From: an uncultured Gemmatimonadales bacterium
Lineage (GTDB): Bacteria; Gemmatimonadota; Gemmatimonadetes; Gemmatimonadales; GWC2-71-9
Direction: 5' to 3'
Assembly (NCBI GenBank): GCA_963841505.1
Contig: CAWJCZ010000008.1
Span: 519,175 to 583,174, forward strand
Length of the DNA: 64,000 nucleotides
Of this stretch, positions 1 to 64,000 are shown one piece after another. The notes under the pieces are model-generated. The model was not told where the DNA came from and searched no databases. It worked only from the letters and a program-made list of their open reading frames with translations. Each line of letters opens with the position of its first letter. Positions within the stretch are counted from its first letter, which is position 1. The position numbers were made by a program, and so were the translations under genes.

Positions 1-409
1 AATCATCGACCACCGTCACGCGCTCGAGGTCCGCCAGATCGGACCGGCGGGGATAGCCGGTCTCGACCGCGCGCGCGGCGTCGAGGGTCCAGCCAGCATC
101 GCGGGCGGTGGTCGGAACGCCGTCATGCCAGCGTAACCCGGTGAGAAGATGGAAGGTCAGGGCGGTGCGATCGGATGACCAGCTCCAGGTTCGAGCCAGG
201 GCCGGCGCGGGTGCGAGCGCGCTGTCATAGCGTACCAGGGTCACCAGCAGGGCGTACCGCTGTACCTGTTTTGCCAGCGGATGGACGGTGAGGAGGGGAT
301 TGGGGCTCTGGAGGTCGGCGCCCGAAGCGAGGATGACCGTATCGCCGCGCCGGCCCGCGCCGGCACAGGCAACGAGGAGAACCAGGCTTACCCCGGGGAG
401 ACGGCGCAC
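1..409 (-). CDS. ABC transporter substrate-binding lipoprotein, family 5 (peptide/nickel type), N-terminal part; the gene runs off the left edge
   Basis: My own reverse-strand translation; it is absent from the ORF track because there is no stop in the window. It reads VRRLPGVSLVLLVACAGAG...LVTLVRYDSALAPAPALARTWSWSSDRTALTFHLLTGLRWHDGVPTTARD. It has a lipobox (LVAC) and the SBP_bac_5-type W.S.D....F.LR.G..WHDG block. Start is GTG 407-409 or TTG 413-415. Confidence 0.7.
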   Translation of the reverse strand, partial: MRRLPGVSLVLLVACAGAGRRGDTVILASGADLQSPNPLLTVHPLAKQVQRYALLVTLVRYDSALAPAPALARTWSWSSDRTALTFHLLTGLRWHDGVPTTARDAGWTLDAARAVETGYPRRSDLADLERVTVVDD

Positions 410-441
410 CTCCAAGTGTACACGGGGCGATACATTCCGGC

Positions 442-1410
442 ATGATGCGGCATCTGGTGGTCGCCGGCGCCCGCGGCGTCCTGGTCATCTTCGGTGTCGT
501 CACTCTCACTTTCATGCTGTTGCGGCTCGCCCCGGGAGACCCGGTGCGGCGGATGCTCGGGCCCGCGGCAACTCCGGAACAAGTCGCGGTGAGCCGCCAT
601 GAGCTGGGACTCGACCGGCCGGCACTGGCACAGTATTCCACCTGGCTCGGGCAGGCGTTGCGGGGTGATTTCGGCACCAGCATCGCCCAGGGGCGACCCG
701 CCGCCCGCCTGTTGGGAGAGGCCTGGCCGGCCACTGCCTTCCTGGTGCTCCTGTCGATCGGACTCAGCTGGCTCATCGGAATGGTGATCGGGGTGATTCA
801 GGCCAACACCCGTCGCCGCGGCGTGGACGGAGTGATTTCCGGCGTGACCGTCGCGTTCAATGCGATGCCGGCCTACTGGCTGGGACTGGCGCTGGTGATG
901 CTGTTCACCTACGAGCTGCGGTGGCTTCCGGCGTTCGGGGCGGCGGGGATCGATGCGGAGTTTCTGGGAGGATGGGGGCGAATCGTGGACCGGCTGCGTC
1001 ACCTGACGCTGCCCCTCGCGACCCTCACACTGATCGGTCTGGGAGCGGATGCCCGCTTCACCCGTTCCACCATGCGTCAGCTCTCCTTCGCTCCCTTCCT
1101 GCTGTCGGCCCGAGCTCGCGGACTGACCGAGGGGCGGGTGGTCGTCCGGCACCAGGTCCGGAGCGCGCTGATCCCGATCGTGACCCTGCTCGGCCTCTCT
1201 CTGCCGGCGGTCTTTTCGGGTGCGGTGTTCGTGGAAGCGATCTTCGCGTGGCCGGGGGTCGGCCAGGTACTGGTGCAGGCGGTCCAGGCGCGGGACTATC
1301 CCGTCGTGATGGCGGCGGCGACGGTCAGCGCGGTGCTGGTCGTTGCCGGCAATCTCCTGGCCGAGCTGCTGGTAACCGTAGTGGACCCGAGAGTGCGCGA
1401 TGCGACTTGA
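442..1410 (+). CDS. ABC transporter permease, DppB/OppB-like
   Basis: 322-aa ORF. The N-terminus (RHLVVAGARGVLVIFGVVTLTFMLLRLAPGDPVRRMLGP) is typical of the peptide-permease BPD family. It has multiple TM segments and a 3' end overlapping the next permease gene. Confidence 0.9.
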   Translation: MMRHLVVAGARGVLVIFGVVTLTFMLLRLAPGDPVRRMLGPAATPEQVAVSRHELGLDRPALAQYSTWLGQALRGDFGTSIAQGRPAARLLGEAWPATAFLVLLSIGLSWLIGMVIGVIQANTRRRGVDGVISGVTVAFNAMPAYWLGLALVMLFTYELRWLPAFGAAGIDAEFLGGWGRIVDRLRHLTLPLATLTLIGLGADARFTRSTMRQLSFAPFLLSARARGLTEGRVVVRHQVRSALIPIVTLLGLSLPAVFSGAVFVEAIFAWPGVGQVLVQAVQARDYPVVMAAATVSAVLVVAGNLLAELLVTVVDPRVRDAT

Positions 1411-2221
1411 CGGCCGCGGGAAGCTCGGCCTTGTGATCGTCTCGATCATCCTGGTGCTGGCGGTGGCCGCGCCGGTCGTCGCGCCGGTCAATCCTGACAC
1501 GCAACGCGACGTGGTCGCCACCCGGTTCCTCGCGCCGATGACGACCGACGCTCACGCGGTCTTCCACCCGCTGGGGACCGACCGGCTGGGGCGGGATGTG
1601 TGGTCCCGGCTGGTGTACGGCGCCCGGATCTCGCTCGCGGTGGGCGGACTTGCCATGGCGCTTTCGCTGGTCATCGGCATCGGCGTCGGCGCGGTCGCCG
1701 CGGCCGGCGGCGCGGTGACCCGCAGTGCGCTGCTGGGACTCACCGACTTCGCGCTGGGTCTTCCCCGCGTGGTGCTGCTCCTTCTGCTCGCGGCGCTCTG
1801 GCAGCCGAGCGCGGTGCTTGTCATCGTGGTCCTCGGGGTCACCGGCTGGATGCCGGTGGCCCGGCTGGTGGACGCGGAGGTGCGGGCCCAGCTGGCGCGC
1901 CCCTATGCGGAGGCGGCCAGCGCTCTGGGAGCGCGACGGACCCGGCTTCTCCTCCGCCACGCCCTGCCGAACGCGCTGGCGCCGGTCATCGCCCTCGCGA
2001 CGCTGGGCGTCGGCAATGCAATCACCCTGGAAGCGGGGCTCTCGTTTCTGGGGTTAGGGGTGCAGCCTCCCACCGCCTCGTGGGGCACCATGATCGCGAG
2101 CGGGCGCGACACCGTGGTGAACGCGCCGTGGGTCGGACTCGCCCCGGGAATCGCGCTGGTGCTGGTGGTGGTGGGGTGTACCCTGCTGGCCGATTCGATC
2201 GAGGAGCGAAGGACCGGCTAG
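1400..2221 (+). CDS. ABC transporter permease, DppC/OppC-like
   Basis: 273-aa ORF with the OppC-type N-terminal region (PLGTDRLGRDVWSRLVYGARISL) and an EAA-like loop. It overlaps the upstream permease by 11 nt. No ATPase gene follows. Confidence 0.9.
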   Translation: MRLDGRGKLGLVIVSIILVLAVAAPVVAPVNPDTQRDVVATRFLAPMTTDAHAVFHPLGTDRLGRDVWSRLVYGARISLAVGGLAMALSLVIGIGVGAVAAAGGAVTRSALLGLTDFALGLPRVVLLLLLAALWQPSAVLVIVVLGVTGWMPVARLVDAEVRAQLARPYAEAASALGARRTRLLLRHALPNALAPVIALATLGVGNAITLEAGLSFLGLGVQPPTASWGTMIASGRDTVVNAPWVGLAPGIALVLVVVGCTLLADSIEERRTG

Positions 2222-4710
2222 AACCAGGTGCGGACTCCGAAGGAAACCGTGCGGCCTGGAAGCACGGTCGCGTTGTCGGGCTCGCCGGTCTGGTAGTTGA
2301 GCAGGTTGTCTCCCGACAGGGTGAGGCCGAGGCTGCGGGTCAGGGTGACGGCAACGCTGGCGCGGAGCCGGGTGACGCCGGGGTACTCTTTCCAGAACTC
2401 CCGCAGATTCCAGCCGACGTAGTCCTGGGTGGGACGATTGGTGGTCGCGAACGCCTGGGCCAGCGCGATGCGATCGTAGCTGATCCAGTGGTAGGCCCGA
2501 TACGCCGTGACCGCGGCGTTCCATCGCGCCGCGGAGTAGGACCCGATGACGCTCAGAGTCTGCTGGGGCACTTCCAGCATGCGATTCCCGGCGCGAAGGT
2601 CGCCGGTATAACCCTGCGCCACCTTCCGGACCCGGCTGTCCACCTGGGAGTACGCCCCGGTGAGCCCGAATCCACCGGAGTGCAGGGTGCCCTGAAGCTC
2701 CCATCCCCGATTGGTGATCTCTCCCACGTTCTGAAGCTCGGAGCCGAGCCGGCCGGTGGGCGGACCATCCGGGCGGGGACCCGCGTTCCTCGCGAGCAGT
2801 ACCCGCTGAATGAGCCCGGAGGCGACCTGATCGAACCGGGTGATCTGGAAGCTCGCGGCGCGGCCGATCACCAGATCAACGCCGGCTTCCACTCCCGACT
2901 GTTCCTCCGGCTTCAGGGCCCGGCTGGCTTCGTCGCTGAGGATGCCGTCCCACAGGGTCTGCCGGGCCGGAGCATCGGGCCAGCGGATGCCCTTGCCGTA
3001 GGCGCCGCGCAGCTTGACGCCGACGATCCCGTAATTCCTGGTCCAGGCGAGCCCGGCCATGGGAAGGGTGGCCCAGCGCTCGGTGCTGGTTGCGCCTTCA
3101 TCGCGCTCCAGTCGCACTCCGCCGTTGAAGTGCAGTCCCCCGAACAGCGCGGCGGTGAACTGGGTGGTGAACCCGCTGTTACCGCGCCAGCGGGTGATCT
3201 CCTCGTCGGGGTCGCCGGCTGCGTTCGGCATGATTTCGTAGGGCATGGCGCGCTGCCGGAGCACCGACTGCTCGGCGGAAAATGTCAGGTCGGCGAGCCG
3301 GCGCTCATTGCCCAGCTTGACGACGGTGCTGGCGCGGAGGGTCGCGCGGCTCGCGGACCCTTGCGCACTCGCCAGGGAACCGGCGCCGGTGAGCGGGATG
3401 GGAGTGTGGGGATCGGGGACCCCGCTCAGGCTGTAGCCATCGAGCCCGGCGGTGAAGGTGTGCTGCCAGCGTTCACCCGGAAACACCTTGAGGGTGGCGC
3501 CGGCGGTGTACTCGGCCAGCGATTCGACCCCGGCAAGCGGCTGGGCCGGGACGCTGCTGGTGTCGGAGGCCCGCCAGGGCGCGAGCGTGCGGGTTATGAC
3601 CGGGCTTTCGCCGGTCCCGGCCCGCATCCCGAAGAACCGCAGCGTGCCGGTGAGCAGGCTGGCCTCCCCGACCCGGCGTCCGACCGCGGTGGCGAGGAGC
3701 CGCCGGGAGGACGCGTCGGCAAAGTAGGCGCCGGTCGCGCCGGCGTCGACATCGAGCGATGCCGATTGCAGGTTGGAGCCGGTGCGGAACCTGGCGGCAT
3801 AGGACTGGTCCACCGCAGGGCTCGAGGTGTACTGGCTTCCGGCCAGGCCGATCCCGGCGTCGAAGCGGGCCCGGAGGGAGCTCTCTCCGGTGTCGTATCG
3901 GGAGATGATGTTGGCCACGCCGCTGATGGCGTCGGCGCCATAGAGGGCGGCCCCCTGGGGGCCCCGGATCAGCTCGATGCGGTCGATCGCGCTCGACTGG
4001 ATCCTGGTGAAGAGCAGCGGATTCGCAAGCTGGATCCCGTCGAGATACACCTTGGGGTAGCTCGCTCCGAAGGAGCTGGCGCCCCGGATACTTCCGTACT
4101 GCGACAGCGCGCTGACCGGCGATTGTTCCCACAGCCATAACCCGGGGACCTGGCCGTCCATGGCGGAGGAGAGGGTGGTGGCCCCCCGCTGTTCCAGGGC
4201 CCGTCCGTCGAGCACGTCGAGGGCGATCGGCAGCCCGCTCTGGCTGGCTCCGGCCGGAGAGCCGGTCACCACGATGCGTTCGAGCTCGACCGGCGGGGAT
4301 GGTGGGGTGGTGGCGACCTCCCGGGCGACCGGCGCCAGGACCACGTGGTCGGCGGCCAGGGGCACCAAGCGGAGGGGCAGATCGCCTAACACGCTGGTCA
4401 GGGCATCGCCCAGGGTCACCGCGTCGAACCGGAGGCAGACCCGGCGGTCGAGGGGAACCGCTTCGCCGCTATAGGACAGCCGGATCCGCACCTGCGCGGC
4501 GATCCGGTCGAGGGCCTCGCGCAGGGACACCTCGCGGGCGTGCAGCGAGAGCGTTTTTCCGAGCGGGCCGGTCCACTCCCGTCCGGAAAGCGAGGCGGTG
4601 AGATCGGGACAGGAAGCCGGCGGGGTCCAGGCCAAGGCTCGCGCCGACGACCCGGTCCATCCCCAGACCAGGACGAGCGCCACCGGGAGCGGCCGGAACC
4701 TCCATCTCAT
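2218..4710 (-). CDS. TonB-dependent receptor/transducer with N-terminal STN (secretin/TonB short N-terminal) signalling domain, FecA-like
   Basis: 830-aa ORF. It has a signal peptide, an STN-like block (SLREALDRIAAQVRIRLSYSGEAV...FDAVTLGDALTSVL), a plug (RIVVTGS...) and a beta-barrel ending FGVRTWF. An ATGA start/stop overlap joins it to the fecR-like gene. Confidence 0.9.
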   Translation of the reverse strand: MRWRFRPLPVALVLVWGWTGSSARALAWTPPASCPDLTASLSGREWTGPLGKTLSLHAREVSLREALDRIAAQVRIRLSYSGEAVPLDRRVCLRFDAVTLGDALTSVLGDLPLRLVPLAADHVVLAPVAREVATTPPSPPVELERIVVTGSPAGASQSGLPIALDVLDGRALEQRGATTLSSAMDGQVPGLWLWEQSPVSALSQYGSIRGASSFGASYPKVYLDGIQLANPLLFTRIQSSAIDRIELIRGPQGAALYGADAISGVANIISRYDTGESSLRARFDAGIGLAGSQYTSSPAVDQSYAARFRTGSNLQSASLDVDAGATGAYFADASSRRLLATAVGRRVGEASLLTGTLRFFGMRAGTGESPVITRTLAPWRASDTSSVPAQPLAGVESLAEYTAGATLKVFPGERWQHTFTAGLDGYSLSGVPDPHTPIPLTGAGSLASAQGSASRATLRASTVVKLGNERRLADLTFSAEQSVLRQRAMPYEIMPNAAGDPDEEITRWRGNSGFTTQFTAALFGGLHFNGGVRLERDEGATSTERWATLPMAGLAWTRNYGIVGVKLRGAYGKGIRWPDAPARQTLWDGILSDEASRALKPEEQSGVEAGVDLVIGRAASFQITRFDQVASGLIQRVLLARNAGPRPDGPPTGRLGSELQNVGEITNRGWELQGTLHSGGFGLTGAYSQVDSRVRKVAQGYTGDLRAGNRMLEVPQQTLSVIGSYSAARWNAAVTAYRAYHWISYDRIALAQAFATTNRPTQDYVGWNLREFWKEYPGVTRLRASVAVTLTRSLGLTLSGDNLLNYQTGEPDNATVLPGRTVSFGVRTWF

Positions 4711-5714
4711 CGATTAGGGGGATGCCGGGCAGGCGGAGCGGGTCGCACCACGGCCGTGTCTCCTTTTCGTTCGATCGAAGCACCGAGGGCGAGCCGGAGC
4801 ACTTCGAGGACCTGGTCGCGCGATTCCCTGGAGAAGCGCGCCGAAACGTGCCGGCCGACCAGGCTGGAATCGGCGAGGACGAGCTCGAGACCAAACCAGC
4901 GATGCAGATCTTCCCGAACCCGGCTCATCGGCGCGTTGTCGAAGATCAGCTGGCCGGTGAGCCAGGCCAGATCGGCTTCGTTGCGCTGCCCGGGGACCGG
5001 AGTGGCCTGCCGGGCGCCCAGGGTTCCCACTTCACCCGGCTTGAGGGTGAGGGTTCGCCGGGTCCGGCGCACGGTATCCTGCAACTCGACCGAGCCGGAC
5101 TCCACCATCACCCGGACCTCCTCGCTGCCGGTGTGAACCGTGAACCGGGTCCCGAGGTCGACGATTTCGGCCGCTCCGGCTCGGACCACGAACCGGTGGG
5201 TCGCATCGTGCGGGACGTCGAACATGGCCTGGCCCTGGAGGGTGACCACCCGATCGGGGAGGCCATAACCCGCGATGACGTCGAGCCGGCTGCCGGGGCC
5301 GAGCACCGCGGTGGTGCCGTCGGCGAGACGAATGGAGTCGGTCTGTCCCACCCCGGTGGTGAAGCTGGTCGGGTCCTGGTGGGGAGGAGCGGTGCGGACC
5401 ACCCGCCAGATCAGGGTGGCGCCGGCGACGAGCACGAGGGCGGCGGCAAGCCGTCCCCAGGTGAAGGCGCGCTGGCGGGAGGGGAGGTCAATGACCCTGG
5501 CTTCGCCGAACCGGGCCTTGACCCGCTGCAGGGCGGCCTCGACATCGACGGCGGGATCGGCTTCGGTGCCCCGCTCGAGCGAGGCCAGGAACGGGCCAAG
5601 GGATGGATCGGTCTCGGCCCAGTCGCGGACCTGCGCCTTCTCCTCGGCAGAGGCCTCCCCGGCCGCGTGGCGTCCCAGGACGATCCAGTCGTTTTCGGTG
5701 GTTGGCTGCCTCAT
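4707..5714 (-). CDS. FecR-family anti-sigma factor / transmembrane sensor
   Basis: 335-aa ORF. It has an N-terminal anti-sigma region (AAGEASAEEKAQVRDWAETDP), a single TM segment (LAAALVLVAGATLIW) and a FecR periplasmic domain. It is translationally coupled to the TonB transducer. Confidence 0.85.
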   Translation of the reverse strand: MRQPTTENDWIVLGRHAAGEASAEEKAQVRDWAETDPSLGPFLASLERGTEADPAVDVEAALQRVKARFGEARVIDLPSRQRAFTWGRLAAALVLVAGATLIWRVVRTAPPHQDPTSFTTGVGQTDSIRLADGTTAVLGPGSRLDVIAGYGLPDRVVTLQGQAMFDVPHDATHRFVVRAGAAEIVDLGTRFTVHTGSEEVRVMVESGSVELQDTVRRTRRTLTLKPGEVGTLGARQATPVPGQRNEADLAWLTGQLIFDNAPMSRVREDLHRWFGLELVLADSSLVGRHVSARFSRESRDQVLEVLRLALGASIERKGDTAVVRPAPPARHPPNR

Positions 5715-5791
5715 GTGCAGATGACACCCCTCCCACGTATCACCCTATATTCGAGCGACCCCAATCCCAAGCCCTTCCACGAGCGTCCCGG

Positions 5792-6337
5792 GTGAGCGAC
5801 CAGGAAAACTTCGAGCGGCTTCGCCAGGGCGACGAGAGTGGATTCGACGAGATCTTCCGGGCGCATTATGGGAGTCTGGTTGGGTTTGCTCAATCCATTC
5901 TCAAGGATCGGGCCGACGCCGAAGACACCGCACAGGAAGTCATGCTGGAGCTGTGGCGCCGTCGCTCAAATATAGTTCTCGAGACTTCCCTCCGGGCCTA
6001 CCTGTTCCAGTCCACCCGGAACCGCGCGCTCAACCGGATCCGCCACCAGCGGGTGGTGGACCGGCTCGATCCGGAAGTCGCGAAGCCGACTCCAGCGCCG
6101 CGCCCCGACCGGGAGCTGGCCGAGCGCGAAATGAGCATCGTGATCCGGCGCGCCCTGGATGACCTGCCGGATCGGTGCCGGGAGGTGTTTTCGCTCTCCC
6201 GCGACCGGGGACTCAAGTATGCCGAGATCGCGACGGCGCTCGGGATCTCGATCAAGACGGTGGAAGCACAGATGGGGAAAGCGCTCCGGATGCTGCGAGA
6301 ACGTCTGGGGCCCTGGCTGCCGGAAGGCGGGCGTTAG
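5792..6337 (+). CDS. ECF (sigma-70 family, group IV) RNA polymerase sigma factor
   Basis: The track ORF 5603..6337 is trimmed to GTG 5792. Region 2 reads FDEIFRAHYGSLVGFAQSIL...DTAQEVMLELW. Region 4 reads CREVFSLSRDRGLKYAEIATALGISIKTVEAQMGKALRMLRE. It is divergent from fecR. Confidence 0.9.
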   Translation: MSDQENFERLRQGDESGFDEIFRAHYGSLVGFAQSILKDRADAEDTAQEVMLELWRRRSNIVLETSLRAYLFQSTRNRALNRIRHQRVVDRLDPEVAKPTPAPRPDRELAEREMSIVIRRALDDLPDRCREVFSLSRDRGLKYAEIATALGISIKTVEAQMGKALRMLRERLGPWLPEGGR

Positions 6338-6433
6338 GGGTCAGCGGCCCGGTTCGTGTCTTCTGCACGAAGGCCGGTGGCGATCCGGCGGAGTCGGGAT
6401 CGCCAGAACACGCAGCCAACGGAGATTTGCCCC

Positions 6434-7352
6434 ATGGGTATCCCTCGACTGATCGTCGCCGCGATCCTTCCCCTCGCGGCGGCCTGCTCGCTGACCACCG
6501 ATAGCACGGATTCGACCGAGCTGCTCGCCGCGTTTCAATCGGCTCCCTACGGCATGAGCAATGTGTCGAGCACTTTCGCCACCAGCGCCGACCAGGAGGG
6601 CACGGCGTGGGCGCCTCCCGGCCGGCCGGGCCACGAATTCGGCCCGCGGCGGTCCGGCGGGTGGTCCGATGGGGTTCATGATGGGAGGGCTGGGAGGCGG
6701 ATTCTTCGGCGGCCTGTTCGGCCCCCATTTCGGGAATCGTCCGGTGAGCGAAGACGGCGATGGCGGCGCCTGCGGCTTCAACAGCGGCAGCGGGCGAGTG
6801 GAGTGCGGGCCGGTGACCCGGGGTGGTCTCACCATCACCCGTTCGGCCCAGTACCTGGACGGAGCGGGCCAGGTGCAGAGCGGCTTCGACAATCAGACCA
6901 CGAACTCCATTAACACGCAGATCTCGGTCACCGGGACGATCACCCGGCGGGACAATGCCAGCACCGACGTGGACGCCTACAGCGACCGCACCGTCACCGG
7001 ACTCGCGGCCGGCAGCACCCAGCGCACCGTGAACGGCACCTCGCGGGGCCACGAGCTGACCACCGGCACCGACCGGACCGGCGATTTCACGGCGGAGCGA
7101 CTGGCCGGGGATACGGTCCAGAACGTGGTGATTCCGGTGGTGGGCGACGGGCGACCCGCGCTCCCCAGCGCCGGGACGATCATCCGGTCCATGATGGTCA
7201 CGGTGACCTACACCGGCTCCGACCCCCGCACCCTAACCCGGCGCGAGGTGGTCACCTTCACCGGCAACGGCGGGGCCACGATCACCATCACCCACAACGG
7301 CGAAACCAGGACCTGCACTCTCGCTCCCGACGCGCGGCCGAGCTGCTCCTAG
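6434..7352 (+). pseudogene. Secreted Gly-rich lipoprotein, reading frame broken once (about 6630-6665)
   Basis: The lipoprotein signal MGIPRLIVAAILPLAAACS (ATG 6434, GGAG upstream) is in the frame of ORF 6356..6913. That frame degenerates into Arg-rich nonsense. Coding-like sequence (GGPMGFMMGGLGGGFFGGLFGPHFGN...TVTYTGSDPRTLTRREVVTFTGNGGATITITHNGETRTC) continues in the frame of ORF 6561..7352. Confidence 0.55.
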
Positions 7353-9688
7353 GGCCGGGGCGCGAGCCGTCGGTGGAAGGACTGCACCGGAAGGAAGGCC
7401 TCCTCCCAGAGCTGCTCGAGGCGTTCGGCGAGGTCCGGGAGATCGAGGGGAAGCAGGGCCAGGGCCAGCTCGAGGCGATGCTGGCCCGGCTCCTGGGCCT
7501 CGGGCGTCGGGACCGGCCAGGCGGCGTGTCCGGGGCGCTCGGGCAGCCCGTCGCGGGTTAACTCTCCCACCCCCCGAAGGACGCTGATCAGCAGCACGCC
7601 GTGCGGGGTCCACTCGTACTCGAAGAACCCGGGAGCGAACACCGCGAGCACCCCCGCCGGTCCCTGGGCCGCGACAAAGCGCTGGGCCGGCGCGGTCTTC
7701 ACCTCCCGCTCGATGGCGGCGACCGGCGGGGCCTCCGGCACCGGGGCAGTCAGGTCCAGCCCGACCGTGCCGCCCGCGATCACCTTGCCCCGTCCTGCCG
7801 GGAAAGCCAGCCGGAGCCGGTGATCCGGCCCGGGATTCTGGAGGTCGATCCGCACGGTGAGCAGGGACGAGCCCGCTTGGAGCGCGGTCACCATGCGGGC
7901 GTCGAGGCGGCCGGACGGCAGGCGCACCGACCAGCGGGTTTCCAGCGCGCCGATGAGGCTTCCATTCGCGTGGATGGCCTGCCCGAGGGGCGAGATGGTT
8001 CCCTGCTGGGGCGACCCACCGGGCGAACAGGTGTAGAGATCGCCCTGGTCGGGCTCATCCACGAAGCGGAGCAGCCCTGCGAGGCTGGTTCCGGTGGTGC
8101 GGTCGGCCAGGGTGATGGACCCTTCGGGACTGGTTCGAGCCGCCACCAGCTCGTTCGAGATGGTATCGGGCGCCGAGACGAGGAGCGGCCCGTCGGCCGG
8201 GTCCGGGCTGGGAACCACCTGGAGGGTCGCCAGGCCTAACCCGGGAAGCTTCGGGGCGCGGACCGCGATCCAGACCCGGTCCACTTCGTCCTGGTCGGGG
8301 TAGCGATGGAGATCGTCGCGCCGTTCCTGGTCCCGGCGGACGGCGAGAACCTGGACCGGCAGCACCTGGCCGCCCGCGGTTCTGAGCCCGAACGGTGCGG
8401 CCCCCACCCCGGTCCGGGGAGTCCGGCCGTCCGGGGCGCCGACCAGAATATCCCGGCGAAAAAATGTGAGCATCGCGGTCACCACGCCGGCCCGTTTTCG
8501 TTTGACCGGATTCCACAACAGCAGGCGGCCTTCCGCGCCACCGGCGTCGTCTCCCGCGTCGAGCAGAGTGTTCACCGCCGCCTGGACCACCTCACGGCTG
8601 ATCGTGTTCACCGCCCGAATCCGGAGCGCCTGCTCCTGCTGGGCCTCGTCGCAGGTGGTTCCGGCGAGGGTGTCATGGAACTGGGATTGGAGCAGAATTT
8701 TCCAGGCCTGGTCCAGCGCGGGCGAGCGTCCCCCACCCCGGATCCGCGCGTCGAGCGGCTCCGCCACCCGGGCCAGCCGGAGCTCGGCGGCGCCGTGGGC
8801 GGCCTTGAGCCGGGCTCGCGCCGAGTGGGTGTCCTGGAGGTCCCAGGTGTAGCCGCGGCTCCGGCGAAGCGACCCGCGGATGACCGGCGCGACGGGCGGC
8901 TCACCCTCGACGGCATCGAAGTACTCCCCTAACCCGCTGATCCGGACCGCCCCCCCGGGCTCCAGCGCGGCCAGCCGGTCGCGGAGGACCGACACCCGGG
9001 GCACCATGGCGTGGTGGTCGGCGCCGAGAAACACCGCGAGATGGGGAGTCGAGGCGCGATCGATGAGCTGCTGCCGGATCCGCCGCCATTCGGTCGGCAG
9101 CGCCGGGCTTCCGGCGAGCCCGATGGCGTCGTCGTAGCCGGCCGGGGGAAGCTGGTGGGTCAGCAGGCTGGCCCCATCGGGCGACTCCCACCGGTAGAAG
9201 TCGCCGGGTCGCCCGAGGCCGCGCCGGATCACCGCGCGCCGAAACCCGAGCTCGGCGGCAATGGCGGGGAGCGCCGCGGGATGACCGAAGGCATCGGGAC
9301 TGTAGAGCACGTCGAGACACTTGCCGAATCGTTCGGCCGCCCGGCGGCCTTCGATCAGGTTGCGGCGGATGGAATGGGCCGAGGGCACCAGCAGGTCGGC
9401 CAGCACGTACCACGGCCCGATCTCGAGCGCGCCGCGTTCCACCTGGGCCCGGATCCGCGGCTCCTGCTCGGGACGAATGGCCAGGTAGTCCTCGAGCAGG
9501 ATGGTCTGCCCGTCCAGCAGGAACCGGGCATCGGGATCCGCCTCGAGCTGGTCGAGCACCTGGTCCAGCACCGGGACCAGGCGGGTCTGGAAAGCGGCCC
9601 GCGGCAAATACCACTCGCGGTCCCAGTGGGTGTGGGGAATGAGATGGAAGGTGTAGCCGGACGGGCGGACGGGCGGACCGGCGGACAG
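7349..9688 (-). CDS. Glycoside hydrolase family 38 (alpha-mannosidase-like)
   Basis: The track ORF 7349..9607 starts at TTG. It shows GH38 N-domain features (LLDGQTILLEDYL, EIGPWYVLAD, SPDAFGHP). The conserved GH38 metal-site motif HLIPHTHWDREWY is encoded in frame just upstream (9608-9649) of that TTG. I therefore extend to the only near-cognate start, CTG 9686-9688; the start is uncertain. Confidence 0.8.
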   Translation of the reverse strand: MSAGPPVRPSGYTFHLIPHTHWDREWYLPRAAFQTRLVPVLDQVLDQLEADPDARFLLDGQTILLEDYLAIRPEQEPRIRAQVERGALEIGPWYVLADLLVPSAHSIRRNLIEGRRAAERFGKCLDVLYSPDAFGHPAALPAIAAELGFRRAVIRRGLGRPGDFYRWESPDGASLLTHQLPPAGYDDAIGLAGSPALPTEWRRIRQQLIDRASTPHLAVFLGADHHAMVPRVSVLRDRLAALEPGGAVRISGLGEYFDAVEGEPPVAPVIRGSLRRSRGYTWDLQDTHSARARLKAAHGAAELRLARVAEPLDARIRGGGRSPALDQAWKILLQSQFHDTLAGTTCDEAQQEQALRIRAVNTISREVVQAAVNTLLDAGDDAGGAEGRLLLWNPVKRKRAGVVTAMLTFFRRDILVGAPDGRTPRTGVGAAPFGLRTAGGQVLPVQVLAVRRDQERRDDLHRYPDQDEVDRVWIAVRAPKLPGLGLATLQVVPSPDPADGPLLVSAPDTISNELVAARTSPEGSITLADRTTGTSLAGLLRFVDEPDQGDLYTCSPGGSPQQGTISPLGQAIHANGSLIGALETRWSVRLPSGRLDARMVTALQAGSSLLTVRIDLQNPGPDHRLRLAFPAGRGKVIAGGTVGLDLTAPVPEAPPVAAIEREVKTAPAQRFVAAQGPAGVLAVFAPGFFEYEWTPHGVLLISVLRGVGELTRDGLPERPGHAAWPVPTPEAQEPGQHRLELALALLPLDLPDLAERLEQLWEEAFLPVQSFHRRLAPRP

Positions 9689-9694
9689 GGGGAC
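9653..9694. repeat. Tandem octamer array, about 5 units (GTAGCCGG ACGGGCGG ACGGGCGG ACCGGCGG ACAGGGGG on plus strand)
   Basis: Read directly. It belongs to the same NGGCGGAC family as the arrays at 37132, 38971, 42718 and 44295 but in the opposite orientation relative to the flanking minus-strand genes. It lies between the TAG stop of the ferritin-like gene (9694-9696) and the GH38 conserved N-terminus. Confidence 0.85.
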
Positions 9695-11077
9695 TATTCC
9701 GCCAAGATGGAGAGCGGCCCGCGCTCTTCAGGGCGTAGGGCGGCCGGATGTCCTAACACGCGGCGGACCAGGTCGGTCCACCAGTCGCCCGGAGGCTCTC
9801 CGGTCCGATACCGCTCCAGCATCGGCCAGGTCTTGTCATGAATCGCTTCGCCCCGGGCCAGCGCGTCCTCCGGGTCGATCCTCTTCGTGCCGCAGCCAGC
9901 GGCGGCCGATCTGGGCGTGCAGGACTTCGTCGGCCCAGTCGTAGTCGTGGAAGTGGGCCGACAGATCATCGCCTGCCTCGACCGCGGTCCGGTATTCGAA
10001 TCGCTTCCCGGTCTCCCCCGGCATGAGCGACTGCTCGATGGCGAAGAGCAGGATCTGTCGCTCGAGCGGTGTGGCGTGGAGGTTGAGCCGGAGCGCAAAC
10101 CCGACGTTGAGCGGGATCCCGGTCCAGTCCACCCCGCGGGCCTCGAGCGCGACGCTGCCCATCATGGCGTGGCGGGTTTCGTCCCAGAGCTGCCGCGAGT
10201 AATCGAGCTGAAACTCCCAGGGCTGCTCGGGACGCTCCACCAGAATGGAGGCCATCATCTCGGGGACGTCCATTTCCAGGGTGCGCTTGGCGAGCAGGGC
10301 GAGGTTCCGCTCGTCGGCCGGCACCCGGGCATCGTTGTAGATCACGTGCGGGGGAAAATCGAACGCGTACTGTCCGGTAAACCGGTGGTCCCGCCGGGGA
10401 TGAAAGTCCGGGATGAACGGTTGTCGTGCCCGCGGGGCCGGAAGCTCCGCCGTCGGTGCGGAAGCCGGACCGGCGATGCCTCCCGCCGCATCGAGCCAGG
10501 CGCGGAGATGGTCCTGCCACTCCGTAACGACCGTGGCCTTGGGTCGATCCGCTCCGGTGAGGGCCGAGAGCGCCTGACGGCTCCACCCGAGCGCCGCCTC
10601 ATGATCCAGCAGCGCGGCCTGGAGAATGCGCCGGGTCGGCTGATCAACCAGCGGGTTACTCCGGGCCAGATGGTCGCGATACGCCGCGGCGAGGGCCTCC
10701 CGCAGCACCTGGTAGCTGCCCGCGAGGAGCTCGACATGGTCGGCGCTCCACAGAGCTTCCGCGAGCGCGCGGTCGAGGGATTCGTCCGGGGCGTGATCGA
10801 GTGGAGGAAGGGGATGCCGCATCTCGCCGATTCTCCGACGGAGGGCATCGGCGTGCAGACCGTCCTGCCACTGGTGCAGCGCGAAGCCACACTTGAGCTC
10901 CCACACGGGTTCCGCGGTCAGGTGCGACAGCAGGTCGCGCATCAACCACCGCTCGACCCACTGATAGCGGAGCAGGCGACGAACGGTCTCCTCCACCGCG
11001 AAGCCGATCCGGGCCGCGTCCTGATAGGAAGCGAGGCCGGCCAGCGGTGGAACGCCAAGGGACGGCGCTGCGCTCAT
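9694..11077 (-). pseudogene. Ferritin-like (putative di-iron) domain protein, reading frame broken once near 9870-9900
   Basis: ORF 9836..11077 (LWDETRHAMMGS..., FHDYDWADEVLHAQIGRRWL) ends in Arg/Gly-rich nonsense. ORF 9694..10098 carries a coding-like C-terminus (IDPEDALARGEAIHDKTWPMLERYRTGEPPGDWWTDLVRRVLGHP). The family assignment is weak. Confidence 0.5.
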
Positions 11078-14055
11078 GGCGTGGGACGAGGCTCAGGGCC
11101 GAGCACGGCGGCGAGCTCCGCCTTGACGACATCGAGCTCCTTGCGAAGGACTTCGTATCGCTGCACCGCGTCGCGGCCGACCTTCTGATCGGTGTTCGCC
11201 GTCATGCTGGCGAGGTAGGTGATGTGGGCCTGGAGCCCTGGTTTTCCATAGCGCACCGGTTCGGTGAGCAGCTTGCGGGCGATCGCCTGCACCCGGGCGG
11301 CCGTGTCGGCGGTCGCGCCGGTTGCCCCGCGGGTTCGACTCAGGAATTGCTGGACCCGGGCCACGGTCCGCCCCGCCTCGCCGACCATGCGGCGCATTCG
11401 AAGATTGTGCGCGTATTCCGCGGTCAGATCGGCGACGGTGGTTCCTTCCGCGGGGAGCCGTGGATCGATCCGCACGGTCAGTGGCTCGGTCCTGGTGAAA
11501 TCTCCCACGGTGACACGGACCTGGTATTCGCCCGGGGGCGCCATCACGCCTTCGGAATGGCGGAGATCCCACACGAAGCGGTTGATGCCCGCCACCCTGG
11601 TCACCTGACTCGTAAAGAATCTGCCGAAGCCGAATCCCTGATTCTCTTCGTCATCCCCACCGCCCCGGCCGCGAAAGACGGGCGGAGGCGTGGCGCTGCT
11701 GTAGCTGTTGATCACCGCACCGCCCCGATCGAGAATTTCCACCTTGACCGCTCCATCCGGGATCGCGGGCAGGTAATAATCCACCCTCGGGCCCAGCAGG
11801 GCGGTCGCGGTGCGGGTGTGGTAACCACCGGGCGATGGGAAGAGAGTGATCTCCCCGGGCCGGGTGGCGGCGAGCTGACGCACCGGCGCCAGGTCGTCGA
11901 GGATCCACAGCGCCCGTCCCTGGGTGGCAATGATCAGATCGTTCCGGAACACCCGCACGTCGTTGATGGGCACGTTGGGCAAGTTGAGCTGGAAGGGCTG
12001 CCAGTGGGCCCCGTTGTCGTAGGAAATGAACATGCCGAACTCGGTCCCCGCGTAGAGCAGCCCCTCACGCTCGGGATCCTCCCGGACCACGCGGGTCGGC
12101 CAGTCCGCCGGAATCCCGTTCTTCCCGTCGGTGAGTCGGTTCCAGGTCGCGCCGTAGTCATCGGTGCGATAGAGATAGGGCTGGTAGTCGCCGAGGAGAT
12201 AGCGGTACACGGCGTAGTAGGCGGAGCCCTTCCGGTGCGGGGAGACGTCGATCCAGGCCACTCGCCCGCCGGAAGGAAGGCCCTTCGGGGTGACGTTCTT
12301 CCAGGTCTTCCCGTTGTCGCGGGTCAGGAAGAAGGGACCGTCGTTGGATCCGGTCCAGATCACGCCCGCTTCGTGGGGGGATTCGGTGATCGCGTACAGG
12401 GTGCTGTAGAACTCCTCACCGGTGACGTCCCGGGTGATGGGCTCGCCGCTCGCGCCCTGGCAGCACTCGGGATGGGCGGTGAGGTCGGGCGAGATGGTTT
12501 CCCAGGTCACGCCCTTGTCGCGGGTGCGGTGCACGAACTGCGATCCGTAGTACAGCACGTCGGGATCGTGCGGAGAGGTCGCCATCGGGGACACCCGCTG
12601 GAACCGGAGCATCAGGTCGCTGGCGGGGTTGCCGTAGAGCGATTGCGCTCCTACCCAGTAGTTCCGGGTGTGCCCCGACGTCATGTTCATGACTTCGTAT
12701 TGTCCCTTGCAGGCGCCGTACACGATGTTCGGATTCCGGGGATAGGGCATGATGGGTCCGGTCTCGCACCCCGGTCCGGTATGCCAGTCGCTCAGGTCGA
12801 ACGGATTAGCCACGCTCGAGATGATCAGCGTGGTGTTGTCCTGCTGCGCCCCGTAGATCTGATAGGGAAACAGGGTGTCGGTCCAGACCCCGTAGATCTC
12901 GGCGGTGGCCTGGTTCATCTGGGTGGACCAGGTCTTCCCGCCGTCCAGGGAGACGTTGGCGCCGCCGTCGTTCGACTGGATCAGGGTATTCCCGTCCCTG
13001 GGGTTGACCCAGATGTCGTGGTTGTCTCCGTGCGGGGTGCGGAGTGGCGTCATGGTCCGGCCGCCGTCCACCGACTTGAAGAAACTCTCCGCCCCGGCGT
13101 AGACCACGTCGGCGTTGGTCGGATCCGCGCCGAGGGTGGTGTAGTAGAACGGACGCTGGACCAGCGCGCCCTGCGAATTCATCTGGGCCCAGGACTGTCC
13201 CGCGTCGTCGGAGCGATAGAGTCCCGCGCCGGGTTTGGCCTCGACCAGGGCGTAGATGCGCTGCGGGTTTGCCGCGGTCACCGCGAGATTGCCCTTGCCG
13301 ATCAGGTCGTTGGGCAGGCCGGTGGTAATCCGGGTAAAGTGCTCGCCTCCATCGGTGCTCTTGTAGAAGCCGCCTTCGTGGGAGCCGCTGATGATGGTCC
13401 ACGGTTTTCGCTCGATCCGGTTCATCCAGGCGTACACCACGGCGGGGTTGCCGGGCATGAGCTCGACGTCCATGGCGCCGGTCGAATCCGACACAAACAG
13501 GGTGTTCTTCCAGGTGTTCCCGCCGTCGGTGGTCTTGAAGAGGCCGCGCTCGTGGTTGGGCTTGAAGATGTCGCCGTAGGCGGCTACCCAGACCGTGTTA
13601 GGGTCGGAAGGGTGGATCCGCAGGCCGCCGATCTGGCCCGCGTCATGGAGACCGGCAAAGCTCCACGTCTTGCCGCCATCGGCGCTCCGGTACACCCCCC
13701 GCCCGGTGGAGACGTTGCTCCGGACCCCATCCGATCCGGTGCCCACGTAGATGACGTTGGGGTCGGTTTCGGCGACCGCGATCGCGCCGACCGAGCCCAG
13801 GGGAATCTTCCCGTCCGTGATGGGCTCCCATTTGGCACCACCGTCGGTGGTCCGGAATACCCCGCCGCTCGCGACGCCCATGTAAAACGTCTTGGGCTGG
13901 GACGGCACTCCGGTGACGGCGGTGACCCGGCCGCCGCGCGAAGGGCCCACCAGTCGATAGCTCAACCCTTTGAACAGGGCGCTATCAACCTGGGCAGAGG
14001 CGGTCGAGGCCAGGGAGACGAGACTCAGGAGCGTGAGCGGAAATCGAAAGGACAT
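11074..14055 (-). CDS. Secreted BNR/Asp-box repeat beta-propeller protein (sortilin/VPS10-like, glycosyl-hydrolase-like)
   Basis: The real start is ATG 14055 inside the 1409-aa track ORF. It has the signal peptide MSFRFPLTLLSLVSLASTASAQ and repeated Asp-box motifs (TTDGGAKW, SADGGKTW, TTDGGNTW, STDGGEHF, SDDAGQSW, SVDGGRT, SLDGGKTW, TRDKGVTW, TRDNGKTW, TDDYGATW, SYDNGAHW). Confidence 0.88.
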   Translation of the reverse strand: MSFRFPLTLLSLVSLASTASAQVDSALFKGLSYRLVGPSRGGRVTAVTGVPSQPKTFYMGVASGGVFRTTDGGAKWEPITDGKIPLGSVGAIAVAETDPNVIYVGTGSDGVRSNVSTGRGVYRSADGGKTWSFAGLHDAGQIGGLRIHPSDPNTVWVAAYGDIFKPNHERGLFKTTDGGNTWKNTLFVSDSTGAMDVELMPGNPAVVYAWMNRIERKPWTIISGSHEGGFYKSTDGGEHFTRITTGLPNDLIGKGNLAVTAANPQRIYALVEAKPGAGLYRSDDAGQSWAQMNSQGALVQRPFYYTTLGADPTNADVVYAGAESFFKSVDGGRTMTPLRTPHGDNHDIWVNPRDGNTLIQSNDGGANVSLDGGKTWSTQMNQATAEIYGVWTDTLFPYQIYGAQQDNTTLIISSVANPFDLSDWHTGPGCETGPIMPYPRNPNIVYGACKGQYEVMNMTSGHTRNYWVGAQSLYGNPASDLMLRFQRVSPMATSPHDPDVLYYGSQFVHRTRDKGVTWETISPDLTAHPECCQGASGEPITRDVTGEEFYSTLYAITESPHEAGVIWTGSNDGPFFLTRDNGKTWKNVTPKGLPSGGRVAWIDVSPHRKGSAYYAVYRYLLGDYQPYLYRTDDYGATWNRLTDGKNGIPADWPTRVVREDPEREGLLYAGTEFGMFISYDNGAHWQPFQLNLPNVPINDVRVFRNDLIIATQGRALWILDDLAPVRQLAATRPGEITLFPSPGGYHTRTATALLGPRVDYYLPAIPDGAVKVEILDRGGAVINSYSSATPPPVFRGRGGGDDEENQGFGFGRFFTSQVTRVAGINRFVWDLRHSEGVMAPPGEYQVRVTVGDFTRTEPLTVRIDPRLPAEGTTVADLTAEYAHNLRMRRMVGEAGRTVARVQQFLSRTRGATGATADTAARVQAIARKLLTEPVRYGKPGLQAHITYLASMTANTDQKVGRDAVQRYEVLRKELDVVKAELAAVLGPEPRPTP

Positions 14056-14084
14056 TGCGGATATCCGGAGAGAGGGCTGGAGTC

Positions 14085-15377
14085 CTACATAGTAAACCCT
14101 GACTTGGACTGTGGCACCGCCGGGCTCGTGCCGGCCGCCTCGCCGGCTCCGCGGGGGATTGCGAAGACGGCGATGGCAGCCAGCGCCGTGTAGACGGCCA
14201 TCATCAGGAACAGGGGCCGGTAGCTCCCGAAGACATCGAACAGCGCCCCGTTCATCGGATCGCCGATCCCGCCTCCGAGTGCGATCGACAGCAGGAAGAG
14301 CGCCGACAGCACCCCGCGACGCTCCCGGGGGATCGGCTCCACGAAGAGCGGATAGGCGTTCACGGTCGGGAAGGTCCATGCTGCCGCCGTCAGGGCAAGC
14401 AGCGGAGCCGCCTGCGCCATGCTGCTCACCCGATCGAGCGCGACCAGGCACCCCGCCATCACGCCGAACCCGGCGAGCATGGCGTTGCGCCGTCCGAATC
14501 GCATGCCGATGAACCCGGCCGGCAGCGCCCCGATCACCCCGCCGACCGCCCACGCCATGAACCCGATGGTGACGTCCTCGGGTCGCACGCCGAAACGCTC
14601 GGTGCCATGCAGCGCGAACCAGGTGGTGAAGGTCTGGAAGGTCAACTGGACCAGGAGAGCGGCCAGGAACATCGGCCGGATCCCCGGCATCGCGCCCCGC
14701 ATCGCGCTCTGGACCGCCTCCCAGAGAGACCGGTAGCTCGCCTCGACGGCGCTCCCGTGTGGCGGGGGTTCGCGGAGACCAAGGCCAAGTCCGGCGGCGA
14801 TCAGCAGCACGGTCGCTGCGGCGATCAGGAATGCGCGCTCCATCCCGAGCACCCGGCCAAGCATCAGGAAGACGATGGCCCCGACACACATCTGGAAGGT
14901 GACCGAGCCGGTGGCGAGCGAGCGAAACCGCGAGGGGACCGCGTCCGCGATGACCGCCTGGAACGGAGAACGCTGGACGTTGATCCCGGTGTAGAGCACC
15001 ACGATCGCGGCGATCACGCCCACGATCCCGAATCGGGCCGACCAGGGAAAGAGCGCCATCCCGATCGCCGAGAGCAGCAACGCGCCGACGATCATCGGGA
15101 GCCGGCCGCGGCCACTCACTCCGGCCCGGTCGGACGCGGCGCCAGCCCACGGCACCAGAAGGAGCAGGAGCAGGTTGTCGATCGCCATCACCGCGCCGAT
15201 CGCGGTGCGATGGTCGCCCAGGGTTTCCCGGACCAGGGGGGGAACAAAGGTGCTCAAGAGCGGCCCGGTCACCCCGGCGAACAGACCGCCCAGGCCGACG
15301 CACAGGCAGATGCCGTAGGGCGTCCGCGCCGCCGTCCGCCCGGCGTCAGGACCAACCGTATCGGGTTGGGGGGTCAC
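14085..15377 (-). CDS. MFS transporter
   Basis: 430-aa ORF with about 12 predicted TM helices. The loop motif GAASDRAGVSGRGRLP lies between TM2 and TM3, as is typical of MFS transporters. Confidence 0.85.
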   Translation of the reverse strand: MTPQPDTVGPDAGRTAARTPYGICLCVGLGGLFAGVTGPLLSTFVPPLVRETLGDHRTAIGAVMAIDNLLLLLLVPWAGAASDRAGVSGRGRLPMIVGALLLSAIGMALFPWSARFGIVGVIAAIVVLYTGINVQRSPFQAVIADAVPSRFRSLATGSVTFQMCVGAIVFLMLGRVLGMERAFLIAAATVLLIAAGLGLGLREPPPHGSAVEASYRSLWEAVQSAMRGAMPGIRPMFLAALLVQLTFQTFTTWFALHGTERFGVRPEDVTIGFMAWAVGGVIGALPAGFIGMRFGRRNAMLAGFGVMAGCLVALDRVSSMAQAAPLLALTAAAWTFPTVNAYPLFVEPIPRERRGVLSALFLLSIALGGGIGDPMNGALFDVFGSYRPLFLMMAVYTALAAIAVFAIPRGAGEAAGTSPAVPQSKSGFTM

Positions 15378-15430
15378 GTCCCCATATTACGTGAAGGTTG
15401 CTCCCCACACCACCGGACGAGGCGGCGGCG

Positions 15431-16030
15431 ATGGACCCGATGTTTCTTCCGGATGTCGAAGCGAATCCGCAGGGCGATTCGCCCTATGCGAGCCTGATCG
15501 CCCAGGCCCGGGCCGCCGGTCGGGAGTACCCGCAGATCTGGCACCTGTTCGCGTTCAAGCCGCACGCCACGACGCACCTCGCCCATTTCACCCAGGAAAT
15601 CCTTCGCGGCGAGGCGCCGCTCAGTCCGGGATTTCGCGAGCTGATCGCGGCGCGAACCAGCGGCCGGAACGGGTGCCCGTTCTGACTGAAGTCTCACGCC
15701 GCGGTCGCGGCGGTGCTGTTGGGAAGCGAGGAGCTGGTCCGCGGGGTCCTGGAGGATCTCGACAGCTCCGGCCTGAGTGACGCCGAGAAGGCGCTGCTGC
15801 GTTTCCTCGACCGGGTGAACGACGACTCGCCCCGCATCACCGGGGCCGACATCGAGCCGCTCCATGCAGCGGGGTGGACCGACGAGCAGATCTGGTATGC
15901 CGTGACGGTATGCGCCCTGTTCAACTTCTACAACCGGTGGATCGACGCGACCGGCGTCCATGCCCTCTCCGACGAAGCCCATCGTGAGGGCGGGAAGCGA
16001 AGCGCGGCGGGCGGGTACGCCCGGAAGTAG
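15431..16030 (+). CDS. AhpD/carboxymuconolactone-decarboxylase-family peroxidase-related protein with in-frame TGA (probable selenocysteine) at 15683-15685
   Basis: Track ORFs 15398..15685 and 15713..16030 are in the same frame. The joined sequence is ...ELIAARTSGRNGCPF-TGA-LKSHAAVAAVLLG..., so the TGA occupies the second Cys of the C-x-x-C-x-x-x-H redox motif. A SECIS-like hairpin follows. The ATG 15431 start is preferred over TTG 15398. Confidence 0.7.
15697..15712 (+). promoter_or_regulatory. Candidate bacterial SECIS hairpin (6-bp GC stem, GGUC apical loop) 11 nt downstream of the TGA
   Basis: CGCCGC-GGTC-GCGGCG read directly. The spacer (11 nt) and loop sequence match the E. coli fdhF SECIS minihelix (GGUC loop). 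Confidence 0.6.
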
Positions 16031-16038
16031 AGGGTGGG

Positions 16039-17016
16039 CTAGGAAATTCCGAGCAACGCAGCGGCATTCCCCCCGAGAATCCGGGCTTCCTCCTCCGGGG
16101 TCAACCCCAGCGACTTGACCGTCGAGGTCATCCGGGGAATGCTGCCGATCTGGTGCGGGTAGTCGGACCCGGCCAGGATCTGGCCCACCCCGGCGAACTG
16201 GATCGCGAGACGCAAGGCGTCGGGGTCGAAATTGACGGTGTCGTAGTAGAACTGTTTGAGGTGCTCGCTGGGTGGCGCGGCGAGATCCTTCCGGCACTCC
16301 GCGAACATCTCGAACCCGCGATCGAGCCGCTCGGCCAGATAGGGGATGGTGCCGCCCAGGTGGCCCAGCACCCAGCGGATTCCAGGGAACCGTTCCGGGA
16401 TTCCGGCGAACACCAGGTGCGCGGCGGCGAGCGTGGTGTCGAACAGGAATCCCACCAGCGGCATGAGCCAGTACTGCTGCATGGCCTCGACGCCGAGCGG
16501 AAAGGTGGGATGGATGTACATCACCGCGCGAGCATCGCTGGCAGCTTCCCAGAGGGGCCAGAACCGCCCGTCGGCGAGCGGGACGCCGTTGACGTTGCCG
16601 AACACCATGCAGCCGCGGAATCCAAGCGCCCTAACCCGCTCGAATTCGCGCACCGAGGCGGCGGGGTCATTGAGGGGCAGGGTGGCCAGGGCGGTGAAGC
16701 GCCCACCCCGCTCCTGCATCACGCCGGCAAAGGCGTCGTTCACCATCGAGGCCAGCCGGGCGGAGCGGTTCTGCTCCTCGAGCAGGGTCCCCGGGCAGGT
16801 GAGCGAGATCAGCTGCCGATCGACCCCTTCCCGGGCCAGGACCTCTTCGCGATAAGCGATGTCCCGATGACCCCGGACCGCGATGTTCGCGTCGCCCGGG
16901 GAGTAGAGCACCGGATTGCCTTCGGCGTCGTCTCGCACCGAAAGCGCGCTGGCCCCCTGGCGGAGCGCATCGATGAAGGCCGGCGGGTAGTAATGGTTAT
17001 GGACGTCGAGGATCAT
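16039..17016 (-). CDS. Amidohydrolase-2 family metal-dependent hydrolase/decarboxylase (ACMSD-like)
   Basis: 325-aa ORF. The N-terminal MILDVHNHYYPP (HxH metal motif), HPTFP, GHLGG and AGSDYPH are typical of PF04909. Confidence 0.85.
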   Translation of the reverse strand: MILDVHNHYYPPAFIDALRQGASALSVRDDAEGNPVLYSPGDANIAVRGHRDIAYREEVLAREGVDRQLISLTCPGTLLEEQNRSARLASMVNDAFAGVMQERGGRFTALATLPLNDPAASVREFERVRALGFRGCMVFGNVNGVPLADGRFWPLWEAASDARAVMYIHPTFPLGVEAMQQYWLMPLVGFLFDTTLAAAHLVFAGIPERFPGIRWVLGHLGGTIPYLAERLDRGFEMFAECRKDLAAPPSEHLKQFYYDTVNFDPDALRLAIQFAGVGQILAGSDYPHQIGSIPRMTSTVKSLGLTPEEEARILGGNAAALLGIS

Positions 17017-18316
17017 GGATGCTCACCGCGAAGTAGTAGACCGGCAGACCCAGCAGCACGAGACCCAGCCCCAGTGCGGTGTTGATCGGGTCGGCCACGA
17101 CCTGGCTCACCACCACCAGGAACGCGGCGACGGTGAAGATAACCGGCAAAACCGGGTACCCCCACATGGCGTAGCCGCGCACCAGCCCGGGTCGGCGCCG
17201 CAGCAGGATGACCCCGATCGCCATCAATCCGAAGAAGATCCATTCGGTGTACACCACCCGGGTGAACAGGGCCCGGAAGGTGCCCGTCGCGACCAGGACG
17301 CTGGACCAGATGCCCTGGAGCACGATGGCCCGATGGGGAGTCTGGAAGCGCGGATGGATCGCCGCGGCCCAGCGAAACAGGAGCCCGTCCCGCGCCATGG
17401 CCAGGTAGACCCGCGGGCCGGTGAGCACGATGCCCGCGAGGGCGCCGAACGACGAGAACATCACCAGGCCCGCCACCGCCCGCCCGCCTCCCGCGCCGAG
17501 CAACGCTTCCGCGAAATCGGCCGCGACCCGGGTCGAGCCGGCCACCGCGTCGAGCGGGAGGACATAGAGGTACACCGCATTCATCGCGAGATAGCAGAGC
17601 GTCACGACAGCGGTTCCCAGGGCGAGCGCGCGGGGAATGGTCCTGGCCGGGTCAACGGTTTCTTCCGAGCTGTAGGTCACCATGTGCCAGCCGCCGAACG
17701 CAAACAGCCCGGCGCCGAGACCGACCAGCACGTCCCAGCCGCGGAGCGCTACCGGGGCGGCCGCAGGAACGAAGTGGGTCGGAACCCGCCCGCCCAGGGT
17801 TACGCCGAGGATCACGATGAGCAACACCGCGAGGAGCTTTCCCGCGGTAAAGGCGGTCTGGAGCCGGCTTCCCTGTCGGACCCCGACATAATTGATCCCG
17901 GTGAGCAGCAGGATGACGCCGATCGCGACCAGCCGGGTTTCCAGGTCGCCAAGCGGGATGAGCGTGCCGGCATAACGCGCGAAGATCACCGCGACGGCGG
18001 CGATGATGCCGGAATGCATGCTCCAGAACATCGCCCAGCCCCACAGGAACCCCAGGGGCCGCCCGAAGGCCTCGGACAGATAGACGTAGACCCCACCGCT
18101 CCGGGTGAAGGTGGACGCCAGCTCGGCGGAGACCAGCGCCCCGATCAGGGTGATGAGCCCGGCAGCGAGCCAGGTCCCTAACACGCCCGCGACCGAGGGC
18201 ACCCGGGAGGTGATTTCGGAGGGCTGGACGAAAATCGAGGCGCCGATGATCGTGCCGATCACCAGCGCCGCGGCGTGAGGGAGCCGGATGGCGCGTCGAA
18301 GTTCCGGCGCCCTCAT
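16997..18316 (-). CDS. APC-family amino acid permease
   Basis: 439-aa ORF with about 12 TM helices. The N-terminal block AALVIGTIIGASIFVQP...GALVSAELAS...GGVYVYL is typical of the APC superfamily. It overlaps the downstream amidohydrolase start by 20 nt. Confidence 0.88.
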   Translation of the reverse strand: MRAPELRRAIRLPHAAALVIGTIIGASIFVQPSEITSRVPSVAGVLGTWLAAGLITLIGALVSAELASTFTRSGGVYVYLSEAFGRPLGFLWGWAMFWSMHSGIIAAVAVIFARYAGTLIPLGDLETRLVAIGVILLLTGINYVGVRQGSRLQTAFTAGKLLAVLLIVILGVTLGGRVPTHFVPAAAPVALRGWDVLVGLGAGLFAFGGWHMVTYSSEETVDPARTIPRALALGTAVVTLCYLAMNAVYLYVLPLDAVAGSTRVAADFAEALLGAGGGRAVAGLVMFSSFGALAGIVLTGPRVYLAMARDGLLFRWAAAIHPRFQTPHRAIVLQGIWSSVLVATGTFRALFTRVVYTEWIFFGLMAIGVILLRRRPGLVRGYAMWGYPVLPVIFTVAAFLVVVSQVVADPINTALGLGLVLLGLPVYYFAVSIHDPRRP

Positions 18317-18334
18317 GACCGGTGAGCCGGTCGC

Positions 18335-18634
18335 CTATCGGATTCGGAAGCGCTTGCGGCGGCGGGCCTTCCCGCGGGCGGCCATGGCGCCCACCGCCGC
18401 GGCGCCGATCCCCAGCGCAGTCGCGGCCACCGCGACGAGCTTCCGGGTGTTGATGCCCTTGAACTTGGTGGCGAGCCGCTTGCCGAGGCGCTGGCCCTCG
18501 CGCTCGACCGCCTTGAGCGCGGCGGTGGCGGAAGCCATGGACATCGCCTTGGCGGCGGGCTTCGGTGATTTGGCTGGGGCGCTCTTCCGGGTTCGGGTCG
18601 CGGTGCTCCGGGATTTCTTGGATCTCGTCGCCAT
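18335..18634 (-). CDS. Small basic protein with C-terminal TM helix, unknown function
   Basis: 99-aa ORF preceded by a strong SD (GGAGGTAGA-ATG). It has a Lys/Arg/Ala-rich N-terminal half, a hydrophobic LVAVAATALGIGAAAVGAMAA segment and a basic tail. Confidence 0.5.
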   Translation of the reverse strand: MATRSKKSRSTATRTRKSAPAKSPKPAAKAMSMASATAALKAVEREGQRLGKRLATKFKGINTRKLVAVAATALGIGAAAVGAMAARGKARRRKRFRIR

Positions 18635-18692
18635 TCTACCTCCGTGAAATGGTGTGCGCGTTAATTGGGAGACGCATCGGATGGCTCGCCGC

Positions 18693-19520
18693 TCACGCCA
18701 GGGCGCGGGTCAGGGCGCGGCGGGTGAGGACCCGGGCCAGGTGGGCGCGATACTCCGCGGAGCCGCTCAGGTCCGTCATCGGCTCGATCCCGTCGGCGGC
18801 GTGTTCGGCAGCGTTCCCGATCGCTCTGACCGATCGCTCCCGGCCCAGAGCGGATTCGACCGCCGCGGCCCGATACGGCTTCGCCGCGACACCGGTGACG
18901 CCGACCCGAACCCGGTTTCCATCGATCACAACCGCGACACCGCAGAGCGCGAATCCGCTGGCTTTCTGGGCGAGCTTCTCGTAGCCGACCGTTCTTGCCG
19001 TCCTGGGGACCCGGATGGCGGAGAGGATCTCACCGGGCTGGATCGCGGTCTGGAACAGGTCCACGAAGAAATCTCGGGCCGGAACCGATCGGCGCCCACT
19101 CTTCCCGGTGACCTCGAGCTCTGCCTCGAGGGCGAGCATCGCCGCGGGCCAATCGGCCGCGGGGTCGGCGTGGGCCAGGCTTCCCCCGATGGTTCCCCGA
19201 TTCCGGACCTGCACGTCGCCGATCTGCACCGCTACCTGGTGGAGGAGCGGACACGCTCGCGCCAGCAAGTCATTCGATTCAATATCGTAGTGGGTCGCCA
19301 TCGCGCCGATCGCGATACGATCGCCATCGGCACGAATCGCGCGGAGCTCTGCGATGCGACCGATGTCCACCAGCGCATTCGGCTGGGAAAGACCGAGCTT
19401 CATGGCGGGAAGGAGGCTGTGCCCGCCTGCCAGTACCCGGGCCTCCTTGAGCTCGACGAGAAGCCCGGTCGCTTCGTCGAGGGTTCCCGGCCGGTGATAC
19501 GCGAATTCAGCGGGGATCAT
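18693..19520 (-). CDS. Molybdenum hydroxylase FAD-binding (medium, CoxM-like) subunit
   Basis: Start is MIPAEFAYHRP (ATG 19520, ATGA overlap with the large subunit). It shows FAD_binding_5 motifs: LAGGHSLLPAMKL, RNRGTIGGSLAHADP. Confidence 0.88.
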   Translation of the reverse strand: MIPAEFAYHRPGTLDEATGLLVELKEARVLAGGHSLLPAMKLGLSQPNALVDIGRIAELRAIRADGDRIAIGAMATHYDIESNDLLARACPLLHQVAVQIGDVQVRNRGTIGGSLAHADPAADWPAAMLALEAELEVTGKSGRRSVPARDFFVDLFQTAIQPGEILSAIRVPRTARTVGYEKLAQKASGFALCGVAVVIDGNRVRVGVTGVAAKPYRAAAVESALGRERSVRAIGNAAEHAADGIEPMTDLSGSAEYRAHLARVLTRRALTRALA

Positions 19521-21922
19521 CGGCGCACCTTCTTTCGCGCGGCCGGTTTGGGGGTGGCGGGCTTGCGGGCCGGCGGAGCCGGCTCGGTCACCAGGGGCCG
19601 CGGTGCCGCGGCGGGGTCGCTGATCGCCCGCCACACCTTCTCTGGAGTGAACGGCATGTCGAGGTGCCGGACCCCGAGCGGCGCCAGCGCATCGATCACC
19701 GCGTTCGCGATGGCCGGCGTGGACCCGATGGTTCCGGCCTCGCCCACCCCTTTGACCCCCAGCGGGTTGGCGGGCGTCGGGGTGATGGTGCTGCCCAGCA
19801 CATACTCCGGGATGTCGGTGGTCCTCGGCATGGCGTAGTCCATGAATTCGCCGGTGAGCAGCTGGCCATTGTCGTCATAGACCGTCTGCTCGAACAGCGC
19901 CTGTCCGATCGAATGGGCAATCCCTCCCTGCACCTGGCCTTCGATGAGCAGGGGGTTCACCTGGTTCCCGCAATCGTCCACCGCGATGTACTTGACGATG
20001 CGGACCTCTCCGGTGTCGCGGTCGATCTCGACCACGGCGATGTGGGTGCCGAACGGAAACGTGGCGCTGGGTGGCTCGAAGAAGCTGGAGGCCTCGAGGC
20101 CCGGCTCGAAATTGGGCGGAAGGTTCTTGGCGATGTACGCTTCGCCCGCGAGCTGACCCCAGCCCAGCGCCTGCCGGCGCTTGCCCTTGACGAAGAACTG
20201 TCCCGCGTCGAACTGGACGTCCCTGGGTTTTGCTTTGAGGAGCGCCGCAGCCAGGATCCTGGCCTTGGCGACGATCTTGTCGATGCACATCACGATCGCG
20301 CTTCCGCCCAGCGCGGTGGCGCGGCTTCCGTAGGTGTCGCGCCCGTAGTGCGCAATCGCGGTGTCGCCACGATACACTACGATGTCTTCGATCGGGACAC
20401 CCAGCCGGTCGGCGGCGATCTGGGCGAAGCTGGTCTCCTGGCCCTGCCCGTGCGGGGTGGCGCCGGTGATCACCGTCACCTTGCCGGAGATCTCCATCCG
20501 GACGCAGCCCCACTCCCAGCCGCCCGCCGACATCGTCTTGGACGGGCCTAACGCGCAGATTTCCACGTAGGTCGAGACCCCGATCCCGTAGAGCCGGCCG
20601 GCCCGCCGGGCCGCTTCGCGTTCGCGCACCAGCGCGTCCCACCGGCCCAGCTCCAGCGCCTTCTTGAGCGCCGCCTGGTAGTTCCCGGTGTCATAGGTCG
20701 CCCCCGTCGCCGTGGTGAAGGGGAATTCGCTCGGCTTGGGAAAATTCTTCCGGCGGACCTCCAGAGGGTCGAGGCCCAGCTCGGTCGCAATGATGCTCAT
20801 GAGGCGTTCGATCGCGTAGGCCGCCTCGGGGCGGCCCGCGCCGCGGTACGCGTCGGTCGCCATCTTGTGGGTGTGGACCGCCGTCACGTCCATCTGCACC
20901 GCGCGGAGCTTGTAGCACCCGCAGATCATCAGGGTGGTCAGCCCGGGGATCGCGGGGGTCAGGAGCTGGTTGTAGGCGCCCAGGTCGGCCAGGGTGTGGC
21001 CCTTGAGCGCGAGCACCGTCCCGTCCCGCTTCACCGCCACTTCATAGTCGCCGATCTGATCGCGACCGTGGATCGTGACCGCGGCATTCTCGCTCCGGGT
21101 CTCGATCCATTTGACCGGCGCGTTGAGCCGGATGGCGAGGTGGCTCACCAGGATTTCTTCAGGATAGAGATTCAGCTTGGATCCGAACCCGCCGCCGACC
21201 TCGGGCGCCACGATGCGGAGCTTGTTCTCGGGAACGTTCACCAGGGCGGGCAGCAGGGTACGCACCAGGTGCGGCACCTGGGTCGAGGTCCACAGGGTGA
21301 GCGACTCTTCGCCCGGGTGCCACGACGCGACGCACCCCCGGGGCTCCATGGCCATGGGGGTGAGGCGCTGATGGCGCATGCGGACCTTGATGATCCGGTC
21401 TGCCCGGGCGAACTCGGCCGCCACGTCGCCGTTCACCATGGTGGACCGGAACGCGATGTTGGTGCCCAGGTCGGGATGGGTGAGGGGCGCGCCGAGGAGG
21501 GCCTGCTCCGGGTCCACCACCACGGGAAGCGGATCGTACTCCACGTCGATCAGGTCGAGGGCGGTGCGCGCGGCGGCGGGATTGCTGGCCACCACTACCG
21601 CGACCGGATGGCCCACGAAGTACACCCGGTCACCGGCCAGCACGGTGTGGGTGGGCGAGGTCTGGCCTGGCTGGGGTGCGGCGCAGGGGACCGCGCCGAC
21701 CTGGCCGGTGAGGTCCGACCCGGTGAGCACCGCGACGACACCGGGATGGGCCCGGGCCTGGTCGGCGTGAATCGCCCTAACCCGCGCGTGCGCGTGGGGG
21801 CTCCGCAGGAAGGCGGCGTGCAGCAGGCCGGGCAGGCGCAGGTCGTCGACATAGGTGGCGATGCCCTTGATCAGGCGGGGATCTTCCACCCGCTTGAGTG
21901 GGCGGCCCACGTAGCGGTTCAT
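19517..21922 (-). CDS. Molybdopterin-binding large subunit of the aldehyde oxidase/xanthine dehydrogenase family, form-II CoxL-like
   Basis: The real start is MNRYVGRPLKRVEDPRLIKG (ATG 21922) inside the 1842-aa track ORF. The active-site loop is AYRGAGR (form II, not the VAYRCSFR of true CO dehydrogenase). It has a Lys/Pro-rich C-terminal tail. Confidence 0.9.
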   Translation of the reverse strand: MNRYVGRPLKRVEDPRLIKGIATYVDDLRLPGLLHAAFLRSPHAHARVRAIHADQARAHPGVVAVLTGSDLTGQVGAVPCAAPQPGQTSPTHTVLAGDRVYFVGHPVAVVVASNPAAARTALDLIDVEYDPLPVVVDPEQALLGAPLTHPDLGTNIAFRSTMVNGDVAAEFARADRIIKVRMRHQRLTPMAMEPRGCVASWHPGEESLTLWTSTQVPHLVRTLLPALVNVPENKLRIVAPEVGGGFGSKLNLYPEEILVSHLAIRLNAPVKWIETRSENAAVTIHGRDQIGDYEVAVKRDGTVLALKGHTLADLGAYNQLLTPAIPGLTTLMICGCYKLRAVQMDVTAVHTHKMATDAYRGAGRPEAAYAIERLMSIIATELGLDPLEVRRKNFPKPSEFPFTTATGATYDTGNYQAALKKALELGRWDALVREREAARRAGRLYGIGVSTYVEICALGPSKTMSAGGWEWGCVRMEISGKVTVITGATPHGQGQETSFAQIAADRLGVPIEDIVVYRGDTAIAHYGRDTYGSRATALGGSAIVMCIDKIVAKARILAAALLKAKPRDVQFDAGQFFVKGKRRQALGWGQLAGEAYIAKNLPPNFEPGLEASSFFEPPSATFPFGTHIAVVEIDRDTGEVRIVKYIAVDDCGNQVNPLLIEGQVQGGIAHSIGQALFEQTVYDDNGQLLTGEFMDYAMPRTTDIPEYVLGSTITPTPANPLGVKGVGEAGTIGSTPAIANAVIDALAPLGVRHLDMPFTPEKVWRAISDPAAAPRPLVTEPAPPARKPATPKPAARKKVRR

Positions 21923-22398
21923 CGGGCACCTTTCCCGCCGGCCTTCGCGGCGTGCTCGATGGCGTCGATGATGTGGGAGTAGCCGGTGCAGCGGCACAGG
22001 TTGCCTTCCAGGCCGTCGCGAATCTGGTCCCGGCTCGGGTGGGGATTCCGCTCGAGGAGCTGGACCCCGGCAAGGATCATCCCCGGGGTGCAGTACCCGC
22101 ATTGCAGCCCGTGACATTCCCAGAAGCCCTGCTGGACGGGATGGAGGGTTCCGTTCCGGGCCAGACCCTCGATGGTGCGCACCTCGCTTCCATCGGCCTG
22201 GACCGCGAGCACGGTGCAGGATTTCACCGCGTTGCCGTCGAGCAGCACCGTGCAGGCGCCGCACACCGACGTCTCGCACCCGATGTGGGTCCCGGTGAGG
22301 CCGCAGGAGTCGCGGAGGAAATGGGCGAGCAGCAGTCTGGGTTCGACCTCCTGCTCCTGCATGGCGCCGTTGATCCGGATCCGGACGGGTGTTTTCAT
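21919..22398 (-). CDS. [2Fe-2S]-binding small subunit (CoxS-like)
   Basis: Start is MKTPVRIRINGA (ATG 22398). The Cys clusters are CETSVCGACTV and CGYCTPG...CRCTGY. An ATGA overlap joins it to the large subunit. Confidence 0.9.
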   Translation of the reverse strand: MKTPVRIRINGAMQEQEVEPRLLLAHFLRDSCGLTGTHIGCETSVCGACTVLLDGNAVKSCTVLAVQADGSEVRTIEGLARNGTLHPVQQGFWECHGLQCGYCTPGMILAGVQLLERNPHPSRDQIRDGLEGNLCRCTGYSHIIDAIEHAAKAGGKGAR

Positions 22399-22510
22399 GC
22401 GGAGTGTTCTCCCTGCTTCGAGCCGTGTTGTCGTCCGTGCAGAAGATACCTCTCGATCCCGCGGCATGCTGGATGTTGCCGCGGGCTCTCCGTCTGCGCA
22501 GACTTCCGGG

Positions 22511-24124
22511 ATGGGGAGACTCTGTTCTGCCGTCCTGATTCTGCTGGCGACCTCGCTTCCCCCTGCGGTCGAACAACGCACCATGGGGACCGGGCCGCCG
22601 GCACGCCTCATCGTGAGCTTCGACGGTCTGGGTTCCGGCTTTGAAGGCCCCCAGGGAACCGCCACCTTCCGTAACCCGTCCGACAATACCATCGCGGTCG
22701 GACCCGACCGGGTGTTTCAGATCGTGAATACCAGGATGGCGATCTTCACCCGGACTGGGAGACCGCTCTATGGGCCGGTCCCCACCAATACGCTGTTCCG
22801 GGGATTCGGCGGTGCATGCGCGACCTGGAACAACGGTGATGCGGTGGTCCGCTACGATCAGCTCGCCGACCGGTGGCTGGTGGTGATGCCGGTGTTCCGG
22901 CGCGGCGAGCCGCGACCCGACGTTGCTCCCGCCGGAAGCACGGGCAGTCCGCCGGCGCTGAGCACCGCGGGAAACCCGGATCAGCCCGGCCTGCCGGTCC
23001 CGCTTTTCGTGCCGGACTCGGGCGGGCCGGCCCCCGCTCCCGCTCGGGCAAGTACGCCGCCGCCGACCGGCCCCTACTCGATGTGTTACGCCGTGAGTGA
23101 GACCAGCGATCCGATGGGGCGATGGTATCGATACGAGTTTCTCCGGCCGCTCTTTCCCGACTATCCCCGGCCCGCGGTCTGGCCCGACGGTTACTACGTC
23201 CCCACCAGCACCAGCGACGATCGCATCTCCCCCACGGTCGCGACCCAGAAGCACGCCTGCGTGGCGGAACGGGCCCGCATGCTGGCCGGACAACCCGCTC
23301 GGGAAATCTGTCTGATCATCGAGAATGTGAACTTCCTGAACAACGCCGATCTGGACGGCAAGGCCCTCCCGCCCCGTGGGGCAGCTAACCCGATGATGGC
23401 CGCCGGCGGGCGGCAGCTCGACAGTCTTCTCGCGGATAGCGTGATCAATGTGTGGCAGTTTCGGGTGGACTGGGCCGACCCGGCGAACACGGCGATCACC
23501 GGTCCCACCGCGATTGCCGTCGCACCGTACCACTACCTCTGCGGCGGCCAGCTCACCAAGTGCGTGCCGCAGCGCGGGACGGAACAACGTCTCGATGCCC
23601 AGGGCGACAAGCTGATGGCGCGGCTGGTCTATCGCCGGATCGGAAACCGCGAATCCATCCTTGCCACGCACTCGATCAACACCTCGAGCGGTGGGGGCGG
23701 CGTGCGCTGGTACGAATTCCGGATCGGCAGAAATCGCCAGGTGTCCCTCTATCAGGAGGGGACGTTCCTCTCGGACGGCGACTTCCGGTGGATGGCGAGC
23801 GGTGCCATCGATCGGTTCGGCAATATCGGCTTCGGGTATTCCTTCGGCGCGGCCGTGCAGTTTCCGGGGCAGCGATTCTCGGGACGCCGCCCCGGTGATC
23901 CACCGGGACAGCTGACCCTCGCGGAAACCGTTCTCGCCGAAGGCGAAGCGGCACAGGTCGGGACTCCGCCCGAATGGCGTAACCTGCGCTGGCAGGACTA
24001 CACCCAGACCGCGGTCGATCCGAACGACGATTGTACCATCTGGTACGTCGGCGATTATCTCAAGCAGGGAGCAACCTCCTACTCGAGCCGGATCGGCGCG
24101 TTCCGGATGCCGGGGTGCCGTTGA
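22511..24124 (+). CDS. Hypothetical secreted protein
   Basis: This is the coding-like part of track ORF 22172..24124. It has a signal-like N-terminus, MGRLCSAVLILLATSLPPAV (an alternative start is ATG 22466). I recognised no domain. Confidence 0.55.
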   Translation: MGRLCSAVLILLATSLPPAVEQRTMGTGPPARLIVSFDGLGSGFEGPQGTATFRNPSDNTIAVGPDRVFQIVNTRMAIFTRTGRPLYGPVPTNTLFRGFGGACATWNNGDAVVRYDQLADRWLVVMPVFRRGEPRPDVAPAGSTGSPPALSTAGNPDQPGLPVPLFVPDSGGPAPAPARASTPPPTGPYSMCYAVSETSDPMGRWYRYEFLRPLFPDYPRPAVWPDGYYVPTSTSDDRISPTVATQKHACVAERARMLAGQPAREICLIIENVNFLNNADLDGKALPPRGAANPMMAAGGRQLDSLLADSVINVWQFRVDWADPANTAITGPTAIAVAPYHYLCGGQLTKCVPQRGTEQRLDAQGDKLMARLVYRRIGNRESILATHSINTSSGGGGVRWYEFRIGRNRQVSLYQEGTFLSDGDFRWMASGAIDRFGNIGFGYSFGAAVQFPGQRFSGRRPGDPPGQLTLAETVLAEGEAAQVGTPPEWRNLRWQDYTQTAVDPNDDCTIWYVGDYLKQGATSYSSRIGAFRMPGCR

Positions 24125-24169
24125 GCTGACCTCTCGAAGTATGTTGCGACCACATCCACTGAGGACGGA

Positions 24170-25246
24170 GTGCCGGTGGGATTCCTGGATCTGATTTTTC
24201 TGGAGAACAGCGTTCGCGCCTGGGCAATCGCCGGCGGCGTGGCGGTCGGTATCTATCTGATCCTCACCGTGGTGCTCGCGGTCGTCCGGAACCGGCTGAG
24301 CAAACTCGCGGCACGCACCAGGACCCAGTGGGACGACATCGTTGTCGGCGCCCTCGGCAGGACCAAGAGCCTCTTCCTCCTGGTCCTCGCGATTGCCGCG
24401 GGGTCGTCGTTGCTCGACCTGCCGGGCCGGGTCCGCGCCGCGATCGAAGCGGTTACGGTGCTCTCCCTGGTCTTTCAAGGCGGCATCTGGGTCTCCGCCG
24501 CATTCACCACCTGGCTCTCGGCCTACACCCAGCGGGAGATGGAGACCGACCGGCGCGCCGCCACGACCTTGAGCGCCCTTGGCTTCGTGGTCAAGCTGGT
24601 GCTCTGGTCGATCATCGTGCTGCTGGCGCTGGACAACCTGGGCGTCAACATCTCCGCGCTGGTTGCCGGATTGGGGATTGGTGGAGTCGCGGTGGCGCTC
24701 GCGACCCAGAACATCCTGGGAGACTTGTTCGCGTCGCTCTCCATTCTGGTGGACAAGCCGTTCGTCCTCGGCGACTTCATCATCGTGGACGACAAGCTCG
24801 GATCGGTGGAGAAGATCGGACTCAAGACCACCCGGGTCCGAAGCCTGTGGGGGGAGCAGGTCGTGTTCTCCAACAACGACCTCCTCAAGAGCCGGCTTCG
24901 CAACATGGGCCGGATGCTGGAGCGGCGGGTGCAGTTCAGCCTGGGGGTGATCTATCAGACGCCCCGGGCCAAGCTCCAGCGCATTCCCGGGATCATCCGC
25001 GACGCGATCCAGGCCCAGCAGAAGATCCGGTTCGACCGGGCCCATCTCAAGGAATTCGGCGACTTCGCCATCAGCTTCGAAGTCGTCTTCTTCGTCCTGT
25101 CACCGGATTACAACACGTATATGGATATCCAGCAGGCGATCTACTTGAGGATTCACGAGGTCTTCGAGACCGAAGGGATCGAGTTTGCCTATCCTACTCA
25201 GACCCTTTTTCTCTCCCGCTCCCGGGAAAGCGGCGAAGCCCCCTGA
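24170..25246 (+). CDS. Mechanosensitive ion channel, MscS family
   Basis: 358-aa ORF with GAGGA upstream of the GTG start and several TM helices. The MscS core reads LGIGGVAVALATQNILGDLFASLSILVDKPFVLGDFI...G.VEKIGLKTTRVRS. Confidence 0.88.
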   Translation: MPVGFLDLIFLENSVRAWAIAGGVAVGIYLILTVVLAVVRNRLSKLAARTRTQWDDIVVGALGRTKSLFLLVLAIAAGSSLLDLPGRVRAAIEAVTVLSLVFQGGIWVSAAFTTWLSAYTQREMETDRRAATTLSALGFVVKLVLWSIIVLLALDNLGVNISALVAGLGIGGVAVALATQNILGDLFASLSILVDKPFVLGDFIIVDDKLGSVEKIGLKTTRVRSLWGEQVVFSNNDLLKSRLRNMGRMLERRVQFSLGVIYQTPRAKLQRIPGIIRDAIQAQQKIRFDRAHLKEFGDFAISFEVVFFVLSPDYNTYMDIQQAIYLRIHEVFETEGIEFAYPTQTLFLSRSRESGEAP

Positions 25247-26705
25247 ACTTGTAGACCCGATCGGCCAGACTTCCCTTCCGGATCTTGACCCCGGTGCGGC
25301 CGGCCTCCTCGATCGTCACATCCAGGGTCACCTCGAGTCCGGCGGACTTGGAGAGGCCGAGCTTCTGGCTGGCGTACACGCTGCGGTGCCCGACCATGAG
25401 GAACGCGGTGACCGCGGCGAGTGCGGCGTACACCCCTTCTCCGCGGGGGAGAACCTCGATCGCCATCACGGCGGCCGCGACCGGGGTATTCGCCGCCGCG
25501 GCGAGGACCGCCACGAACCCATAGGCGGCGAAGAGCACCGGGGGAAGCCCGAACAGACTGCCTAACGCGGCGCCACTGGTGGCGCCCACGAAGAAAATCG
25601 GGGTGACGACTCCGCCACTCCCCCCGGTCTCCAGGGTGATCGACGTCGACAGGATCTTGAAGAGAAACGCGGCCCACACCACCGTCACGCTCCCGGTGAG
25701 CACGCCGGCGAGCGTGTCGGTGCCCAGCCCGGCATAGATGTCGCCCGCGAGCAGATAGAGGGCGACCAGCGCGAGACCGCCCCCTGCGGCCAGCAGATAG
25801 GGGTGGCGCTCGAAACGGCGGAGGGCGTGCTCGAATCCCCGCATGGTTTCGATGAAGAGCAACGCCACCAGACCGAAGATCGCTCCGGCCACCAGTGAGA
25901 TCGCCACAGACGAAGTGGAACCCAAGCCGAGCAGGGTCTGCTCCACGCCGGGGAAGGGCGCCTGGACGCCGCAGACCAGGTGCCCCACGATCCCCGCCAC
26001 CATCGCCGGAAAGATCACGGTGTAATCGAGCCGGCCCAGATAGAGGACTTCGATCCCGAAGAGCGCCCCGGAAATCGGCGTCCCGAACACTGCAGCGAAT
26101 CCGGCGCTGATGCCGCAGATCACCAGACGGCGGCGGTCGTCGTCACTGAGCCGCATGATGTCAGCGAAGAGGCTGGTGAGCGCGGCACCGATCTGGGCGG
26201 CAGGGCCCTCTTTGCCGACCGACCCACCAAAGGCCAGCGTCACCACCGTGGCGCCGAGCTTGACGGGTGCGACCATCCAGTCCATCCGGCCGGAGCGCTG
26301 ATGTATCGCCGTGATCACCGCCTCGGTGCCGTGGCCGCGGGCGTCCGGCGCGAACGACCGGATCAGCCAGACGCAGAGGGGCAGGGCGATAGGAAGGAAG
26401 ATGAATGCCGGGGCGAGACCGTGGAGCAGTGAGCTGACCAGATCGCTCGATGCGGTCAGCGACCAGAGAAAACCGCGGGTCCCGAACCCGACGCACACTC
26501 CGGAGGCCGCGCCGAGGAGCGACCACTTGATGGTGCTGATGAGCAGGGCGGTATGCTCGGTGTACCAGCGCTTCTCGTCGGCCAGTCGCGGTGGGCGCGC
26601 CAGCGCCTCCTCCCAGCGGAGGGTCTGAATCAGCCGGCGAACTTTCGAGGCGAAGGTTCCGGGACGGGATGGCGGCGTGTCAGGTGGGCCGGTTTCGGCG
26701 GTCAC
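25194..26705 (-). CDS. ClC-family chloride channel/H+-Cl- antiporter
   Basis: 503-aa ORF with ClC selectivity motifs GSVGKEGP and GTPISGALFGIE and many TM helices. Its 3' end overlaps the MscS 3' end by 53 nt (convergent). Confidence 0.88.
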   Translation of the reverse strand: MTAETGPPDTPPSRPGTFASKVRRLIQTLRWEEALARPPRLADEKRWYTEHTALLISTIKWSLLGAASGVCVGFGTRGFLWSLTASSDLVSSLLHGLAPAFIFLPIALPLCVWLIRSFAPDARGHGTEAVITAIHQRSGRMDWMVAPVKLGATVVTLAFGGSVGKEGPAAQIGAALTSLFADIMRLSDDDRRRLVICGISAGFAAVFGTPISGALFGIEVLYLGRLDYTVIFPAMVAGIVGHLVCGVQAPFPGVEQTLLGLGSTSSVAISLVAGAIFGLVALLFIETMRGFEHALRRFERHPYLLAAGGGLALVALYLLAGDIYAGLGTDTLAGVLTGSVTVVWAAFLFKILSTSITLETGGSGGVVTPIFFVGATSGAALGSLFGLPPVLFAAYGFVAVLAAAANTPVAAAVMAIEVLPRGEGVYAALAAVTAFLMVGHRSVYASQKLGLSKSAGLEVTLDVTIEEAGRTGVKIRKGSLADRVYKFRGLRRFPGSGREKGSE

Positions 26706-26749
26706 TTCCCAATGTACCTAGTTTGGCTGCGAGATTCGACCGCTGCGGT

Positions 26750-27177
26750 TCAGCGCCCCGGATCGGGCAAACCGCTGGCATCCCCGTCGAATTCCTTCCG
26801 GGTCACGGACTGCTCGGTGCCGACCCGACCGACCGCGATCTCCGCGCGGGCGTAACTCTCCGGCTTGACCGCGGCGCCCGCCGCGCCCCGGAGCATCGCG
26901 AGCTGCCCGATATGGGTCAGCGCGTCGGCGATCGGGCCCTGGAACAGGATCTCGGCCGGGTAACCGAGCGGTGCGGGATCGGCGAGCCGCCGGTCGAGCA
27001 TGCCCAGGCGCTCCAGGTCATGAGATCGCCCAGGTGAGAGACGATCTGACCCGGCGTCCGCCTTCCGGCAAGCGAGAAATCAGCAAGATCCGCCGGGACA
27101 TCTCGCAGGACTTTCTCGGAGCGATAGGCCAGCGTGGCCACGGTGTGGCGCAACAGGGAGCGAGCAGGGTCGTTCAT
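26750..27177 (-). pseudogene. DinB-family protein, reading frame broken once near 27000
   Basis: The N-terminal part (MNDPARSLLRHTVATLAYRSEKVLRDVP...GQIVSHLGDLMTWSAWA) is in ORF 26917..27219. The C-terminal part (LDRRLADPAPLGYPAEILFQGPIADALTHIGQLAMLRG) is in ORF 26750..27001. A GGAGAA SD lies upstream of ATG 27177. Confidence 0.6.
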
Positions 27178-27349
27178 GCCGGATTCTCCAATCGCCGTCA
27201 TTGCATTACCCCGGATCACACCGATACCAGATCGTGACCCTGGTGTGATGGGTGTCCCCTAACTTTTCACCATGACATCTTCCAGCAGCAGGCTCCTCCG
27301 CAGCATTCTCGGCATTCAGGGCAGTGACGCAGGGCTGTGGCCCGCCACC

Positions 27350-28495
27350 TTACAGGATGCCGGCAACCCAGAAACCGAAGAAATTCCCCAGCGCGTTTCC
27401 CAGGGAGCCGATCAGCACCGCGGGCAGCACGAGGTCCTCGCGAGAGAGACTCCGTGCCAGTGCGAGAGCTGACGTCGCGCCACCCACATTGGCCTGGGAG
27501 GCGACCGCGGCCATGTCCACATCCAGTTTCATGAGCCTCGCCGCCGTGAAGGTGACGATCCCATGGACCAGGACGGCGATCCCCGCGAAGAGCAGAAGCA
27601 GGAGGCCGAGTCGCCCCAGACCCGCCATCGCGCCGAGGTCGCAGTAGGCCCCGATGACATTGAGGAACAGGTAGACCGCGAACATCCCGAGCACCCGGAC
27701 GCCGCGGAGTCGGGTCACGATCGGAAGCTGGGCGAGGGCCAGGGCCACGATCGTGAGCACCAGCATGAACGGGATGGTGACGCCGCGCGCGGCCAGCCAG
27801 TCGGCCCCCCAGCGGGAGCCGGCCACCGCGGCGAGTCCGAGCGCCAGCACGACACCGAGGTCCACCGGGTGCAAGGTTTCGGTGTCTTCGTCGATCCCGC
27901 TGATCACCTCACCCCGGGGTGGGGTTGCCGCCCCGGCCCGGCGGTAGAACCGGGCCAGGAGCCGCGGCAGCGCCAGCGTCGCCACGATCCAGATCGTCGT
28001 GATGATATTGTCGACCACGACGCTCCCCGCATAGAGAACCCCGTCCCGCACCACGCCGTACTGGAGCGCCACCGCGTTGAAGTTGACGCTGCCTCCGATG
28101 TAGGTGCCGGTGAACATTCCCCCTAATGCGGCGTACTGCGGCCCGAAGGCCCGCGGACCACCGACGACTGCCATGCCGGCCAGGATGCCGGCCATCGTTC
28201 CGAAAGAGCCGATCACGAACAGGATGACCAGGGGCAGGCCGGCGCGGAGCACGCTCCGGAGGTTCACCGTCAGGATGAGCCAGAAGATCGCGAGGGGGGC
28301 GACCTGGTCGAAGATCGCGTCATACACGGGGACCGGCCGTGCCGCGGTCGACCCCGCCGGAATGATGCCGAGGTTAGCGACGATCGCGGTGAGGATAATG
28401 CCGAGCAACGCGGTGCCCGCGTGGCGAAACCCGGGACGCCGGGCCAACCACTCGGCGAGCACCACGATGAGGCACAAGACGGCCAGGACGAACAC
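27350..28495 (-). CDS. DUF819-family integral membrane protein
   Basis: 381-aa ORF, polytopic. The blocks GMFTGTYIGGSVNFNAVA and QANVGGATSALALA are as I recall them for DUF819. Confidence 0.7.
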   Translation of the reverse strand: MFVLAVLCLIVVLAEWLARRPGFRHAGTALLGIILTAIVANLGIIPAGSTAARPVPVYDAIFDQVAPLAIFWLILTVNLRSVLRAGLPLVILFVIGSFGTMAGILAGMAVVGGPRAFGPQYAALGGMFTGTYIGGSVNFNAVALQYGVVRDGVLYAGSVVVDNIITTIWIVATLALPRLLARFYRRAGAATPPRGEVISGIDEDTETLHPVDLGVVLALGLAAVAGSRWGADWLAARGVTIPFMLVLTIVALALAQLPIVTRLRGVRVLGMFAVYLFLNVIGAYCDLGAMAGLGRLGLLLLLFAGIAVLVHGIVTFTAARLMKLDVDMAAVASQANVGGATSALALARSLSREDLVLPAVLIGSLGNALGNFFGFWVAGIL

Positions 28496-28507
28496 GAGAT
28501 GCCCCGG

Positions 28508-29995
28508 CTATCGAGGTGCCAAATCGAGCGATTGAAGCACCAGCCGGCCCAGCTCCGCTTTGAGGGATCCCTTCACCGATGCATGGGCGGGATCGCCCGC
28601 GAGGTTCCGCCGCTCCAGCGAATCGGTACGGAGGTCGTACAGCTCGTCTGCTTCCGGATGCTTGATCCAGTGGATGTATTTGTAGTCCGCGGTCCGAACC
28701 GCGCGATAGTCCATATCCATGAGGTGGGGGAACGGCTGCTCGTTGGTGTAGAACTCGACCAGGACCGACTTGCGCCAGTCCAGCGGCGCTTGCCGGAACA
28801 GGGGGACCAGGGACCGGCCCTGGATGTGGGGACCCGGTGTCAGTCCGGCCAGCTCCAGCAGGGTCGGGGCCAGGTCGACCGTGAGCGCCAGTCCGGTTGG
28901 ACGGGAGCCCGCCGGAATCCGGGGCGGGTATCGCATCAGCAGCGGGTTACGAATGGATTCCTCGTAGGGGAGCCGCCGCTCGGTGGTGAGGCCGTGTTCG
29001 CCGAAAAAGAACCCATTGTCGCTGCTCAGCACGATCACGGTCTTGTCGAGGAGCTGGAGCGAGTCCAGCGCCGCCATGATCCGTCCCAGGCTCGCGTCGA
29101 CTGCCAGAATCATTTCGGCCCGCCGCCGGATGGTTTCTTCGCCGGTCCACGGTGTGAGCGAGGGCTCGTGGTCCGCCGTGGAAGGAATTGCGGTCGGGGG
29201 CAGCTTGGCGAGCGCCTGCCGGATCGCCGGTTTCCCGACCAGGTCGGCGGCGATGTCTTCCGGTTCCTCACGACGAACGAACACCTTGTCCTGGTATCGC
29301 CCCTCGTCCCGCGGGGCGGGGATGTACCCGCGATCGTTCTCGGTGTCGATCGACCCATCGTCCCGCTGCACGATGTCGGGATGCACCGCTTTGTGGGCCA
29401 GATAGACCAGGAAGGGATGGTCATGCTCGCGCTGGATGAATCCGACCGCTCGATCGGTCAGCAGATCGGTGGTGTAACCGGGAACCTTGTGCAGAGCGCC
29501 TTCCTCGAAGAGCTCCGGGTCGGTGGCATGTCCCTGACCCGGCATCGCGGACCAGTAGTCCCAGCCCGGTCGGGGAGTGGGGTCGTTGCCCATGTGCCAC
29601 TTGCCGATGAACGCGGTGCGGTACCCCGCCTGCTGGAGGGGAATGTTGAAGGTCTCCAGATGATGACTCGCCAGATCGCGAGCCAGGTTGTCGATGATGC
29701 CGTGGCGTGAGGGGAACTGACCGGTGAGCAGGGTGGCCCGGTTCGGGGAGCAGAGCGGCACCGCGTGGAACGAATTCACGAAGAGCGCGCCCTCGGCCGC
29801 CAGGCGGTCCATGTTGGGCGTCTCGAGATAGGGATGGCCCCCGGCGTGGAACTCGTCGAACCGGAGGTCGTCGACCAGGACGACGACCATATTGGGACGG
29901 TCCGCGAGCGCGGCGGTCGCGGATCGCTGCTGGGTGCCGCACCCGGTGAGACACCCGACCAGCAGCGCCAGGGCCGGACCGGTCCTCCGCGGCAC
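28508..29995 (-). CDS. Sulfatase (formylglycine-dependent), lipoprotein
   Basis: The track ORF is trimmed to GTG 29995 (GGAGG 5 nt upstream). It has lipoprotein signal LLVGCLTGC. The sulfatase signature is VVVLVDDLR...PLCSPNRATLLTG (C-x-P-x-R). Confidence 0.9.
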   Translation of the reverse strand: MPRRTGPALALLVGCLTGCGTQQRSATAALADRPNMVVVLVDDLRFDEFHAGGHPYLETPNMDRLAAEGALFVNSFHAVPLCSPNRATLLTGQFPSRHGIIDNLARDLASHHLETFNIPLQQAGYRTAFIGKWHMGNDPTPRPGWDYWSAMPGQGHATDPELFEEGALHKVPGYTTDLLTDRAVGFIQREHDHPFLVYLAHKAVHPDIVQRDDGSIDTENDRGYIPAPRDEGRYQDKVFVRREEPEDIAADLVGKPAIRQALAKLPPTAIPSTADHEPSLTPWTGEETIRRRAEMILAVDASLGRIMAALDSLQLLDKTVIVLSSDNGFFFGEHGLTTERRLPYEESIRNPLLMRYPPRIPAGSRPTGLALTVDLAPTLLELAGLTPGPHIQGRSLVPLFRQAPLDWRKSVLVEFYTNEQPFPHLMDMDYRAVRTADYKYIHWIKHPEADELYDLRTDSLERRNLAGDPAHASVKGSLKAELGRLVLQSLDLAPR

Positions 29996-30015
29996 CAGGA
30001 CCTCCGATCCCGGAA

Positions 30016-31098
30016 TCAGCGGGGCAACCTGAGCAGGGCGTTTCCTAACCCGGTGAGATATACCGGGTCGCGACCACCCCCGAGGATCATCCCGGTGATC
30101 GGCCCGGGCAGGGGGGCCCAGACTGCCGGCGTGAAGAGCTCCATCCGGGATTGACCGGTCTCGCCCCGGCGATTGAATTCCGCGACGATTCCTTCCTGCT
30201 CGGGCGTATGTGATCGAAACACGCTCTGCCGCGCCCCAGTCCCGGGGTCCAGGACCTCCACCTGGTTGGTGAGCGGCTCCGCCATCCACAGCCTCCCGGC
30301 CTCGTCGAGTTCGAGATTGTCGACCGCGGTGCTGTCCGCCAGGAGAATGCGATTGCTCAGGGTCCCCGAGCCGAGGTCGACCTTGAAGCTCCAGACCCGG
30401 CGGCCGACCGTTTCGGCGAGGTACAGGACCCCGCTCCCCTCGTCGAGGGCGAGGCCATTGGCGAAATACAGGGAATCCACCAGCAGCCTGGCAGCACCGA
30501 CCGGCCGATCGTTCTGCATCTCCAGCCGATACAGGGCGCCTTCCGGCCTGGGAATGTCCACCGTCGCCCACATTCGGGCCTCGCCCTCTTGCGGCGTATT
30601 GTGGGCGCTCTGGGTGAACCACACCGCCCCGCGGGAATCGCGGATGGCGGCATTGATGCCATAACGGTGCTGGTAGAGCTTCTCCGCCGCTCCGGTGGAC
30701 ACGTCCACCCGGTAGATCGCCCCACCGAAGATGTCGGCCACCAGGACATGCCGGCCATCCGGCTCCAGGGAAACCCCGTTGGCTCCACCGCTCTGGCCAG
30801 GCGGCTGGTGGGAATACCCGGCCGTCGCCATGGCGCCGAATGGATGACTGCTCCCGTCCGGCGCCACCATTCGCAGCCCGTTGACCTGATCGGTGACGAG
30901 AAGTCGTCCATCCGGAAGCATGACCCCGTCCTCAGAGCGGTGCAGCGAGCGGTCCGCGGGGAACACCATGGTCGAGTCGTAGTTCCAGGTCCGCAGGGCC
31001 ACCGGAGCTTCGGCGGATTCCCCTGATCCGGTGCATCCCGGGGCGGCCACCCCGAGCAGGATGAGCGAGGTGCCCCACCGACGTGGTGAGAGAATCAT
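30016..31098 (-). CDS. SMP-30/gluconolactonase/LRE-like (strictosidine-synthase-like) beta-propeller lipoprotein
   Basis: Start is MILSPRRWGTSLILLGVAAPGC (ATG 31098, GGAG upstream). Repeated propeller blocks include PDGRLLVTD, GANGVSLEPDG, ANGLALDE and LYLAE. Confidence 0.7.
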   Translation of the reverse strand: MILSPRRWGTSLILLGVAAPGCTGSGESAEAPVALRTWNYDSTMVFPADRSLHRSEDGVMLPDGRLLVTDQVNGLRMVAPDGSSHPFGAMATAGYSHQPPGQSGGANGVSLEPDGRHVLVADIFGGAIYRVDVSTGAAEKLYQHRYGINAAIRDSRGAVWFTQSAHNTPQEGEARMWATVDIPRPEGALYRLEMQNDRPVGAARLLVDSLYFANGLALDEGSGVLYLAETVGRRVWSFKVDLGSGTLSNRILLADSTAVDNLELDEAGRLWMAEPLTNQVEVLDPGTGARQSVFRSHTPEQEGIVAEFNRRGETGQSRMELFTPAVWAPLPGPITGMILGGGRDPVYLTGLGNALLRLPR

Positions 31099-31229
31099 GA
31101 GGTCTCCTCGGCTGGAAGGCGGACGGACTGGACAAGTATACGACCGCGGCGAGGGGGGCAATACCTACCGGGACCGGTCCGGTCGGCCAGGTCCTGTATT
31201 TCCTCTCCGAACCTGATAGTGTTGGCTCC

Positions 31230-32993
31230 ATGAGAATCCGAGGGGTTGGGGCGATCCTGGCGATGCTGGCGATGGCAGTACCCGTCGAGGCTCAGCAGCC
31301 GGGGGCGAGCGGCGACTGGACCATGCCGGGACGGGATTACACCGCCACCCGCTTCAGTCCGCTCAACCAGATCACCCCCACCAACGTCGCGACCCTCAAG
31401 CCGGTCTGGAACTTCTCGACCGGGGTGTTGCGCGGCCACGAGGGCCAGCCGCTGGTGGTCAACAACACGATGTATGTCGTCACGCCCTACCCGAACGTGC
31501 TCTACGCGTTCGACCTGACCAAGGCCGACTATCCGCTCAAGTGGAAATATCGGCCAGCGGTGGACGCCAACGCTCTCGGCATTGCGTGTTGCGACGCGAT
31601 CAACCGAGGCGCGTTCTACGCCGGCGGCAAGATCATCTACAACACGCTCGACGGGCACACCATCGCCGTGGATGCCGCGACCGGTCGCGAAGTCTGGAAC
31701 GTGAAGGTCGCCGACATCACCGATGGAGAAACGACCCCGATGGCGCCATTCGTCGTCGGCAACCGGGTCATGGTCGGCCCTTCCGGCGGCGAGTTCGGTA
31801 TCCACGGGTGGGTGAAGGCGCTGGATCTTGCGACCGGCAAGCTCGCCTGGACCGGGTACAACGTCGGCCCCGACGCCGACATGCTGATTCGTCCCGGAGC
31901 GGTTCAAGCCGTTCTACGACAAAGGCCCCAACCTGGGGCTCACCACCTGGCACACCGAGGCGTGGAAGACCGCCGGCGCGCCGGTCTGGGGCTGGTTCTC
32001 CTATGACCCGTCCCTCGATCTGGTGTACTTCGGGGTCGGAAATCCGGGTCCCTACAATCCCGAGCAGCGCCCGGGCGACAACAAATGGACCAACAGCGTG
32101 CTGGCGCGTAGGCCTCGGGATGGCTCCCTCGTCTGGGCCTACCAGTTCACCCCGCACGACAACTGGGACTTCGACTCCAACGCCGGGATGATGCTCGCCG
32201 ATCTCACCATCAAGGGTCGGCTCCCGAAAGGTGCTGGTGCACTTCGACAAGAACGGCTTTGCCTACACGCTGGATCGCGCCACCGGTGAGGTGCTCGTCG
32301 CGGAACCCTACGTGTTCCTCAACTGGGCCAAACGAGTGGATCTCACGACCGGCCGGCCGGTGCTCGACTCGACCAAGCTCACCGGCGAGAGCAAGGGGAA
32401 CGTCACCTACATCTGTCCCAGCCTCGAGGGAGGAACCAGCCCGGCGTCCCCTTCGGCGTTTTCCCCTCGCACCGGTTGGTTCTACGTCTCGACCGTGAAC
32501 CTCTGCATGGACTATCACGCCGAGCCAAAGGCGCGGATCCGGGGCACCCCGTTCATCGGGGCGAGCACGCCGTATGTCGCGGGACCGGGCGGCAACATGG
32601 GTGCATTCATCGCCTGGGACGCGGCGACGGGAAAGCGCATCTGGGAGATCAAGGAGCGCTATCCGGTATGGAGCGGAGTGGTCGTGACCGGTGGAGACGT
32701 GGTGTTCTACGGGACCCTCGATGGCTGGTTCAAGGCCGCCAACGCCCGGACCGGCGAGGTGCTCTGGAAATTCAAGGTCGGCTCGGGGGTGGTGGGAGCG
32801 CCGATCACTTACCGCGGGCCCGGATGGGAAGCAGTACGTCGCGGTTTACGCCGGAATAGGCGGGGACTGGGCCCTGCTCTCGGGGGATGTGCGGTCCGAC
32901 GACCCTAACGATGTGCGGGATCCCGCCAGTTTCATCAACGACCTGGGTCGCTACACCAGCTCCGGCGGCATGGTGTGGATATTCGCATTGTGA
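31230..32993 (+). pseudogene. xoxF: PQQ-dependent methanol/alcohol dehydrogenase, XoxF-type (lanthanide signature D-x-D), interrupted by three +1 frameshifts
   Basis: Four consecutive track ORFs in frames 0,1,2,0 (31230.., 32023.., 32231.., 32691..) join into one quinoprotein. Joined features are FSTGVLRGHEGQPLVV, vicinal ACCD, GGEFGIHGWV, FKPFYDKG, PHDNWDFDS, HFDKNGFAYTLDR and PITYRGPDGKQYVAVYAG. Extra G residues lie at about 31896, 32230 and 32822. Confidence 0.8.
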
Positions 32994-33445
32994 GGCTCGG
33001 CTTTCTCGGCGGCCTGCTGCTCCTCTACAGCTCGGGCTGCGGGCGCCCTAACCCGGCATCCCGGGTCGGAGAGGCGACGGCGGCCGCGCCGGCGGTCCGG
33101 TTCGATCGCGCGGTGCTCGCCGGCGGCGCCATGCCTCCATCCGACACGCTTCGGAATCCCTTCACGGGCGACACCACCTCCGTTACCGAAGGCGGGAAGC
33201 TCTGGAGCTCGATGAACTGCGACGGTTGCCACGGCGGCGGGGAGGGGTGGGTCGGGCCCAGCCTGAGCGACGGCCGATGGCGGTACGGTGGCTCGGACGC
33301 CGAAGTCTACCAGACCATCTTCTACGGCCGCCCCAACGGAATGCCGGCGTTCGGAGGGCTGCTCTCGCAGGATATCATCTGGAAGCTGGTGAGCTACATC
33401 CGCTCCCTTCCGGTGCCGAGAGCGGTGCCGACCCAGTCCTGGTGA
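32975..33445 (+). CDS. Mono-haem c-type cytochrome lipoprotein (XoxG-like position)
   Basis: 156-aa ORF with lipobox YSSGC, haem motif CDGCH and a distal Met region GMPAF. It overlaps the end of the xoxF-type gene; the start may be GTG 32990. Confidence 0.8.
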   Translation: MDIRIVRLGFLGGLLLLYSSGCGRPNPASRVGEATAAAPAVRFDRAVLAGGAMPPSDTLRNPFTGDTTSVTEGGKLWSSMNCDGCHGGGEGWVGPSLSDGRWRYGGSDAEVYQTIFYGRPNGMPAFGGLLSQDIIWKLVSYIRSLPVPRAVPTQSW

Positions 33446-33490
33446 TCTCCATCCTGTTTGGAACTGGGTGGACCTTTGTACCGCCCGTCC

Positions 33491-33664
33491 CTACGGCCTC
33501 CGCCGGATTTTCGGCTTGACTCGGGGCTTTTCCTTGCGCCCCATGTTCTCATTCACCTTGGGCGGCCCGCCGCCGGCCTGGTCCGCCTTCTTTCGTTCCA
33601 GATAGATCCGCATCGCCGCTGCAGTGGGGTCCTCGGGGGCCGGTTTTTCAGGTTTCCTTGCCAT
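33491..33664 (-). CDS. Candidate small basic protein (57 aa), hypothetical
   Basis: My own translation (below the track length cut-off): MARKPEKPAPEDPTAAAMRIYLERKKADQAGGGPPKVNENMGRKEKPRVKPKIRRRP. It lies in a GC-poorer intergenic stretch and has no clear SD. Its TAG stop is followed by one octamer-repeat unit (GGACGGGCGG). Confidence 0.25.
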   Translation of the reverse strand: MARKPEKPAPEDPTAAAMRIYLERKKADQAGGGPPKVNENMGRKEKPRVKPKIRRRP

Positions 33665-33801
33665 ATCGGTATTCTGTCTGATTGGGGTGATCCTTGCAAT
33701 GACAGGGTCTCGTCGGTGAATTGACCCTCGACGGTTCCCGCGTCAATCGTTGGACAAGGTACCCCCAGCGGCGAGTTCCGCCGCGAGGCCAGCACGCGGG
33801 T

Positions 33802-36465
33802 TCACCGCTTCACCTTGGCCAGGAGCTCGGCCAGCCAGCCCTCAACATAGACCGCACCCACGGAGACCGCGGGGTCGCGGATCATCACGAAACGGCCATC
33901 GGGAGCCACGTCGTACTGCTGATGGTTCCGGGCCCGCCGGTAGCCCTCCACGGAAAACAGCGCCCGAGGAGCCCCCGGATTGAAGGAGGGGCCGGGAAGT
34001 ACCGCGGCGGCCATCAACTTGCCCCCGCTCACGAAGTACAGCTCTCTCCCGTCACGGGACCAGCGCGGCTCGGTGCCCCCTCCATTCGACACGAGGCGCC
34101 TGGACTTCGTGTCGGGAAACGAGCTGACATACACCTCGTACTGGCCGGTCTGATTGGAGGTGTAGGCGAGCCACCGGCCATCGGGTGAGAGCGCGATGCA
34201 GAGCTCGAAGCTCGGCCCGACCAGGAGCGGTTTGACGATCGTGTCGCCGGAAAGGCGGCGGAATCTGATATTGGAATTGGCGCCCTCTTCATCCAGGCGT
34301 ATCACCAGCCACTGGCCATTGCGGGATACCACGGCTTCCCAGATCCCGAACGAAGATTTCTGGATGAGCTGTGGCTTGGCGCTGCCGTCAGTCTTCACCT
34401 GCTGCACCGTAACGTCGTTCGGATCGGCGGGATTCCCCACCGAGATGAATGTGAGAGAACGTCCGTCGGGGAACCAGGACGAACGCCAGTTCGCGGCACC
34501 CTCGGCGTCGACCTGGGCGTGGGTGCCGTCGGCTCGGCGGATCCAGAGATCGGTGGTCTTGTCGCGGACACTGACGGCCAGCTCCTTCCCATCGGGTGAG
34601 AGCGCCGGATACTCGAAGCGGCCCCGCCAGGTCGAGTCGACCGCTGTCGCGCGGCCGTCCCGGGCCACCCAGACCAGTTCGGCCTGGGTTCGTGCTGCGG
34701 AGCCGGTGGTATACAGTGCCGCCCCCGAAGCCGACAGGGTGAAACTGGTCGGCTCGACGTCCTGAAGCAGGGGAATCGCACCCGAGGTGAGCGCCATCCG
34801 CCGCGCATCGAATCCCATCGCGTAGAGGCCGCCCTCGCGGCTGGTGTACAGCAGCTGACTCGCCTGCGGTGAAAACCATGCCCCCGCGGCGCCCGGCACC
34901 AGCAAGCGGGCACTGCCGGTCTTGAAATCATAGGCGTAGAGGCTGGTCGAGTTGGCGCAGTTGCCCGGGCAGGCGGTAAAGAGGAAGCCCCGACTCTCGG
35001 GAAGGGGCCAGAGGGTGGACGCGGCACCCACATTGGTTGGGAGCGGGACTGGGATCGCCGCGCCACCATCGGCGGGGATCCGCTTGACCCCTCCGTTCCC
35101 ATCGCCGGAGTAAAGGATGGTGCCGTCGTCGAGCCACGCACCGGCCTTTTCGTCCGGGTTGTTGGCTTCGACCAGGGTCACAGAACCGCCACCATTCACC
35201 GGGACCTTCTTGACCTTGTTGTCGATCGTGATGTAGCCGACCCATTTGCCGTCAGGCGAGAAGAACGGCGACACGCCTCCCTCGGTGCCAGCGAGTGGGG
35301 TTGCCTCGCTCGCGTCGCGCAGCTTCCGCATCAGTACGTAGCCCATGGCGGTCGAATCGGTGAACACGATGCTCGACCCGTCCGGTGCGATCGCGGCCTG
35401 GATGCCGATGAATCGTGCACCGGGCGCGAGTGCGTAGGGGATGCGGTGCTGCCAGAGCAGCACGTGCTGCCTGCTGGTTCCCACGACCGCCGGCTTGCGC
35501 AGCCCCAGGAAGATCGCAACCGCCAGGAGAAGCAGGTTGAATGCGACCGCAATTCCCAACCAGCGCGGCGGCACGCCAGCAGCCGACTGCTTGCGAACCC
35601 GGATGCCCGAGGTACCGCCTGTCGCCCTGAAGGCGGTGTCCTCCAGTGCGTGAGAGAAAGCGGCGGCATTCGGGATCCGATCGGCGGGCACCTTCTCCAG
35701 CGCGCCGAGCACCGCAGCTTCCACATGGATCGGCACCGACTTCCGCAGCTCGGTCAGCGGTCGGGGCGGGTCGGTCATCAGTTTGGCGATGATAGCCTGC
35801 ACGGTACTGCCGGTGAACGGCGGCTCTCCGGTCAGCATCTCGTAGGTGACGGCGCCAAGCGCATACACATCCGCCCGCGCATCCACCGTCTTCTCGCCCA
35901 TCGCCTGCTCCGGGCTCATGTACTGGGGCGTGCCAAGCGAGAGACCGGTCTGGGTCATCCGGTGTCCGCCCGCGCTCTGCACGGCGAGGGCAATGCCGAA
36001 GTCCGCGACCAGCGCGTGGCCACCCTGGAGCAGAATGTTCTCGGGCTTGATGTCGCGATGGATGATGCCGAGGCCATGCGCGGCGCCCAGGGCGTCGGCG
36101 GTTTCTCTGGCGATGCGCAGCGCCTCGGCGATCGGAAGCTGCCGTTCCCGCTCCAGCCGGGCCCGCAGGGTCTCCCCGCTCACATACGGCATCACATAGA
36201 ACAGGAGCCCGTCGGCCTCGCCCGAATCGAGCAGCGGGAGGATGTGGGGATGTTGCAGCTTCGCGGTGGTCTTGATCTCGCTGAGGAATCGCTCCCCGCC
36301 GAGCGCAGCGGCCAGCTCGGGATGCAGCACTTTGATCGCGACGTCGCGATCGTGCCGGAGATCATGGGCGAGGTAGACCGTCGCCATGCCGCCCTGGCCG
36401 AGCTCTCGCTCGATCCGGTAGCGATCGGCCAGCGCGGTCCGCAGCCGTTCAGTCGAGTCGGTCAG
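33802..36465 (-). CDS. Ser/Thr protein kinase fused to C-terminal TolB/PD40-like beta-propeller
   Basis: The track ORF 33802..36387 begins inside the glycine loop. In-frame upstream sequence LTDSTERLRTALADRYRIERELGQGG-MATVY aligns with the paralogue at 39025..41730. I therefore extend to CTG 36463-36465. It shows HRDIKPENILL, DFG and SPEQ motifs, then a TM segment, then PD40-like repeats. Confidence 0.85.
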   Translation of the reverse strand: MTDSTERLRTALADRYRIERELGQGGMATVYLAHDLRHDRDVAIKVLHPELAAALGGERFLSEIKTTAKLQHPHILPLLDSGEADGLLFYVMPYVSGETLRARLERERQLPIAEALRIARETADALGAAHGLGIIHRDIKPENILLQGGHALVADFGIALAVQSAGGHRMTQTGLSLGTPQYMSPEQAMGEKTVDARADVYALGAVTYEMLTGEPPFTGSTVQAIIAKLMTDPPRPLTELRKSVPIHVEAAVLGALEKVPADRIPNAAAFSHALEDTAFRATGGTSGIRVRKQSAAGVPPRWLGIAVAFNLLLLAVAIFLGLRKPAVVGTSRQHVLLWQHRIPYALAPGARFIGIQAAIAPDGSSIVFTDSTAMGYVLMRKLRDASEATPLAGTEGGVSPFFSPDGKWVGYITIDNKVKKVPVNGGGSVTLVEANNPDEKAGAWLDDGTILYSGDGNGGVKRIPADGGAAIPVPLPTNVGAASTLWPLPESRGFLFTACPGNCANSTSLYAYDFKTGSARLLVPGAAGAWFSPQASQLLYTSREGGLYAMGFDARRMALTSGAIPLLQDVEPTSFTLSASGAALYTTGSAARTQAELVWVARDGRATAVDSTWRGRFEYPALSPDGKELAVSVRDKTTDLWIRRADGTHAQVDAEGAANWRSSWFPDGRSLTFISVGNPADPNDVTVQQVKTDGSAKPQLIQKSSFGIWEAVVSRNGQWLVIRLDEEGANSNIRFRRLSGDTIVKPLLVGPSFELCIALSPDGRWLAYTSNQTGQYEVYVSSFPDTKSRRLVSNGGGTEPRWSRDGRELYFVSGGKLMAAAVLPGPSFNPGAPRALFSVEGYRRARNHQQYDVAPDGRFVMIRDPAVSVGAVYVEGWLAELLAKVKR

Positions 36466-36506
36466 GGCAAACCCCGGTGAAGGGAAGGAGATGAATTATA
36501 CCGGTT

Positions 36507-36541
36507 GGACTATTGTTTAGGGATGAACGCGGAACCCCTCC
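36507..36541. repeat. 35-nt block conserved upstream of both kinase paralogues (copy 1)
   Basis: GGACTATTGTTTAGGGATGAACGCGGAACCCCTCC here versus GGACTATTGTTCAGCGATGACCGCGGAATCCTCCA at 41801..41835 (29/35 identical). Confidence 0.7.
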
Positions 36542-36987
36542 TTCGGCGGGTGGCGGCCCTCCTCGCGAAGCACCGGCTCGACGCGGTCCTGATCGGGAAT
36601 GCGGCGGCCGCTCTCCAGGGGGCCCCAGTCACCACGCTGGACCTGGACTTCATGTTCCGCAAAACCCCGGGCAACCTGCGGAAGCTACGACGGATCGCCG
36701 ACGACCTCGAGGCAGTGGTCTTCCTGCCCTACTATCCGGCGTCCGGTCTCTATCGGATCGCGCGAGACCGCGACGGACTCCAGCTCGACTTCATGGCGAA
36801 GGTGGACGGCATCCGCTCGTTCGAGGGACTCCGATCCCGGGCGGAGGTCACCCGCTTTGGCAAGCACCAGCTTCGGGTGGCTTCCCTGGAGGATGTGATC
36901 AAAAGCAAGCAGGCTGCCAATCGCCCTCAGGATCGCGCGGTCTTACCCATCCTCAGGAAAACGATCCGTGAAAAGCAAGCGCGTTAG
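36523..36987 (+). CDS. Nucleotidyltransferase-fold protein (DUF6036/DUF2204-like), hypothetical
   Basis: 154 aa from ATG 36523. The block LIGNAAAALQGAPVTTLDLDF resembles the G-x-x-A...T-x-D-x-D minimal nucleotidyltransferase motif. The family call is tentative. Confidence 0.45.
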   Translation: MNAEPLLRRVAALLAKHRLDAVLIGNAAAALQGAPVTTLDLDFMFRKTPGNLRKLRRIADDLEAVVFLPYYPASGLYRIARDRDGLQLDFMAKVDGIRSFEGLRSRAEVTRFGKHQLRVASLEDVIKSKQAANRPQDRAVLPILRKTIREKQAR

Positions 36988-37126
36988 GAAGGTCCGCCAG
37001 CACTCTGCGCTTCGGAAAGAGTCGGACCGGGCGGGCCGGGAGCAGATCCGGCGCCTCCTCGCCCTCCCGATGCATCGCCGCACCGGCTTCCTGCGGAAGC
37101 GACACCAGAACGGGTCATCGCTATAG
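36968..37126 (+). CDS. Candidate 52-aa basic ORF overlapping the end of the nucleotidyltransferase-like gene
   Basis: My own translation from GTG 36968: VKSKRVRKVRQHSALRKESDRAGREQIRRLLALPMHRRTGFLRKRHQNGSSL. Its TAG stop at 37124-37126 lies immediately before the octamer array. There is no other support. Confidence 0.15.
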   Translation: MKSKRVRKVRQHSALRKESDRAGREQIRRLLALPMHRRTGFLRKRHQNGSSL

Positions 37127-37131
37127 AATCG

Positions 37132-37171
37132 GTCCGCCCGTCCGCCCGTCCGCCCGTCCGCCCGTCCGCCC
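37132..37171. repeat. Perfect tandem octamer array (GTCCGCCC)x5, plus a partial unit running into the stop codon at 37174-37176
   Basis: Read directly. The minus strand reads TAG-AC(GGGCGGAC)n. Confidence 0.95.
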
Positions 37172-37173
37172 GT

Positions 37174-38965
37174 CTACGACTTCAGGATCCAGAAGCGCGC
37201 CTGATAGCGCCACGCGGTGTAGGCGATCCGGCCCCCATCCGGCGACACCGCCGGCTGGGTCTTGTCGGTGGAATCCCGGGTGAGTTGCGCCGGAACATTG
37301 CCGCTCGACCGGACCCGGAACAGCTGGAGCCGTCCCTGATCGTCGGGGGCGGGATAGACCAGCCACGCCCCACCCGGACCCACCCCGAATCCGTCGATCC
37401 GCTGAGGACTCTCGTACCGGTGAATCACCTGCGGCGTCCCGCCGGTACGCGCCACGCGGTAGAGCGTGTGTCCGGTCGGCGGATGGGTCGCCGAGAAGAC
37501 GATCGTGTCGCTGGAGCCGAGCCACTCGGCGTGGACTACCTCCTCGGACAAACCGGTGACCGGAACGGAACGCGCCGGGACGGTCACCCGACCGGTCTCC
37601 TGATCGACCCCCACGATCCATACCAGCGATCGGCGGCGCCCATTGATCACCGAATCGCCGTCGAACACGATCCACCGTCCGTCCGGCGACCACCGCGGCC
37701 ACCCCACCTCGGCGCCGCGGCCGAGGTTGCTGATGCGGGTTAACGGGCTATCTCGCTCGGCAGGACGGAGCCAGACGTCGTCCGAATTCTGCTGATGTGA
37801 GTGAAACGCGATCCAGCGCCGGTTGGGCGACCAGGTGATCCCCTGATCCTCCGACACGGACTGCTGGATGACTTGCTCCACTCGGGCAGCCGGCGCGTCA
37901 CCGTCCGCCGCGATGATCCCGACGTCTTGCGCGATGTCGGGGTAATGGAAATCGTCACGCACCCTGCGCCAGGTTCCGTAGGTGACGCCGAGACGGGTTC
38001 CGGTCGGGTCCCACGAAGGAGTCTCGGCTTGAAAAGCGGTGCGCTGCACGGCCGAGCCGCCTTCGGCCGGCATCACCAGCACTTCGGTTCCGTAGTCCTG
38101 ATCCTTGTAGAGGAGGGCGCCGTCCCGGCTCACCGACGGAGCGTAAGTATCCCTCGGCTCGGCGGCCATCTGGCGGCCAGCGTGCCGGCTCAGGTCCCAG
38201 GCCCAAAGCCGAACAAAGCCGCTGTCGTTGGCGAAAGCGACGTACAGCTCGCGGCCGTCGGGCGACGGGGCGACGGGACCGTAGGCCTCGCGTTCCTCGA
38301 GTCCGACAGGCACGGCATCCCCGCAGGGGAGCGTAACCCGCTGTCGACCGGCTTCCATTGCCAGGCAACCGATCCGGCCATCCGGCATCCAGAAGGGGTA
38401 GCCCACCCGGATGGTGATTGACCGAGTCGAGATTGCTCGTCCGCTCGCATCGAATTCCCAGAGTCGGGATCCCGGCGGCTGCAACTCAACTCCCGCGCCT
38501 TTGCGTCCATCCAGCGACCAGCTCAATTCACGGAGTAAGGCGGGATCCACCGAGTCGCCGGCGCTGGTCACGAGCCGAGTGTCCCTCGGGCCAGAGGGGT
38601 TGCCGGGTGCCGCGGTTCAGGTCGTAGGACCACCAGAGTACCGCGCTGTCGGGCTGGCCCAGCACCAGCGTCGTATCGTCTCGCCAGACGAGGTGCTGGA
38701 TCCGTCCGTCTCCCACCGGCAGGGAGCGCTCGGTGCCGGCCCGGAGGTCATGGATTACGAATTGGTTGGGGATGACGGTCGCCAGCCGGCGCCCGTCGGG
38801 GGAGAGCACCCCGATCGGATCGCGATACCCCACCGGCCCGGCCTGATGTATCGTCGCGACGACGGACGCGATCGGCGAGCCTGGTGCTGCCGGGCAACCG
38901 GCGAGAAGGCCGAACCAGGTGATCGCGAGGAGAAATGCCGGGTTATGGAGCGATGGCCGTCTCAT
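37174..38965 (-). pseudogene. TolB/PD40-like beta-propeller lipoprotein, reading frame broken once (38572-38618)
   Basis: The N-terminus with lipobox (MRRPSLHNPAFLLAITWFGLLAGC...) is in ORF 38528..38965. The body, with PD40-type repeats (SPDGRELY, SRDGALLY, SPNRRWIAF, SPDGRWIVF, SPDGGRIAY), is in ORF 37174..38571. Confidence 0.7.
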
Positions 38966-38970
38966 CGATG

Positions 38971-39026
38971 GTCCGCCTGTCCGCCGTCGCGCCTGTCCGC
39001 CTGTCCGCCTGTCCGCCTGTCCGCCT
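38971..39026. repeat. Tandem octamer array, 7 units (GTCCGCCT x5, GTCCGCCG, one degenerate TCGCGCCT)
   Basis: Read directly. It fills almost the whole 59-nt spacer between the kinase stop (39025-39027) and the ATG of the PD40 lipoprotein gene (38963-38965). Confidence 0.95.
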
Positions 39027-41730
39027 ATTTCCTGCCCGTGAGGCCTTGGAGCCAGTTCTCCGCCACGATCAGCTCGCTCTGCTGGGTGGCCTCGCCCTCC
39101 CGCACCATGAGAAAATGCCGGTCGTCGGGGGCGAGCGAATACAACGGAATCGGGCCAGTCTGGATGTACTGCGCGACCGAAAAGAGCGTGCGTTGCTTGC
39201 CCACGGCAAAGGTCGGACCCGGCGGAATCTGGACGTCGATCATCTCGTTCCGCCCGTTAATGTAGAAGAGCTCGCGGCCACTCTTCGCCCAGGTTGGGGC
39301 GCTGCCTCCCGCCGTGGAGACCTGCCACTTGGCGGAGGAGGTTTCCGGGAAGGGGCGCACGTAGACTTCGAATGCCCCCGATTCGTTCGAGGAGTAGGCC
39401 AGCCAGCGGCCGTCGGGCGAAAGCGCCGGGTGGAATGACTGTGCCGAGCTCGCGACCAGGGGCACGATCGTGGTGTCGGGCAGGTGCATGCCCACGATGC
39501 GGGGAGTGCCGGCACCGGGTGGTGCCGTCCGAAGGAGCAGCCACTTGCCGTCCCGGGAGCCGACCACCTGCCCGTAGTCGTCGTCCTTGGTGGCCTTGAG
39601 CAATCTGGCCGCCCCGGTACCGTCGGCGCGGTGCGCGTAGGCCGGCCCCACGCCGGACCCGGATCGGTCATTGACGTAATAGACCTCGCGACCATCCGTC
39701 GACCAGGAGGGTCGCACCGCCGAAGTATCGCCGAAGGTGATCCTGGAAAACGGCCCATCCGGAAGCTGCTTGACCCAGATGTCGCGGCGGCCGTCGCGCG
39801 CAAGGCCCACCGCGATAGCCTTCCCGTCGGGCGAAAGTGAGGTCGACTCGATGACGCCCTGTGGGTCCCACGCCGGGTCCACCGGTGTGACCCCGCCTTC
39901 CATGCTCACCCACACGGCGCGGCGGGAGACCAGCGATCCGCCCGTGCTGTACGCCAGGGTGCCATTCCCGGCCAGAGTCAGGTCGATGTTGAATCCGCCG
40001 TTTCGCATTCCCACCCCTTCGAGCAACGCGATCGGCGCACCGGTGACTTCGAGCTTTCCGGGATCGAACGGGAGGGCGATCAGCTTCCCCTCGGCGGTGA
40101 CCACCAGGAGATGACCGGTCTTCGCATAGGTCGCGTAGATCCCCCGGACCAGGGTGTGGCCCAGCTCGCGGGGTTTGGGTGGGAGCGGCGCGGCCATGAT
40201 TTCGAAATCGGAAACCCCCTGGCCGGCGTGGCGCACCCGGAAAATGACGCCTTTTCCTCTCGGGAGCAGCTGAGGCCACTCGGTCGCGATCTCGTTCTTG
40301 TCAGGGTGCACGGTGTACACCGGCTCGATCTCGCCGCCCCCGGCGCGCATCCGGGCGATTCCCGAATCCACCTCGAAGTAGATGAAGCCATCTTCGCCCC
40401 ACGTGCCCCCGGTGGTGTTCGCCTTGTCGGTCAGGGTGATGGTGGGTGCACCCGCGAGTGAAGCGATGCGAATCGCGGTCCCGCCCTTCACGAAGGCGAC
40501 ACGCTGGCCGTCCGGAGAAAAGAACGCCGTGCCTGCTCCTTCGGTACCCATCATCGGTGTGCCATCGAGCTGATCGAGCCGGCGGATCCAGAGGCGGTTT
40601 CCCCCCTCGGCGGGACCACTGTACACCAGGGTCCGCCCGTCAGGAGAAAGGGCGAGGCGCGATCCCCCGGTCGGAAGCGGCGCCTGGAGTCCCTGGTTGG
40701 TGCGAAGCCCCAGGCTGAACTGGGTGAGCGGCGCCGCTGGTGCCGACCGGCTCCAACCCCAGATCGCGGCCGCCGTCACCACGATGAGGCCGAGCAGGAG
40801 GGCCGGGACCAGGAACCGAGGCAAGCCGCGCTGCGACACCTGGGCCATCGTTGTCTGCTGGGTTCCCCCGCCAGGCACGGCGCTCGAGATTCGGTATCCC
40901 GGATTCCTGAGCGCCTCGGCGAACTCCGCCGCGGTGGCGAACCGGTCGGCCGGAAGCTTCTCCAGCGCGGTCAGCACTGCCGCCTCGATGTGGGGCGGAA
41001 TGGTGTGTCGCTGGGGGATGAGCGGCCGGGGGCTCTCGGTCACGACCCGCGCCACGATCGCCTGCGCCGTGCTTCCGGTGAACGGCGGGTCGCCGGTGAG
41101 CAATTCGTAGAGCACGACGCCGAGGGCATAGATATCCGAACGGGCGGTGATCTCCCGCTCGCCCATGGCCTGTTCGGGACTCATGTAGTGCGGGGTGCCG
41201 AGGCTCATGCCGGTTTCGGTCATCCTGGCGCCGCCTGCTTTGCTGGCGGCGAGCGCGATGCCGAAATCGGCGACCTGGGCTCGGCCGTCGTGGAGCAGGA
41301 TGTTCTCCGGCTTGATGTCGCGATGGACCACCCCATGGCGGTGGGCATAGTCGAGTGCGTCCGCCACTTCTGCTGTGATTCGCACCGCTTCGCTGACCGG
41401 GAGCTGCTTTTCCCGGGTGACGCGATCGCGGAGCGATTCACCCTCCACGAACGGCATGACGTAGAAGAGATTGCCGTCGACTTCGCCGGAATCGAACAGC
41501 GGCAGGATATGGGGGTGCTGCAGGTTGGCCGTCAGTTTGATCTCGGCCAGGAAGCGTTCCGCGCCGATGACCGCGGCCAGCTCGGGACGCAGGACCTTGA
41601 GGGCGACCCGACGGTTATGGCGCACGTCTTCGGCCAGATAGACGGTGGCCATGCCGCCGGCGCCGATTTCGCGCTCCAGGCGATACCGGTCCGCCAGCGC
41701 GGACTGCAAACGGCCGATCATTTCCGGCAT
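39025..41730 (-). CDS. Ser/Thr protein kinase fused to C-terminal TolB/PD40-like beta-propeller (paralogue of 33802..36465)
   Basis: 901-aa ORF. Its glycine loop is GAGGMATVY, with VALKVL, HRDIKPENILL, DFG and SPEQ motifs, then a TM segment and PD40-like repeats (SPDGRTLVY, SPDGQRVAF, SPDGKAIAV, STDGREVYY, SPDGRWLAY). Confidence 0.92.
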   Translation of the reverse strand: MPEMIGRLQSALADRYRLEREIGAGGMATVYLAEDVRHNRRVALKVLRPELAAVIGAERFLAEIKLTANLQHPHILPLFDSGEVDGNLFYVMPFVEGESLRDRVTREKQLPVSEAVRITAEVADALDYAHRHGVVHRDIKPENILLHDGRAQVADFGIALAASKAGGARMTETGMSLGTPHYMSPEQAMGEREITARSDIYALGVVLYELLTGDPPFTGSTAQAIVARVVTESPRPLIPQRHTIPPHIEAAVLTALEKLPADRFATAAEFAEALRNPGYRISSAVPGGGTQQTTMAQVSQRGLPRFLVPALLLGLIVVTAAAIWGWSRSAPAAPLTQFSLGLRTNQGLQAPLPTGGSRLALSPDGRTLVYSGPAEGGNRLWIRRLDQLDGTPMMGTEGAGTAFFSPDGQRVAFVKGGTAIRIASLAGAPTITLTDKANTTGGTWGEDGFIYFEVDSGIARMRAGGGEIEPVYTVHPDKNEIATEWPQLLPRGKGVIFRVRHAGQGVSDFEIMAAPLPPKPRELGHTLVRGIYATYAKTGHLLVVTAEGKLIALPFDPGKLEVTGAPIALLEGVGMRNGGFNIDLTLAGNGTLAYSTGGSLVSRRAVWVSMEGGVTPVDPAWDPQGVIESTSLSPDGKAIAVGLARDGRRDIWVKQLPDGPFSRITFGDTSAVRPSWSTDGREVYYVNDRSGSGVGPAYAHRADGTGAARLLKATKDDDYGQVVGSRDGKWLLLRTAPPGAGTPRIVGMHLPDTTIVPLVASSAQSFHPALSPDGRWLAYSSNESGAFEVYVRPFPETSSAKWQVSTAGGSAPTWAKSGRELFYINGRNEMIDVQIPPGPTFAVGKQRTLFSVAQYIQTGPIPLYSLAPDDRHFLMVREGEATQQSELIVAENWLQGLTGRK

Positions 41731-41800
41731 GTGGTGTCTTGGGTTTGGATGGTTGAAGATGGGGGTGGCGGCGCCGTGCGGCTAGGGGCGCTAGGCCGCC

Positions 41801-41835
41801 GGACTATTGTTCAGCGATGACCGCGGAATCCTCCA
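41801..41835. repeat. 35-nt block conserved upstream of both kinase paralogues (copy 2)
   Basis: See 36507..36541. Here the embedded ATG opens only an 8-codon ORF (ATGACCGCGGAATCCTCCAGGCTGTGA). Confidence 0.7.
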
Positions 41836-41848
41836 GGCTGTGAAAACG

Positions 41849-42712
41849 ATGACTGCTCTGCTGTTCCTCGCCGGGTTGTTTGCCCACCTGACTCCGACCA
41901 GCCGCTGGAACGACGCCGACTGGCAGGTGCTCGACGCCAAGGTCCGCTGGGCCGCCCGCGGGCGACTGGAAACCCTTCCGATCGGAGCGGCCATTGCCCG
42001 GCTGGGACAGAGTTTCGTCGGGGCGGTCTACACTCCGGGAACCCTCGAGCCGGCGGGACCCGAACGAGTGGTGGTGAACCTCCAGGCATTCGATTGTGTC
42101 ACTTTCATTGAAAACGTTCTGGCGCTGACCCGGTTCATTCGGGAGGATGGGGTTTCCGCGCTGGCGGACCGGCCGGCCGCCGAGGCGAGATACGTTCGGT
42201 ACCTGGAGGACCTTCGCTATCGGGGCGGGCGACTCGATGGCTACCCGAGCCGCCTGCACTACTTCTCCGAATGGTTGAGGGATAATGCGGGTCGCGGGCG
42301 TCTCCGGCTGTTGACCCGGGAGCTCGGTGGGGTTCCCGATTCCGAACCCCTGAGCTTCATGTCACGCCATCCCGGATCCTACCGCCAGATGGCGGAGCCT
42401 GGGATAGCAGAAGCGATCGGGGCTGTGGAAACGCGCCTCAACCAGGACCTGCCGCGGTGGTACATCCCGGAGTCAGCCATCGCCACGGTCGAGAACCGGA
42501 TCGAGGATGGGGATCTGATCGCGGTGACTTCCACCCTGCCGGGTCTCGACATCGCCCATACCGGCATTGCACTGTGGGTGAATGGCCGGCTCCACCTTCT
42601 GCATGCACCGCTGGTCGGCAAATCGGTTGAGATTTCCTCGGTGCCCCTGGCCGAGCGGATCGCGGGGATTGCCACTCAGGACGGCATCATGGTGGCCCGG
42701 GTGATTCACTGA
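41849..42712 (+). CDS. DUF1460-family protein (amidase-like fold), secreted
   Basis: The track ORF 41807..42712 is trimmed to ATG 41849 (MTALLFLAGLFAHL signal). The block FDCVTFIENVLAL is typical of DUF1460 as I recall it. Confidence 0.65.
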   Translation: MTALLFLAGLFAHLTPTSRWNDADWQVLDAKVRWAARGRLETLPIGAAIARLGQSFVGAVYTPGTLEPAGPERVVVNLQAFDCVTFIENVLALTRFIREDGVSALADRPAAEARYVRYLEDLRYRGGRLDGYPSRLHYFSEWLRDNAGRGRLRLLTRELGGVPDSEPLSFMSRHPGSYRQMAEPGIAEAIGAVETRLNQDLPRWYIPESAIATVENRIEDGDLIAVTSTLPGLDIAHTGIALWVNGRLHLLHAPLVGKSVEISSVPLAERIAGIATQDGIMVARVIH

Positions 42713-42717
42713 CCCCT

Positions 42718-42749
42718 GTCCGCCGGTCCGCCGGTCCGCCTGTCCGCCC
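42718..42749. repeat. Tandem octamer array, 4 units (GTCCGCCG x2, GTCCGCCT, GTCCGCCC)
   Basis: Read directly. It occupies the convergent spacer between the TGA at 42710-42712 (plus-strand gene) and the TAG at 42749-42751 (M14 peptidase). Confidence 0.95.
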
Positions 42750-45700
42750 TATTTCTCGTCGAGCTTTCGTCCCACATTCAGGTTGTCGAAGTGCATGATG
42801 GTGTTGAGCACCAGCGGGTAGCTTCCGATCGTTTCGCCCCGCCACATCGGATTGATCGCGAAGAGCACGACGTGCCCCTTGTCCTTCGGCGCGTCCACCA
42901 CGATGGGCCGCTCCGCGATCTCGCTGCCGCCATCGAGCAATCCCGACACCAGGAGATCCCGTTGCGCGCTGAACCGGAGCGCCACCCGGGGACGCTGATC
43001 CGGCGGAATGATGTTGATGGGATTCCGGAGCTGATCGTTGGTGAGCGGCACCCGTTCCCATTGTTCCGCCGTCGGCCGAGCCGGCAGCTCGAACTCGGGC
43101 GTGAGTGCGGGCCGTCCCTGCACCACATCGGGATCGTCCTGGGTTCCCCTCCCGGTGGGCCGGGAGTTGGACCCGCCGAACCGGCCGCCCCGGCCGCCGC
43201 CCAGCGTGTTACCGACCGAAAGACTCGACCCGTCATCGCTGTACACCGCCAGGCTGTCGCCGACGCCGTACACGATTGGGCTCGTCGCATCCACGATTCG
43301 AGAGCGGAGCAGGGTGCCCACGACCCGGGAACGGCCTGGCCCGTTGGTCGAAACCCCGCTGGCGAGTCCATACTGGACTGCGAGTTCCGCGGTGTTCGCG
43401 ACGCCGACCAGCACGCCACCCTGGGACACGAACCGCTGGAGATTGGCCAGGCCGGTCCATCCTAACCCGGGGCGCACGTCGTCGGTCTGGGCCCAGGTCC
43501 CGAGGTTCGGGGTTTCCGGGGTGTTCTTCCAGGGCATCGGATTCCGCCACATCGGGAGGCCCTGCACGATGGTCTGAAGGCCCCCGCCCGCCGGGGGAAA
43601 GAGGATCACGTCGTATTTCGCATTCAGGTTGTCGTTCTTTGCGACCTCCTGGGTACTGATGTAGTCGAACGGGATGCTCAGGAAGTCGAACGCCTGCCGC
43701 CACCAGCCTTCGGTCTGGGTGCCGAGCCAGGTGTGCAGTATGGCGACCCGGGCCGCCCGCACCGGGTGGGTCTTCACCGTGGGCGCCGTGGCCAGTCCGT
43801 ACCCGGTCAACCCAAGCTCTCTGGTCGCTCGATCCAGATCACTCGCCCCGACCCCGCGGATCAGGAACGTCCCGCGGGCAAATTTCTTCCCCGCCGCCTC
43901 GAACGGTTCTTCGGCAGACTGGATGTCGGCGTCCTTGAGCCGGTAGCGGAGCGTCGCGAGGGCGTTGTCGCCGTTGGCATTGATGGCGACCACGCTCCCG
44001 CTGCCCTGCACGCTACCCGGCGGATTCACCGGACCGCTGATCGCCGTCACCGGCACGCGAAGCACCGTGGTGTCGGTCACCCGGAGCGCCTCGACCGCGA
44101 ATCCCTCCGGGAAGGTCCAGCCGGTGTCATCGTAGGGCGTCTTCTGGGGATCGTCCGGAGCCCAGTACTGGTAGTCGAGCAGCGCGTCCGCGATGCGGGA
44201 GTAGGGCTGGTCCATCCGGATGATGTACGACCCGGCCGGGAAGCTCTTCGACTCGGTCTTCTTCGCGGTATCGGCCTTCACCGCGGTACTGTCGGTCCGC
44301 CGGTCCGCCGGTCCGCCGGTCCGTCGCTTCACCGCCACCTGCACCGTAAACGGAGCATTCGCGCGCGAGATCTCCACGTGCTGCTTCTGGAGGATCCGAA
44401 GCAGCTCCGCCTGGGCCCCGGGCCGGCGGGTTTCCCCGGTCAGGACATAGGCGGCGGGGCCTTCGGTATGCGCCTTGAGCACCGAGCGCTTGCTCTTCTG
44501 GTAGAAGTTCCTGAGGATGAGCTCCTTGTTCTGGGCGATGTAACTGAGTGAGACCAGCAGGCCGGTCTGCTCGTAGTTGTTGTTATTGCGGAGCGACCAC
44601 TTGACCCGGGGCAGCGGGGGATTCTGGCGGTACCAGGTGCGCGAGGTTTCCCCGGGAGAGAGGGTGCGTTCCAGGGTCTCCGCGCTGCCGCCGTTCCCGA
44701 AGGTTTCGTAGAGCCGGCTGATCCCATTGTGAGTTGCGGCCATGAACATGAGGTAGCCGGGCGACCAGGTATCGAAATTCCCGAAGGCAAAAACCCCGGG
44801 CATCCCCATCCGGGTCATCTCCTGCACGTTGTTCCAGCCGATCATCTGCCACTCGTTGGTCAGCAGCGGATCCACCCATGCGTTGTAGGGACCGTCGCCG
44901 ATGGTGTTGTCGTAGAGGTAGGCGACCGATTCATGCAGATCGTGAATCACCTGCGCCTTCCAGTCCACGTAGGTGTTCAGCACGTTCTGGGTCAGCTTCA
45001 GCGTCATCCCCATCGCGTCGCGATTGTTGTCGTGCGCGACGTAGTGCCCCCAGTAGATCAGGTTGGGCCAGGTATCGTCGGGATGGGCCTTGTGCCAGTT
45101 GTAGATGTCCACCACCCGGTCGCGCCCATCCACCTCGACGATCGGCGTGATCAGCGTGATGACCTTATCGCGGATGTTCTTGAGGTACGGACTTTCGTCC
45201 ACCGCGAGACGGTAGGCCAGCTCCATCAGAGCGGTGGGGGCGCCGGCTTCGGGAGAGTGGATCGTGCCGGTGATGTAATACACCGGCGCCGCCGTCGCCG
45301 CGATCCGGGCCGCCTCGGCGTCGTTCATGTTGATGGTCCGCGGGTCGGCCAGCCGGGCGAGGTCCGCCTTGTTGGCATCGAGGCGGGCCATCAGCGCCTC
45401 CGAGGCCACCGCCACCGCGATCATCTCGCGATTCTCTTCGGTGCGCCCGATCGAATAGACCCGCACTCGCGGGCTCGCCTTGGCGAGCCGTCGCATGTAG
45501 TCGTACACCTCGGTGGAATAGGGAAGCTTGCCCGGCGCCCCGGCGATGTCCCCCAGGACCACCGTCGGGGTCGGCACCGTCTTGGAGGCCGGTAAATAGT
45601 TGACCAGGGGAGAGAGGAAGAAGGGTTCGGTGGTGTACTCCAGGATCTTCTTGGTGTACGCCTCGTCGATTGGCTGACTCGGACTCCGGCCCGGCACGAC

Positions 45701-45769
45701 CGGGGATTGGGCGGCCACCGTGGAAGTCGTGAGGAGAAGGACCGCGAGAAGTGGGCGTGACGGGTTCAT
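42749..45769 (-). CDS. M14-family zinc carboxypeptidase-like protein, large secreted form
   Basis: The real start is MNPSRPLLAVLLLTTSTVAAQ (ATG 45769). M14-like blocks are YSIGRTEENREMIAV, ITGTIHSPEAG, DNNRD and IHDLHES. It has a long C-terminal extension. Confidence 0.8.
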   Translation of the reverse strand: MNPSRPLLAVLLLTTSTVAAQSPVVPGRSPSQPIDEAYTKKILEYTTEPFFLSPLVNYLPASKTVPTPTVVLGDIAGAPGKLPYSTEVYDYMRRLAKASPRVRVYSIGRTEENREMIAVAVASEALMARLDANKADLARLADPRTINMNDAEAARIAATAAPVYYITGTIHSPEAGAPTALMELAYRLAVDESPYLKNIRDKVITLITPIVEVDGRDRVVDIYNWHKAHPDDTWPNLIYWGHYVAHDNNRDAMGMTLKLTQNVLNTYVDWKAQVIHDLHESVAYLYDNTIGDGPYNAWVDPLLTNEWQMIGWNNVQEMTRMGMPGVFAFGNFDTWSPGYLMFMAATHNGISRLYETFGNGGSAETLERTLSPGETSRTWYRQNPPLPRVKWSLRNNNNYEQTGLLVSLSYIAQNKELILRNFYQKSKRSVLKAHTEGPAAYVLTGETRRPGAQAELLRILQKQHVEISRANAPFTVQVAVKRRTGGPADRRTDSTAVKADTAKKTESKSFPAGSYIIRMDQPYSRIADALLDYQYWAPDDPQKTPYDDTGWTFPEGFAVEALRVTDTTVLRVPVTAISGPVNPPGSVQGSGSVVAINANGDNALATLRYRLKDADIQSAEEPFEAAGKKFARGTFLIRGVGASDLDRATRELGLTGYGLATAPTVKTHPVRAARVAILHTWLGTQTEGWWRQAFDFLSIPFDYISTQEVAKNDNLNAKYDVILFPPAGGGLQTIVQGLPMWRNPMPWKNTPETPNLGTWAQTDDVRPGLGWTGLANLQRFVSQGGVLVGVANTAELAVQYGLASGVSTNGPGRSRVVGTLLRSRIVDATSPIVYGVGDSLAVYSDDGSSLSVGNTLGGGRGGRFGGSNSRPTGRGTQDDPDVVQGRPALTPEFELPARPTAEQWERVPLTNDQLRNPINIIPPDQRPRVALRFSAQRDLLVSGLLDGGSEIAERPIVVDAPKDKGHVVLFAINPMWRGETIGSYPLVLNTIMHFDNLNVGRKLDEK
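44295..44326. repeat. Octamer array inside the M14 coding sequence: (GTCCGCCG)x3 plus degenerate GTCCGTCG
   Basis: Read directly. The three perfect units (24 nt) stay in frame, and the array region encodes RRTGGPADRRTD in the minus-strand gene. Confidence 0.9.
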
Positions 45770-45809
45770 GAAGCGATATCCGGGAAAGCGGTGAAAGACC
45801 AAGGAAATC

Positions 45810-47102
45810 TCAGCGGGACTGCCGCCGCCGAGCGACCAGCAGAACCTGGATCTCATCGGGGCGGGCATTGACGAAGTCGACTCGCACGCGGCCGTCGGGA
45901 AGAATCGACACGGTGCCGGGGATACTGCTGTGGGTGAGGTACCATCCGGCTGGAAGCACCACGGCGTTGGTGGGGCGACCGAACCCGCGATCCCAGATCA
46001 GCTCGTCGCCCTCGACGCGGTAACGGACCGAGTCGGTGTAGGTCTCCGCGATCCGGAGCCGGGTGCTCTGTCCCCGCTTCACGGCGGGGAACCGGATCAC
46101 CACCACCTCGGTCTCGGGTTTGACCGGCTCACCGATGTCGAGTTTGGCCGCCGAGATCGCATCGCCTTTGAGCGTCTCGACGGTTAGCGGCTCGCCGGTA
46201 TCCAGGATGAGGGCAGAAGGATTGCTGGCGGTGCTCCCCGCCCGTACCACATTGAGATACTTGTCCACGCCCTCACGGGTCTCGGTGTAGTCGTGATAGA
46301 GATCGAAGGTGTGGGTTTCCGGCTGGCGCAGGAAATACACGATGTCCCGGGTCTGGGTGGCCCGCTCGGAGAGCCGGTTGCGGAGCGTCGCTGACGTAGC
46401 AGCCGGGGCGGTGGCGGCCGCCGCCGATGGCCGCGCCCGGATCAGGAGCGACGCGGCGTCGGGGCCGGCGTTGATAAAGCTGATCATGACCCGCCCATCC
46501 GGCTCCCGGAGAACCTGGGATGGAACGTTGACGCTGGCCAGCTCATAACCCGCAGGCAGGACCACCCCGTTCCGCTTGATGCCCAGCGAACGGCGGAAGA
46601 CCAGCTCGTCGCCCTCCTGGAAATAGCTGGCCGGATCGGTGTAGGTCTTGTCGATCAGGATCCGCTGCACCCCGTCCTTCGGCACCGGGTGGGCCAGCTC
46701 GACCCGGATGTAATGACTCCCGGTGTCTGCCCGGGCCAGCCCGCTGGCCTGGGCAGTCCGCCCGTCGATCTCCTCGAAGTGAAGCGGGGCGCCGCTGGCC
46801 TGGTCGCGCACCGATTCGTCGCTCGCGATGCTGCCCTTCCGGATCGGATTGAAGAAGTAGCGCGCGCCCGGCGTGGTGGCCCAGACCTCGTAGAGGATCC
46901 GGAACTTGCCGCTGCCCGGAGCCAGCAGCTCGTACCGGGTGTATTCGCCGGCCGGAGCTTCTGGGCCTGGAGCGGCGGGCCGGCAGAATACGCCGTCAGG
47001 AGGGAGGAGCGGGAGCGTGAAACGATGCATGGGGGTGACGCAGTGAGATGGGGAGAAGATGCGGCGGACGTCGTCCCCCGCCGCTAGCCCCAGTCCACGC
47101 AT
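45810..47102 (-). CDS. Hypothetical protein with internal two-fold duplication
   Basis: 430-aa ORF (an alternative start is ATG 47030, MHRFTLPLL). The halves share GDELVFRRSLGIKRNGVVLPAGYELASVNVPSQVLREPDGRVMISFINAGPD and GDELIWDRGFGRPTNAVVLPAGWYLTHSSIPGTVSILPDGRVRVDFVNARPD. Confidence 0.6.
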   Translation of the reverse strand: MRGLGLAAGDDVRRIFSPSHCVTPMHRFTLPLLPPDGVFCRPAAPGPEAPAGEYTRYELLAPGSGKFRILYEVWATTPGARYFFNPIRKGSIASDESVRDQASGAPLHFEEIDGRTAQASGLARADTGSHYIRVELAHPVPKDGVQRILIDKTYTDPASYFQEGDELVFRRSLGIKRNGVVLPAGYELASVNVPSQVLREPDGRVMISFINAGPDAASLLIRARPSAAAATAPAATSATLRNRLSERATQTRDIVYFLRQPETHTFDLYHDYTETREGVDKYLNVVRAGSTASNPSALILDTGEPLTVETLKGDAISAAKLDIGEPVKPETEVVVIRFPAVKRGQSTRLRIAETYTDSVRYRVEGDELIWDRGFGRPTNAVVLPAGWYLTHSSIPGTVSILPDGRVRVDFVNARPDEIQVLLVARRRQSR

Positions 47103-47150
47103 GGGCCGCCCCTGTTATCCGGCCACCCCGAGATCCTGTTTCCTATATTC

Positions 47151-47882
47151 ATGTTCCCCTACAAAGACGACAACCCGACTCTCACCACCCCGGTCGTCAC
47201 CTACGGCCTCATCGCAGTGAACGTGGCGGTCTGGCTGCTGATCCAGGGAATGGGTCAGAGCCCGGTCCTCGAGGCCTCGGTCTGTCAGTACGGCGTCATC
47301 CCGGGCCGCTTGTTCGGCCACCTCATGCCCGGGATGGTGGTGAGCCTGGGGCCGGACGTGGCCTGCCGGATCGGCGACTTCCCGGCCTGGGCCACGGTGC
47401 TGAGTTCGATGTTCATGCATGGCGGCTGGCTGCATCTGATCGGGAACATGTGGTTCCTCTGGATTTTCGGGAACAACGTGGAGGACTCGAGTGGACGGCT
47501 CCGGTTCCTGCTGTTCTATCTGCTCTGCGGCGCGGTCGCCGCGGGAACCCAGAGCGTCGCCACCCCCGAGAGCCCGGTGCCGATGGTGGGGGCCTCGGGA
47601 GCGATCAGCGGGGTGATGGGAGCCTACATCCTGCTGTACCCCCGGGTCCGGGTCCACATGCTCATCTTCCTGGGCTTCTTCATAACCCGCATTGCCGTCC
47701 CCGCCTACTTCATGCTGGGCTACTGGTTCCTGCTTCAGCTCGCCAGCGGGTTTCTTCCCTCGGAGGAAGGGGGTGTGGCGTTCCTGGCCCATGCTGGCGG
47801 GTTCGTGTCCGGGATGGCGCTGATCTTCCTGTTCCGGAACCCCGAGCTGATCGCGCGGCGCCACGCCTACCGGCTGCCCTGA
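47151..47882 (+). CDS. Rhomboid-family intramembrane serine protease
   Basis: 243-aa ORF with six TM helices. Motifs are FMHGGWLHLIGNMWFLWIFG (HxxxN) and the catalytic GASGAISGV. Confidence 0.9.
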   Translation: MFPYKDDNPTLTTPVVTYGLIAVNVAVWLLIQGMGQSPVLEASVCQYGVIPGRLFGHLMPGMVVSLGPDVACRIGDFPAWATVLSSMFMHGGWLHLIGNMWFLWIFGNNVEDSSGRLRFLLFYLLCGAVAAGTQSVATPESPVPMVGASGAISGVMGAYILLYPRVRVHMLIFLGFFITRIAVPAYFMLGYWFLLQLASGFLPSEEGGVAFLAHAGGFVSGMALIFLFRNPELIARRHAYRLP

Positions 47883-47930
47883 CCCCGGTCCGGTGGCCCC
47901 TTCGGCGGCTTCCCCGTAACTTTCCGGTTC

Positions 47931-48965
47931 ATGGCCACGCCAACCCGAACCTCCCGCTACGGGACCCCATCGTCCCCCGGGAGCCGTGCCTCCGCGCCGG
48001 TTCCAGGACCGGCCGATCTCGCGCGCAATCCCGGCATGCCGCTCGACCTGGGCTGGATTCGGGAGATCCGGATCAACCGGAGCGCGGTGGAGCGGCGCGC
48101 CGCGACCATTCCCACCCGCCGCTCGATCAAGAAGGAGTGGCAGGCCGGCTGGCTGCTCCGGGCCATCACGCTGATGGATCTCACCACCCTCCAGGGGGAC
48201 GACACGCCCGGGCGGGTGCTTCGATTGTGCGCCAAGGCCCGGCAGCCGGTGCGGCGCGACCTGCTCGAGGCCCTGGACCTCGGGGGACTCGATCTCACGG
48301 TCGCGGCGGTGTGCGTCTATCACGCCTTTGTCGAGACCGCGGTTCGGGCGCTCGAAGGGAGCGACATTCCGGTCGCCGCGGTCTCCACCGGCTTTCCCGC
48401 CGGGCTCTCTCCGATGCCGCAGCGGCTCGCCGAGATCGAAGCGTCGTTGGCGGCCGGTGCCCGGGAGATCGACATCGTCATAACCCGCGCCCACGTGCTG
48501 ACCTCCAACTGGGGCGCGCTCTACGACGAGGTGAAGGCGTTCCGCGCCGCCTGCGGCCCGGCCCACCTCAAGGCCATCCTCGGCACCGGCGACCTCGGCA
48601 CCCTGCGCGAGGTGGCCAGGGCCAGCATGGTGGCCATGATGGCGGGGGCCGACTTCATCAAGACCTCGACCGGCAAGGAATCGGTGAACGCTACGGTCCC
48701 GGTGGGGCTCGTCATGGCCCGCCAGATCCGGGAGTATCGCGAACGCACCGGACACACCGTTGGGCTCAAGCCCGCGGGCGGCATCCGGACCGCCAAGCAG
48801 GCGCTGGACTGGCTCGCCATGATCAAGGACGAGCTGGGAGACCGCTGGCTCGCTCCCGACCTGTTCCGCTTCGGAGCGAGCAGTCTGCTGACCGACATCG
48901 AGCGGCAGCTCGAGCATCACGCCACCGGCCGCTACAGCGCGACCCACCGGCATCCCCTGACATGA
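47931..48965 (+). CDS. deoC: Deoxyribose-phosphate aldolase (long form)
   Basis: 344-aa ORF. Blocks are IDLTTL-type LMDLTTLQGDDT, AAVCVY, EIDIVI and ADFIKTSTGK (Schiff-base Lys). An ATGA overlap joins it to the downstream aldehyde dehydrogenase. The start could be the later ATG 48036. Confidence 0.85.
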   Translation: MATPTRTSRYGTPSSPGSRASAPVPGPADLARNPGMPLDLGWIREIRINRSAVERRAATIPTRRSIKKEWQAGWLLRAITLMDLTTLQGDDTPGRVLRLCAKARQPVRRDLLEALDLGGLDLTVAAVCVYHAFVETAVRALEGSDIPVAAVSTGFPAGLSPMPQRLAEIEASLAAGAREIDIVITRAHVLTSNWGALYDEVKAFRAACGPAHLKAILGTGDLGTLREVARASMVAMMAGADFIKTSTGKESVNATVPVGLVMARQIREYRERTGHTVGLKPAGGIRTAKQALDWLAMIKDELGDRWLAPDLFRFGASSLLTDIERQLEHHATGRYSATHRHPLT

Positions 48966-51403
48966 CCTCGGTCCGCGAAGCCTACGAATCCATGGCGTGG
49001 GGACCGGCGCCCGAGTCGCCCGCGCAGGCGCAGGCGTGGATCGAGCAGCACGGGCGCACGTTCGGGAATTACCTGAACGGCGCCTGGGTGCCCGGGACTT
49101 CCCACTTCGGGGTGATCAACCCCGCCACCAGGGAAGAGCTCGCGCGGGTGGCGGAGGCCGGCAAGGCCGAGGTGGATGCCGCGGTGGCCGCGGCGCGCGC
49201 GGCCCAGAAAGCCTGGTCGGCCCTGGGCGGACACGGACGGGCCCGGTGGCTCTACGCCCTCGCCCGGGAAGTGCAGCGCAACGCGCGGCTCTTCGCGGTG
49301 GTCGAGTCACTCGACAATGGAAAGCCGATCCGGGAATCCCGCGACATCGACATCCCGCTGGTGGCCCGCCACTTCTATTACCATGCCGGGTGGGCCCAGC
49401 TCATGGAGACCGAGCTCGCGGGTTATGAGCCGGTGGGGGTCGTCGGCCAGATCATTCCATGGAATTTCCCCCTGCTCATGCTGGCCTGGAAGATCGCCCC
49501 GGCCCTCGCGACCGGAAACACGGTGGTCCTCAAGCCCGCCGAGTTTACTCCGCTCACCGCGCTGCTCTTTGCCGACTGCTGCCATACCATCGGTCTGCCG
49601 CCCGGGGTGGTGAACATCCTCACCGGCGACGGCACCACCGGTGCCCTGCTGGTCGATCATCCCGGGCTGGACAAGATCGCGTTCACCGGGTCCACCGACG
49701 TGGGCCGGATCATCCGGACCGCGACGGCCGGGAGCGGCAAACGACTGTCGCTCGAGCTGGGCGGCAAGTCGCCCTTCATCGTGTTCGAGGATGCCGATCT
49801 CGACAGCGTGGTCGAGGGCGTGGTGGACGCGATCTGGTTCAACCAGGGCCAGGTCTGCTGCGCCGGCTCCCGGATCCTCGCGCAGGAAGGCATCGCCACC
49901 CGGCTGGTCGAAAAGCTCCGGAATCGCATGGAGACGCTCCGGGTCGGGTCTCCGCTCGACAAATCGGTGGACATCGGGGCGATCGTCGCCCCGGTCCAGC
50001 TCGAGCGGATTGAATCCCTCGTCAAGCAGGGCGTCGAAGAAGGCGCCACCTGCTGGCAGCCCAGCTGGAGCTGCCCCACTGAGGGGCTGTTCTATCCTCC
50101 GACGCTGTTCACCGATGTGGCGCCCGCCGCGACGATCGCGCAGGTCGAGATCTTCGGACCGGTCGTGGTGCTGATGACGTTCCGGACCCCGGGCGAAGCG
50201 GTCGAGATCGCCAACAACACGCGCTATGGCCTCGCGGCCAGCGTGTGGAGCGAGAACCTCAACACCGCGCTCGATGTTGCCCCCGAGCTCAAGGCCGGGA
50301 CCGTGTGGGTCAACTGTACCAACATGTTCGATGCGGCAAGTGGATTCGGCGGATACCGGGAATCCGGGTACGGGCGGGAGGGCGGGCTCGAGGGACTGTG
50401 GGAGTACGTGCGGATGGGAAGATTGGAGGATAGGAAGATGGGAAGAGAGGACGCCCCGCCATCTGCCCATCCTCCTATCCTCCCATCCTCCCGTCCTCCT
50501 ATCCTCCCATCCTCCCATCCTCCTATCCTCCCATCCTCCCATCCTCCCATCCTCCCTCCCATCGACCGCACCCCCAAGCTCTACATCGGCGGGAAGCAGG
50601 TCCGTCCCGATGCGACCTACACCATCCCGATTCACGACAGCGCGGGGAAACTGCTCGCTGAAATACCTCGCGGGAACCGCAAGGATGTCCGGAACGCGGT
50701 GGAAGCCGCGCGTCAGGCGGCATCCTCATGGGGCAAGGCCACCGCGCACACCCGTGCTCAGGTTCTCTACTATTTCGCCGAGAACCTGGCCGTCCGGGAA
50801 AAGGAATTCACCGATCGGCTGGCGTCTTTGGCGGCGCACTCCCCCTTCGCGCCGGCGGCTGAAGTCGCCGGGTCGATCCAGCGCGCCTTCTACTATGCCG
50901 CGTGGGCCGACAAATACGACGGGCGGGTCCACCACACCCCGTTTCGCAATGTGACGCTTGCGATGAACGAGCCGATCGGGGTGCTGGGCCTGGTCGCCCC
51001 GGAGGAGTCGGGACTGCTTGGCTTCCTTTCTCTCGTGCTCCCCGCTATCGCCATGGGCAATACCGTGGTGACGATTCCTTCGAGTCGAGTGCCGGTGCTG
51101 GCCACGGATCTGTACCAGGTATTCGACACCTCGGACGTGCCCGGCGGCGTGATCAACATCGTGACGGGAGCTCGCCAGGAGCTTGTCCCGGTGCTCGCCG
51201 CGCACGACGATGTCGATGGCATCTGGCTGTTCGGATCCCGCGAGGAAGTCACCGAGGTCGAGAAGCTCTCCGCCGGCAACATGAAGCGGACCTGGGCGGA
51301 ATGGGAATCACGCGACTGGTCCGACCCTCACGAGGGGCAGGGCGGGGAATTCCTTCGCGAGGCGACCCAGGTCAAGAACATCTGGGTCCCCTACGGCGCC
51401 TAG
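48962..51403 (+). CDS. Two-domain aldehyde dehydrogenase: a complete ALDH (catalytic Cys) fused through a repeat-encoded Pro-rich linker to an ALDH-like N-terminal/NAD-domain module
   Basis: This is the in-frame part of track ORF 47048..51403, starting MTSVREAYES. Domain 1 has IIPWNFPLLM, ELGGKSP and NQGQVCCAGSR. The linker is ...HPPILPSSRPPILPSSHPPILPSSHPPILPP. Domain 2 (IDRTPKLYIGGKQVRPD...) is ALDH-like but I see no catalytic Cys block. Confidence 0.8.
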   Translation: MTSVREAYESMAWGPAPESPAQAQAWIEQHGRTFGNYLNGAWVPGTSHFGVINPATREELARVAEAGKAEVDAAVAAARAAQKAWSALGGHGRARWLYALAREVQRNARLFAVVESLDNGKPIRESRDIDIPLVARHFYYHAGWAQLMETELAGYEPVGVVGQIIPWNFPLLMLAWKIAPALATGNTVVLKPAEFTPLTALLFADCCHTIGLPPGVVNILTGDGTTGALLVDHPGLDKIAFTGSTDVGRIIRTATAGSGKRLSLELGGKSPFIVFEDADLDSVVEGVVDAIWFNQGQVCCAGSRILAQEGIATRLVEKLRNRMETLRVGSPLDKSVDIGAIVAPVQLERIESLVKQGVEEGATCWQPSWSCPTEGLFYPPTLFTDVAPAATIAQVEIFGPVVVLMTFRTPGEAVEIANNTRYGLAASVWSENLNTALDVAPELKAGTVWVNCTNMFDAASGFGGYRESGYGREGGLEGLWEYVRMGRLEDRKMGREDAPPSAHPPILPSSRPPILPSSHPPILPSSHPPILPPIDRTPKLYIGGKQVRPDATYTIPIHDSAGKLLAEIPRGNRKDVRNAVEAARQAASSWGKATAHTRAQVLYYFAENLAVREKEFTDRLASLAAHSPFAPAAEVAGSIQRAFYYAAWADKYDGRVHHTPFRNVTLAMNEPIGVLGLVAPEESGLLGFLSLVLPAIAMGNTVVTIPSSRVPVLATDLYQVFDTSDVPGGVINIVTGARQELVPVLAAHDDVDGIWLFGSREEVTEVEKLSAGNMKRTWAEWESRDWSDPHEGQGGEFLREATQVKNIWVPYGA
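50412..50555. repeat. Inverted octamer arrays: 5 G-rich units (GGATGGGA AGATTGGA GGATAGGA AGATGGGA AGAGAGGA, 50412-50451), a 16-nt spacer, then 11 C-rich units (YRTCCTCC, 50468-50555)
   Basis: Read directly. The two arms are largely complementary (a 22-nt stretch pairs 20/22). The array lies inside the ALDH reading frame. Confidence 0.9.
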
Positions 51404-51407
51404 CGTC

Positions 51408-51821
51408 CTACTTCGCTTCTTCGACGATCCTGCCCAGGATTTCCTTCGCGAAATCCTTGTCCCACGTCACCGCGCTTTTCTTGACCGTCACTTCGACCTT
51501 GGTGCCTGCGCCTTCGGTCTTGAGATCCACCGACACGTCGCGATCGGACGTCTTGCCTTCCAGCGTCCGGCTTTCCACCGCGCCCTCGTGCTGGGTGCTG
51601 GTCTTGGATTCGGTGATTCCCAGGGCCTGGAAGGTCTGTCGCGTCGCGTCAAAGGTCTTGTCCACCGACGCTGAAACCAGCGATTCCGCCCCGTTGGAGG
51701 TGAGATAGATCGCGCCGCCGGCGCCGGCTCCCGCGGCAAACAGGAAGCACCCGCTGGTGGCCATCGCGCCCACCGCGAGTGCCACGCCTGCCAGCCGGAT
51801 CTTTCCCCGCACGTTTCCCAT
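51408..51821 (-). CDS. DUF3568-like small lipoprotein
   Basis: 137-aa ORF with lipobox AMATSGC. The mature part is similar to my memory of DUF3568 (…SLVSASVDKTFDATRQTFQALGI…VTVKK). Confidence 0.6.
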   Translation of the reverse strand: MGNVRGKIRLAGVALAVGAMATSGCFLFAAGAGAGGAIYLTSNGAESLVSASVDKTFDATRQTFQALGITESKTSTQHEGAVESRTLEGKTSDRDVSVDLKTEGAGTKVEVTVKKSAVTWDKDFAKEILGRIVEEAK

Positions 51822-51890
51822 GATCGCCCCTTGGTCCAGGTCTACTAGCCTGACGCCGCTCCGGCGACGGCTGACACACGCTGGTCGGGG

Positions 51891-53519
51891 TTATCGCTCC
51901 AGGGGTTTCTGGGACGGGGCGTAGGTGGGAGGCCGGCGGGCCTTGGTCAGCTGTTCGAATGCGTAGGCGAGTCGGAGCAGCTTGCCTTCGCTCCAGGCCG
52001 TTCCCATGAACAGCATCCCGACCGGAAGGCTCGAGACGTCGCCCGCGGGAACGGTGATGCAGGGATACCCGGCCGCAGCGGAGGTCACGAAGCTGCCGAG
52101 CGGGGCATTGTCCCCGAGCATGGGATCGATCAGGCTGCCGGGCGGCTGGGTCGGGGCGACGATCGCATCGAGCTTGAACGCGTTGAGGGTCGCGTCGATT
52201 CCCTGGGCCCGGGCCAGCTGCCGTACCATGGCAAGCGACCGCTGGTACTCGGGACTGGTGAGCGGCCCCTTGGTCACCGCGTACTCGAACACCTCCTGCC
52301 CAAAGTACTTGAGCTCCCGGTCGGCATTCTGCTCGTTGAACGCGATCAGCTCGCCGAGCGAATGCACCGGCTGGCTCTTGTCCAGCCGGGTGAGGAAGCG
52401 ATCCATCGCGGCCTTGATCTCGAAGGTCAGGACTTCGGCGTCGAAGGTCCACACCGCGGCGGCGGTGTCGATGTCGGCGGGATCGACCAGAATGGCGCCA
52501 GCGGCCGCCATCGTCTTGAGGGCCCGCTCGGCGATCCGGTCGGCTGCCAGGTTGGCGCCGAAGAGATTCCGGGCCACTCCAATCCGCGCGCCCTTGAGCC
52601 CGCCCGGGTCGAGGAACTTCGTATAGTCCTTCTCGACGTGGCCGGCGCTCTCCGCGGTCGCGGGGTCGGCGCGGTCGGGACCGACAATCGCGGAGAGCAG
52701 CAGTGCTACGCCTCGGACCGATCGCGCGATCGGCCCGGGCGACTCCTGGGTAATGGAAGCCTGGATCGAACCGGCCCGGCTGATGAGGCCGACCGTCGGC
52801 TTCATCCCCACCACACCGCAGATCGAAGCGGGGCTCACGATCGAACCCATCGTTTCGGCTCCGACCGAAGCGGAGGCAAGGCTCGCGGCAACCGCCGCGG
52901 CCGATCCCGCGCTCGATCCGCCCGGCGTCCGGTCCAGCTCGTATGGGTTTCGGGTAAAGCCGCCCCGCGCGCTCCATCCGGCAATGGCGTTCTTGCCGCG
53001 TCCGTTGCTCCACTCGCTCATGTTGGTCTTGCCGAGGATCACGCAGCCAGCTTCCCGGAGCTTCCGGACGACCGCGGCGTCCTCGGGCGCGATGTAGTTC
53101 GCGAGCGCGTACGACCCCGCGCTGGTATGCATGGTATCCGCGGTACCGAAGGTGTCCTTCACCAGGATGGGGATGCCGTGCAGCCTGCTGCGAGGCCCCG
53201 TGGTTCCTCGCTCGGCGTCCAGCGCCTCGGCGATCGCGAGCGCTTCCTGGTTGATCTCGAGGACCGAGCCAAGACCCGGTCCCCGGCGGTCGACGGTCTC
53301 GATCCGATCGAGATACGCTGCCACGAGGGCGCGGGAAGTCCAGCGCCCATTCTGGAGGCCGTCGGCGGCGTCTGCGAGGCTCAGCTCCTCGACACTGGGT
53401 GTGTCGAACCGGAGTGCGAAGTGAGGTCCCAGCGCAATCAGACCGGCGGCCGTGGTGGTGCGGCTCAGAAACTCCCGGCGATTGATGCTGGAGGAGGGCC
53501 CAGTCCGGTGACGGGACAT
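51891..53519 (-). CDS. Amidase (amidase-signature family), Tat-exported
   Basis: 542-aa ORF with twin-arginine signal SINRREFLSRTTTAAGL. The AS signature is GGSSAGSAAAVAASLA, with GTDTGGS-like AETMGSIVSPAS. Confidence 0.88.
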   Translation of the reverse strand: MSRHRTGPSSSINRREFLSRTTTAAGLIALGPHFALRFDTPSVEELSLADAADGLQNGRWTSRALVAAYLDRIETVDRRGPGLGSVLEINQEALAIAEALDAERGTTGPRSRLHGIPILVKDTFGTADTMHTSAGSYALANYIAPEDAAVVRKLREAGCVILGKTNMSEWSNGRGKNAIAGWSARGGFTRNPYELDRTPGGSSAGSAAAVAASLASASVGAETMGSIVSPASICGVVGMKPTVGLISRAGSIQASITQESPGPIARSVRGVALLLSAIVGPDRADPATAESAGHVEKDYTKFLDPGGLKGARIGVARNLFGANLAADRIAERALKTMAAAGAILVDPADIDTAAAVWTFDAEVLTFEIKAAMDRFLTRLDKSQPVHSLGELIAFNEQNADRELKYFGQEVFEYAVTKGPLTSPEYQRSLAMVRQLARAQGIDATLNAFKLDAIVAPTQPPGSLIDPMLGDNAPLGSFVTSAAAGYPCITVPAGDVSSLPVGMLFMGTAWSEGKLLRLAYAFEQLTKARRPPTYAPSQKPLER

Positions 53520-53554
53520 ACGATCTATACGAGAAGGTCGGGAATTCGGTTGAT

Positions 53555-54436
53555 TCAGTCTGCCCGTTCGAGCAGGGCAACGCCCGAGAATCGGGCGAAC
53601 TCTTCCCGTTTTTTTCTGGGCATAAGACGACTGATCGCCCGCCAGAATTTTGCCATGGGCATGGTCCGGCGGAGCCGGATCGATTCATCGAACATCGAGC
53701 GGTATTCCATCTCCCGCCACCCCATCGGCGCGAAGAACCCGGTGTTCTCGGCCGGCCCGAACTTGAAGGGCGCATTCCCCGCCGCGACTGACGGCGCCCA
53801 GGTTTTCTCCAGGCGCTTGAGCAGGGCGGGGCTGGCCAGGTCAATGATCCAGAACCGAAACGGCGACTGGGCGGCCAGGTCACGAGCCAGCCCGGCGACC
53901 GCATCAGGATCCAGGTAGATCAGCAGGCCTTCGCTGATCACCAGGGCCCGCCGCATTCGCTGACCCAGATCGCGGAAGAGCTGGTCCCGCTCCGCGATCC
54001 GGCTCAAGTCCAGGCGAACCGCTTCATAGCGACAGTGGGGGTGCTCTCCCTGGAGCGTCGCTTCCTTGCGATCCAGCATGGGTGGCATGTCCACGTCGAC
54101 CCAGAGCAGATCCTTGGGAAGCGCCAGCCTCCAGGGTCGGGCATCGAGACCCGCGGCGAGGTTGATCACGCCATCGAGACGCTCCCGGGCCAGCGCTCCC
54201 AGCAACAGCTCGTCGATGATGGCGGTGCGCACGATCATCGGCCAGGCGAGCTGCCGTCCCTTCGGCATCGCGTTGACGATCGCTTCGCCCTGCTCTCCGG
54301 CCAGTGCCTTGGCGAATGGGTCCCGGAAAATCGCATCGGATCGCTCGGTTTCCATCGCGCGATAGTAGGCCACCCATCGCGCGGTATCGGTGACGTCGCG
54401 GATCAGGCGCTGGTCGCCCTTCACCGGCTCACTCAT
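53555..54436 (-). CDS. SAM-dependent O-methyltransferase, leucine carboxyl methyltransferase (LCM/TIGR00027-like) family
   Basis: 293-aa ORF with blocks TARWVAYYRAMETERSDAIFRDPFA and VINLAAGLDARPWRL. Confidence 0.75.
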   Translation of the reverse strand: MSEPVKGDQRLIRDVTDTARWVAYYRAMETERSDAIFRDPFAKALAGEQGEAIVNAMPKGRQLAWPMIVRTAIIDELLLGALARERLDGVINLAAGLDARPWRLALPKDLLWVDVDMPPMLDRKEATLQGEHPHCRYEAVRLDLSRIAERDQLFRDLGQRMRRALVISEGLLIYLDPDAVAGLARDLAAQSPFRFWIIDLASPALLKRLEKTWAPSVAAGNAPFKFGPAENTGFFAPMGWREMEYRSMFDESIRLRRTMPMAKFWRAISRLMPRKKREEFARFSGVALLERAD

Positions 54437-55911
54437 GGGGTTGCTCCCGTTCCAGGCCGGGGAATCGGCTGATCCCGGCTCGCCGCCTGCCAGGCGAAGA
54501 ATGCCAGGACGATGGCCGACTGCCTCAGATCGTCGCTCTTTACCCGCTCGGCGAAATCCATGTTGGTGTGATGGGTCCGGGTGTCGTACTCCCCGTAGTC
54601 CTGGAGCGAATTGAAGCCGGGCAGCCCGAGTGCCGTGAAGGAGAGATGGTCGGTGCTGCCGATCTTCGCGGAGACATTGCGGCGCGCCCCGAAAGGGAGC
54701 AGCGGAGCCAGCCAGGCATCGAAGATCGCCTTGGCCTGGGCATTCTCCTCCATGTACCAGCCGTAGATCGGGCCGGTTCCCGGATCGTTGTTCAAGTAGA
54801 GCGCGAGTCGCTCCCGGTTCTGGGCATTGGCGGGGCCGGCATAGTGCGCCTGGGCATAGGCCCGGGAGCCCAGCAGACCCTGCTCTTCGCCACCCCAGAG
54901 CGCCATCCGGATGGTGCGACGAGGCCGGGCGCCCACCGCCTGGAGAATGCGCATCGCTTCCATGAGCGAAGCGGCGGCGTCGGCGTTGTCGGCCGCGCCG
55001 GTTGCCGAATGCCAGGAGTCGAGATGAGCGCCCAGCAGGACGATCTCATCCTTGAGCGCGGGATCGCTGCCGGGAAGCTCGGCGATCACGTTGTAGCCGT
55101 TGGTGTCGGCCGAGAAAGTGCGAGTCACCAGATTCACCCGCAGCTTGACCGGCGCACCGGCCTGGAGGGCCCGGACGATCAGGTTGTAGTGCTCCGCCGC
55201 GAGCACGATGGAAGGCGCAGCATCGGCGGGGTTGTCGCGGCGGCCGGTGACGAACAGGGTCCCGTCTTCTCCCTGGCTCGGGCGGAGCACCACCCCGGCC
55301 TGCAGCTCTCGCATCACCGACCCGAGGGAGCGTCCCGGGAGCGGGCCTCGAGCGGTGAGGAAGGGCGGGGCACCGATCGCCACCGGTTCCTCGTGCTGGC
55401 TTGGCTCGGGCCGGTCCCGCACGATGAATTCCTGCTGGGGGCTGGTGGCGAGCACGATCGCGCCACGGAGCGCTCCGGCCCGGGCCCGTACCGCAGAGGA
55501 ATCAGCGAGGTCACCGATGTACACCGGGCGGGCCAGCAGCTCGCCCCGGGTCGAAGGACTCCATGCCTCGGGATATCCGGTCAGCGGGAAATACCGCGGC
55601 TCGACCATTTCCAGGGTCAAACGTTCAAGACTCCACCCTCTCCCGAAAGGCCAGGCCTCCTGGTGCACCCCACTCAATCCATACTGCTTGAGGAGGCCGG
55701 TGCTCCAGTCCACCGCCTGCTTGAACGCGGGGCTTCCGGTCAATCGCGGTCCGATCACCTCGGTGAGATGCCGAAACGTCTGCTCCACTTGGGAGCGCTG
55801 GGTGCCTTCTTCCCGGATCCGGGCCAGCATGGCGGTATCCACTCGCTCCTGCGCCGCGGCCGAATCAATCGCACCCAGCCCGAGCAACGCGACGAGAAGA
55901 ACCTTGCCCAT
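54433..55911 (-). CDS. M28-family aminopeptidase with PA domain, secreted
   Basis: 492-aa ORF with a signal peptide. M28 metal-ligand blocks are LGAHLDSW, GAADNADAAASLMEA, WGGEEQGLLGS and HHTNMD. Confidence 0.85.
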   Translation of the reverse strand: MGKVLLVALLGLGAIDSAAAQERVDTAMLARIREEGTQRSQVEQTFRHLTEVIGPRLTGSPAFKQAVDWSTGLLKQYGLSGVHQEAWPFGRGWSLERLTLEMVEPRYFPLTGYPEAWSPSTRGELLARPVYIGDLADSSAVRARAGALRGAIVLATSPQQEFIVRDRPEPSQHEEPVAIGAPPFLTARGPLPGRSLGSVMRELQAGVVLRPSQGEDGTLFVTGRRDNPADAAPSIVLAAEHYNLIVRALQAGAPVKLRVNLVTRTFSADTNGYNVIAELPGSDPALKDEIVLLGAHLDSWHSATGAADNADAAASLMEAMRILQAVGARPRRTIRMALWGGEEQGLLGSRAYAQAHYAGPANAQNRERLALYLNNDPGTGPIYGWYMEENAQAKAIFDAWLAPLLPFGARRNVSAKIGSTDHLSFTALGLPGFNSLQDYGEYDTRTHHTNMDFAERVKSDDLRQSAIVLAFFAWQAASRDQPIPRPGTGATP

Positions 55912-55912
55912 G

Positions 55913-56884
55913 TCACTGTCCTTTCGGATAGACTCCGAGGATTACGATTTCGTACGGCATTTTCGTCAGGTGCGACGCGCTGTCTCCGGCCGATTCCATC
56001 AGGCGAACCAGGCCATCGAGATTGATCCTGGGCAACCCCCACACGTGAATCCAGGAGCGCGGGGGTAATCCCCGGATCGCGATGTCGGGAGGGCTCCGTC
56101 CAATCAGAACCACCCGGATTGAGTCTTCCAGCACGTTGCCGGAGAAATCCCGAGCCCGCCCGCTCAGGTAGGCTCCATCCTCCCGAACCCGGACCGGCCG
56201 GTCGGTCAGCTCCAGTACGAAATGTACGTCGTTCCAGAGGCCGGCCGAGGTCTCGACCAGGACACTATCGCCCTGGAGGCGGAAGCGTACCTCGGCGTGA
56301 TCGAGATGATCGAAGGCGGAGGACGCGTGGAAGGGGCGATAGCCTTCGACCGGGTGCAGGGTGTATCGGAGGTCGAGGTTGCCGATCGCAATCACCGGGT
56401 GGAGCTCGAACAGGTGGTCGGGATTGGAGGTCTCGAGGCGGGGCATCGGCCCTCCCTGCCGGTGCGGAAGACCGATGGCGTGTTCGGGCCAGTAACGCGG
56501 GACCGCCACCATGCGGACCGGCTTCCGGGTCTTCTCGGCGTTGCGGAGCCGGGCAATCGCGGCGGGAGCTGTCCTGGCGTTGGCGATCTCCGCGACCATC
56601 CGGAGCCCGATGTCGGGTGACCGCCCGGCAATGTGAATGTCGCCATCGAACGCGGCCGGATTCACCATCCGGGCCACCACATCGACCGTGAAATCGGTCT
56701 CCAGGGTGATCCGTTCGCGATTCGATTCCAGAAAAGCCCGGCTGAAGCGGGCCGTCACATGGTTGGGGCCGACCTTCTCGGTGATCTCCTCATGGAGGAT
56801 CAGGGCCTGGCGGACCACCCGGGCGCAAGCGATGGTGGCGGCCCCCAGGGCCGCCACGAGCAGTCGGCAGCTTGGACTCGGCAT
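55913..56884 (-). CDS. Hypothetical secreted protein
   Basis: 323-aa ORF with a signal-like N-terminus (MPSPSCRLLVAALGAATIACA). It is tightly packed upstream of the M28 gene. I recognised no domain. Confidence 0.55.
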   Translation of the reverse strand: MPSPSCRLLVAALGAATIACARVVRQALILHEEITEKVGPNHVTARFSRAFLESNRERITLETDFTVDVVARMVNPAAFDGDIHIAGRSPDIGLRMVAEIANARTAPAAIARLRNAEKTRKPVRMVAVPRYWPEHAIGLPHRQGGPMPRLETSNPDHLFELHPVIAIGNLDLRYTLHPVEGYRPFHASSAFDHLDHAEVRFRLQGDSVLVETSAGLWNDVHFVLELTDRPVRVREDGAYLSGRARDFSGNVLEDSIRVVLIGRSPPDIAIRGLPPRSWIHVWGLPRINLDGLVRLMESAGDSASHLTKMPYEIVILGVYPKGQ

Positions 56885-56973
56885 GCTAAGGTGACGAACG
56901 CCGAGCCCAACCCGCGCATTCAGGTGAGGGTACCGGGCCGGTCTGCCAGTCCCGGTGATTTCGCTCGCTCTTG

Positions 56974-58545
56974 CTAGGCGAGGGCGGCCGGCAGCACCAC
57001 TACATCACGGCCGAGCAGCTTGGCCAGGACGTTTCCTTTGCGAGTCGCTCCCCAGCATTCCAGCGAGAGATCGGCGCCCCGCTGTTTGGGGATCGCCCGG
57101 ATTGTGAGACGCTCGGCAGTGAGCCGGGTGGTCACCCGCTCGACCGCCGAGGTGTGACCGCGATCGAGTCCATCGGCAATCCTGAGCAGGCCGGCCATTC
57201 GTCGGACGATGTCCTGCTCTTCCGGCGGGAGCCGGGTGAGCTCCTCGTGCTTCTTGCTCGGCCCCTTCCGGCGGTGATAACGGCTGATCAGGGCGACCAG
57301 GTACCGGTCTCGCGAGGTAAAACTGAGCCGGTCGGCGTGGAGGATGAGCTGGAAACTGTGCCGGTGATGCTTCCGGTAGCTCACCACCTGGCCGACATCA
57401 TGGAGCAGACAGGCCGCTTCCAGCAATGGCCGCTCCGAGGGATCCGCCCCGATCGCATCGGCGAGGCGGTCGAACAGGATGAGGCCGAGCACTCGCACCT
57501 GCTCCACGTGGCGGCGGTCACCCTGGCAGCGGTCCACGAACTCGCGCATGGCACGGAGCGGATCGGCCCGGGGAGCCGCCTCGCCGATCATGTCGAGCAG
57601 CAGCCCTTCCCGCAGTCCGAACGCGCTCACTGTGAGGTTGCGGGCTTCGACCATGCCGAGCAGCTCGGCGGTGACGGCGAGCCCGGCGAGAATGATGTCG
57701 GCCCGCTGGGGGTTGAGACCGGCCACCCCGCGGCGTCGTTCCACGCTGAGCGAGCAGAGCCACTCGAGGAGCTGCTCGACTTCGGCGGTTTTCACCACTT
57801 CGCCGTGGACCGATTCGGCCGCGATGTCCCGGCGGGACAACACCATCCGGGCGAGGTTGGTAAAGGTGCCGCCCGACCCGATCACGGTGGCATTGCTCCA
57901 TTCCCGCCATCGTCCGGCGCGCTTGAGCTGTTTGCGCACCTTGCGACGCAGCTCGGCGACCTCACGGGTCCGGGATTTTCCCTCGAAGAGGTACTGCTCG
58001 GTCAGCCGGACCGCGCCCATCGGCAGCGACTCGGTCAGCTCGACCAGGCCATTGATGGCGCCGATCAGCTCGAGGCTCCCGCCCCCGATGTCGGCGACCA
58101 GCGCACGCCCGGCCCCCAGCGGGAAATGGTGGGCCACCGACCGCCAGGAGAGCGCGGCTTCGGTCTCCGCGCCGATCACCCGGAGCGGGATGCCCACTTC
58201 CTTCCTAACCCGGTCCACGAAGGCCTTGCCGTTGAGCGCCTCCCGCACCGCCGAAGTCGCCACCGCCGAGAGCCGCCGGACCCCGCGTCGCTCGGCGACT
58301 TCCCGCATCCGGCCCAGGGTCCGGATGGCCCGGGCCATGGCGAATTCGTCCAGGCGCTTGGATTCTGCGAGACCCGACGCGAGACGAGGCTGGTCCTTGA
58401 CCTCGTCGACCACGTTGATGCCGGTCTGGGGATCGTACTCGGCGACCAGCAGGCGGATGGAATTGGAGCCGACGTCGATGGCCGCGAGGCGCTCATCCGG
58501 TTCCGGCGGGCCGGCGGGGAGCGCGGCCATATAGGTACGCCGCAT
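56974..58545 (-). CDS. ppx: Exopolyphosphatase / guanosine pentaphosphate phosphohydrolase (Ppx/GppA) with C-terminal HD domain
   Basis: 523-aa ORF. It has the AAIDVGSNSIRLLVAE phosphate-1 motif, DIGGGSLE and the HD region LLHDVG. A TGATG overlap joins it to phoU. Confidence 0.9.
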   Translation of the reverse strand: MRRTYMAALPAGPPEPDERLAAIDVGSNSIRLLVAEYDPQTGINVVDEVKDQPRLASGLAESKRLDEFAMARAIRTLGRMREVAERRGVRRLSAVATSAVREALNGKAFVDRVRKEVGIPLRVIGAETEAALSWRSVAHHFPLGAGRALVADIGGGSLELIGAINGLVELTESLPMGAVRLTEQYLFEGKSRTREVAELRRKVRKQLKRAGRWREWSNATVIGSGGTFTNLARMVLSRRDIAAESVHGEVVKTAEVEQLLEWLCSLSVERRRGVAGLNPQRADIILAGLAVTAELLGMVEARNLTVSAFGLREGLLLDMIGEAAPRADPLRAMREFVDRCQGDRRHVEQVRVLGLILFDRLADAIGADPSERPLLEAACLLHDVGQVVSYRKHHRHSFQLILHADRLSFTSRDRYLVALISRYHRRKGPSKKHEELTRLPPEEQDIVRRMAGLLRIADGLDRGHTSAVERVTTRLTAERLTIRAIPKQRGADLSLECWGATRKGNVLAKLLGRDVVVLPAALA

Positions 58546-59231
58546 CAGGCCGTTCCGGTGAGGTCCTCGGCGTGGTGCTTGATGGACTTGCCCTCGACCA
58601 GAAATACGACCTCCTCCGCGATGTTGGTCGCGAGGTCGGCGACCCGTTCCAGGTTGCGGCTCACCAGGAAGAGCTCGAGTCCGGTCCCGATGCTGGCCGG
58701 CTCTTCCATCATGTGGGTGAGCAGAATCCGGAACACCGACCGGTTGAGCGCATCGACCTTGTCGTCCCGGAGACAGACCTCGCGGCCCGACGCCGCATCG
58801 CCCCGGACGAACGCTTCCAGGGCATCCGCCAGCATGTCGCGGGCCAGCCGCGCCATCTCGACGATCTCGGGCTCCGGCGCGATGGGCCGGCCCCGGGAGA
58901 GCCGCTCGGCCGACTCGGCGAGGTTGACCGCGTGATCGCCGACCCGCTCCAGGTCGTTGGAGATCTTGATCGCGGCCACCAGCATGCGGAGGTCCCGGGC
59001 CATCGGCTGCTGCAGCGCGAGGAGGTCGATGCAGGAGTCTTCGATCTCCACTTCCATGTCGTTGATGATCTTGTCGCCCTCGATGACCTGACGGGCCTTG
59101 TCCAGGTCCCGCTCGAGCAACGCTTCCACGCTGAGGCGCAAGGCCGTCTCCGCCTCCCCGCTCATGGTGAGCAGGCGCACCTTGACTTCGTTCAGCTCGT
59201 CGTGGAAATGCCGGTGCGCCGGAGCGCTCAT
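58545..59231 (-). CDS. phoU: Phosphate signalling complex protein PhoU
   Basis: 228-aa ORF with a duplicated PhoU repeat (E..D..ID; [17 protein letters not shown] / [17 protein letters not shown]). Confidence 0.93.
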
Positions 59232-60043
59232 CCGAACCTCCCCGTGATGTAGGCCTCGGTCCGCTCCTCCCGCGGCGACGTAAAGATGCGGTCGGTCGGA
59301 CCGAATTCCACCAGCTCGCCCAGGTGGAAGAATCCCGTTTCGGTCGACACCCGGGCGGCCTGCTGCATGTTATGCGTGACGATCACGATCGTGTAGGTCT
59401 TCCGGAGCTCGAACATGAGCTCCTCGATCCGCTGGGTCGCGATCGGGTCCAGGGCGGAACAGGGCTCATCCATCAGCAACACCGCCGGGCTGTTGCCCAG
59501 GGCCCGGGCAATGCAGAGCCGCTGCTGTTGGCCTCCCGAGAGCCCGGTGGCTGGGGCATTGAGCCGGTCCTTGACCTCGTCCCAGAGAGCGGCCTGCCGC
59601 AGACATCGTTCCACCAGGTCGGGCAGCTCGGACCGGCTGGCCAGGGCATTGAGCCTCGGGCCGTACGCCACGTTGTCAAAGATGGACTTGGGAAACGGGT
59701 TGGGCCGCTGGAACACCATCCCGATCCGCTGCCGCAAGGCAACCAGATCGACGCCGTGGCCATAGACCGGCTGTCCGTGGACCACGATGTCTCCGGTGTG
59801 CCGGGTCTCCGAGATCAGGTCATTGAGTCGGTTGATCGATCGCAGGAAGGTCGATTTGCCGCACCCCGAGGGTCCGATGATCGCGGTTACCGCGCGGGGC
59901 CGGATCGAGAACGAGATCTGGTGGAGCACCTGGCGGGGACCATACCAGAACGAGAAGTCGCGCGCTTCGACGCTCGCGGTCTCCGTCCCGGTCCCGGGCA
60001 CTGTCGCCGAACCAGGCGCCGTTGAGCTCACCGTGGCCGTCAC
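59228..60043 (-). CDS. pstB: Phosphate ABC transporter ATP-binding protein PstB (copy 2)
   Basis: 271-aa ORF with Walker [25 protein letters not shown], Walker B LLMDEP and the PstB-typical C-terminus [10 protein letters not shown]. Confidence 0.93.
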
Positions 60044-60813
60044 CCGAACCTGCCGGTGATGTAGGCCTCGGTCTTTTCCTGCTCGGGCGCGGTAAACAGC
60101 CGGCGGGTCGGACCGGTTTCGATCAGCTCGCCCAGGTAGAAAAACGAGGTGGTGTCGGAGACCCGGGCCGCCTGCTGCAGGTTGTGGGTGACGATGATGA
60201 TCGTGAATCGCTGCTTGAGCTGGAACAGCAGCTCCTCGATCCGCTGGGTGCTCTGCGGATCGAGCGAGGCGGTGGGCTCATCGAGCAGCACGACCTCCGG
60301 TTCGGGCGCCACGGTCCGCGCGATACACAGCCGTTGTTGCTGACCCCCGGAGAGCGCAATCGCGCTCCCCCGCAATCGATCCTTCACTTCTTCCCACAGG
60401 GCCGCGACGTGGAGCGCGCGCTCGACCTTGCTGGTCAGAGTTTTCCGGTCGAGTCGGCCATTGGACCGCAGACCGGCCGCGACGTTGTCGAAGACCGACA
60501 TGGTGGGGAAGACGGTCGGCTTCTGAAAGACCATCCCGACCCGGCGACGAAGCCGGCGCAGATCCACCTGCCGGGCGTAGATGTCCTCTCCGTCGAGCAG
60601 AACCTGCCCCTCCGCGCGGGCCCCAACGACTTCCTCGTGCATCCGGTTGAGGCACCGCAGGAAGGTCGTCTTCCCGCAGCCCGAGGGACCGATCAGCGCG
60701 TGCACCTGGTTCGGGGTGAAGTCGAGACTCACGCCCCGGACCGCGGCGGTTCCCCCGTACCATGCGGTGATGTCCCGGGTGCGCACCCGCGGGAGCGGCT
60801 CAGCGCGGGGCAT
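60040..60813 (-). CDS. pstB: Phosphate ABC transporter ATP-binding protein PstB (copy 1)
   Basis: The track ORF is trimmed to ATG 60813 ([20 protein letters not shown]). It has [29 protein letters not shown] and the C-terminus [10 protein letters not shown]. Confidence 0.93.
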
Positions 60814-61630
60814 CGAACCTTCGGCGGGTGGCGAATCGGGCGGCGAGGCTGAGAACCAGGACGACCACGATGAGGACCAGCGAGGTTGCCCAGGCGAGTC
60901 GGTGCCATTCTTCGTAAGGACCGGTTGCATAGGTAAAGACCACCAGGGGAAGGGCGGCCATCGGCCGGTTCAGGTTCAGATTGAGGTACTGACTCCCCAG
61001 CGCGGTGAAGAGCAGCGGTGCGGTCTCCCCCGCCACGCGGGCCACCGCGAGCAGGGAGCCGGTCACGATGCCGGGCAGGCCGGTTCGGACCACCACTACC
61101 AGCGTGGTCCGCCAGCGCGGGAAGCCCAGGGCCAGCGCCGCTTCCCGGAGCGAATGGGGCACCAGCCGCACCATTTCTTCGGTGGTGCGCAACACCATCG
61201 GGATCATCAGCACCGCCAGGGCGGCGCTGCCGGCGAATCCGGAGAAATGCTTCTGGGTCGCCACGATCCAGGTCCAGGCGAACACCCCAACCACGATCGA
61301 AGGGGTCCCGTTGAGCACGTCTGCGATGAAGCGGGTCGCGATGGCCAGCTTGCTTCCCTGCCATTCGGCGGTGAGGATCCCCGCCGCGATCCCGACCGGA
61401 AGCCCGATCAGCGCCGCGGCGCCCACCATGAGGAGCGTCCCGACGATGGCGTGCATGACTCCGCCGCCGGAGTCGCCCGGCGGCTTCGGAAGCTGGGTGA
61501 AGAACGCGAGGTTGATGCTGCTCGCCCCCTTGATCACCAGGGTGGCGAGAATGGCGAGCAGGGGCAGAACCGAGAGCACGACGCAGACCACCAGAAGCGA
61601 CACCATAAGCCGGCTGCGCCAACGCCGCAT
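60800..61630 (-). CDS. pstA: Phosphate ABC transporter permease PstA
   Basis: This is the C-terminal third of the 609-aa track ORF, starting [15 protein letters not shown] (ATG 61630). The EAA-type block is [31 protein letters not shown]...GETAPLLFT. Confidence 0.9.
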
Positions 61631-61638
61631 TTGCGCTC

Positions 61639-62629
61639 TCACAGGGCGGCCCCTCCGGTGGGCCGGCCCCGGGAGACTCGCCAGATCAGCAGCCGCGCCA
61701 TCGCGTTGACCACGACGGTGACCCCGAACAGCACCAGCGCGACGTACGCCAGGGAGGCAAAGTGAAGGTCGGTCGCCGCCTCGGCGAACTCGTTGGCGAT
61801 CGCCGCCGCCATGGTGTAACCCGGCGCGAACAGCGACGCCGAGATGTCGTGGCGATTGCCGATGACCATGGTGACAGCCATGGTTTCGCCCAGGGCCCGG
61901 CCCAACCCCAGAATGACGGCGCCCATGATTCCCGACCGGGCATAGGGCACCACCACACTCCGCGCCGCTTCCCACCGGGTCGCCCCCAGCGCAAGCGCCG
62001 CCTCCCGCTGGCTCGAGGGAACCGCGAGGAGGACCTCCCGACTCACCGACATGATGTACGGCATGATCATGATGGCGAGAATGATCCCGGCCGTGAGCAT
62101 CGAGGGGCCATAGATCGCGACCCTGGAAGAACGGCAGCCAGCCGAACGCACCCTTGAGGAAGGGAAAGAGCGTCGCCCGAAGCACAGGAATAAGGAAGAA
62201 GATGCCCCACAGGCCATAGACCACGCTGGGCACCGCCGCCAGGAGCTCGACGATGTAGCCAACCGGCTGACGGACCGCGCGCGGGGCAAATTCGGTCAGG
62301 AAAATCGCCACGCCGACCGCAAGCGGCACCGCGATGACCAGGGCGATCAGGGAAGACGCCAGCGTTCCGAAGACCAGCGGCAGCGCGCCGAACTGCCCCG
62401 CGACCGGATCCCAGACCGACGTGGTGAGGAAGCGGAAACCGTACTTCTCGATGGCGAGCCGGGACCCGCTGATCAACTCCCACGCGAGAAATCCGAGCAG
62501 GGTCGGGACGGAAAGAGCCGCCAGGGTAAGGACGGCGCGAAAAACCCAGTCCCCCACTGCGACGCCGTGCAGGCGACTGGTCGGGACGGGCTCGGGGCGG
62601 GGATCGGTGGCGGTGGGAACGCTTGCCAT
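61639..62629 (-). pseudogene. pstC: Phosphate ABC transporter permease PstC, reading frame broken once near 62125
   Basis: The N-terminal half (MASVPTATD...AVPSVVYGLWGIFFLIPVLRATLFPFLKGAFGWLPFFQG) is in ORF 60800..62629. The C-terminal half (AIYGPSMLTAGIILAIMIMPYIMSVSREVL...[28 protein letters not shown]...GETMAVTMV) is in ORF 61639..62289. Confidence 0.8.
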
Positions 62630-62648
62630 CGCGCCGGGAGTTTACCCT

Positions 62649-62683
62649 CCGTTACCCGCCCCATTGTAACGGGCGGGTAACGG
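62649..62683 (-). other. 13-bp intercistronic hairpin between pstS and pstC
   Basis: CCGTTACCCGCCC (62649-62661) pairs with GGGCGGGTAACGG (62671-62683) around a 9-nt loop. No U-tract follows on the sense strand. Confidence 0.6.
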
Positions 62684-62695
62684 ATGGGTAACAGG

Positions 62696-63775
62696 TCAGC
62701 TGATTGGTGCGCCCGCCGCTTTGAGCGTTTTGATGCGCTCCTGCTCCAGAGATACGACCGATTTTGGAAGCGGGGCGTAGTGGAGCTGCTGCGCCATGGC
62801 TTGTGCGCTGTCGGTCACCATCCATTCCAGGAACGTCTTGATGGCCCGCGCCTTGGATCCATCCGGCATGTCCGGATGGATGAGAAGCCAGGTGAACGAC
62901 GCGATGGGATAGGCGTCGGGGCCGCCCGCATTGGTGATCGAGACCCGGAAGTCGGTGTCCGGAGCAAACTCGGCGCTGGCGGCGGCGGCGGAAACCGACT
63001 CCAACGATGGCGCGATGAAATGATCTTCCCGGTTCTTGACCTGGGCGTACGGAAGGTTGTTGGAGATCGCGTAGATCAATTCCACGTATCCCAGCGATCC
63101 TTCGGACTGCTTGACCTGCTGGGTGACCCCCTCGTTGCCCTTGCCGCCCAGTCCCACTGGCCAGTTGACCGCGGTGCTGGCGCCCACCTTCGACTTCCAT
63201 TCCGGGTCGATCTTGGAGAGGTAATCGGTGAACACAAAGCTGGTTCCCGAGCCGTCCGAACGATGCACCACGATGATGTCGGTGTTGGGGAGCTTGGCAC
63301 CCGGGTTCATGGTCCTGATCCGCGGGTCGTTCCACTTGGTGATCTTCCCGAGGAAGATGGCCGAGATGGTCGGCCCATCGAACTTGAGGGGGGTGGTTCC
63401 CAGGGCCGGGACGTTGTAGGTGATGACCACGGCGCCCAGCACGGTCGGAAAATGCAGGACCTGCCCCTGAACCGCGGCCATCTGGTCGGCGTTCATGGGG
63501 GAATCGCTGGCGCCGAAGTCCACCGTGCCTTCGGTGAACTGTTTGATGCCGCCCCCCGACCCAATCGACTGGTAGTTGATCTCGACCCCGGTCTTCTGGG
63601 CGTACTCCGCGAACCATCGCTTGTAGATCGGATCCGGGAACGTGGCGCCCGCGCCGGTGAGCCGCATCGTCCCGGTGCTGACTGCCGTGCTGTCGCCGGA
63701 CCCTCCACTCGCTCCCTTCCCGCCACAGCCGATCAGAAGGAGTGCCGCTCCGAAGCCCACGAGTCTGCGAGTCAT
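62696..63775 (-). CDS. pstS: Phosphate ABC transporter substrate-binding lipoprotein PstS
   Basis: 359-aa ORF with lipobox LLIGCGG. PstS blocks are GAGATFP.PIY.RW, YQSIGSGGGI, DFGASDSPM and RSDGSGTSF.F. Confidence 0.93.
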   Translation of the reverse strand: MTRRLVGFGAALLLIGCGGKGASGGSGDSTAVSTGTMRLTGAGATFPDPIYKRWFAEYAQKTGVEINYQSIGSGGGIKQFTEGTVDFGASDSPMNADQMAAVQGQVLHFPTVLGAVVITYNVPALGTTPLKFDGPTISAIFLGKITKWNDPRIRTMNPGAKLPNTDIIVVHRSDGSGTSFVFTDYLSKIDPEWKSKVGASTAVNWPVGLGGKGNEGVTQQVKQSEGSLGYVELIYAISNNLPYAQVKNREDHFIAPSLESVSAAAASAEFAPDTDFRVSITNAGGPDAYPIASFTWLLIHPDMPDGSKARAIKTFLEWMVTDSAQAMAQQLHYAPLPKSVVSLEQERIKTLKAAGAPIS

Positions 63776-63783
63776 ACGGCTCC

Positions 63784-64000
63784 TCAGAAAGTGAATTGCA
63801 CCTGGAACAGGGCCTGGGACCGCACCGCCTCGAGCGCGGGGCTGGGAGTCCCGCCCTGATAGACGAGATGATCGAGGTCCGCGAGCACGCGCACGTTGGG
63901 GGCGAGTTGGTAGCCGACCCCACCGATCCAGCGGGTATTCGCATCGTTGTCGACCCGGGTGCTCGGATCGACCCGGTCCATTCGGGCGATGAGCTGCACT
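63784..64000 (-). CDS. Outer-membrane beta-barrel porin, C-terminal fragment (possibly phosphate-selective OprO/OprP-like); the gene runs off the right edge
   Basis: The C-terminus ...RSQALFQVQFTF has an alternating beta-strand pattern and a terminal Phe. It lies immediately upstream of pstS. Only about 70 residues are visible. Confidence 0.45.
   Translation of the reverse strand, partial: VQLIARMDRVDPSTRVDNDANTRWIGGVGYQLAPNVRVLADLDHLVYQGGTPSPALEAVRSQALFQVQFTF

What the first reader, a model, noticed from the sequence alone, without database searches (positions are those of the whole stretch)
50412..50555. Two ALDH modules fused by a linker made of inverted octamer arrays (hairpin-capable, HPPILPSS peptide repeats)
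A complete aldehyde dehydrogenase ends around ...GLEGLWEYVR. An ALDH-like N-terminal module begins at IDRTPKLYIGGKQVRPD. Between them lie 144 nt of octamers: 5 G-rich units, a 16-nt spacer, then 11 C-rich units (CATCCTCC/TATCCTCC/CGTCCTCC). In frame this encodes MGRLEDRKMGREDAPPSAHPPILPSSRPPILPSSHPPILPSSHPPILPP, where 3 units equal one 8-residue peptide repeat. The arms are complementary (20/22 over one stretch), so the mRNA could form a long stem inside the ORF. The C-rich arm is CCUCC-rich (anti-SD-like), and its complement reads (GGAGGATG)n. The unit skeleton (xTCCxCCx) resembles the GTCCGCCN family found elsewhere in the window. A change of one unit would uncouple the two modules. I suspect the region was once an intergenic spacer between two genes that lost its stop, but a natural two-domain protein with a repeat-colonised linker is equally possible.
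Basis: partly seen in the sequence, partly recalled or inferred. Interest (0 to 1): 0.6.

Follow-up and report, generated by a model that had tools for sequence, protein, structure and literature searches.

The report
Hairpin-forming octamer repeats encoding ALDH16 linker
The floppy tether between the two halves of a known two-part enzyme (ALDH16) in this soil Gemmatimonadales bacterium is encoded by two facing runs of an 8-base repeat, one of about 80 such repeat sites in the genome, and related species carry differently spelled repeats at the same place.

Summary
Window 50412-50555 holds 5 purine-rich octamers, a 16-nt spacer and 11 C-rich octamers. They lie in frame and can fold into a long hairpin (z = -6.2).

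The "two fused ALDH modules" are not a recent fusion. The 813-aa protein is a bacterial ALDH16, matching PDB 6MVR over its full length (E = 3e-275). Two modules define that family. It sits downstream of deoC in many phyla, always fused, always with a variable 27-68-aa linker. AlphaFold2 predicts the repeat-encoded segment to be disordered.

The repeat is one copy of a genome-wide class. The genome has 103 period-8 arrays in 80 sites, and 23 of these sites are inverted pairs, all with the G-rich arm first. About 16 sites lie in frame in genes, including the E2 acyltransferase and aconitase linkers.

In Gemmatimonadales orthologues the same linker carries hairpin-forming arrays with different units. 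In each of five genomes tested, the unit belongs to a family spread over many loci of that genome and rare or absent in most of the congeners.

Best reading: a tolerated, fast-evolving microsatellite pair translated as spacer.

This scan has already found the same class on other Gemmatimonadales DNA. The closest published analogue is the convergent heptamer repeats of Xanthomonas.

The parts
47931..48965 (+). deoC-like deoxyribose-phosphate aldolase gene (344 aa). Its TGA stop overlaps the ALDH16 start codon (ATGA).
   Evidence: Pfam DeoC, E = 8.4e-18. The overlap is visible. A DeoC homologue lies directly upstream of the ALDH16 gene in 71 fetched loci from many phyla.
48962..51403 (+). ALDH16 gene: one 813-aa ORF holding both modules and the repeat-encoded linker.
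   Evidence: Full-length match to PDB 6MVR/6MVU (Loktanella ALDH16, 767 aa), 918 bits, E = 3e-275. AlphaFold2 pTM 0.86.
48962..50413 (+). Module 1 (aa 1-484): a complete, catalytically equipped aldehyde dehydrogenase ending ...GLEGLWEYVR.
   Evidence: Pfam Aldedh at aa 42-484, E = 2.4e-200. N168, E265 and C299/C300 are invariant in 47 orthologues and align with the triad region of 6MVR (triad named in PMC12041015).
50412..50451 (+). G arm: 5 degenerate purine-rich octamers (GGATGGGA-type), translated as MGRLEDRKMGRED.
50452..50467 (+). 16-nt spacer (the loop of the potential hairpin), CGCCCCGCCATCTGCC.
   Evidence: The loops of the 23 pairs in the genome are unrelated to one another.
50468..50555 (+). 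C arm: 11 octamers (CATCCTCC / TATCCTCC / CGTCCTCC), translated as (H/R)PPILPSS repeats. The complement reads (GGAGGATR)n.
   Evidence: TRF: 11.4 copies, 90% matches, score 154. The GGAGGATN family has 85 pattern matches (overlapping positions within arrays are counted separately), spread over more than ten loci of this genome.
50414..50560 (+). Inter-module linker of the protein (aa 485-533), predicted disordered.
   Evidence: AlphaFold2 pLDDT below 50 and no secondary structure for aa 489-528. This segment is unaligned and variable in all orthologues.
50561..51403 (+). Module 2 (aa 534-813): the ALDH16 C-terminal domain. It is an ALDH-like Rossmann and oligomerisation part without the catalytic domain.
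   Evidence: Pfam Aldedh profile positions 14-237 of 461 only. It aligns to residues 499-767 of 6MVU, E = 2.1e-98.

Best explanation
The 144-nt segment is a translated copy of a Gemmatimonadales-wide class of short tandem repeats. These repeats are mostly octamers with a GGxGGAyN skeleton, and they often occur as facing pairs with the G-rich arm first and the complementary C-rich arm second.

Here the pair occupies the disordered tether between the catalytic module and the C-terminal pseudo-Rossmann domain of a deoC-linked bacterial ALDH16. In that position the protein appears to require only three things: a flexible spacer of roughly 30-70 residues, no stop codon, and a length divisible by three. 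The repeat meets all three and is read through as MGRLEDRK...(H/R)PPILPSS x4.

**Shown.** The protein's identity, the age of the fusion, the predicted disorder of the linker, the genome-wide repeat class, the recurrence of differently spelled hairpin arrays at the same linker in related species, and the match between each genome's linker unit and a unit family dispersed in that genome.

**Inferred.** The array grows and shrinks by replication slippage. Selection removes out-of-frame lengths. Arm complementarity is kept or renewed by the process that makes or homogenises these pairs (template switching within quasi-palindromes, or conversion between arrays). The mRNA hairpin is a by-product that the ribosome unwinds, not a device serving this gene.
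For: **Protein.**
- Full-length hit to the ALDH16 crystal structure 6MVR. The family is described in PMC8160307 and PMC12041015.
- At least 72 of 80 loci from Gemmatimonadota, Bacteroidota, Chloroflexota, Proteobacteria, Acidobacteriota and Myxococcota are fused, with variable 27-68-aa linkers and no in-frame stop or broken frame. deoC lies upstream in 71 loci.
- AlphaFold2 gives pTM 0.86, with linker residues 489-528 at pLDDT below 50 and coiled.

**Repeat class in this genome.**
- There are 103 period-8 arrays in 80 sites; 23 sites are inverted pairs, all G arm first and none C arm first.
- My frame test flagged 17 sites as in-frame coding; one of these (C8:260344) proved false on inspection. 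The remaining sites include the lipoyl-PSBD linker of an E2 acyltransferase and the domain 3-4 linker of aconitase.
- Loops and flanks of the pairs are unrelated, so these are not copies of one inserted element.

**Same site in relatives.**
- 22 Gemmatimonadales orthologue linkers fold with z <= -3, and most also show period 8 with a purine-rich first half and a pyrimidine-rich second half. The units differ between species.
- All non-Gemmatimonadota linkers have z near 0.
- At least 11 gains or losses are needed on the tree, 4 of them within the genus.
- A linker's own two halves pair better than halves from different species: -74.5 against -54.9 kcal/mol, with 0 of 5000 permutations as low.

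**Unit families per genome (pattern matches; overlapping positions within an array are counted separately).**
- GGAGGATN: 85 in this genome, 0-5 in four congeners.
- AAGTCGGN: 35, 24 and 9 in G021, G002 and G018; 1 here.
- CCAGACGG: 34 in G010, 0 in four others.
- AAGAGGCA: 106 in G024, 32 in G002, 0 in three others.
- In G000, G021, G018, G010 and G024 the linker array uses one of these families.
Against: - No reads, RNA data or population variants could be examined, so a regulatory or switching role is not excluded.
- The hairpin is very stable for a sequence inside an ORF, and arm complementarity is specific. Both could also reflect selection on the structure.
- Repeated appearance at one linker could mean the site is favoured for a reason other than tolerance.
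- The arm-specificity test used linkers chosen for strong self-folding, and related genomes are not independent.
- Short-read MAGs lose or break repeats, so counts in the congeners are lower bounds.
Confidence: 0.75

Rival explanations
1. The hairpin is a functional RNA or DNA structure placed between the two modules. It might act as a translational pause site that lets module 1 fold first, as an RNase III or other processing site, or as a block to transcription or replication through G-quadruplex or cruciform formation.
For: - The fold is strong (z = -6.2).
- Hairpin-forming linkers recur in 22 orthologues with different sequences.
- Own arms pair better than foreign arms.
- The position exactly at the domain boundary is where a pause would be useful.
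Against: - Same-genus orthologues (L005-L008) and every orthologue outside Gemmatimonadota lack any such structure (z near 0), yet keep the same protein.
- The same kind of pair lies at about 20 unrelated intergenic and genic sites in this genome, so the structure belongs to the repeat class and not to this gene.
- No T-tail terminator or promoter is present, and no Rfam family reaches its threshold; the only matches are generic hairpin hits far below gathering scores.
- The arms are unequal: 5 degenerate units against 11 units.
Confidence: 0.13
2. The array is a phase-variation (contingency) switch. Slippage by one or two octamers turns the full-length ALDH16 into a truncated catalytic module lacking the dimerisation domain, and further slippage turns it back.
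For: - The unit length is not a multiple of three.
- There are 11 near-identical copies.
- A change of 1 or 2 units gives 563-666-aa frameshifted products, while a change of 3 units stays in frame.
- Phase variation was suggested for the Xanthomonas heptamers (PMC6344855, citing Rehm et al.).
Against: - No locus examined has an in-frame stop or a broken frame between the modules, although unit numbers and sequences differ widely.
- The host is a housekeeping catabolic enzyme, not a surface or restriction gene.
- The same arrays sit in E2 acyltransferase and aconitase linkers, where switching off would be costly.
- No polymorphism data could be obtained.
Confidence: 0.07
3. The gene is a recent fusion. 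The repeat region was an intergenic spacer between two ALDH genes, and its stop codon was lost.
For: - Most arrays of this class are intergenic (63 of 80 sites).
- A distant lineage (G031, G035) has the two modules as separate adjacent genes.
Against: - The fused architecture defines ALDH16 and is present in many phyla with 54-78% identical module 2.
- Congeners without repeats are fused, with linkers of similar length.
- The split relatives have no spacer at all (TAAATG, TAGCCATG) and are only 40% identical.
Confidence: 0.03
4. The region is an assembly artefact: mis-collapsed or chimeric repeats join two genes that are really separate.
For: Repeats of this class break short-read assemblies. 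Contigs L028, L030 and L095 end inside this very linker.
Against: - The contig is 597 kb.
- The frame is intact.
- Independent MAGs from different studies show the same fused gene with arrays at the same place.
- The unit number itself could not be verified with reads.
Confidence: 0.02

Closest known systems
ALDH16 family (cd07111); crystal structure of Loktanella sp. ALDH16, PDB 6MVR/6MVS/6MVT/6MVU (Liu and Tanner 2019, as summarised in PMC8160307 and PMC12041015)
   Same: - The match runs over the full length (918 bits).
- An N-terminal complete ALDH with the Asn/Glu/Cys triad is followed by a C-terminal ALDH-like Rossmann domain without a catalytic domain.
- A linker joins the two modules.
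   Different: - The linker here is 49-51 residues against about 20 in the Loktanella protein (alignment).
- Here the linker is encoded entirely by inverted octamer arrays.
- The conserved deoC neighbour is not mentioned in the passages of the reviews that I read.
G-rich heptamer simple-sequence repeats of Xanthomonas (GGGAATC) and Nostoc (GGGGAYT), including 70-75 'convergent' inverted pairs per Xanthomonas genome (Rehm et al. 2015, PMC4692102)
   Same: - The repeats are short G-rich tandem units of 7-8 nt dispersed at about 100-200 loci.
- Many occur as closely spaced pairs on opposite strands in convergent orientation, able to form stem-loops.
- Most are intergenic and close to gene ends, with a minority inside ORFs.
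- Their function is unknown.
   Different: - The unit is an octamer with a different sequence, and it mostly carries GG rather than GGG tracts, so the quadruplex argument is weaker.
- Several unit families coexist and differ between congeneric species.
- Here a pair is translated in frame as a protein linker, and it recurs at the orthologous site with other units.
Rickettsia palindromic elements
   Same: A hairpin-forming repeat lies in frame inside a housekeeping protein gene, is translated, and sits at a structurally tolerant place.
   Different: RPEs are copies of a defined 100-150-nt consensus element. Here the arms are microsatellites, the loops and flanks are unrelated between loci, and the spelling changes between species.
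Simple-sequence contingency loci (phase variation by slipped-strand mispairing)
   Same: A tandem tract whose unit is not a multiple of 3 lies inside an ORF, so a one-unit change shifts the frame.
   Different: No out-of-frame orthologue was found, the host is a catabolic housekeeping enzyme, the unit is longer than the usual 1-7 nt, and no polymorphism data exist.

Membership tests
ALDH16 (cd07111) | Complete N-terminal ALDH followed in one polypeptide by a C-terminal ALDH-like NAD-domain remnant lacking the catalytic domain | tested here: met
   Pfam Aldedh at aa 42-484 (full profile), plus a second match covering profile positions 14-237 only. The ORF is single and open.
ALDH16 (cd07111) | Full-length sequence similarity to a structurally characterised ALDH16 | tested here: met
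   6MVR_A, 767 aa, E = 3.1e-275, both modules aligned. Module 2 alone gives E = 2.1e-98, against about 1e-24 for ordinary ALDHs.
ALDH16 (cd07111) | Catalytic Asn/Glu/Cys triad present, as in active bacterial members | tested here: met
   N168, E265 and C299/C300 are invariant in 47 orthologues. They align with the WNFP, LELGGK and QVCCAGSR motifs of 6MVR. The triad is named in PMC12041015.
ALDH16 (cd07111) | Dimer in which the C-terminal domain mimics a second ALDH subunit; aldehyde-oxidising activity | not testable with these tools
   Only a monomer model was made.
Convergent G-rich SSR pairs (Xanthomonas/Nostoc type, Rehm et al. 2015) | Short (6-9 nt) G-rich tandem unit dispersed over many loci of the genome | tested here: met
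   103 period-8 arrays in 3.28 Mb. Period 8 is the second most frequent TRF period after 12.
Convergent G-rich SSR pairs (Xanthomonas/Nostoc type, Rehm et al. 2015) | Frequent closely spaced pairs on opposite strands in convergent orientation | tested here: met
   23 pairs, all G arm then C arm, none the other way. The paper reports 70-75 such pairs.
Convergent G-rich SSR pairs (Xanthomonas/Nostoc type, Rehm et al. 2015) | Heptamer unit GGGAATC / GGGGAYT with G3-4 tracts that form G-quadruplexes | tested here: not met
   Units are octamers (GGCGGACN, GGAGGATN and others), mostly with GG tracts.
Rickettsia palindromic element-like mobile palindromes | Copies share one consensus sequence over the whole element, loop and ends included | tested here: not met
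   Loops of 8-108 nt and the flanks are unrelated among the 23 pairs, and the arms differ in length and unit.
Rickettsia palindromic element-like mobile palindromes | In-frame, translated presence at tolerant sites of housekeeping proteins | tested here: met
   ALDH16 linker. E2 acyltransferase, aconitase and M14 peptidase linkers.
Phase-variable contingency locus | Unit number varies within populations or between strains so that the frame is switched on and off | not testable with these tools
The protein cluster has one member. Two metagenome scans found nothing. Between species, no locus examined has an in-frame stop or broken frame between the modules.
Known structured RNA, intrinsic terminator or promoter | Match to an Rfam family at its gathering score, or a stem plus T-tail, or sigma-70 hexamers | tested here: not met
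   Only generic hairpin (miRNA-precursor) hits, at 18-52 bits against gathering scores of 47-168. 0 terminator-like and 0 promoter-like sites.

The most novel reading that the evidence does not exclude
The octamer pairs are not passive microsatellites. An active, genome-wide process writes or homogenises them.

Each species has its own unit families, present at dozens of unlinked loci and rare or absent in most congeners. The arrays at a given orthologous site, such as this ALDH16 linker, are overwritten to match. The two arms of a pair stay complementary, and all pairs have the G-rich arm 5' on both strands.

This pattern would fit one of two mechanisms:
- a templated, trans-acting repeat-adding or gene-conversion activity, for example one acting at 3' ends during break repair or on fold-back intermediates;
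- a strong biased conversion among arrays.

Either would be a new kind of bacterial repeat dynamics, and one that reshapes protein linkers.
Probability: 0.25. Interest if true: 0.75.

Novelty: new variant of a known kind. Interest (0 to 1): 0.5.

Why it matters
**For annotation.** The gene is an ordinary bacterial ALDH16 in a widely conserved deoC-ALDH16 pair. It is neither a chimera nor a pseudogene, and the low-complexity HPPILPSS stretch should not be read as a domain or a signal.

**For genome biology.** The locus is a clean natural experiment. One disordered linker of a conserved enzyme has been refilled many times with hairpin-forming repeats whose spelling follows each genome's own repeat families. 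This shows three things:
- Non-triplet microsatellites can supply protein linker sequence.
- Selection on frame, not on sequence, is what these linkers feel.
- Some process spreads or homogenises unit variants across unlinked loci within a species.

If that process is enzymatic or templated, it would be a new source of bacterial genome and protein variation.

**Practical point.** These arrays break short-read assemblies, and three contigs end inside this linker.

Tried and rejected
- **Read-level unit-number variation.** The 90%-identity protein cluster has a single member. Two exact-match scans of JGI metagenome contigs with the 3' flank and the 3' junction found nothing. Polymorphism is therefore untested.
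- **Liu and Tanner 2019.** I tried to read the paper for the state of the linker in the crystal. It is not held under either its DOI or its PMC id, so I used two reviews instead.
- **Mobile-element reading.** I looked for shared loops, ends or target duplications among the 23 pairs and found none. Rejected.
- **Known RNA, terminator or promoter.** Nothing real was found.
- **Internal translation start.** The G arm holds GGAGG (50425-50429) 8 nt before the in-frame ATG at 50438. Orthologues with other units lack this, so I treat it as a by-product of the unit sequence.
- **First coding classifier.** It missed this very locus, because each arm spoiled the other arm's flank statistics. I redid it treating pairs as one site. 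One "coding" call (C8:260344) is a false positive on inspection, because the array lies upstream of a thiolase start.
- **Literature.** Searches for octamer or octanucleotide repeats in Gemmatimonadetes found no description of this class.
Full report
**1. What is in the sequence**

It holds five degenerate purine-rich octamers (GGATGGGA AGATTGGA GGATAGGA AGATGGGA AGAGAGGA), then a 16-nt spacer, then eleven C-rich octamers (CATCCTCC / TATCCTCC / CGTCCTCC).

Tandem Repeats Finder scores the C arm at 11.4 copies, 90% matches and score 154. This is the strongest tandem repeat in the window.

The arms are complementary over 36-62 nt at 79-83%. RNA 50390-50580 folds at -81.9 kcal/mol with z = -6.2, and 0 of 200 shuffles fold as well.

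The segment lies in frame in one ORF, 48962-51403 (813 aa). The ORF's ATG overlaps the stop of an upstream deoC-like gene as ATGA. The translation is MGRLEDRKMGREDAPPSA followed by (H/R)PPILPSS repeats.

**2. What the protein is**

Pfam finds a complete aldehyde dehydrogenase at aa 42-484. A second match covers only the N-terminal half of the profile, positions 14-237 of 461.

The whole protein matches the 767-aa chain of PDB 6MVR/6MVU over both modules (918 bits, E = 3e-275). Module 2 alone hits that chain at E = 2e-98, against about 1e-24 for ordinary ALDHs. Those entries are the Loktanella sp. ALDH16 of Liu and Tanner (2019).

Two reviews describe ALDH16 as a full ALDH carrying an extra C-terminal Rossmann-like domain. 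That domain does not bind nucleotide and builds an unusual dimer. Bacterial members keep the catalytic Asn/Glu/Cys (PMC8160307; PMC12041015). Here N168, E265 and C299/C300 are present and invariant in 47 orthologues.

So the "two fused ALDH modules" are the defining architecture of a known family.

**3. Orthologues: one gene or two, and is there a linker?**

- A scan of one genome per species found 590 relatives of module 2. The best 80 come from Gemmatimonadota, Bacteroidota, Chloroflexota, Proteobacteria, Acidobacteriota, Myxococcota and others.
- At least 72 of these 80 loci are fused in one frame. None of the other 8 could be shown to be split, and at least 4 of them are cut by contig ends. 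None has a stop between the modules.
- The linker is always present, 27-68 residues long, low in complexity and unalignable.
- A DeoC homologue (61-89% identical) lies directly upstream in 71 fetched loci.
- Only G031 and G035, whose module 2 is 40% identical, have two genes. These are joined as TAAATG or TAGCCATG with no spacer.
- AlphaFold2 with the 47-sequence alignment gives pTM 0.86, with residues 489-528 below pLDDT 50 and without secondary structure.

The repeat therefore encodes a disordered tether in an old fusion.

**4. The repeat is one of a genome-wide class**

The organism is a Gemmatimonadales MAG (record titles). Its assembly is 3.28 Mb in 13 contigs.

- It holds 103 arrays with true period 8. 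I grouped them into 80 sites: 57 single arrays and 23 inverted pairs.
- All 23 pairs have the G-rich arm first and the C-rich arm second. None has the opposite order.
- The commonest units are GGCGGAC(A/C/G) and GGAGGAT(G/A).
- The pairs fold at -38 to -115 kcal/mol.
- Their loops (8-108 nt) and flanks are unrelated, and the arms are unequal. They are therefore not copies of one inserted element.
- My frame test flagged 17 of the 80 sites as spanned in frame by coding-like ORFs. One (C8:260344) is a false positive on inspection.
- The remaining sites include a pair in the lipoyl-PSBD linker of a 2-oxoacid dehydrogenase E2, a 13-unit array in the domain 3-4 linker of aconitase, a pair in a Pol IV-like gene, and the array at window 44293 in an M14 peptidase.

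The ALDH16 copy is thus not unique. These repeats sit in frame where proteins have flexible linkers.

**5. The same linker in related species**

Within the genus, most orthologues have a purine-rich array directly after ...LWEYV(K/R) and a complementary pyrimidine-rich array ending in the conserved LPP before IDRTPKLY. The units differ from species to species:

| Locus | G-arm unit | C-arm unit |
|---|---|---|
| L002 | AAGTCGGA | CTCCAGAC |
| L004 | AAGTCGGT | CTACCGAC |
| L014 | CCAGACGG | CCGTCCGG |
| L018 | GGGAAGAC | CCGTCCTC |
| L013 | AAGAGGCA | not determined |
| L010 | GGGCGGAC | GTCCGCCA |

Four congeners (L005-L008) instead share a non-repetitive linker containing ARAQLQ(N/D)TDTF.

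Across all fetched loci, 22 Gemmatimonadales linkers fold with z <= -3 (down to -10.4). Most of these also show period 8 and a purine-to-pyrimidine switch. Every linker from another phylum has z between -2.2 and +2.2 and no period 8.

On a tree of module 2, the repeat-bearing linkers fall mainly in two Gemmatimonadales clades. They need at least 11 changes of state, 4 of them within the genus.

A linker's own 5' half pairs with its own 3' half better than with the 3' halves of other species: mean -74.5 against -54.9 kcal/mol, 0 of 5000 permutations as low, and own partner ranked first in 11 of 22. The complementarity is therefore sequence-specific and not merely compositional. Two caveats apply: the set was chosen for strong self-folding, and the genomes are related.

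**6. Species-specific unit families**

Pattern counts in whole genomes show that the unit used in each linker belongs to a family spread over many loci of that genome and rare or absent in most congeners. Overlapping positions within an array are counted separately. The reversed-pattern controls are 0-1 for the AAGTCGGN, CCAGACGG and AAGAGGCA patterns. They are not low for GGAGGATN (35 hits in G000, 29 in G002) or for GGCGGACN (87 in G000).

| Unit family | Counts |
|---|---|
| GGAGGATN | 85 here; 5, 0, 0 and 1 in four congeners |
| AAGTCGGN | 35 (G021), 24 (G002), 9 (G018), 1 here, 0 (G010) |
| CCAGACGG | 34 in G010 on about 20 contigs; 0 in four others |
| AAGAGGCA | 106 in G024; 32 in G002 (mostly AAGAGGCT); 0 in three others |
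| GGCGGACN | present in all five genomes tested |

Local slippage alone does not explain how a new unit comes to occupy dozens of unlinked loci in one species. Some spreading or homogenising process is implied. Its nature is unknown, and short-read assemblies under-count repeats.

**7. How it most likely works here**

Shown:
- The tract is translated as a disordered spacer of an ALDH16.
- Only frame and openness are conserved.
- The tract is replaced and respelled quickly between species.

Inferred:
- Arrays expand and contract by slipped-strand mispairing.
- Lengths that break the frame are removed. A change of 1 or 2 units gives 563-666-aa products lacking module 2, while a change of 3 units adds or removes 8 residues.
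- Arm complementarity comes from the process that creates or corrects these quasi-palindromes.
- The mRNA hairpin is unwound by translating ribosomes.

There is no T-tail terminator, no promoter and no Rfam family at threshold. The SD-like GGAGG followed by an in-frame ATG in the G arm (50425-50440) is a property of this unit and is not conserved.

**8. Rival readings**

| Reading | Case for | Case against | Confidence |
|---|---|---|---|
| Functional hairpin (pause, processing) | Fits the stability and the arm specificity | Absent from congeners and other phyla that have the same protein; the same pairs occur at unrelated sites | about 0.13 |
| Phase-variation switch | Fits the non-triplet unit | No out-of-frame orthologue; housekeeping hosts; no reads could be examined | about 0.07 |
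| Recent fusion by stop loss | - | Contradicted by the age and spread of ALDH16 | 0.03 |
| Assembly artefact | - | 597-kb contig and independent MAGs with the same structure argue against it; the exact unit number is unverified | 0.02 |

**9. Comparison with what is known, and novelty**

The protein is already known (ALDH16).

The closest published analogue for the repeat class is the G-rich heptamers of Xanthomonas and Nostoc. Rehm et al. report 70-75 "convergent" inverted pairs per Xanthomonas genome, a location close to gene ends, and unknown function (PMC4692102). The class here differs in four ways:
- Its units are octamers.
- It has several coexisting unit families that are specific to each species.
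- Its G-tracts are weaker.
- It is used in frame as linker sequence.

Rickettsia palindromic elements share the in-frame, translated habit. They are copies of one consensus element, however, and that feature is not met here.

I found no paper describing these repeats in Gemmatimonadota.

Earlier notes of this scan report the same class in other Gemmatimonadales genomes: the FtsK, CheB, pdhC and alaS linkers, a dnaE2 loop, and single arrays in this very window. This locus is therefore one more instance. The points I tested myself are the ALDH16 identity, the 23-of-23 orientation, the recurrence at this linker, the arm specificity, and the per-genome unit families.

I rate it a new variant of a known kind, with interest 0.5.

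Noticed in passing
window 47931-51403; loci L021-L107: deoC (long, 344-aa form) and ALDH16 form a two-gene unit conserved across at least six phyla. Here the genes overlap as ATGA. This suggests ALDH16 oxidises the acetaldehyde released by deoxyribose-phosphate aldolase. The passages of the reviews I read do not mention this link.
   Followed up: partly
L026:2000-4513 and L027:2126-4608 (G031, G035): A distant Gemmatimonadales lineage has the ALDH16-like pair split into two genes. They are joined as TAAATG (same frame, one stop) or TAGCCATG, with deoC (45% identical) upstream. This is either the unfused ancestor state or a secondary fission.
   Followed up: partly
G000:C2:72573-72666 (- strand) and G000:C5:320139-320246 (+ strand): The same genome has an inverted octamer pair encoding the lipoyl-to-PSBD linker of a 2-oxoacid dehydrogenase E2 (RIGGQAVGRTGGQAV...PPARPSASPPE). 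It also has a 13-unit GGCGGAAN array encoding ADERSGGQAERRNGGQGERRTGGQAERRNGGQAER in the domain 3-4 linker of aconitase.
   Followed up: partly
whole genome G000 (23 sites; window example 50412-50555): All 23 inverted pairs have the G-rich arm 5' and the C-rich arm 3' on either strand, and none has the reverse order. Under random orientation this has a probability of about 1e-7. The cause is unexplained.
   Followed up: partly
window 9658-9694, 37132-37174, 38971-39026, 42718-42748, 44293-44323: Five further single arrays of the GGCGGACN/GTCCGCCN family lie in the window. Four are at gene boundaries and one is in frame in an M14 peptidase. Other findings of this scan already cover them.
   Followed up: no
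L028:1-81, L030:1-26, L095:1-11: Three short-read MAG contigs end inside this same ALDH16 linker. The arrays break assemblies, so repeat counts in such MAGs are lower bounds.
   Followed up: no
window 50425-50440: The G arm contains GGAGG 8 nt upstream of the in-frame ATG at 50438. In principle this could start a 321-aa product made of the linker plus module 2. It is not conserved in orthologues with other units.
   Followed up: partly
window 47151-47882: A rhomboid-family intramembrane protease ORF (243 aa, motif GASGAISGVMGAY) lies just upstream of deoC. I identified it by eye only.
   Followed up: no
L015, L016, L017 linkers (G011, G004, G007): Some congeners have hairpin-forming linkers (z -3.4 to -5.2) whose repeats are not period 8. 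One example is (GCAGCAG)n-like in L015. The class is therefore not strictly octameric.
   Followed up: no
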